IMG/VR virus record: IMGVR_UViG_2529292908_000013
Coordinates: 1-6,223 of that record
Strand: one strand, 5' to 3'
Origin: a virus
Taxonomy: Duplodnaviria > Heunggongvirae > Uroviricota > Caudoviricetes
DNA length: 6,223 nt
Shown: positions 1 to 6,223 of the stretch, piece after piece
How positions within the stretch are numbered: position 1 is the stretch's first letter
How the letters are laid out: the number at the start of each line of letters is the position of its first letter
The notes under the pieces: model-generated
The model's input: the letters and a program-made list of their open reading frames with translations, nothing else
Database searches by the model: none
Told to the model about the DNA's origin: nothing
Program-made: the position numbers and the translations under genes

Positions 1-1101
1 TCAGGCTATATTTCTTGTTATGTTATGCAGCTCAGCTGTAAAAATCAGCTCTCCCTTAGCGAAGGGAGTGCTCCCTCCTGGTTGAGTCATAAAACTTTGT
101 GAGACAGTCGTCCAGCTGTTTGTGTCGCTTTGTACGCCATTCTCTGTAATCGTTGCGCCTTCATGGCTGCCATTTTTCACTTTCCAGGCCAGGCGGTTAT
201 TGGGGGCATCAGCACCGCGGTAAGTGACCGAGGCCATAACGGCCACAACATCACTGTTGCTGTTATCCACCGCACCAAACGTGGCCTGTGCTGCATTCAG
301 GGACGGCGAGAGCATCAGATATCCGGCCTCGCTGTCAGAGGTGTTCAGCCCCGTGACAATATCTTTATTCAGTGAGTTTTTGGCGCTTCCACCGGTAAAT
401 GCCGTTACCGGGCTGTATCTGACCTCAATGCTTCCGAGCAGGGCGGGTTCTGCACTATTATTTCTACCGTATGTCACTGTTCCACAGTACATATCACCCA
501 GCATTAACGTACCGGATGCACCCGATGAAAAAATATTGTCACCACTACCAATACTCACCTGAATTTTGTCAGTCCGGTCATCTGGTACATAAAACGATGT
601 ATTTCCAACTAATGAGCGGTTGCAGTACAGACTGGCTGAGACATAGCCGTTTTCGTTTCGCGTTGCGAAAATTTCATAGTAATAACTGGCTGCTTCATCA
701 GGATACGGGGTTGTAAATGAATAGCCATTAATCCTGATGTGGGATGGCGAAGATGAATATTTCTTTCCCGCACTTAATGTCAGACGAAATCCCAGCTGTA
801 CAGCTGAGGCTTTTAAGTCCGGAAGTGTGCTGTACAGTGTGACATATGAGGATGTCGTGAAAATCAGCCCCGTTCTTTCTACAGTATTTACGGCCTGAGT
901 GCCACGACAGACGGATGTTACAGAACCGGACATATCATTGATAAGCGTGACACCGTTTTCGTTCAGTGCTGAAATAATATTTGTTGAATAATAGTTCTCG
1001 CACAATCCCTCATTCGCCGGAATTTGTCGAAAACTTTCGAGTTTTATAATATTCAAGGTCTGCTTTCCTTTTGTGTCGGTTAATATATTTCTGAATACCA
1101 C
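1..1101 (-). CDS. Hypothetical protein (366 aa by the ORF track), function unknown; candidate accessory (moron) gene or second receptor-binding protein downstream of the tail-fibre assembly gene
   Basis: Uninterrupted 1101-nt ORF, co-directional with the tail operon, with TGA stop at 3..1. The start is uncertain: the ORF opens with GTG at 1101..1099, 11 nt after the tfa stop, with no obvious Shine-Dalgarno. An in-frame TTG at 1056..1054 is preceded by AAGGAAAG and is an alternative start; the first in-frame ATG is codon 57. The protein is Ser/Thr/Gly/Asn/Tyr-rich, with no N-terminal hydrophobic signal, no transmembrane-like stretch, no Walker A motif and 4 Cys. I do not recognise it as any named family. 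G+C hand-counted at 37-45% in three 120-nt samples, versus about 59-62% in the baseplate genes. Confidence 0.65.
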   Translation of the reverse strand: MVFRNILTDTKGKQTLNIIKLESFRQIPANEGLCENYYSTNIISALNENGVTLINDMSGSVTSVCRGTQAVNTVERTGLIFTTSSYVTLYSTLPDLKASAVQLGFRLTLSAGKKYSSSPSHIRINGYSFTTPYPDEAASYYYEIFATRNENGYVSASLYCNRSLVGNTSFYVPDDRTDKIQVSIGSGDNIFSSGASGTLMLGDMYCGTVTYGRNNSAEPALLGSIEVRYSPVTAFTGGSAKNSLNKDIVTGLNTSDSEAGYLMLSPSLNAAQATFGAVDNSNSDVVAVMASVTYRGADAPNNRLAWKVKNGSHEGATITENGVQSDTNSWTTVSQSFMTQPGGSTPFAKGELIFTAELHNITRNIA

Positions 1102-1112
1102 AAAAAGTTAGC

Positions 1113-1631
1113 TCATGGTTTTTGTGGCCATTGAATAAAATCAAAAGACTCCTTATCACTCACATGACTTAAATTCAGAGCCTTCACCTCTTTGATATAC
1201 GCCATCCACTGCATCAGGTGGGCCTTGTCGTCATCACTGATGGTGCCCAGCTCCAGCTCGGTTTTCCAGTCAGATGTGATGTCCTTTGCTTCAGTCAGCA
1301 GATGCTGGCGTTGTTTTTCTGCCAGTTGCGAATAATCAACAGGAACCGGCAGCACTTCGCCGTCTTTGTAATACCAACTGGCTTCAATGCCAAAACCTTC
1401 CGGCAGTTCATCAACTTCCACAATGGTGAAACCTGTCGGATAAAGACGGGACACGTCTTCCGCCATTGAATAAATCACGCCACTTTCAGGGTGAATGCAC
1501 AATTTGTATCTCTTCGTGAATTTGTCCATGGATTCATAAAAATCCTGTCCGTCTTCACTGCGGAAATACTGAATGCCTTCACCATAAGGCATCTCTTTCG
1601 GGTAATAACGCGTGACGTTTCTGAGTTCCAT
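1113..1631 (-). CDS. Phage tail fibre assembly protein (Tfa / Mu U / P2 G-like chaperone), about 172 aa
   Basis: ORF-track ORF 1113..1667; I place the start at ATG 1631..1629 (MELRNVTRYYPKE...) because a canonical AAGGAG (revcomp of 1638..1643) lies 6 nt upstream. The upstream ATG at 1667 would overlap the fibre gene by 22 nt and has no RBS. The C-terminus (...DDDKAHLMQWMAYIKEVKALNLSHVSDKESFDFIQWPQKP) has the acidic/Trp-Pro pattern I recall from lambda Tfa-type chaperones. Position immediately 3' of the fibre gene fits. Confidence 0.8.
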   Translation of the reverse strand: MELRNVTRYYPKEMPYGEGIQYFRSEDGQDFYESMDKFTKRYKLCIHPESGVIYSMAEDVSRLYPTGFTIVEVDELPEGFGIEASWYYKDGEVLPVPVDYSQLAEKQRQHLLTEAKDITSDWKTELELGTISDDDKAHLMQWMAYIKEVKALNLSHVSDKESFDFIQWPQKP

Positions 1632-1645
1632 TATTTTCTCCTTAA

Positions 1646-2449
1646 TTAGCCGGATACCGTGCGCCATCCGCCATTGATATAAATCTGAGTTTGTTTGTAA
1701 TACACGCCGCCGATGTTATCCGCAGAGCTCTTGCCAGTTTCCTGAACGTTAATACCTGACAAAATACAACCTGAAGGCGCGCGAAATACCCAGGAAATTT
1801 CGTTACCACCGGGATTGTGAAACACTTCGCTGGTATACCTGAAATCACGTACTGCACCAGAATCGGTGCTGCTGATAGTGATATCGCTACTGCCATCAAA
1901 CAGCACATTGTTAATCCTGCGGGCCGTCTGAAGCCGGGTTGCCGTTCCGGCGTTGCCGCTGATGTTGTTGATGGTGATATCCGAAGTCAGGGGCATGTTG
2001 TTGACCTTACGCGCTTTTGGCACACCGCTGATGTTATCCAGAAACAATTGTTTATTCGGGATGTCTGCGCCGTTACGGTCTTTTGCCAGTCTGGCGTTTG
2101 CGTTATCCATCGCAATCCTGACCGCTTTTGGTGTAGCCGCTTCTGTTTCTGATTCACTGTTAACAGCACTGTTAAGCCGCACTACGCCTTTTTGCGTCAG
2201 CGATGCATCCGGGACTTTCTGGCCAATAAACGAGGTCAGCGCCTCAACCAGCTGGTTTTGTTTTTCCGGGTCAGGGGTGACGCCAGCCTCTTTAAGGACG
2301 TTAATCACCTCCTGCTGCAAATCACGCGTTGCTGCCTGATGATTATTCATAAATTCAGCAGTAACGATGGTTCCCTCAATTCCCTGAGTCGGGTCACCAT
2401 CATGAAATAACTTATCCGGCGTATTCACCGGGGGCATTAAACTCTGCAT
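1646..2449 (-). CDS. Phage tail fibre protein (267 aa) with a P2 gpH-like conserved collar motif and C-terminus
   Basis: ATG at 2449..2447 preceded by AGGAG (revcomp of 2455..2459) with a 5-nt spacer; TAA stop at 1648..1646. Contains ...DASLTQKGVVRLNSAVNSESETEAATPKAVRIAMDNANARL..., matching the widespread tail-fibre motif I recall from P2 gpH (..SETLAATPKAV..). The C-terminus ...IYINGGWRTVSG resembles the P2 gpH end (..KYINGTWYNVAQV). The 3' half is lower in G+C (about 44% at 1681-1800). Confidence 0.85.
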   Translation of the reverse strand: MQSLMPPVNTPDKLFHDGDPTQGIEGTIVTAEFMNNHQAATRDLQQEVINVLKEAGVTPDPEKQNQLVEALTSFIGQKVPDASLTQKGVVRLNSAVNSESETEAATPKAVRIAMDNANARLAKDRNGADIPNKQLFLDNISGVPKARKVNNMPLTSDITINNISGNAGTATRLQTARRINNVLFDGSSDITISSTDSGAVRDFRYTSEVFHNPGGNEISWVFRAPSGCILSGINVQETGKSSADNIGGVYYKQTQIYINGGWRTVSG

Positions 2450-2495
2450 TATTTCTCCTGTAGTTATTACAAATAAACAACATCAGACCTTTTGT

Positions 2496-3452
2496 TTAAG
2501 GCTCTGTGATAACGGCAAAGTGCAGCCCATTATGGTTAACTACTAATGGGGTACTGCTGTTATTTGCTGTTTGTAAATGTATTTTGTTAATTGTCATCGG
2601 CTCCGTGGTCTGCCTTCCCGACTGCCACTGAACGGTATTAACTGTCAGTGGTTCAATAGTTCGCCGCTCCGACAATAGTTGCATTCTGTTAATCAGCAAT
2701 GGTTCCTGACTCAGGTTTCCCGCCTGAAGCTGCGTATTGTTGATTGTGAGCGGTTTACCTTTCAGTACAGGAATAACTGCAAAATGCATTCCGGCATTAT
2801 TTATCAGCAGAGGCGCATCAGCATGACATACTGACTGAAACTGAATTCTGTTAATTGTCAGTGGTGATACTGGCTCTGGCTGAGATGTGATTTCATAAGT
2901 GAAATAACAGTCTGTAAAAGCTGGTTTAAGGTCTTTAAACGTGTTTTCTAAAATGGATTCACCAAAGGCCGTCAGCGGTTCGCCGGTTGCCGATGCGCCC
3001 GTTCTGAACCGGTAGACAGGTGTTTTTGTCCCGATAACATTGACCTGCCACGCCCAGCGGATTTCTGGTATCAGCAGGCGGTCGCCGCAGCGGTTTATCC
3101 CCACCCGGAATGGTCGCGGCTCCGTAATGGTGATGGTGTAGCCCAGACTGGCGGCAAGGCTTTTGAAGTAAGGGATTGACAGCCCCCCCGTGGCAGCCAT
3201 TTTTACCAGAATGTTCTGACGCCGCTCCTGTTGTGTTGCCCCTTCACGAGGAATAACACCGTACACGCGCTCCCAGTCGGACAGCGTCATCGATGCCTGC
3301 AACGGGGTGATTTGTGTCAGAACGCGCGCCGCTGACGCCTTCACGACTTCCATGACGTCAGCCTCGGCTGTCAGTTCTGCGGAAATATATTTCCCGTTCA
3401 GGTCATAACTGACAGGTGGCAGCATGGCGCGAAATAAATCGACCATATTCAT
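2496..3452 (-). CDS. Baseplate/tail protein of the Mu gp48 / DUF2313 (YmfQ-like) type with an atypical C-terminal extension of seven tandem 17-aa repeats; about 318 aa
   Basis: ORF-track ORF 2496..3488. I place the start at ATG 3452..3450 (MNMVDLFRAMLPP...), 4 nt after the J-like gene's TGA and preceded by GAGGGG; the upstream part of the ORF lies inside the preceding gene. The N-terminal roughly 190 aa resemble gp48/YmfQ-type proteins as I recall them, and the position between the J-like gene and the fibre gene matches Mu/SfV/e14 order. The C-terminal roughly 125 aa are repeats of the form PL(T/L)INxxQ... (see repeat feature). Confidence 0.75.
   Translation of the reverse strand: MNMVDLFRAMLPPVSYDLNGKYISAELTAEADVMEVVKASAARVLTQITPLQASMTLSDWERVYGVIPREGATQQERRQNILVKMAATGGLSIPYFKSLAASLGYTITITEPRPFRVGINRCGDRLLIPEIRWAWQVNVIGTKTPVYRFRTGASATGEPLTAFGESILENTFKDLKPAFTDCYFTYEITSQPEPVSPLTINRIQFQSVCHADAPLLINNAGMHFAVIPVLKGKPLTINNTQLQAGNLSQEPLLINRMQLLSERRTIEPLTVNTVQWQSGRQTTEPMTINKIHLQTANNSSTPLVVNHNGLHFAVITEP
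2499..2879 (-). repeat. In-frame degenerate tandem coding repeats (7 units, 51-nt period, one 60-nt unit) at the 3' end of the gp48-like gene
   Basis: Protein-level repeats start at ORF residues 209, 226, 246, 263, 280, 297 and 314: PLTINRIQFQS.., PLLINNAGMHFAVIPV.., PLTINNTQLQAG.., PLLINRMQLLSE.., PLTVNTVQWQSG.., PMTINKIHLQTA.., PLVVNHNGLHFAVITEP. The corresponding plus-strand cores are a gTTaAttGtcAgtGG-like string recurring at roughly 51-nt spacing between about 2528 and 2850. Confidence 0.75.
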
Positions 3453-3456
3453 AAAA

Positions 3457-4536
3457 TCACCCCTCGCGCGGAAAAGGCTGAATATCAATATTTCCCGGGC
3501 GCAACCATTCCCACGTTGACGCGTTAATAATGGCTTTTACGTTGTCCGCTGGCGTAATGATTCGCCGGTCACTGACACCGGAAATTAATGAAATCTGGGT
3601 TTCCAGTTGTGAAATTATTAATTCCTGCCCCGGCTCCAGCCGGTTCATAAAATCCGTGATAACGTCAGTTATTTGCGGTTTTATCTGCTCAACGGTCAGG
3701 CCGCTGGTTTTTACCCGGACAACGAAATCAACGGCTTTTTTCGTCGGGGCCAGTACCATCGTGTCCTTCGCTGTGACCGGGCGGACTTCCTCAATATGTG
3801 CCAGCACGGCATTAATCAGTTCCTGCGAGGGAAGGTCATTGGCTGACGTAATGGCCACATCAACCGTTCCCAGCCCACGACGCAATGACTCCACATATGC
3901 CGAGGTAACGCCATCCACTTCCAGCGCCCAGCGTTTGTAATCATATTTGTTACCGCCAGCGGGCGGCCTGCGCAGAATATCCAGATAACGCGCCAGCAGG
4001 TCGGCGTCACTTTCCCTGTCCGTTCCGCCGGTCAGGGATTTAATCGTCACCGTGCTGTTGATGCCTTCCGGCGGACTGACCAGCGTTGCCGTCTGCGTTG
4101 TGGATGCGTTCGTATGTGCGCCCGTGGTGGTGCTTTTTGCCGTCACCTCCGCGCTGCCTTCATCACCGATGGTGCAGTCTGCGGTGGTGGCCACGCTGAC
4201 ACCTTCACCACGAATTTCCGCACCGGCTGGCAGCATCTTACCGGGTGTACCGGTAATCACTGCCGGGCCGGATGAGGCCGTTGCTTTTTTACGAAAAACA
4301 TTGCGCGCGCGGCAGTGCAGCTCCAGATATTCAGGGTCTGCCGTGTCAGGAAACACCTGACGGAGTATCCACCCCTGATGCATATAAAGCCCGTCAGCCA
4401 CGCCAGATACGGCATTTGCACGAATGCGGTAATCGCTGTCAGCGCCGGTGTCGATGGTTTCTCCCGGCAGGGCGTTAGCGATATCACGTAGCTGGCGTTC
4501 TGTGTTTTCAGCAACGCCCGGAACTGGAAACGGCAT
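3457..4536 (-). CDS. Baseplate J-like protein (Mu gp47 / P2 gpJ family), 359 aa
   Basis: ATG at 4536..4534 overlaps the upstream gene's TAA by 1 nt (TAATG), with GAGGA about 9 nt upstream. Length and the C-terminal half (...YDYKRWALEVDGVTSAYVESLRRGLGTVDVAITSAN...) fit baseplate J-type wedge proteins as I recall them. Gene order fits. Confidence 0.85.
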   Translation of the reverse strand: MPFPVPGVAENTERQLRDIANALPGETIDTGADSDYRIRANAVSGVADGLYMHQGWILRQVFPDTADPEYLELHCRARNVFRKKATASSGPAVITGTPGKMLPAGAEIRGEGVSVATTADCTIGDEGSAEVTAKSTTTGAHTNASTTQTATLVSPPEGINSTVTIKSLTGGTDRESDADLLARYLDILRRPPAGGNKYDYKRWALEVDGVTSAYVESLRRGLGTVDVAITSANDLPSQELINAVLAHIEEVRPVTAKDTMVLAPTKKAVDFVVRVKTSGLTVEQIKPQITDVITDFMNRLEPGQELIISQLETQISLISGVSDRRIITPADNVKAIINASTWEWLRPGNIDIQPFPREG

Positions 4537-4886
4537 TACATAATCCTCACAGGGTGTTCAAACGTCTGCGGTGTGCCCGCGTTATCCGTGACGGTGATTA
4601 ACAGCAACAACCAGCCGCGCTGGCCCGCTTTCGTGTCAACGGTAATGGATTTTGCCCGCCCGTCATCAAGCAGGGGCTGAAGCGCCTGACTGGCATACTG
4701 CGCCGCCAGCCTGTGAACACGGGAAACGTCTTTTTCCCGCTTCAGTTCGTGCAGGCGTGACCCCAGCGACGCATCCGCCCAGTAACTGCCAAGCGGCGTC
4801 GCCAGTCGCAGATAAACCGCGTTATGAAGTGTATAAATCCGGCGGCGTTCGTAGTCGCCGGTTGCAGGTGAAATCGTCTGGTCCAT
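4536..4886 (-). CDS. Small baseplate protein, Mu gp46-like (P2 gpW / T4 gp25-type position), 116 aa
   Basis: ATG at 4886..4884 and TAA at 4538..4536, translationally coupled to the J-like gene. Size and position between the spike (V-like) and J-like genes are as in Mu-type baseplate modules. The sequence identification itself is weak; the call rests mainly on synteny. Confidence 0.7.
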   Translation of the reverse strand: MDQTISPATGDYERRRIYTLHNAVYLRLATPLGSYWADASLGSRLHELKREKDVSRVHRLAAQYASQALQPLLDDGRAKSITVDTKAGQRGWLLLLITVTDNAGTPQTFEHPVRIM

Positions 4887-4939
4887 GCCGCCAGTCTGGC
4901 AGCATGGACAGGTCAGAATCAGGTGAGGGTGTTCAGCAC

Positions 4940-5593
4940 TTAATTAACCGGCGTGTCAGACATGCCGTGTGGGGTCGGGTGTTTGTGCGTTCCGATTTTA
5001 ATGCCATTAATGGTGACGTCAACGGAGGTAATCACACCACCCACATGGTTGATGTTGCCTTCAAAGGTGGCGGCATATTTCTTGCCCCCACTGATGGCCA
5101 TGCCACCACTGCCGGTGATTTTACCTTCCACTGTCAGCTTATCGCTGGCCGTCAGTAACGGTGTCGTGAATGCGGCGTTCTCCTCTGCCTCAACCTCATA
5201 GCGTTTGCATTTCACCCGGTAAACGTCACATTCGGTTTCAACAATCCGCCCGCGCTTCAGTACGATTTTCGCGCCTTCATCGGTATACAGGGCCACCTCG
5301 CCGGGTTTCAGTTCCGTCAGGCGATATGCGCCGTGCTCTGTGGCCACGATGACGGTATGGGAGGTATTACCGTTCAGCGGAACGGCAATACCCATAGAGC
5401 CGGGCGGCGGGGATGTGGTGAGGCCGTAATGCTGAAAATACTCCGCACCGTCCAGCTGCTCGCCTGCCAGCCCGTTCAGCTGGAGAAGCTGTACTTTGGT
5501 CGAACTGTCCACCGTACCGGTCACCACCCTGAATGCCTGGCGAACGGTGGCCAGTGCCTGCTGTATGCGCTGATTAACCTTGTCCCACATCAT
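4940..5593 (-). CDS. Baseplate spike / assembly protein V-like (Mu gp45 / P2 gpV family), 216-217 aa
   Basis: Tandem ATG ATG at 5593..5588; GGGAGAA lies 2 nt before the first ATG and 5 nt before the second, so 5590 may be the true start. TAA stop at 4942..4940. N-terminal OB-like region followed by a Gly-rich C-terminus ending ...INGIKIGTHKHPTPHGMSDTPVN, which resembles the P2 gpV C-terminal apex (..HTHKHPGDSGGTTG..) as I recall it. Confidence 0.85.
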   Translation of the reverse strand: MMWDKVNQRIQQALATVRQAFRVVTGTVDSSTKVQLLQLNGLAGEQLDGAEYFQHYGLTTSPPPGSMGIAVPLNGNTSHTVIVATEHGAYRLTELKPGEVALYTDEGAKIVLKRGRIVETECDVYRVKCKRYEVEAEENAAFTTPLLTASDKLTVEGKITGSGGMAISGGKKYAATFEGNINHVGGVITSVDVTINGIKIGTHKHPTPHGMSDTPVN

Positions 5594-5991
5594 TTCTCCC
5601 AGACCTTAACAATGGCGACCTCTTTTTCTTTTTGCCCCTGCGGTGATGGCGTTTCTTCTCACGCGGGAAGGCGTCAGGTATCCACACGCCGTCCTCCTTA
5701 AAGCGAAGCCGGGTTGTCTGCCCGTTCCGGCCTCCGCTGAACTCACGCCCCATCAGGAAAAAGATGGCATCAATGCCGTGGAGTTCGCTGACAATCCGCA
5801 CACGCTGGCCGGGCTGCCACAGGACACCGTCCGCCGTGCGATGGCCTGCAACCAGTGCAACGATATCCAGCCCCGACAGACGGGCATCACTCATCATTTT
5901 TTTTGCGCGCCAGTTCACCTGCTCCATGTTACTGGTGTCGCCCTGGGTGATTATCTGCGGGCGGTAATAATCCACGGTGGGGTCGGTGGCC
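5574..5991 (-). pseudogene. 3' fragment of a baseplate hub gene (Mu gp44/P, P2 gpD-like 'late control D' family), interrupted at its 5' side by IS186
   Basis: The reading frame is open from the IS186 junction (5991) to a stop at 5576..5574 and overlaps the V-like gene start by 20 nt. The ORF track begins it at GTG 5975, but the frame stays open upstream into the IS inverted repeat until a TAG at 6002..6000. This is about 138 codons where hub proteins of this family are about 380 aa as I recall. The gene immediately upstream of the spike gene in Mu-type modules is the hub. Confidence 0.6.
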
Positions 5992-6014
5992 CATAAGCGC
6001 TAACTTAAGGGTTG
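5992..6014 (+). repeat. IS186 terminal inverted repeat (IRL), 23 bp
   Basis: CATAAGCGCTAACTTAAGGGTTG lies directly at the point where the phage hub-gene frame is broken. The exact outermost base (5991 versus 5992) cannot be fixed without the other end of the element. Confidence 0.8.
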
Positions 6015-6046
6015 TGGTATTACGCCTGATATGATTTAACGTGCCG

Positions 6047-6223
6047 ATGAATTACTCTCACGATAACTGGTCAGCAATTCTGGCCCATATTGGTAAGCCC
6101 GAAGAACTGGATACTTCGGCACGTAATGCCGGGGCTCTAACCCGCCGCCGCGAAATTCGTGATGCTGCAACTCTGCTACGTCTGGGGCTGGCTTACGGCC
6201 CCGGGGGGATTGTCATTACGTGA
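6047..6223 (+). CDS. insL: IS186 transposase InsL, N-terminal portion; reading frame terminates at 6221..6223, apparently through a +1 frameshift
   Basis: ATG at 6047 (the ORF track starts at an upstream in-frame GTG at 6041). The translation matches the InsL N-terminus through ...LAYGPGG, then reads IVIT-stop. The canonical protein as I recall it continues MSLREVTAW..., which is what GTCATTACGTGA would encode in the -1 frame. This implies one extra T at about 6210/6211. Confidence 0.8.
   Translation: MNYSHDNWSAILAHIGKPEELDTSARNAGALTRRREIRDAATLLRLGLAYGPGGIVIT

Follow-up and report, generated by a model that had tools for sequence, protein, structure and literature searches.

Several described systems carry a receptor-binding protein on a separate adaptor that is itself anchored to the phage tail. 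Among them are the branched-fiber phages, represented by gp63.1/gp66 of G7C, the tailspikes of CBA120, and K1-5, and the lactococcal BppU/BppA/BppL baseplate, in which BppA is an accessory carbohydrate-binding baseplate protein. The receptor-binding parts of these systems are trimeric beta-helix spikes or tripods, and docking is via gp10-like or other globular domains. A related arrangement is found in the gp49/gp50 (S/U) pair of Mu and the Stf/Tfa pair of lambda, where the fiber C terminus and the gene downstream of it form an exchangeable host-range unit. The tail-fiber end of prophages is also a known site of morons, such as P2 Z/fun, lambda lom/bor, and the effector loci of lambdoid prophages. 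In the Mu baseplate, each wedge contains a single gp48 (six per baseplate), which is its outermost protein and bears the fiber-docking loop (PMC11915804). Fiber-assembly proteins also bind host cell surfaces, according to the title of North and Davidson (2021; reference 65 of PMC11915804).

The locus described here was found in a window of 6,223 nucleotides, by which we mean the whole stretch of DNA that was analyzed, and the gene of interest (the target) is the last of the tail genes in it. With a probability that we put at roughly 60%, the target is a putative virion-borne, glycan-binding host-range protein docked on a repeat arm. Target and arm together probably form an undescribed two-part host-recognition module rather than foreign cargo, and the target is a candidate for one half of this module because it is paired with a repeat arm that has been added to a baseplate protein. 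As in G7C, CBA120, K1-5, and the Bpp baseplate, a separate receptor-binding polypeptide would be carried by a tail-anchored adaptor encoded near it. The parts themselves differ, since the adaptor here is a tandem-repeat arm with units of 17 to 18 aa and the binder is a small protein of two beta-sandwiches, and no sequence relationship to those systems was found. The target occupies the same slot as the downstream genes of the Mu and lambda units, but its upstream partner has short repeats at its end in place of a fiber tip domain. The logic of such a module is known from two-piece receptor-binding proteins and exchangeable fiber-end cassettes; both parts are undescribed, and no published description of the target family or of the repeat arm was found in the literature.

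Organization of the window

The window comprises the distal part of a contractile-tail operon of Mu type, as assigned from the ORFs and from Pfam and PHROG matches, with all genes on the minus strand in the order gp44', gp45, gp46, gp47, gp48, fiber, Tfa, and target (Table 1). In complete Escherichia coli genomes carrying the same prophage, the target was the last gene and was followed by about 108 bp containing three GTCCAGAA motifs and then by a truncated rhsC, which marks the boundary of the transposable prophage. Intact copies are found, for example, in E. coli strains 48956 and JNE21-009. Tandem Repeats Finder and Rfam gave no match anywhere in the window, and the repeats described below were seen at the protein level only.

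Table 1. Coordinates of genes and other features in the 6,223-nucleotide window
Feature	Position	Strand	Basis or remark
Target gene, 351 aa, PHROG 8291	1-1056	minus	TTG 1056-1054, TGA 3-1; ORF, PHROG, RefSeq, alignment, AlphaFold
In-frame 15-codon upstream extension from GTG 1101	1057-1101	minus	Probably untranslated
Shine-Dalgarno AAAGGAAAG	1063-1071	minus	6 nt 5' of the TTG start; sequence read
Tfa, tail fiber assembly protein	1113-1667	minus	Pfam Caudo_TAP, E = 5.5e-19; PHROG 136; start in RefSeq at 1631
Main tail fiber, 267 aa	1646-2449	minus	Pfam Phage_fiber_2, E = 5.8e-19; PHROG 1833
gp48 C-terminal extension, seven ~17-aa repeats	2499-2888	minus	Repeat positions and consensus; putative docking arm
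gp48/YmfQ baseplate wedge core	2889-3488	minus	Pfam Phage_Mu_Gp48, E = 6.3e-30; likely start, ATG at 3452
gp47/J	3457-4536	minus	Pfam
gp46	4536-4886	minus	Pfam
gp45 spike	4940-5593	minus	Pfam
gp44, C-terminal 133 aa	5574-5975	minus	Pfam
IS4-family element (IS421/IS186 type), interrupts gp44	~5972-6223		

Start codon and composition of the target gene

The GTG at 1101 opens a minus-strand ORF of 366 codons that closes with the TGA at the window end, and an earlier note on this DNA had taken this ORF as a gene for a 366-aa protein. The ORF exists, but the true start is very probably the TTG preceded by AAAGGAAAG rather than the GTG, which reduces the protein to 351 aa. This was deduced at the sequence level from four observations that agree with each other. 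The alignment to the PHROG 8291 profile started at residue 16 of the 366-aa ORF, and RefSeq places the start of identical copies at the same TTG. All homologues possess an MNI... N terminus at the TTG position, with the upstream 15 codons missing from every one. Finally, the DNA held in common with copies in other phage backgrounds starts at window position 1072, which is 16 nt 5' of the TTG, and most of the GTG extension lies beyond this shared DNA. The TTG start was kept in 10 of the 12 layouts inspected, and in other layouts an equivalent AAAGGAGA or GAGG site was found before the start. A conserved TTG fits a structural component of low copy number.

The gene follows the tail operon in direction, and the ORF beginning at the GTG lies 11 nt from the tfa stop, both as the earlier note had stated; the gap between tfa and the TTG start is 56 nt. 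The three G+C values that had been counted by hand were also exact when recomputed (45.0, 42.5, and 36.7%). The compositional contrast that had been built on them is not a property of the target alone, as the G+C of the target (46.5%) was matched by that of tfa (45.6%), the fiber (49.6%), and the gp48 extension (44.3%), against 53 to 58% for the baseplate core. The low-G+C block is the entire distal host-range end of the operon. A consensus scan of this interval in locus L001, which constitutes weak evidence, revealed no promoter- or terminator-like site between the tfa stop and the target start. Neither a signal peptide nor a membrane segment was detected in the target, the maximum 19-aa hydropathy being 0.76.

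Distribution of the target family

The target was matched to PHROG 8291 with an E value of 6.3e-239, residues 16 to 363 of the 366 aligning to profile positions 1 to 348 of 349. This family has no assigned function and comes mostly from E. coli prophages, and the RefSeq name of the protein is "hypothetical protein." Searches of Pfam (E up to 0.1), NCBIfam, PADLOC, and PDB sequence profiles gave no match for the target, and no defense family was found in PADLOC-DB 2.0 at E values up to 1. The target had been called an orphan, which is correct with respect to Pfam, NCBIfam, and PADLOC but not with respect to PHROG 8291 and its members. This very small family comprised 27 clusters when a 90% identity cutoff was applied; almost all were from E. 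coli, with identities from 40 to 97%. At a cutoff of 50% identity, 17 representatives remained in a set of 1.84 billion proteins. Members were present in 63 of the 5426 complete genomes of E. coli. The distribution is narrow, and megablast and tblastn searches of 50,697 deposited phage genomes gave no match to the target or to the repeat modules; we know of no cultured phage that carries the module.

Within the family, which is mosaic, residues 1 to 15 were the best-conserved block, with the lowest column entropy (0.72 bits), and for almost every homologue identity was lowest over the final ~60 residues. The combination of a conserved N terminus with a variable C terminus resembles the diversity pattern typical of host-range proteins. 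Invariant Lys, Arg, Gln, and Tyr residues are present in the family alignment.

Predicted fold and structural matches

The earlier note had named structure prediction followed by Foldseek comparison as a way to classify the protein, and these yielded a confident model, a lectin-like fold, and full-length structural similarity to a protein that mass spectrometry had revealed in virions. The AlphaFold2 model obtained with the family alignment had a pLDDT of 88.5 and a pTM of 0.86 and consisted of two beta-sandwich domains. The predicted fold is that of the concanavalin-A-like lectins/glucanases, with jelly-roll beta-sandwich topology. Foldseek matches in the PDB included legume lectins, tandem CBM51 domains, and the botulinum toxin receptor-binding domain, and fold similarity was observed to PL7, PL14, and PL36 lyases, CBM22, and legume lectins at 6 to 15% identity. 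The fold is common to the latter proteins, but none of their family signatures was found in the target.

Among predicted viral structures, the target was matched over its full length with TM scores of 0.60 to 0.65 and E values of about 1e-13. The matched proteins were tailed-phage proteins of ~350 aa, mostly uncharacterized, and several of the phages are classed in the Casjensviridae. The best full-length match with a named function was a 352-aa "virion structural protein" of Achromobacter phage AchV4 (TM score, 0.65; E value, 1.2e-13), which was identified as AchV4_0026, the sole CDS having both that length and that product name. In the AchV4 genome, AchV4_0024 (putative tail fiber) is followed by AchV4_0025, a paralogue, and then by AchV4_0026. 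The resemblance of the target to this pair consists of full-length structural similarity and similar size, and the pair directly follows a short tail-fiber gene. Unlike the partner of the target, the AchV4 fiber protein shows no 17-aa repeat arm. At the level of profile alignment (hhalign), the probability for the target was 0.25% with AchV4_0026 and a marginal 22% with AchV4_0025, the latter with the common motif YYYE...LYxN...FxSGxxGT. AchV4 virions analyzed by LC-MS/MS contained AchV4_0025 as well as AchV4_0026 (PMC7996906). Carriage of the target in the virion is predicted from a single line of support, namely, this structural analogy to AchV4_0026.

The presence of lyases among the fold matches also bears on an enzymatic alternative, in which the target would be a virion-borne polysaccharide-degrading lyase or glycanase of the beta-jelly-roll type, seated on the arm and clearing O-antigen or capsule. 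We consider this unlikely. No lyase or hydrolase family was matched at the sequence level, the signature motifs of PL7 were not recognizable, and lectins and noncatalytic binding modules scored about as well as the enzymes in the fold search.

Pairing of the target family with a repeat module

For the comparison of gene neighborhoods, 57 loci were collected, and about 15 distinct layouts of the family were compared, including those of three Mu-like lineages, P2-like and lambdoid prophages, Raoultella, Escherichia albertii, and metagenomic contigs. Target family and repeat module occurred together in all of the ~15 layouts. In 14 of them the family member was located directly 3' of an ORF ending in tandem repeats of 17 to 18 aa, so that, as expected of an adaptor-mounted receptor-binding protein, it was encoded in the tail module beside its putative anchor protein. 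In most of the other prophages it was within the tail operon, between the wedge and fiber genes. In the window, arm and target are not adjacent, and the fiber gene and tfa lie between them.

Four kinds of array carrier were distinguished. The first was Mu gp48/YmfQ, in four myovirus lineages; the second was P2 gpI, with 300 aa in locus L049 (gpI of reference P2 has ~176 aa); the third was the N-terminal domain of lambda Stf (PF08400), in lambdoid, P2-like, and Raoultella prophages; and the fourth was a free-standing protein of 64 to 90 aa. The same repeat module is carried on three unrelated tail platforms. In four layouts the start codon of the target lay 1 nt from the stop codon of the repeat ORF, whose final codons contain a GAGGT ribosome-binding site; this arrangement is one of translational coupling. 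A programmed frameshift or read-through generating an adaptor-target fusion was rejected, as the stops, the spacers bearing Shine-Dalgarno sites, and the separate starts are conserved.

Particularly informative were two sister prophages, L041 and L043, whose DNA is 86 to 94% identical to the window across gp44 to gp48. Both encode an ordinary gp48 of 190 aa without repeats, and both are without the target gene. The window differs from the sisters in two respects, namely, a 441-bp insertion at 2452 to 2892 that creates the gp48 arm and the presence of the target gene after tfa. Both parts of the pair are therefore present or absent jointly in this comparison. The slot after tfa had been presented in the earlier note as a site for cargo, but in these related prophages it contains a 626-aa Stf-type second fiber with a DUF4376 partner (L043) or the beginning of an Stf-N ORF (L041). 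Because of these contents, the post-tfa slot in the lineage of the window is assigned to a second host-range determinant rather than to cargo. Among E. coli records, DNA encoding the gp48 arm was present in all seven that show the arrangement of the window and in no others.

A similar comparison was possible within another Mu-like lineage. In L002, gp48 with an arm is followed by the target, and an Stf-N stub without repeats is present; in L009, gp48 is plain, and Stf-N with repeats is followed by the target. To judge from these two layouts, arm and gene move together within the lineage. Specific co-adaptation of arm and target was not evident, since targets of 97 to 98% identity were located behind repeat modules only 48% identical to that of the window.

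These layouts also provide the evidence for and against a function of the target as a Tfa-like chaperone or other assembly factor acting on the tail protein that bears the repeats, in which case it would be required for folding of that protein but would be absent from the virion or only loosely kept on it. The location just 3' of the repeat module is the classical position of a fiber chaperone, the lambdoid layouts place the target where the Stf C terminus and Tfa would be, and the coupling with the upstream repeat ORF points in the same direction. The target, however, contains neither Caudo_TAP (PF02413; Pfam, E up to 0.1) nor another chaperone domain, is about twice as large as Tfa proteins, and has a lectin-like fold. 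The two-domain fold and the variable C terminus resemble those of a binding protein, and the short repeat arm offers no obvious receptor-binding domain to be assembled. A role as chaperone only would be a poorer fit to the fold and to the pattern of diversity, and we regard it as quite improbable.

The proposal that the target is moron cargo (a lysogenic conversion, superinfection exclusion, or anti-phage gene at the prophage end), which the earlier note had offered as one of two readings, is very improbable. In its favor, the target has the position of a moron in this window, being the last gene before the right end at ~108 bp from the truncated rhsC, and is lower in G+C than the baseplate genes. 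Against it, the target has this position in this window only and in most layouts is an internal gene of the tail operon, flanked by wedge and fiber genes; it also has no promoter or terminator of its own in the consensus scan, shares its composition with tfa and the gp48 extension, has no PADLOC match, signal peptide, or membrane segment, and has a structural partner, its presence tracking the structural change in gp48.

Properties of the repeat arm

The arm constitutes the last 130 residues of gp48 in the window. In the E. coli group, the repeat consensus was E-P-L-V-I-N-R-A-Q-L-Q-S-A/G-x-x-T-x in 3 to 7 copies, and the last unit was usually the variant P-L-V-V-N-x-x-G-L-x-F-A-V-x-T; in the window arm this terminal variant is TPLVVNHNGLHFAVITEP. 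Near the distant homologues the units were diverged, for example, SVPVKAINGTTINAGNVL and VPVKNIYGSVICDGDT, with the period kept, and these arrays terminated in ...VTEV or ...SSEV. The number of repeats differed between close relatives having the same target, as in L030 (4 units) and L029 (5 units). Since the number varies in this way, it may be speculated that the internal units are a spacer and that the terminal unit is the docking site.

No Pfam model covered the repeat arm, and the model of full-length gp48 was poor, with a mean pLDDT of 47.8 and values of 25 to 39 in the extension. The repeat units are probably beta-hairpins. Queried by itself, the 130-aa extension gave one partial match in a protein search. 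Among the gp48 homologues listed, of which the closest were 90 to 94% identical, nearly all were armless proteins of ~190 aa. RefSeq labels the arm carriers as truncated YmfQ or as a tail-fiber pseudogene because the repeats stand where the expected C terminus should be. The arm at 2499 to 2888 had been overlooked in the earlier note. The C-terminal domain of ~270 aa in gp48 homologues of Limnobaculum was considered as a possible fused target and was ruled out by an hhalign probability of 0.1%.

Proposed mechanism and significance

The reading of the target as a novel receptor-binding or distal tail protein, the second of the two offered in the earlier note, is supported by the predicted fold, the AchV4 match, and the pairing with the repeat module, but is not proven by them. 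The host-range module that we prefer would work as follows. Its first part would be the string of 17- to 18-residue repeats fused to the C terminus of gp48, a peripheral wedge protein. Given that Mu gp48 is outermost in the wedge, an arm at its C terminus would project from the periphery of the baseplate. The second part would be the separate receptor-binding subunit of ~350 aa with its two beta-sandwiches, made at a low level from the TTG start. This subunit would dock noncovalently on the arm, probably via its highly conserved N terminus, and once docked would bind, and possibly cleave, a polysaccharide of the cell surface. The outcome would be a second specificity for the virion beside that of the fiber/Tfa pair.

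A more general proposal is advanced tentatively and is doubtful at present. The repeat string, with its conserved hydrophobic-(S/T)-x-E tail, could be a portable docking module that recruits a lectin-like receptor-binding protein, possibly in several copies per arm. Such a module may have been grafted on Mu gp48, P2 gpI, or the N-terminal domain of lambda Stf, or may be supplied as the free protein of 64 to 90 aa. If this is true, it would represent an unrecognized plug-and-socket system by which temperate enterobacterial phages exchange host range, and it might serve as a scaffold for phage engineering.

For temperate phages, the catalog of host-range determinants is still poor. Recognition of the pair as one module would allow the hypothetical-protein and pseudogene annotations in RefSeq to be corrected, and the module would provide an example of a baseplate wedge protein whose extension carries a second specificity. 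A small separate binder with a short transferable docking sequence could be of use in retargeting phages or tailocins. The module would also add a family of receptor-binding proteins that spans Mu-, P2-, and lambda-like prophages, with hosts in E. coli, E. albertii, and Raoultella and further members on unassigned metagenomic contigs. Strain names of ETEC type occur among the E. coli genomes in which the family is found.

Variation of the repeat arrays and gp48 as a possible platform

In the Limnobaculum homologues of gp48, a globular C-terminal domain of ~270 aa stands where the gp48 of the window has its repeats, and these proteins (P0084, P0086, P0088, and P0106) are 462-468 aa in length. 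The domain was found to be unrelated to the target family, PHROG 8291, in a direct profile comparison (hhalign probability, 0.1%). Since the homologues bear a different C-terminal domain instead of the repeats, gp48 is suggested to be a general platform for additional host-range domains.

The repeat array itself was variable. The adaptor ORFs (those ending in the repeats) of L029, L030, and L031 (5788-6978) belong to near-identical prophages yet carry 4 versus 5 repeat units, and the adaptor of L011 (6939-7979) contains three 17-aa units that are identical to each other. It was therefore deduced that the array grows and shrinks on short time scales. One lambdoid subtype, seen in L004 (7794-7988) and L056 (4802-4999), encodes the repeat module as a homologous protein of 64-65 aa in its own right, located between the target homologue and an Stf-N protein, which has a small C-terminal domain of its own.

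The RefSeq label for gp48 of the window (2496-3488) is an incomplete YmfQ pseudogene "missing C-terminus," while the ORF is actually intact. The pseudogene call arises because the repeat extension falls outside the family model. Stf-N proteins with repeats (L047) were misannotated in the same way.

Prophage integrity and the post-Tfa slot

The IS insertion, the putative right prophage end, and the occupants of the slot 3' of tfa in a sister prophage are listed below.

IS insertion, putative right prophage end, and post-Tfa slot
Feature	Location	Remark
IS4-family element (IS421/IS186 type)	window 5972-6223; junction near 5972-5991	inserted in gp44
108 bp past the target stop codon	L001 10102-10209, beyond the left edge of the window	three GTCCAGAA motifs; truncated rhsC at the far end
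626-aa Stf-type fibre (phage_tail_N + Phage_fiber_2) and DUF4376 protein	L043 9006-11479	post-Tfa slot

With the IS4-family insertion, all that is left of gp44, the baseplate hub protein of 403 aa, is its last ~133 residues, so the prophage copy in the window is probably defective; intact copies occur in other genomes. The 108-bp segment in L001, which has the same prophage, resembles the right terminus of a Mu-like transposable prophage sitting in rhsC. The com/mom and invertase regions are absent from this phage type. In one sister prophage (L043), the fibre and DUF4376 protein fill the slot that holds the target gene in the window.

Some copies of the target gene (L032 and L011) look damaged. 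The gene is broken into two ORFs in L032 (7001-8051), and the usual N-terminus (NIQLEGY...) is readable in another frame only in L011 (around 7980-8010), where the adaptor is without the terminal GLxFAV-type unit.

Plasmid-borne copies and host strains

The same Mu-like tail region is also borne on plasmids of ~249 kb, namely L003 (NZ_OZ547097.1 plasmid 2) and NZ_OZ547049.1. On these plasmids it directly adjoins conjugative-plasmid leading-region genes (ssb, parB-like, psiB, and psiA). Up to 5 places matching the target family were observed in some single E. coli genomes, suggesting that one strain can have family members on several of its prophages. The family-carrying E. coli genomes include ETEC-type strain names (ETEC6, E2528-C1, and TD225-C4).

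What the first reader, a model, noticed from the sequence alone, without database searches (positions are those of the whole stretch)
1..2000. Mosaic junction: G+C falls from about 60% (baseplate) to about 40-45% across the distal fibre and terminal ORF
Hand counts of 120-nt samples give 62% (5401-5520), 59% (3001-3120), 53% (1201-1320, tfa), 44% (1681-1800, fibre 3' half) and 37-45% across 1..1101. The conserved baseplate core is well above typical enterobacterial G+C (about 51%), while the receptor-proximal end and the downstream ORF are well below it. This is the signature of a horizontally exchanged distal module grafted onto a conserved tail core, and the breakpoint appears to lie inside the fibre gene. 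The tfa sample is intermediate, so the left block may itself be composite.
Basis: seen in the sequence. Interest (0 to 1): 0.45.

Follow-up and report, generated by a model that had tools for sequence, protein, structure and literature searches.

The report
Mosaic host-recognition end of Mu-like prophage
The drop in G+C is real, but it marks the ordinary patchwork tail-fibre end of a Mu-like E. coli prophage; the two most deviant patches look like two halves of a rare, uncharacterised accessory tail module (a repeat "adaptor" fused to a baseplate protein, plus a lectin-like protein).

Summary
The G+C step exists: 45.9% left and 56.3% right of position ~2966 (permutation p=0.003). It lies in ymfQ/gp48, not in the fibre gene, which shows no internal step (p=0.83). 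The claim of 37-45% across 1..1101 is wrong for 121-360 (54-57%).

Comparison with relatives shows real mosaicism, with at least five junctions:
- A 434-nt low-GC insertion (2459-2892) extends baseplate wedge protein YmfQ/Gp48 by seven ~17-aa PLxINxxQLQ repeats.
- The fibre is lineage-specific up to codon ~146. From ~2006 down to 1168 (fibre tip plus most of tfa) it is 97-100% identical to a different, true Mu-type prophage. So a breakpoint inside the fibre exists, but composition does not reveal it.
- The terminal ORF (1-1056, 351 aa) is a cassette 98% identical to that Mu-type prophage.

In 11 other loci, homologues of this ORF start 1-32 nt after an ORF ending in the same repeats. The repeats are carried by Gp48, by the Stf N-terminal domain, or by a main-fibre-like N-terminus. 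AlphaFold predicts two lectin-like beta-sandwiches that resemble virion structural proteins.

Best reading: ordinary tail-fibre mosaicism, plus a previously undescribed two-part accessory receptor-binding module. The docking between the two parts is inferred, not shown.

The parts
1..1056 (-). Terminal ORF 'hyp352' (351 aa, TTG start at 1056 with an AAGGA ribosome-binding site). It is the last gene before the prophage right end. It is a lectin-like two-domain protein of phrog_8291 and the proposed distal accessory receptor-binding subunit.
   Evidence: GC 46.5%, GC3 0.456. It has no Pfam, NCBIfam, PADLOC or PDB sequence hit, and matches phrog_8291 of unknown function. Positions 28-1072 are 98.3% identical to Mu-type prophages L003/L004, where the gene sits directly after YmfQ-long. 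AF2 gives pLDDT 88.5 and an all-beta model. Foldseek finds full-length matches (TM up to 0.65) to ~350-aa phage proteins, including a 'virion structural protein' of phage AchV4. Three of 25 family members hit Laminin_G_3.
1073..1167 (-). Junction patch: the intergenic spacer plus the last 18 codons of tfa. It resembles neither comparison lineage closely.
   Evidence: It lies outside both L003 homology tracts (28-1072 and 1168-2006). Positions 1117-1236 are only 80% identical to L002. GC is 33.7%, and GC3 is 0.235 in the last 17 codons.
1113..1667 (-). Tail fibre assembly protein (tfa, Caudo_TAP).
   Evidence: Pfam PF02413 at 69 bits. It is 90% aa identical to the L003 tfa. GC is 45.6%, with GC2 0.32 and GC3 0.50.
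1168..2006 (-). Exchanged distal module: fibre codons ~148-267 plus tfa codons 1-~167. It is shared with a different Mu-type lineage.
   Evidence: It is 96.8% identical to L003/L004, and 100% over 1588-1887. Against same-lineage L002 it is 75-79% over 1657-1896. Positions 1333-1844 are 83% identical to the tail fibre genes of lambdoid phage Rac-SA53.
1646..2449 (-). Tail fibre (267 aa). It has a Mu S-like N-terminal and constant part (aa 79-148, including SETEAATPKAV at aa ~99-109), a conserved linker (aa 148-183) and a swapped tip (aa 184-267).
   Evidence: Pfam Phage_fiber_2 at aa 83-123. PDB 5yvq/8ju3 (Mu S, residues 109-178) match aa 79-148, and 9cuy_c ('short tail fiber', 494-554) matches aa 207-267. 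The three-way DNA alignment places the junction at codon ~147.
2459..2892 (-). A 434-nt insertion relative to same-lineage prophages. It is fused in frame to ymfQ and encodes seven ~17-aa PLxINxxQLQ repeats ending in ...PLVVNHNGLHFAVITEP. This is the proposed docking adaptor for hyp352.
   Evidence: In L002 it is absent and replaced by 3 nt, where YmfQ ends ...FTYEVEE*. It is found in only 7 of 5426 complete E. coli genomes. GC is 44%, with GC3 0.43. The same seven-repeat architecture occurs in L003 and L016 YmfQ-long at ~50% aa identity. TRF finds no DNA tandem array; only diverged 74-80% direct repeats are present.
2496..3488 (-). The YmfQ/Gp48 baseplate wedge protein with its C-terminal adaptor extension. 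The ORF is 330 aa; the likely start is the ATG at 3452, which gives 318 aa.
   Evidence: Pfam Phage_Mu_Gp48 at aa 21-199. It matches PDB 9ki1 Mu gp48. Mu gp48 is wedge protein BW3 and carries the fibre-docking loop (PMC11915804). PGAP annotates this ORF as a pseudogene.
2893..5991 (-). Conserved Mu-like baseplate core: YmfQ core, Baseplate_J (3457-4536), GP46 (4536-4886), Gp45/V spike (4940-5593) and the 3' third of the gp44-like hub gene (5574-5991).
   Evidence: Pfam hits are all above the gathering score. It is 96.7% identical to L002, evenly along its length. GC is 53-58% and GC3 is 0.58-0.67.
5992..6223 (+). The left end of an IS186/IS421 (IS4-family) element, inserted into the gp44-like hub gene.
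   Evidence: The terminal sequence CATAAGCGCTAACTTAAGGGTTG is visible. It is 99.2% identical to annotated IS421/IS186B copies in about 2200 genomes. The seven genomes with this prophage have an intact hub gene, and their matches stop at 5991.

Best explanation
The window is the host-recognition end of a Mu-like E. coli prophage. It was built by several recombination events on a conserved ~57% G+C structural backbone.

Shown:
- The backbone (2893-5991) is collinear with, and ~97% identical to, same-lineage prophages.
- The fibre tip plus most of tfa (1168-2006) came from the pool used by true Mu-type prophages. The crossover lies in a tract (fibre aa 148-183) that all three compared lineages conserve.
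- Two blocks are absent from same-lineage relatives and carry the strongest compositional deviation. They are a 434-nt in-frame extension of the wedge protein YmfQ/Gp48 and the 351-aa terminal ORF.

Inferred:
- These two blocks are the two halves of one accessory receptor-binding module.
- The PLxINxxQLQ repeat extension is a portable docking adaptor displayed at the periphery of each baseplate wedge.
- The terminal ORF is a soluble two-domain lectin-like protein that binds the adaptor non-covalently. It would give the virion a second, probably carbohydrate-directed, adhesin beside the six trimeric fibres.

The G+C drop is therefore partly a family-wide property of fibre and tfa genes. The rest is the signature of these two imported, lower-G+C blocks.
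For: Mosaic structure:
- BLAST tracts against L002, L003 and L004, sliding identity, the junction sequences and the three-way alignment all agree.
- The fibre aligns to two different solved proteins.
- Among deposited phages, only fibre and tfa pieces match: Rac-SA53 at 83%, and P2-like, 186 and Mu at 71-84%.

Composition:
- There is a single significant step, at 2966.
- GC3 is 0.43 for the extension and 0.46 for the terminal ORF, against 0.62 for the core (Fisher p=4e-5 and 2e-7).

Link between adaptor and hyp352:
- In 11 other loci from at least 5 different prophage backbones, a hyp352 homologue starts 1-32 nt after an ORF whose C-terminus is the same repeat module.
- The repeat module sits on three unrelated anchors: Gp48 (L003, L004, L013, L014, L016), Stf-N PF08400 (L007, L009, L012, L015, L017, L018) and a main-fibre-like N-terminus (L011).
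- The reciprocal test also holds. Two adaptor proteins found only through the adaptor sequence (P0031, P0032) are each followed by a hyp352 homologue.
- Both families are very rare and restricted to the same hosts: 27 clusters in one case, and 8 representatives out of 1.84 billion in the other.

Evidence that hyp352 is a virion protein:
- The AF2 model has pLDDT 88.5.
- Foldseek against BFVD gives TM 0.60-0.65 to ~350-aa phage proteins, including an AchV4 'virion structural protein'. AchV4 tail-module proteins of that size were detected in virions by LC-MS/MS (PMC7996906).
- There are lectin, CBM and BoNT-Hc fold hits and Laminin_G_3 hits.
- Mu gp48 is the peripheral wedge protein to which fibres dock.
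- The ORF has its own ribosome-binding site, lies on the same strand as the tail genes, and has no promoter-like site between it and tfa.
Against: - No physical interaction was tested.
- AF2 on the adaptor alone is uninformative (pLDDT 45), and no multimer prediction was available.
- In this window, uniquely, the adaptor and hyp352 are not adjacent: fibre and tfa lie between them.
- The adaptor's C-terminal motif does not co-vary tightly with hyp352 sequence. L011 and L017 adaptors end in VLQFAVLSAA, yet their hyp352 is 90-96% identical to the window's.
- hyp352 shows no conserved-N/variable-C gradient of the kind typical of many receptor-binding proteins.
- No fused 'Rosetta-stone' form exists among homologues; all are 334-387 aa.
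- One lambdoid locus (L005) has only a 64-aa ORF with a single degenerate repeat.
- The fold match to the AchV4 protein is at 14% identity, and I could not map the UniProt entry to a specific MS-detected gene.
- The co-resident Mu-type copy is no closer to the window-type copy than other copies are (97-98%), so the immediate donor is not identified.
- In the window's own genome, IS186 disrupts the hub gene, so this copy is probably not producing virions.
Confidence: 0.6

Rival explanations
1. This is plain tail-fibre mosaicism only. The terminal ORF is an unrelated cargo gene ('moron': lysogenic conversion, exclusion or defence) sitting at the prophage end, where Mu carries com-mom. The YmfQ extension is an unrelated insertion or a decaying gene end, as PGAP's pseudogene call implies.
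For: The ORF is the last gene before the prophage end. It has low G+C and no tail-protein Pfam or NCBIfam match. PGAP flags YmfQ as incomplete. In this window the two blocks are 1.4 kb apart.
Against: The adjacency of adaptor and hyp352 holds in 11 other loci on three kinds of anchor protein, and reciprocally. The YmfQ ORF is intact, and the seven-repeat architecture is conserved at ~50% aa identity in two other lineages. There is no PADLOC hit, and no signal peptide or TM-like N-terminus is visible in the sequence. The full-length fold matches are to phage tail-module and virion proteins. There is no promoter-like site upstream.
Confidence: 0.2
2. The G+C drop is not a sign of horizontal origin. 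It reflects amino-acid composition and gene-specific constraints of fibre-type proteins, together with ordinary window-to-window fluctuation.
For: tfa has GC2 of 0.32 but GC3 of 0.50. The demonstrably exchanged fibre tip has GC3 of 0.57, which is not different from the core (p=0.37). Fibre and tfa are equally low in two other lineages. No further sub-steps are significant at alpha 0.01.
Against: GC3, which is largely free of amino-acid constraint, is 0.43-0.46 in the two inserted blocks against 0.62-0.65 in the backbone (p<=4e-5; z -5.5 and -6.4). Both blocks are shown to be insertions or replacements relative to same-lineage prophages.
Confidence: 0.1
3. hyp352 is an assembly factor rather than an adhesin. 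It would be a chaperone or capping protein needed to fold or stabilise the repeat-bearing proteins, analogous to T4 gp38 or to tail-fibre 'chaperone caps', and may or may not remain on the virion.
For: The gene always follows the repeat-bearing ORF, which is the position tfa-type chaperones occupy after fibres. The adaptor alone is not predicted to fold. In several loci no dedicated tfa follows the adaptor-hyp352 pair (L007, L009, L012, L015).
Against: It consists of 350 aa in two lectin-like beta-sandwiches and has no similarity to Caudo_TAP or DUF4376 chaperones. The family has diversified to 40% identity, as adhesins do. Its fold relatives include a phage protein annotated as a virion structural protein.
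Confidence: 0.1

Closest known systems
Tail-fibre gene mosaicism among P2, Mu, P1, lambda and e14-type phages (Haggard-Ljungquist et al. 1992; Sandmeier et al. 1992-94; cited from my own knowledge). A recent example of a shared host-recognition module is PMC10579305.
   Same: A conserved N-terminal/constant fibre part with the SxTxAATPKAV (Phage_fiber_2) block is joined to an exchangeable distal tip and its cognate tfa. Pieces are shared with lambdoid (Rac-SA53), P2-like/186 and Mu phages. The crossover lies in a conserved tract.
   Different: There is no invertible G/C/P segment here. No gix-like site, no inverted repeats and no alternative S'/U' genes are present in the window.
Bacteriophage Mu baseplate periphery: gp48 (BW3) docking trimeric fibre gp49 with chaperone gp50 (PDB 9ki1; PMC11915804).
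   Same: The gene order gp45-gp46-gp47-gp48-fibre-tfa is the same, and the Pfam families match. YmfQ aligns to Mu gp48, and fibre aa 79-148 aligns to Mu S.
   Different: This YmfQ carries a ~130-aa C-terminal repeat extension that Mu gp48 (180 aa) lacks. The fibre is half as long (267 versus 504 aa). An extra 351-aa lectin-like gene replaces gin/com/mom at the end. Baseplate DNA is not alignable to Mu-type prophages.
Branched or two-component receptor-binding systems in which one tail protein carries a docking site for a second, separately encoded adhesin. Examples are T2/T6-type gp38 on the gp37 tip, G7C gp66-gp63.1 and CBA120 TSP complexes (from my own knowledge).
   Same: The proposed logic is the same: an anchor protein with a short docking module, plus a separately encoded binding subunit, together exchangeable as a cassette.
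   Different: There is no sequence or fold relation to those proteins. The adaptor is a PLxINxxQLQ repeat not described anywhere I could search. It is found fused directly to a baseplate wedge protein. The interaction is untested.
~350-aa tail-module proteins of siphoviruses AchV4, JS26, Kokobel1, JC01 and others. These are the best BFVD fold matches; AchV4 'virion structural proteins' were found by LC-MS/MS (PMC7996906).
   Same: There is full-length structural similarity (TM 0.60-0.65, E 1e-12 to 1e-14) and a similar size. The genes are located at the distal end of tail modules, and these phages often have several paralogues.
   Different: Sequence identity is only 12-16%. The host phages are unrelated siphoviruses. 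I did not check whether they use a comparable adaptor.

Membership tests
Mu-like contractile-tail baseplate module (Gp44/Gp45/GP46/Baseplate_J/Gp48) | Pfam families PF06890, PF07409, PF04865 and PF10076, plus the NMB1110-like/GpP hub domains, above the gathering score and in the canonical order on one strand. | tested here: met
   82.6, 68.9, 227.5, 104.4 and 112.5 bits, each above its cut-off. The order is 5975->2496 on the minus strand. YmfQ hits PDB 9ki1 gp48.
Mu-like contractile-tail baseplate module (Gp44/Gp45/GP46/Baseplate_J/Gp48) | Belongs to a transposable (Mu-type) phage: transposase A/B genes and Mu-type ends. | not tested
   The 7 matching genomes show Mu-like head genes (gpT, DUF935, gpG-like) upstream. 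Transposase genes and ends lie outside the window and were not examined. The comparison lineage L003 does end in the canonical Mu right-end sequence and carries com-mom.
Mu S / P2 H-type tail fibre | Phage_fiber_2 repeat (SxTxAATPKAV) and similarity to the Mu S constant region. | tested here: met
   PF03406 at 67.9 bits, aa 83-123. PDB 5yvq/8ju3 match aa 79-148 with E 6e-25 to 4e-26.
Caudo_TAP tail fibre assembly protein | A PF02413 match above the cut-off, with the gene immediately downstream of the fibre. | tested here: met
   69.1 bits against a cut-off of 22.1. phrog_136 matches at E 9e-54. The gene overlaps the fibre stop.
Invertible fibre cassette (Mu G, P1 C, e14 P segments) | gix/cix/pix crossover sites in inverted orientation at the Sc/Sv junction. 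| tested here: not met
   There is no match to gixL with up to 3 mismatches. No inverted repeat longer than 19 nt is present in the window.
Invertible fibre cassette (Mu G, P1 C, e14 P segments) | A second, oppositely oriented Sv'/U' gene pair and a Gin/Pin-type invertase. | tested here: not met
   All genes from 1 to 5991 are on one strand. No opposite-strand fibre, tfa or recombinase ORF was found. In L001 the prophage ends ~125 nt beyond window position 1.
Concanavalin A-like lectin/glucanase (LamG-type) fold, for the terminal ORF | A sequence-profile match to a ConA-like family. | tested here: inconclusive
   The window protein has no Pfam hit at E<=1. Three of 25 family members hit PF13385 Laminin_G_3, best E 1.6e-4.
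Concanavalin A-like lectin/glucanase (LamG-type) fold, for the terminal ORF | A beta-sandwich jelly-roll fold superposable on lectins or CBMs. | tested here: inconclusive
   The AF2 model is confident (pLDDT 88.5). Foldseek PDB hits to TtX122, legume lectins, BoNT Hc and CBM51 have probability ~1 but cover a single domain only (TM 0.2-0.38). Carbohydrate binding cannot be tested here.
PHROG 8291 (unknown function) | A full-length profile match. | tested here: met
   E 1e-238, residues 1-348 of the 349 profile positions.
IS186/IS421 (IS4 family) | The terminal inverted repeat and near-identity to annotated copies. | tested here: met
   The left end CATAAGCGCTAACTTAAGGGTTG lies at 5992. It is 99.2% identical to IS421/IS186B-annotated copies. 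Only the first 232 nt are in the window.
Two-component (adaptor + adhesin) receptor-binding module | A physical complex between the anchor protein and the separately encoded binding subunit on the virion. | not testable with these tools
   Only genomic association is available: 11 other loci and a reciprocal search. AF2 on the adaptor alone gives pLDDT 45.

The most novel reading that the evidence does not exclude
The PLxINxxQLQ repeat block ending in ...GLHFAV(I/V)T is a portable plug-in docking adaptor. It lets one family of lectin-like adhesins (phrog_8291) be mounted on any tail anchor: lambda-type Stf N-termini, main-fibre-like N-termini or, as here, directly on the baseplate wedge protein Gp48. 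A Mu-like myovirus would then carry six fibre-independent, wedge-mounted adhesins, and the pair would move between siphovirus and myovirus prophages as a host-range cassette.
Probability: 0.4. Interest if true: 0.6.

Novelty: new variant of a known kind. Interest (0 to 1): 0.4.

Why it matters
The G+C mosaic itself is textbook phage biology and adds little.

The work does show that composition alone mislocates the junctions. The only demonstrable intragenic fibre crossover is compositionally silent. The compositional signal instead points to two blocks that annotation pipelines dismiss, one as a 'pseudogene' and one as a 'hypothetical protein'.

If those blocks are an adaptor and a lectin-like adhesin, they define a small, transferable host-range module. 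It would work on both long-tailed and contractile-tailed prophages of pathogenic E. coli (ETEC, EAEC and STEC strains carry it). It would also be a ready-made scaffold for engineering receptor specificity of phages or tailocins, by fusing a ~60-130-aa adaptor to an existing tail protein.

A practical consequence is a correction to a systematic PGAP mis-annotation of long YmfQ proteins.

Tried and rejected
- Tandem Repeats Finder found no DNA array in the extension. The repeat finder shows only diverged 74-80% copies, so the repeats are ancient at the DNA level and not a recent expansion.
- The word-indexed protein search with the extension alone found nothing. The full HMMER scan was needed.
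- A genome-contig scan with the hyp352 alignment returned only one locus, in E. albertii. The species-representative set is too sparse for this rare family.
- tblastn of hyp352 against 50,697 phage records gave no match. It is so far known only from prophages.
- NCBIfam and PADLOC gave no hits. A defence-gene reading is not supported.
- AF2 of the adaptor with an 8-sequence alignment gave pLDDT 45 and is unusable, so no fold search was done on it.
- The idea of a gix site or invertible segment at the fibre junction was rejected.
- The idea that the co-resident Mu-type prophage is the immediate donor was not supported. All 7 carrier genomes also hold that prophage, but the within-genome copies are 97-98% identical, no closer than copies from other genomes. 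The co-occurrence may reflect clonal background.
- I expected an N-conserved/C-variable profile in hyp352 and did not see one.
- A finer segmentation of the left block was not significant at alpha 0.01. The best sub-split, at 455, has p=0.09 over 1-2966 and p=0.024 within the ORF.

Full report
WHAT THE WINDOW IS

All long ORFs from 5991 down to 1 lie on the minus strand. With their Pfam hits, they are:
- the 3' third of a gp44-like hub gene (5574-5991);
- Gp45/V spike (4940-5593);
- GP46 (4536-4886);
- Baseplate_J (3457-4536);
- Gp48/YmfQ (2496-3488);
- a 267-aa tail fibre with a Phage_fiber_2 repeat (1646-2449);
- a Caudo_TAP assembly protein (1113-1667);
- a terminal ORF with no Pfam hit (1-1101 as listed).

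For the terminal ORF, the conserved family start is the TTG at 1056, with an AAGGA ribosome-binding site 8 nt upstream.

Positions 5992-6223 are the left end of an IS186/IS421 element that cuts the hub gene.

Megablast against 5426 complete E. coli genomes finds 1-5991 at 99.6-99.8% in only seven genomes. There it is the right-hand end of a prophage with Mu-like head and tail genes. No deposited phage genome matches at that level.

CHECKING THE OBSERVATION

A likelihood change-point scan gives one significant step, after position 2966. The support interval is 2939-2988, with 45.9% to the left and 56.3% to the right, LLR 33.6 and permutation p=0.003. That position is in ymfQ. At 2006, inside the fibre, the LLR is only 14.3.

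Within the fibre gene taken alone there is no step: LLR 1.1, p=0.83. Its two halves are 49.5% and 50.1%.

The statement '37-45% across 1..1101' fails for 121-360, which is 54-57%. The ORF is 46.1% overall and is itself heterogeneous: 1-455 is 52% and the rest is 42% (p=0.024).

I compared each block with 19 other structural genes of the same prophage, taken from locus L001. Their GC is 0.568 +/- 0.026 and their GC3 is 0.645 +/- 0.034. All four left-hand units are low. The z-scores for GC and GC3 are:
- terminal ORF: -4.0 and -5.5;
- tfa: -4.4 and -4.2;
- fibre: -2.8 and -3.2;
- YmfQ extension: -4.8 and -6.4.

So the drop is real and not chance. It is not a single step in the fibre, and in tfa much of it is at codon position 2 (GC2 0.32).

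WHERE THE REAL JUNCTIONS ARE

I used two comparators:
- L002 (strain C5), a prophage of the same lineage.
- L003/L004, a different Mu-type lineage. It ends in the canonical Mu right end and carries com-mom, and its baseplate DNA does not align with the window.

Against L002:
- 2893-5991 is 96.7% identical, evenly along its length.
- 2459-2892 is absent. L002 YmfQ ends ...FTYEVEE* and abuts the fibre start, whereas the window continues ...FTYEITSQPEPVSPLTIN... for 130 more codons.
- 1117-2458 is 90.7% identical overall. It is 96-100% in the fibre 5' half, 75-79% at 1657-1896 (the fibre tip) and 80% at 1117-1236.
- 1-1112 is absent. It is replaced in L002 by a 474-aa Stf-N-type second fibre plus a DUF4376 chaperone.

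Against L003:
- 28-1072 is 98.3% identical.
- 1168-2006 is 96.8% identical, with 1588-1887 at 100%.

The three-way alignment puts the start of L003 homology at fibre codon ~147. It is followed by a tract (aa 148-183) that is conserved in all three lineages. That tract is the natural substrate for homologous exchange.

The same division shows against solved structures. Fibre aa 79-148 match Mu S residues 109-178. Fibre aa 207-267 match the C-terminus of an unrelated 'short tail fiber'.

Among deposited phages, only fibre and tfa pieces match: 1333-1844 at 83% to lambdoid Rac-SA53, and 2034-2196 at 71-84% to P2-like phages, 186 and Mu.

G+C does not reveal it. Lower G+C of fibre and tfa is also seen in L002 and L003, so it is a family trait.

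There is no sign of an invertible segment: no gix-like site and no inverted repeats.

THE TWO MOST DEVIANT BLOCKS BELONG TOGETHER

The 434-nt insertion encodes seven ~17-aa repeats (PLTINRIQFQS..., PLLINNAGMHFAVIPVLKGK, ..., PLVVNHNGLHFAVITEP*) fused in frame to YmfQ.

The terminal ORF matches phrog_8291 (unknown function) end to end. It has only 27 clusters of homologues at 40-97% identity, from E. coli and Raoultella.

In L003/L004 the gene order is J, then YmfQ-long (324 aa, with the same seven-repeat architecture at ~50% identity in the repeats), then hyp352 23 nt downstream, then fibre, then tfa.

I then looked at divergent homologues. In every other locus examined, the gene starts 1-32 nt after an ORF whose C-terminus is this repeat block. 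The N-terminal anchor of that ORF differs:
- Gp48/YmfQ in L013, L014 and L016;
- lambda Stf N-terminal domain (PF08400) plus coiled coil in L007, L009, L012 and L015;
- an N-terminus resembling that locus's own main tail fibre, in E. albertii L011.

One lambdoid locus (L005) has only a 64-aa ORF with a single degenerate repeat.

The reciprocal test also holds. A full HMMER scan of 1.84 billion representative proteins with the extension alone finds just 8 proteins at E<=1e-3. Seven of these are short repeat-bearing tail proteins of the same kinds. The two whose loci I fetched (P0031, P0032) are each followed, 24-30 nt downstream, by a hyp352 homologue of 50% and 96% identity.

The window is the only case in which the two parts are separated, here by fibre and tfa. 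I cannot explain this.

WHAT THE TERMINAL ORF LOOKS LIKE

AlphaFold2 on the 25-sequence family alignment gives a confident all-beta model with pLDDT 88.5 and pTM 0.86.

Foldseek against the PDB gives single-domain matches to a CBM-like domain (TtX122), legume lectins, botulinum toxin Hc and CBM51. Three family members hit Pfam Laminin_G_3.

Foldseek against BFVD gives full-length matches (TM 0.60-0.65, E down to 6e-14). The targets are ~350-aa proteins of siphoviruses AchV4, JS26, Kokobel1, JC01 and others, and the top one is annotated 'virion structural protein'. The AchV4 paper reports tail-module proteins of 36-38 kDa detected in virions by LC-MS/MS (PMC7996906). I could not map the UniProt entry to a particular gene.

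There is no PADLOC or NCBIfam hit.

MECHANISM PROPOSED

In Mu, gp48 is wedge protein BW3, with one copy per wedge. It sits at the baseplate periphery and carries the loop on which the trimeric fibre docks (PMC11915804).

I infer that a C-terminal repeat arm on Gp48 is displayed at that periphery, and that its end docks one lectin-like hyp352 molecule. This would give six accessory adhesins besides the six fibres.

On Stf-N carriers the same adaptor replaces the distal shaft and tip of a side fibre, and hyp352 supplies the binding domain in trans.

The shown steps are the insertions, their boundaries, the gene association and the predicted fold. The inferred steps are the docking, the stoichiometry and carbohydrate binding.

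AF2 of the adaptor alone is uninformative (pLDDT 45).

ORIGIN OF THE BLOCKS

All seven genomes with the window-type prophage also carry the L003-type Mu prophage, which only 23 of 5426 genomes have. However, the two copies inside one genome are 97-98% identical, no closer than copies from other genomes. The association may therefore be clonal, and the immediate donor is unidentified.

The adaptor has no DNA match outside the seven carriers.

VERDICT

The G+C observation is partly confirmed, and the mosaic interpretation is partly supported. As a phenomenon it is already well known for tail-fibre regions.

The added value is the precise junction map, and the recognition of a rare adaptor-plus-lectin-like module. 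This module has not been described in the literature I could search.

My confidence that the region is a multi-junction mosaic is ~0.9. My confidence that the two blocks form a docking pair acting as an accessory receptor-binding device is ~0.5.

In the window's own genome the prophage is probably defective, because IS186 interrupts the hub gene.

Noticed in passing
window 5992-6223 (and 5574-5991): An IS186/IS421 left end is inserted into the gp44-like baseplate hub gene, next to a G-rich target (GGGGTCGGTGGCC). None of 5426 complete E. coli genomes has this junction. 239 window bases align to 238 bases of other IS copies, and the transposase ORF stops after 60 codons at 6221-6223. This suggests a 1-nt indel/frameshift or a read error.
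   Followed up: partly
window 2496-3488; L001:17889-18452; L016:8444-9028: NCBI PGAP annotates the YmfQ+repeat-extension gene as a pseudogene ('missing C-terminus') in two prophage lineages, although the ORF is intact (318-330 aa) and the extension is conserved. This is probably a systematic mis-annotation.
   Followed up: yes
L001:13483-15001 (NZ_AP041814.1): In strain JNE21-009 the Mu-like prophage's right end lies ~125 nt after the stop of a 'DNA circularization protein' gene. That gene belongs to another, oppositely oriented prophage with an HK97-type head and a contractile tail. The Mu-like element appears to be inserted inside another prophage's tail module.
   Followed up: no
window 1-1056 versus 2459-2892: This is the only locus seen in which the hyp352 gene is not immediately downstream of its repeat-bearing partner; fibre and tfa lie between them. 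The hyp352 copy is 98% identical to the Mu-type prophage copy, while the adaptor is only ~50% aa identical to that prophage's adaptor. The two halves therefore have different histories.
   Followed up: partly
window 1073-1236: The 3' end of tfa and the spacer match neither comparison lineage well (80% to L002, 87% to L003). They are very AT-rich (33.7% GC at 1073-1167; GC3 0.235 in the last 17 codons). This is a small patch from a third source.
   Followed up: no
window 1-1101: The mechanically listed 366-aa ORF (GTG at 1101) almost certainly starts at the TTG at 1056, giving 351 aa with a conserved MNII... start and an AAGGA ribosome-binding site. The ORF is compositionally two-part: 1-455 is 52% GC and 456-1056 is 42% (p=0.024). 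Its last 9 codons (1-27) differ from the L003-type copy.
   Followed up: partly
L003:7249-7587, L004:7249-7587, L019:8704-9042: Mu-type prophages that carry YmfQ-long and hyp352 also retain a truncated 'prophage tail fiber N-terminal domain' pseudogene between tfa and com-mom. This looks like a relic of a second-fibre slot like the one occupied in L002.
   Followed up: no
NZ_OZ547097.1 / NZ_OZ547049.1 (249-kb records): In two assemblies the window-type prophage sits on a separate 249-kb record rather than on the ~5.16-Mb chromosome record. The collection counts these records among plasmids. I did not check whether this is a large plasmid or an assembly fragment.
   Followed up: no

Follow-up and report, generated by a model that had tools for sequence, protein, structure and literature searches.

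A tandem-repeat extension of a gp48-type baseplate wedge protein in a Mu-like Escherichia coli prophage, a putative docking module paired with a predicted lectin-fold protein

The gp48-type baseplate wedge protein of a Mu-like Escherichia coli prophage carries, behind an otherwise ordinary core, an extension of seven tandem units with a period of 17 residues. This module is strictly paired in the genomes with a second gene, whose product of about 350 residues is predicted to adopt a lectin-like fold. We propose that the extension is a portable C-terminal docking module by which gp48 carries the lectin-fold partner besides the ordinary fibre, a proposal that in our estimate stands slightly on the probable side. 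Five parts of this proposal are inferred: that the two proteins bind physically, in what stoichiometry they do so, how the repeats fold, that the partner is part of the virion, and that it has a role in host range.

The gp48 core and its repeat extension

The window, that is, the whole analysed stretch of 6,223 nucleotides, has all of its genes on the minus strand and represents the distal tail module of a Mu-like E. coli prophage, with the gene order gp45-gp46-gp47-gp48-fibre-Tfa (Table 1). A prophage adjoining dtpB in E. coli RIVM_C036569 is 99.6% identical to window positions 1-5991. At position 5992 an IS4-like IS421 (IS186-family) element starts (5992-6223) and splits the gpP/gp44 hub gene, so that the prophage copy in the window is unable to build a baseplate alone; the hub gene is unbroken in NZ_CP086627.

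Table 1 Features of the window, with coordinates and strand.
Feature	Position	Strand	Remarks
C-terminal part of hub protein gpP/gp44	5574..5975	-	
gp45	4940..5593	-	
gp46	4536..4886	-	
Baseplate_J / gp47 (BW2), wedge partner of gp48	3457..4536	-	Pfam search
gp48/YmfQ-type baseplate wedge protein (BW3) with C-terminal repeat module	2496..3452	-	318 aa
gp48 core	2892..3452	-	DNA 95-96% identical to 190-aa YmfQ genes of related prophages
Insert, about 430 bp, missing in closest relatives	2459..2892	-	alignment with STEC308/STEC313
Seven tandem units	2499..2864	-	17, 20, 17, 17, 17, 17, 17 aa; 122 repeat residues
Unit 1	2814-2864	-	
Unit 2	2754-2813	-	20 aa
Unit 3	2703-2753	-	
Unit 4	2652-2702	-	
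Unit 5	2601-2651	-	
Unit 6	2550-2600	-	
Unit 7	2499-2549	-	
Tail fibre	1646..2449	-	267 aa; Phage_fiber_2, phrog_1833
Tail fibre assembly protein	1113..1631	-	Caudo_TAP; start as in RefSeq annotation
Partner protein	1..1056	-	351 aa, TTG start; phrog_8291; no Pfam family

The gp48 reading frame (2496..3488, minus strand) is intact. It is open up to a TTG at 3488, and the start is likely the ATG at 3452, as in RefSeq, which gives a protein of 318 residues. The family domain PF10076 (Phage_Mu_Gp48) spans residues 21-199 of the ORF with 104.4 bits, against a cutoff of 37.4 (Pfam gathering score). The ORF also matches phrog_203 'baseplate wedge subunit' (2.5e-68) and the solved gp48 of phage Mu (PDB 9ki1 chain a, E 1.9e-7), with query residues 22-185 aligned to residues 28-175 of the 180 in the chain. 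Directly after the Baseplate_J gene and before the genes for the fibre and Tfa, it occupies the gene position of the family. The likeness to Mu gp48, P2 gpI and E. coli e14 YmfQ thus covers the N-terminal ~190 residues and the gene order. The core is an ordinary member of the PF10076 family, and it should contain the equivalent of the Mu fibre-docking loop.

The overall architecture, in contrast, is a variant. A typical member of the family would be a single-domain protein of ~180-200 residues that ends just past the core, whereas the protein in the window continues for 130 residues beyond the ...FTYE motif. Mu gp48 stops 5 residues beyond the point where the extension starts, the nearest relatives have 190 residues, and none of them carries a 130-aa repeat extension. 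In STEC308 and STEC313, which are 95-96% identical over the core, YmfQ ends with ...FTYEVEE, and its TAA stop codon overlaps the ATG of the fibre gene. The insert that sets the window apart from these relatives continues the gp48 frame through the linker and the seven repeats to a stop codon; behind this, a spacer of 46 nt provides the fibre gene with a new ribosome-binding site (Shine-Dalgarno). A lost stop codon between two genes, or a two-gene fusion, was rejected as the origin of the extended frame, since in the relatives the gp48 stop adjoins the fibre gene and no repeat ORF lies there; the extension is an in-frame insert and not read-through of a neighbour. Gene fusion nevertheless belongs to the history of the module, since some phages encode it separately, as a small gene (P0013, see below).

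After the core, the linker ITSQPEPVS is followed by the seven units and the stop codon at 2496-2498. Two types of units were distinguished. Units 1 and 3-6 follow the pattern PLxINxxQLQ(S/T)G, and units 2 and 7 follow PLxxNxxG(M/L)HFAVI. Over 42 ordinary units, the consensus is P-L-(V/T)-I-N-R-x-Q-L-Q-(S/T)-G, while every module ends with a terminal unit of the form P-L-x-(I/V)-N-x-x-G-L-(H/S)-F-A-V-V. The self-identity of the repeat region at a lag of 17 amounts to 28 matches, which exceeds the maximum of 21 reached by 10,000 shuffles over lags 5-39. The original prediction, made from the letters of the window, had described a gp48/DUF2313 wedge protein with an extension unusual for its family, seven units at a 17-residue period with a single 20-aa unit, and a G(M/L)HFAVI variant shared by two units. 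All of this was borne out, and the span of 2499-2879 given there takes in all seven units and 15 nt of linker sequence.

The same prediction held that the tandem array would be prone to slippage and that its copy number might vary between strains. At the DNA level, Tandem Repeats Finder reports no tandem repeat; the unit-to-unit nucleotide identity is 47%, and 61% of the identical residue pairs between units are encoded by different codons, which argues that the repeat is old and has been maintained as protein. Between lineages, the dN/dS of the module is 0.27-0.34 with a dS of about 1.6, and by these comparisons the module is under purifying selection as a protein. The missing array, the low DNA identity, the synonymous differences and the dN/dS of about 0.3 likewise led us to reject the DNA-level readings of a CRISPR-like array, protein-binding iterons or a slippage repeat. 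A slippage-prone array in the window is contradicted by the divergence of its units and by the 100% identity of the seven genomes that carry this type. Variation in copy number does occur across lineages, with 4, 5, 6 or 7 units, and is absent within the window type, where the number is invariant in the 7 genomes.

The repeats may form a beta-solenoid or a fibrous appendage, as the original prediction suggested; their period of 17 residues is compatible with the length of one coil (15-20 residues). The homologues of the module are too few for a deep alignment, and the AF2 model of gp48 was computed from the single sequence. It has a pLDDT of 41 (about 40 over the repeats) and contains only short hairpin-like paired strands in each unit.

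The partner protein and its pairing with the module

The partner protein belongs to no Pfam family at E<=0.01 and has neither a Gp38_N nor a GP38 domain in that search; it matches phrog_8291, a family with no assigned function. Its own family comprises 27 clusters at 90% identity, mostly from E. coli and often from ETEC strains. The AF2 model, built on a 25-sequence alignment (pLDDT 88.5, pTM 0.86), consists, with good confidence, of two ConA-like lectin/glucanase jelly-roll domains that superpose on members of this superfamily (CBMs, legume lectins, PL7/PL14/PL36 lyases, BoNT HCN). At 5-13% sequence identity, the likeness is one of predicted fold only, and it concerns the partner and not the module. 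In BFVD, the full-length partner superposes with TM scores of 0.60-0.65 on ~350-aa proteins of Achromobacter, Serratia, Providencia and Cronobacter phages, one of which is annotated as a virion structural protein. Together, the ConA-like model and this match make a glycan-binding or glycan-cleaving protein of the virion the most likely identity of the partner. Its N-terminal 13 residues (MNIIKLESFRQIP) are strongly conserved. Conservation along the chain is fairly even, and no hypervariable C-terminal tip is seen, unlike in many receptor-binding proteins.

The genomic pairing of the two genes is obligate, as expected of an adaptor with a separately encoded receptor-binding protein. All 45 loci with a partner start also hold the module. 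In 42 of them, the ORF that ends 12-30 nt upstream of the partner itself ends in the module; the remaining three belong to the window-type prophage, whose gp48 with its module is encoded in the same operon, 1.4 kb upstream of the partner. Only in this type are module and partner separated by the fibre and Tfa genes. The 8-mer ACAAAAGG (minus strand) occurs at window 2488-2495, past the module stop, and again at 1068-1075 in the partner leader; this sequence repeat weakly hints at a fibre+Tfa block inserted between module and partner genes, which are adjacent in every other lineage. Among complete E. coli genomes, the module is present in 60 of the 60 partner-bearing records among the matches listed, and a truncated module stands without the partner in only two degraded remnants. 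One such locus, in a degraded Mu-like prophage of E. coli E94 (L005, 5681-6732), has a deletion that fuses the middle of the module to a truncated mom gene, and it represents the sole kind of locus found with module but without partner.

In two further gp48 lineages (L004 and L006), a hypothetical protein of ~350 aa begins 23 nt past the module and is 97% identical to window ORF 1..1056. Over all carriers examined, the partners are 40% to 97% identical to that of the window. Partners that are 96-97% identical adjoin modules only about 45% identical to each other, from which it follows that either the consensus motif alone matters or there is no specific contact. Residues 5 and 8-10 of the partner covary with the type of the last module unit, a rule that holds in the window despite the genes not being adjacent there; as a signal it is confounded by the physical linkage of the two genes. 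The partner farthest from that of the window, at 40% identity, was found in a lambdoid prophage (L017, 4794-6080), preceded by a 64-aa ORF ending in ...PLVIKHAVVSVGHENVLPVLTGRTWLTYLIQN. This ORF may be what is left of a degenerate module, with two units, and is separate from the 257-aa Stf-N-terminal protein encoded upstream.

Carriers and distribution of the module

The window-type module was found in 7 of 5,426 complete E. coli genomes. The second and third module-bearing gp48 lineages (the L004 type and the B7A/ETEC type, L006) account for about 57 further genomes. Units 3-7 are identical in these two, whereas units 1-2 and the gp48 cores are not. With the extension as query, a word-indexed protein search retrieved one fragment, and with the module profile four short fragments, and exhaustive HMMER searching was required; over 1.84 billion representatives, it yielded about nine genuine module clusters. 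They include a fourth gp48 lineage, distinguished by an additional middle domain (P0005), proteins in which the module follows a lambda-Stf-type N-terminal domain (PF08400; P0006 and P0007) or a P2-type fibre N-terminus (PF12571; P0009), a fibre fragment (P0003), a stand-alone 133-aa module protein on a T-even-like contig (P0013) and short fragments (P0001, P0004, P0012). Four other HMMER matches (P0002, P0008, P0010, P0011), repetitive proteins of 2-3.6 kaa, proved on inspection to be spurious and of low complexity. The four module-bearing gp48 cores are mutually about 35% identical or less. The fibre-type carriers end straight after the shaft and the module, without a distal receptor-binding domain.

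A scan of genome contigs added just one further locus, in E. albertii. No match was obtained by tblastn of extension and partner against 50,697 phage records, and neither module nor partner is present in the cultured phages of INPHARED. Many carrier strains are ETEC isolates (B7A, ETEC6, E2528-C1). Partner genes occur at a median of 2 places per E. coli genome, and at up to 5. In strains like RIVM_C036569, prophages of the window type and of the L004 type are present together, which provides an opportunity for exchange between them.

The lineage represented by P0005 (L036, L037 and L038, on IMG/VR prophage contigs) has 4 or 5 units, with near-identical unit copies, either two of PLVINSAMLQSGYLTQE or two of PLVINRVMLQSGRMTQE. 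The near-identical units and the differing number indicate that gain, loss and conversion of units are ongoing there, unlike in the window type. On the T-even-like contig (L014, 6001-7463), the free 133-aa module protein is followed by a homologue of the partner that is 43% identical to that of the window, and the contig also encodes a gp37-like fibre with Peptidase_S74 and two Gp38_N proteins. The module-partner pair thus extends beyond temperate Mu-like and lambdoid phages.

The docking proposal and its alternatives

In phage Mu, gp48 is a peripheral baseplate wedge protein that is present once per wedge and anchors the fibre via a docking loop of its core (PMC11915804). [quoted passage not shown] The proposal rests on the analogy with these two proteins and on the genomic pairing described above. 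If it holds, gp48, at one copy per wedge and six per baseplate, would carry a separately encoded ~350-aa lectin-fold protein on its repeat module, while the ordinary fibre would dock on the core loop, giving two host-recognition devices per wedge of a Mu-like tail. The contact would likely be made between the hydrophobic G-L-H-F-A-V strand or strands (units 2 and 7) and the partner N-terminus, and the five QLQ-type units might form a beta-rich stalk or an added binding surface. Units of the GxHFAV type number two on gp48, and one is found at the end of every carrier.

The likeness to TssG-TssK is that of a wedge adaptor of the same family, homologous to gp48/gp7, with two hydrophobic anchors; the window proteins offer two hydrophobic GxHFAV units and the conserved N-terminal 13 residues of the partner. 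The TssG anchors, however, are loops within the C-terminal domain, whereas the window protein has a tandem-repeat tail. TssK has a shoulder/neck/head fold, and the partner is predicted to consist of ConA-like jelly-rolls. The two systems share no sequence similarity, and binding between the window proteins is hypothetical. A bolder version of the proposal sees in the repeat array a plug of universal use, which would recruit lectin-fold phage proteins of one family onto any tail component to which it is grafted. The two GxHFAV units of gp48 would then hold two copies or oligomers per wedge, as the phage counterpart of TssG-TssK in a dual-receptor Mu-type baseplate. We advance this version tentatively and place it somewhat short of an even chance.

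The range of carriers agrees with a docking role: a wedge protein, two kinds of fibre stubs and a free small protein share only the ability to be anchored to a tail, as expected of an adaptor. The lack of a distal domain in the fibre-type carriers, the purifying selection on the module and, subject to the linkage noted above, the covariation of partner residues with the last unit also speak for it. Several observations stand against it. Nearly identical partners adjoin widely differing modules, one module must suit both a monomeric gp48 and presumably trimeric fibre stubs, the conservation along the partner is even and lacks a hypervariable distal end, no cultured phage in INPHARED carries either element, and the copy in the window is interrupted by an IS in the hub gene.

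The extension had also been proposed to be a host-contact element itself. Its invariable association with one lectin-fold protein argues rather that it holds such an element. A related alternative, which we judge unlikely, has the module as the distal host-contacting structure, a short beta-rich tip or stalk, and the 350-aa protein as a dedicated folding or assembly factor, perhaps staying bound, in the manner of Tfa/gp38-type proteins at fibre tips. The arrangement of a structural gene followed by a helper does mimic fibre-chaperone pairs, the partner always stands behind the module (at 12-30 nt where the genes adjoin), and nothing lies distal to the module in the fibre-type carriers. The predicted two-domain lectin/glucanase-like fold of the partner is, however, typical of glycan recognition, and the protein resembles a phage 'virion structural protein' and no known fibre chaperone. 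The loci have a chaperone of their own, Caudo_TAP, and the surface residues of the module are conserved (PLxINRxQLQSG), whereas a receptor-binding tip would be expected to diversify.

Even less probable, in our view, is a purely genetic co-occurrence, in which the module would be a recombination joint for swapping host-range cassettes (the partner with or without the fibre) and a neutral spacer on gp48. Mosaicism is evident in the shared units 3-7 of L004 and L006 on different units 1-2 and cores, the same partner occurs behind very different modules, and the 8-mer after the module stop recurs in the partner leader. Such a joint should be conserved as DNA, but the synonymous sites here have changed (dS about 1.6), and what persists is the protein motif (dN/dS about 0.27); moreover, the module is in frame in every carrier, even standing alone.

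The remaining alternative, that the gene is a damaged pseudogene, as RefSeq has it, with untranslated junk after an insertion missing in the closest relatives, is scarcely credible and is effectively refuted by conservation and selection: the frame stays open over 122 repeat residues to a stop just before the new ribosome-binding site of the fibre gene, and the seven-unit architecture recurs at 47% identity on other gp48 cores with a dN/dS of about 0.3. In NZ_CP086627 and B7A, RefSeq/PGAP describes the gene as 'YmfQ family protein, incomplete, missing C-terminus' and leaves the repeat DNA unannotated; the regions concerned are window 2496-2888, L001 8051-8489 and L006 7001-7375. In 35 ETEC-type genomes, no annotated feature lies beneath the module. 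PGAP itself annotates a 324-aa form as an intact protein in NZ_CP087377. With the recurrent architecture, the dN/dS of 0.27-0.34 between lineages and this intact call, the pseudogene label is an annotation artefact, and the 'missing C-terminus' calls are a systematic error caused by the unusual extension. The RefSeq annotation of the extended gp48 genes and the annotation of phrog_8291 can both be improved.

That phages attach separately encoded receptor-binding proteins through adaptors is well known. As with T2/S16 gp38 on gp37 and the G7C/CBA120-type adaptors, the receptor-recognising protein is encoded just downstream of its carrier, to whose C-terminus it would attach, and the arrangement is modular and exchanged between phages. 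The partner is nevertheless unlike Gp38, with no Pfam match, and no homology to the T4 gp10-like adaptor domains was found; in contrast to the gp38- and gp10-type systems, the carrier here can be a baseplate wedge protein and the docking element is a 17-aa tandem repeat. No description of the module was found in the literature on YmfQ and on gp48 extensions or adaptors, or in Pfam, PHROGs and the PDB. What appears to be new is therefore a putative docking module of 17-aa tandem repeats, fused to a gp48 wedge protein and strictly paired with an uncharacterised family of predicted lectin fold.

Should the module prove to be a self-contained docking tag, one insertion of 430 bp would have been enough to give a minimal Mu-type baseplate a second receptor-binding activity, a phage-side parallel to the hold of TssG on TssK. 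A short tag of this kind, transferable between tail scaffolds and able to recruit a lectin-fold protein to them, would lend itself to host-range engineering in phages and tailocins.

What the first reader, a model, noticed from the sequence alone, without database searches (positions are those of the whole stretch)
5574..6014. IS186 insertion truncates the baseplate hub gene, so the tail module is probably inactivated
The hub-like reading frame runs without a stop straight into the IS186 terminal repeat at 5992 and only about 138 C-terminal codons remain on this side. The hub is essential for baseplate assembly in contractile-tail phages, so this prophage is most likely cryptic or tail-defective unless the element lies elsewhere in complementing form. 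That matters for interpreting the downstream cargo: a gene retained in a decaying prophage is more likely to be under host-level selection. The flank GTGGGGTCGGTGGCC fits the GC-rich target preference of IS186.
Basis: partly seen in the sequence, partly recalled or inferred. Interest (0 to 1): 0.5.

Follow-up and report, generated by a model that had tools for sequence, protein, structure and literature searches.

The report
IS186 splits a prophage baseplate gene
A common E. coli jumping gene (IS186) has landed inside the baseplate hub gene of a Mu-like prophage in strain DEC6C. This is an ordinary, recent event in a prophage that a separate 11-kb deletion had already disabled or has since disabled.

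Summary
Window 5992-6014 is the 23-bp left terminal repeat of IS186. It abuts the last third (residues 271-403) of a 403-aa Mu gp44/GpP-type baseplate hub gene on the minus strand.

The window is E. coli DEC6C draft contig AIFX01000052.1. The missing 5' part of the hub gene (codons 1-270) is on contig AIFX01000054.1, next to the opposite IS186 end. An 11-bp target duplication, GGTCGGTGGCC (window 5981-5991), flanks the element. The target, GGGG-N7-CCAC, is one base off the published IS186 motif GGGG(N6/N7)CCCC. Seven complete E. coli genomes carry the same prophage at 99.6% identity or more, with an uninterrupted hub gene.

The inference that the prophage is defective is right, but the IS is not the only lesion. 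DEC6C also has an 11.4-kb deletion fusing terL to the tape-measure gene, which removes all head, sheath and tube genes.

Both lesions were seen only in this lineage, and what remains is about 99.7-99.9% identical to intact prophages. Retention of the downstream cargo gene therefore says nothing about selection.

The window's 138-codon ORF is slightly wrong. A 1-nt T-run indel, probably a 454 sequencing error, replaces the native last 10 residues. Ordinary; low interest.

The parts
5590..5991 (-). 3' remnant (2 nt of codon 270, codons 271-403 and the native stop at 5590-5592) of a Mu gp44/GpP-type baseplate hub gene. As written in the window, the ORF runs to a false stop at 5574-5576 because of the T5 indel.
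   Evidence: Pfam NMB1110-like_C and NMB1110_3rd. PHROG 177 baseplate hub. Identical apart from one indel to the 3' third of the 403-aa gene in L001. Breakpoint after nt 809 of 1212.
5981..5991 (.). 11-bp target-site duplication GGTCGGTGGCC. The second copy lies beyond the other IS186 end on DEC6C contig AIFX01000054.1.
   Evidence: Junctions read in L010, L005 and L006. The predicted 274-aa N-fragment for an 11-bp duplication exists exactly in the protein collection. Predictions for 9, 10 and 12 bp do not.
5979..5991 (.). Window-side part of the IS186 target GGGG-TCGGTGG-CC(AC). This is the N7 class of the GGGG(N6/N7)CCCC motif, with one deviation in the 3' flank.
   Evidence: Empty-site sequence GGGGTCGGTGGCCACGG in L001. 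Motif from PMC5009759. The K-12 IS186A flanks show the same 2+N+2 duplication geometry.
5992..6014 (+). IS186 left terminal inverted repeat (23 bp).
   Evidence: Exact match to both ends of K-12 IS186A.
5992..6223 (+). Left 232 nt of IS186, including the start of the transposase gene insL (from 6041/6047). The window and the contig break off inside the repeat.
   Evidence: Alignment to NC_000913.3 IS186A shows 0 mismatches and 1 inserted T. The contig continues 36 nt further into IS186.
6210..6211 (+). Extra T (TT instead of T) that would frameshift insL and create the stop at 6221-6223. Probably a draft-assembly error.
   Evidence: No exact (130/130) match among the 8,504 IS186 matches in complete E. 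coli genomes; the listed best hits are 99.2% identical, spanning 129 nt against the 130-nt query, which fits the single inserted base. The DEC6C draft differs from a sister assembly only by indels.
5623..5627 (-). T5 run (T6 in all relatives) that frameshifts the last 10 codons of the hub remnant. Probably a 454 homopolymer error.
   Evidence: It is the only difference between window 1-6018 and Logan contig SRR9913975_147. T6 in L001.
4940..5592 (-). gp45-type spike/baseplate assembly protein V, immediately downstream of the hub. It overlaps the native hub stop.
   Evidence: Pfam Phage_Mu_Gp45 E 2e-23. Annotated in relatives.

Best explanation
A copy of IS186 (IS4 family, DDE transposase) transposed into the baseplate hub gene of a Mu-like transposable prophage in E. 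coli DEC6C. The gene is a homologue of Mu gp44/GpP. The prophage lies next to yeaW in this strain.

**Shown**
- The element made an 11-bp staggered cut at GGGG-TCGGTGG-CCAC and duplicated GGTCGGTGGCC.
- It split the 403-codon gene inside codon 270, in the middle of the third of its four domains.
- The upstream piece now ends ...KAVATDP followed by a TAA supplied by the IS terminus.
- The downstream piece (residues 271-403, window 5590-5991) follows the IS186 left end.
- The same prophage also carries an 11.4-kb terL-to-tape-measure deletion, so it has no head, sheath or tube genes.

**Inferred**
- The downstream piece has no native start codon or ribosome-binding site, and no intact hub can be made.
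- Transcription of the downstream genes (gp45, gp46, gp47, gp48, fiber, chaperone, cargo) from upstream phage late promoters would be interrupted.
- The prophage is a non-inducible remnant, and the IS insertion is one of two recent, lineage-private lesions.
- The two 1-nt indels in the window (5623-5627 and 6210-6211) are most likely errors of the 454-based draft.
For: **IS186 identity.** The left end, including the 23-bp IR, matches K-12 IS186A. The right end is 743 nt with 0 mismatches, on DEC6C contig AIFX01000054.1.

**Both junctions and the 11-bp duplication** were read in three assemblies: DEC6C NCBI (L003 and L010), Logan SRR9913975 (L005/L011 and L007), and SRR491164 (L006). An exact-sequence look-up confirmed the 11-bp prediction and rejected 9, 10 and 12 bp.

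**Empty site.** An intact 403-aa gene is present in 7 complete genomes at 99.6% identity or more. The two intact proteins were seen on 128 and 115 contigs.

**Hub identity.**
- Four Pfam domains at residues 9-93, 95-176, 248-303 and 305-372.
- PDB matches 3D37 (E 3e-76), Mu gp44 1WRU/9KI1 (E 2e-19) and 3CDD.
- PHROG 177 baseplate hub.
- Synteny between the DNA-circularization gene and the gp45 gene.

**Target motif** from PMC5009759.

**Deletion.**
- L005 matches L004 up to 41370 and again from 29993.
- The fusion consists of terL residues 1-202 joined to tape-measure residues 140-757.
- The 818-aa fusion protein is exactly EHV61426.1, ECDEC6C_2123, located on L010.

**Indels as errors.**
- The window versus SRR9913975 shows 0 mismatches and 1 gap in 6,018 nt.
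- Contig 54 versus SRR9913975 shows 0 mismatches and 3 gaps in 14.6 kb.
- A 454 adaptor sits at the start of L006.
- No exact (130/130) match among the 8,504 IS186 matches in complete E. coli genomes; the listed best hits are 99.2% identical, spanning 129 nt against the 130-nt query, which fits the single inserted base.
Against: - No single contig spans the whole IS186. About 330 nt of its middle are not covered, so a rearranged or composite element between the two ends cannot be formally excluded.
- I could not test whether a second, intact hub gene (another Mu-like prophage) exists elsewhere in the DEC6C genome.
- Loss of function and polarity are inferred, not measured.
- The T5 and extra-T indels could be genuine private mutations rather than errors. 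SRR9913975 may be a sister isolate rather than DEC6C itself.
Confidence: 0.93

Rival explanations
1. The IS186 insertion is the primary, sufficient cause of the prophage being defective: an otherwise complete prophage made tail-less by loss of the hub.
For: The hub is split at codon 270. Relatives with an intact hub have complete Mu-like gene sets.
Against: DEC6C and its sister assembly lack 11,376 bp covering most of terL, the portal, protease, major head, connector, sheath and tube genes, and the first 139 codons of the tape-measure gene. The prophage cannot make particles regardless of the IS. The order of the two events is unknown.
Confidence: 0.04
2. The junction is an assembly artefact: a chimeric contig end in a collapsed repeat. 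The hub gene would actually be intact in the strain.
For: The window ends inside a multicopy repeat of a 454-era draft. The draft contains indel errors.
Against: Both junctions recur in independent assemblies from different read sets (NCBI DEC6C, Logan SRR9913975, Logan SRR491164). They carry opposite IS186 ends and a perfect 11-bp duplication of the length and sequence context expected for IS186.
Confidence: 0.01
3. 5574..5975 is a complete, independent small gene rather than a gene fragment.
For: A 133-aa ORF with a GTG start is called and deposited as EHV61921.1 'tail, 43 kDa domain protein'.
Against: Its DNA is identical, apart from one indel, to the 3' third of a 403-aa gene in intact prophages, and homology stops exactly at the IS terminus. 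It begins in the middle of Pfam domain NMB1110_3rd, at profile position 28 of 59. The matching N-terminal 270 codons lie across the IS.
Confidence: 0.01
4. The T5 frameshift (5623-5627) and the extra T in insL (6210-6211) are real secondary mutations, that is, signs of ongoing decay of both the hub remnant and this IS186 copy.
For: Both are present in the deposited contig. A disrupted gene is free to accumulate frameshifts.
Against: All differences between the DEC6C draft and the sister assembly over about 20 kb are indels, with no substitutions. The read set is 454. No exact (130/130) match among the 8,504 IS186 matches in complete E. coli genomes; the listed best hits are 99.2% identical, spanning 129 nt against the 130-nt query, which fits the single inserted base. 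The same T5 call appears in an unrelated, obviously error-ridden assembly (L009).
Confidence: 0.12

Closest known systems
IS186 (IS186A/B/C of E. coli K-12; IS4 family; also annotated as IS421)
   Same: 23-bp terminal inverted repeats. The left 232 nt and right 743 nt each show 0 mismatches to K-12 IS186A. The duplication geometry is 2+N+2 (11 bp here, 10 bp at IS186A). The target resembles GGGG(N6/N7)CCCC.
   Different: A new insertion site, in a prophage hub gene. The 3' flank of the target is CCAC rather than CCCC. The middle of the element is not assembled. One extra T in insL is probably an error.
IS186 insertion in the lon promoter of E. coli B (known hot spot; from my own knowledge of SaiSree et al. 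2001, not read here)
   Same: Gene inactivation by IS186 at a G-run/C-run target.
   Different: This insertion is in a coding sequence of a prophage. There is no evidence of a hot spot: it was seen in only one lineage.
Bacteriophage Mu gp44 (gene P) baseplate hub, PDB 1WRU/9KI1. Also Neisseria NMB1110 (3D37) and MuSo2 43-kDa tail protein (3CDD).
   Same: The intact relative has the same four-domain architecture and significant sequence similarity. It occupies the same gene position, between the gp43-like DNA-circularization gene and the gp45-like spike gene.
   Different: It is closer to NMB1110 (E 3e-76) than to Mu gp44 itself (E 2e-19). In the window only half of domain 3 plus domain 4 remain.
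Cryptic or defective prophages of E. coli, inactivated by IS insertions and internal deletions
   Same: An IS insertion plus a microhomology-mediated internal deletion in an otherwise recognisable prophage.
   Different: The remnant is very young. The surviving genes are about 99.7-99.9% identical to those of complete prophages in other strains.

Membership tests
IS186 insertion | 23-bp perfect terminal inverted repeat CATAAGCGCTAACTTAAGGGTTG at both ends | tested here: met
   Window 5992-6014. Inverted copy at L010 14610-14632, L005 and L006.
IS186 insertion | Internal sequence equals IS186 | tested here: met
   Left 232 nt and right 743 nt each show 0 mismatches and 1 indel versus K-12 IS186A. 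The central ~330 nt are not in any contig.
IS186 insertion | Direct target-site duplication of about 10-11 bp flanking the element | tested here: met
   GGTCGGTGGCC on both sides.
IS186 insertion | Target motif GGGG(N6/N7)CCCC | tested here: met
   The empty site is GGGG-TCGGTGG-CCAC, with one deviation. PMC5009759 reports that 7 of 59 sites deviate by 1-2 bases.
IS186 insertion | Uninterrupted (empty) site in relatives | tested here: met
   Seven complete genomes at 99.6% identity or more with an intact gene. None of 5,426 genomes carries the junction.
IS186 insertion | Full-length element with an intact transposase | not testable with these tools
   The contigs break inside the repeat. The extra T at 6210-6211 would frameshift insL but is probably an error.
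Mu gp44/GpP baseplate hub | Four-domain architecture (GpP-like_1st, Gp44-like_2nd, NMB1110_3rd, NMB1110-like_C/GpP_4th) | tested here: met
   The intact relative P0001 has all four above Pfam cut-offs. The window piece has the C-terminal domain plus half of the third.
Mu gp44/GpP baseplate hub | Sequence homology to structurally characterised hub proteins | tested here: met
   3D37 E 3e-76, 1WRU/9KI1 E 1.9e-19, 3CDD E 9e-15.
Mu gp44/GpP baseplate hub | Gene position between the gp43-like gene and the gp45-like gene of a Mu-type tail module | tested here: met
Mu gp44/GpP baseplate hub | Required for baseplate and tail assembly | not testable with these tools
   Rests on established Mu genetics (my own knowledge).
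Mu-like transposable prophage | MuA-type transposase, MuB-type ATPase, GemA, Mor, Mu-type head and tail genes, and different chromosomal sites in different strains | tested here: met
   Mu-transpos_C/HTH_Tnp_Mu_1, AAA, GemA and Mor in L010 and L011. A full gene set in L004. Neighbours are yeaW in DEC6C and dtpB in RIVM_C036569.

The most novel reading that the evidence does not exclude
The surviving baseplate-fiber-cargo block downstream of the IS might be retained and expressed for the host's benefit. This would be a domesticated remnant driven by read-out from the IS186 left end or by an internal promoter, with the phrog_8291 cargo gene as the selected function. Alternatively, the GGGG-N7-CCAC site in this hub gene might be a recurrent IS186 hot spot that repeatedly disarms this prophage family.
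Probability: 0.03. Interest if true: 0.4.

Novelty: already known. Interest (0 to 1): 0.1.

Why it matters
It matters mainly for annotation.
- EHV61921.1 ('tail, 43 kDa domain protein', 133 aa) is the 3' remnant of one IS186-split hub gene. The ORF on contig 54 ending ...KAVATDP (called at 272 aa in DEC6C, 274 aa in SRR9913975) is its 5' remnant.
- ECDEC6C_2123 is a terL-tape-measure deletion fusion.
- The DEC6C Mu-like prophage should be treated as a dead remnant.

For anyone interpreting the neighbouring cargo gene, the prophage's decay is too recent to be used as evidence of selection. The case adds one more natural IS186 site that fits the GGGG(N7)CCCC rule. Nothing here challenges current knowledge.

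Tried and rejected
1. An exact scan of genome contigs for the 40-nt junction found nothing. That collection holds one genome per species, so this was uninformative.
2. No complete E. coli genome covers 80% or more of window 5400-6223, so no closed genome carries this insertion.
3. Predicted N-fragments for 9-, 10- and 12-bp duplications are absent from the protein collection.
4. The GTG-start, unshifted 128-aa C-fragment is absent. The gene caller used the ATG (112 aa) in the clean assembly.
5. P0018 (102 aa) looked like it might come from closed contigs spanning the IS. It turned out to be a different lesion in a related prophage: an A7/A8 frameshift.
6. P0032 (the frameshifted 107-aa version) came from an error-ridden assembly with an uninterrupted hub, not from this lineage.
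7. The promoter/terminator scan of 5400-6223 found no sites. There is therefore no support for, or against, outward transcription from IS186.
It was obtained through the listing of cluster members instead.
9. TRF found no DNA tandem repeat under the repetitive C-terminus of the gp48-like ORF.

Full report
**What is in the window.** All phage genes lie on the minus strand and form the distal part of a Mu-type tail module:

| Window coordinates | Gene | Evidence |
|---|---|---|
| 1-1101 (called 4-1005) | Protein of unknown function | phrog_8291, no Pfam |
| 1113-1667 | Tail-fiber assembly protein | Caudo_TAP |
| 1646-2449 | Tail fiber | Phage_fiber_2 |
| 2496-3488 | gp48-like wedge protein | Pfam, PHROG |
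| 3457-4536 | gp47 / Baseplate_J | Pfam |
| 4536-4886 | GP46 | Pfam |
| 4940-5593 | gp45-like spike / V | Pfam |
| 5574-5991 | Reading frame of the finding | see below |

From 5992 to the end of the window the sequence is IS186.

**Checking the observation.** The 23-bp IS186 inverted repeat CATAAGCGCTAACTTAAGGGTTG occupies 5992-6014. Window 5992-6223 aligns to the left end of K-12 IS186A with no mismatch and one inserted T at 6210-6211. The minus-strand frame is open from the stop at 5574-5576 up to 5991 and three codons into the IS, giving 138 codons on the phage side.

The fragment hits Pfam NMB1110-like_C (E 9e-33), NMB1110_3rd and GpP_4th, and PHROG 177 'baseplate hub' (E 2e-46). The coordinates and description are therefore correct.

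**Comparison with strains lacking the insertion.**
- No genome among 5,426 complete E. coli genomes carries the junction.
- Seven carry window 1-5991 at 99.6-99.8% identity.
- In all of these, homology continues past 5991 into an uninterrupted 1,212-nt gene. It is annotated 'phage baseplate assembly protein', 403 aa.
- That protein has four Pfam domains: GpP-like_1st at 9-93, Gp44-like_2nd at 95-176, NMB1110_3rd at 248-303, and NMB1110-like_C at 305-372.
- It matches the solved hub proteins NMB1110 3D37 (E 3e-76), Mu gp44 1WRU/9KI1 (E 2e-19) and MuSo2 3CDD.
- The break is after nt 809, inside codon Val270, in the middle of domain 3.

In strain RIVM_C036569 the prophage is a complete Mu-like element carrying GemA, Mor, lysis genes, terL, portal, head, sheath, tube, tape measure, gp43-like, hub and the rest. 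In that strain it sits next to dtpB. The window's prophage sits next to yeaW-yeaV-dmlA-dmlR. Differing locations are expected of a transposable phage.

**Source of the window and the other IS end.**
- An exact look-up of the 133-aa ORF identified the source as E. coli DEC6C, draft contig AIFX01000052.1. The contig stops 268 nt into IS186.
- I simulated IS186 insertion into the intact gene with duplications of 8-13 bp.
- I then looked up the predicted N-terminal products for duplications of 9-12 bp by exact sequence.
- Only the 11-bp prediction (274 aa, ending ...KAVATDP and then a TAA formed by the IS terminus) exists in the collection.
- Its contigs read ...GCCGTGGCCACCGACC|CATAAGCGCTAACTTAAGGGTTGAACC, which is the right end of IS186.
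- The same junction is present in DEC6C itself, on contig AIFX01000054.1. There it is followed by 743 nt of the IS186 right end with 0 mismatches.

The duplication is therefore GGTCGGTGGCC (window 5981-5991). The empty target reads GGGG-TCGGTGG-CCAC. That is the N7 class of the IS186 motif 5'-GGGG(N6/N7)CCCC-3' reported from 59 reconstructed insertions, with one deviation in the flanking palindrome (PMC5009759). K-12 IS186A shows the same geometry, with target GGGGATCACTCCCC and duplication GGATCACTCC. This is a textbook IS186 transposition event.

**A second, larger lesion.** The contig that carries the 5' half of the hub shows that the prophage is not otherwise intact. Relative to the complete prophage, 11,376 bp are missing (L004 29994-41369). 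The breakpoints share a GTTATCC microhomology. The deletion fuses terL residues 1-202 in frame to tape-measure residues 140-757.

The resulting 818-aa protein is exactly EHV61426.1, ECDEC6C_2123, located on contig 54. The following are gone: most of terL, the portal, minor head protein, protease, major head, connector proteins, sheath, tube and chaperones. The prophage could not make particles even with an intact hub.

**Age of the lesions and the cargo argument.** The IS junction products and the fusion protein occur only in DEC6C and two Logan read-set assemblies:
- SRR491164 has a 454 adaptor at its contig start.
- SRR9913975 is identical to DEC6C apart from indels.

The surviving DNA is 99.6-99.9% identical to complete prophages. 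The decay is therefore very recent. Retention of the downstream gene carries no information about host-level selection.

**Sequence quality.**
- The window differs from the SRR9913975 contig over 6,018 nt by a single gap, T5 versus T6 at 5623-5627.
- Contig 54 differs from SRR9913975 over 14.6 kb by three gaps and no substitution.
- None of the 8,504 IS186 matches in complete genomes is an exact match to the stretch with the extra T at 6210-6211. The best hits listed are 99.2% identical and one base shorter.

Both indels are best read as 454 errors. The T5 error makes the window ORF end 15 frameshifted residues after GKKKK at 5574, instead of 10 native residues later at 5590-5592. The true remnant is residues 271-403, which is 133 codons.

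**Mechanism and consequences.** Shown: insertion, duplication, split gene, deletion. Inferred from established Mu biology (my own knowledge): gp44 forms the trimeric central hub on which the baseplate assembles, so a protein lacking half of domain 3 and all of domain 4 is expected to be non-functional. The insertion should also be polar on the downstream baseplate, fiber and cargo genes if they depend on upstream late promoters. A simple consensus scan found no promoter-like or terminator-like site in 5400-6223, so expression of the downstream block remains open.

**Verdict.** This is an ordinary IS insertion in a young prophage remnant: already-known biology, of low interest, and useful mainly for correcting annotation.

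Noticed in passing
Outside the window: L010 (DEC6C contig AIFX01000054.1) 10001-12457; equivalent to L004 29994-41369 deleted: An 11,376-bp deletion at a GTTATCC microhomology fuses terL(1-202) in frame to the tape-measure protein (140-757). The product is the 818-aa ORF ECDEC6C_2123. All head, sheath and tube genes are lost.
   Followed up: yes
window 5623-5627 and 6210-6211: Two 1-nt indels relative to every relative: T5 instead of T6, and TT instead of T inside IS186 insL. The DEC6C draft differs from a sister assembly only by indels, so these are probably 454 errors. They create a false hub C-terminus and a false insL stop at 6221-6223.
   Followed up: yes
L012, L014, L015, L016 around 5990-6004; equivalent to the window T8 run 5898-5905: In a related Mu-like prophage lineage (94% identical hub gene), the hub gene is split into 301 + 102 aa by A7 instead of A8. 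This is seen in at least four independent assemblies. It may be a real slippage-prone homopolymer inside the hub gene.
   Followed up: partly
window 2496-3488 (-), especially about 2496-2870: The gp48-like wedge protein carries a ~125-aa C-terminal extension with 6-7 copies of a ~20-aa motif (EP-L-x-I-N-x-x-Q-x-Q). PGAP flags the gene as a partial YmfQ pseudogene in all intact relatives. No DNA tandem repeat was detected.
   Followed up: partly
window 4-1005 (-) (longest ORF 1-1101): The last gene before the prophage right end and yeaW encodes a 334-366-aa protein with no Pfam hit. It matches only phrog_8291 (unknown function) and is conserved in the intact relatives.
   Followed up: partly
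L001 (NZ_AP041814.1) 1-2475 versus 9386-13008: In strain JNE21-009 the prophage right end abuts a second, oppositely oriented copy of the tape-measure and DNA-circularization genes. This suggests two adjacent or rearranged Mu-like prophages.
   Followed up: no
L006 1-20: The Logan contig from SRR491164 begins with a 454 Titanium adaptor sequence (CCTGTGTGCCTTGGCAGTCTCAG), so there is untrimmed adaptor in a public assembly.
   Followed up: no
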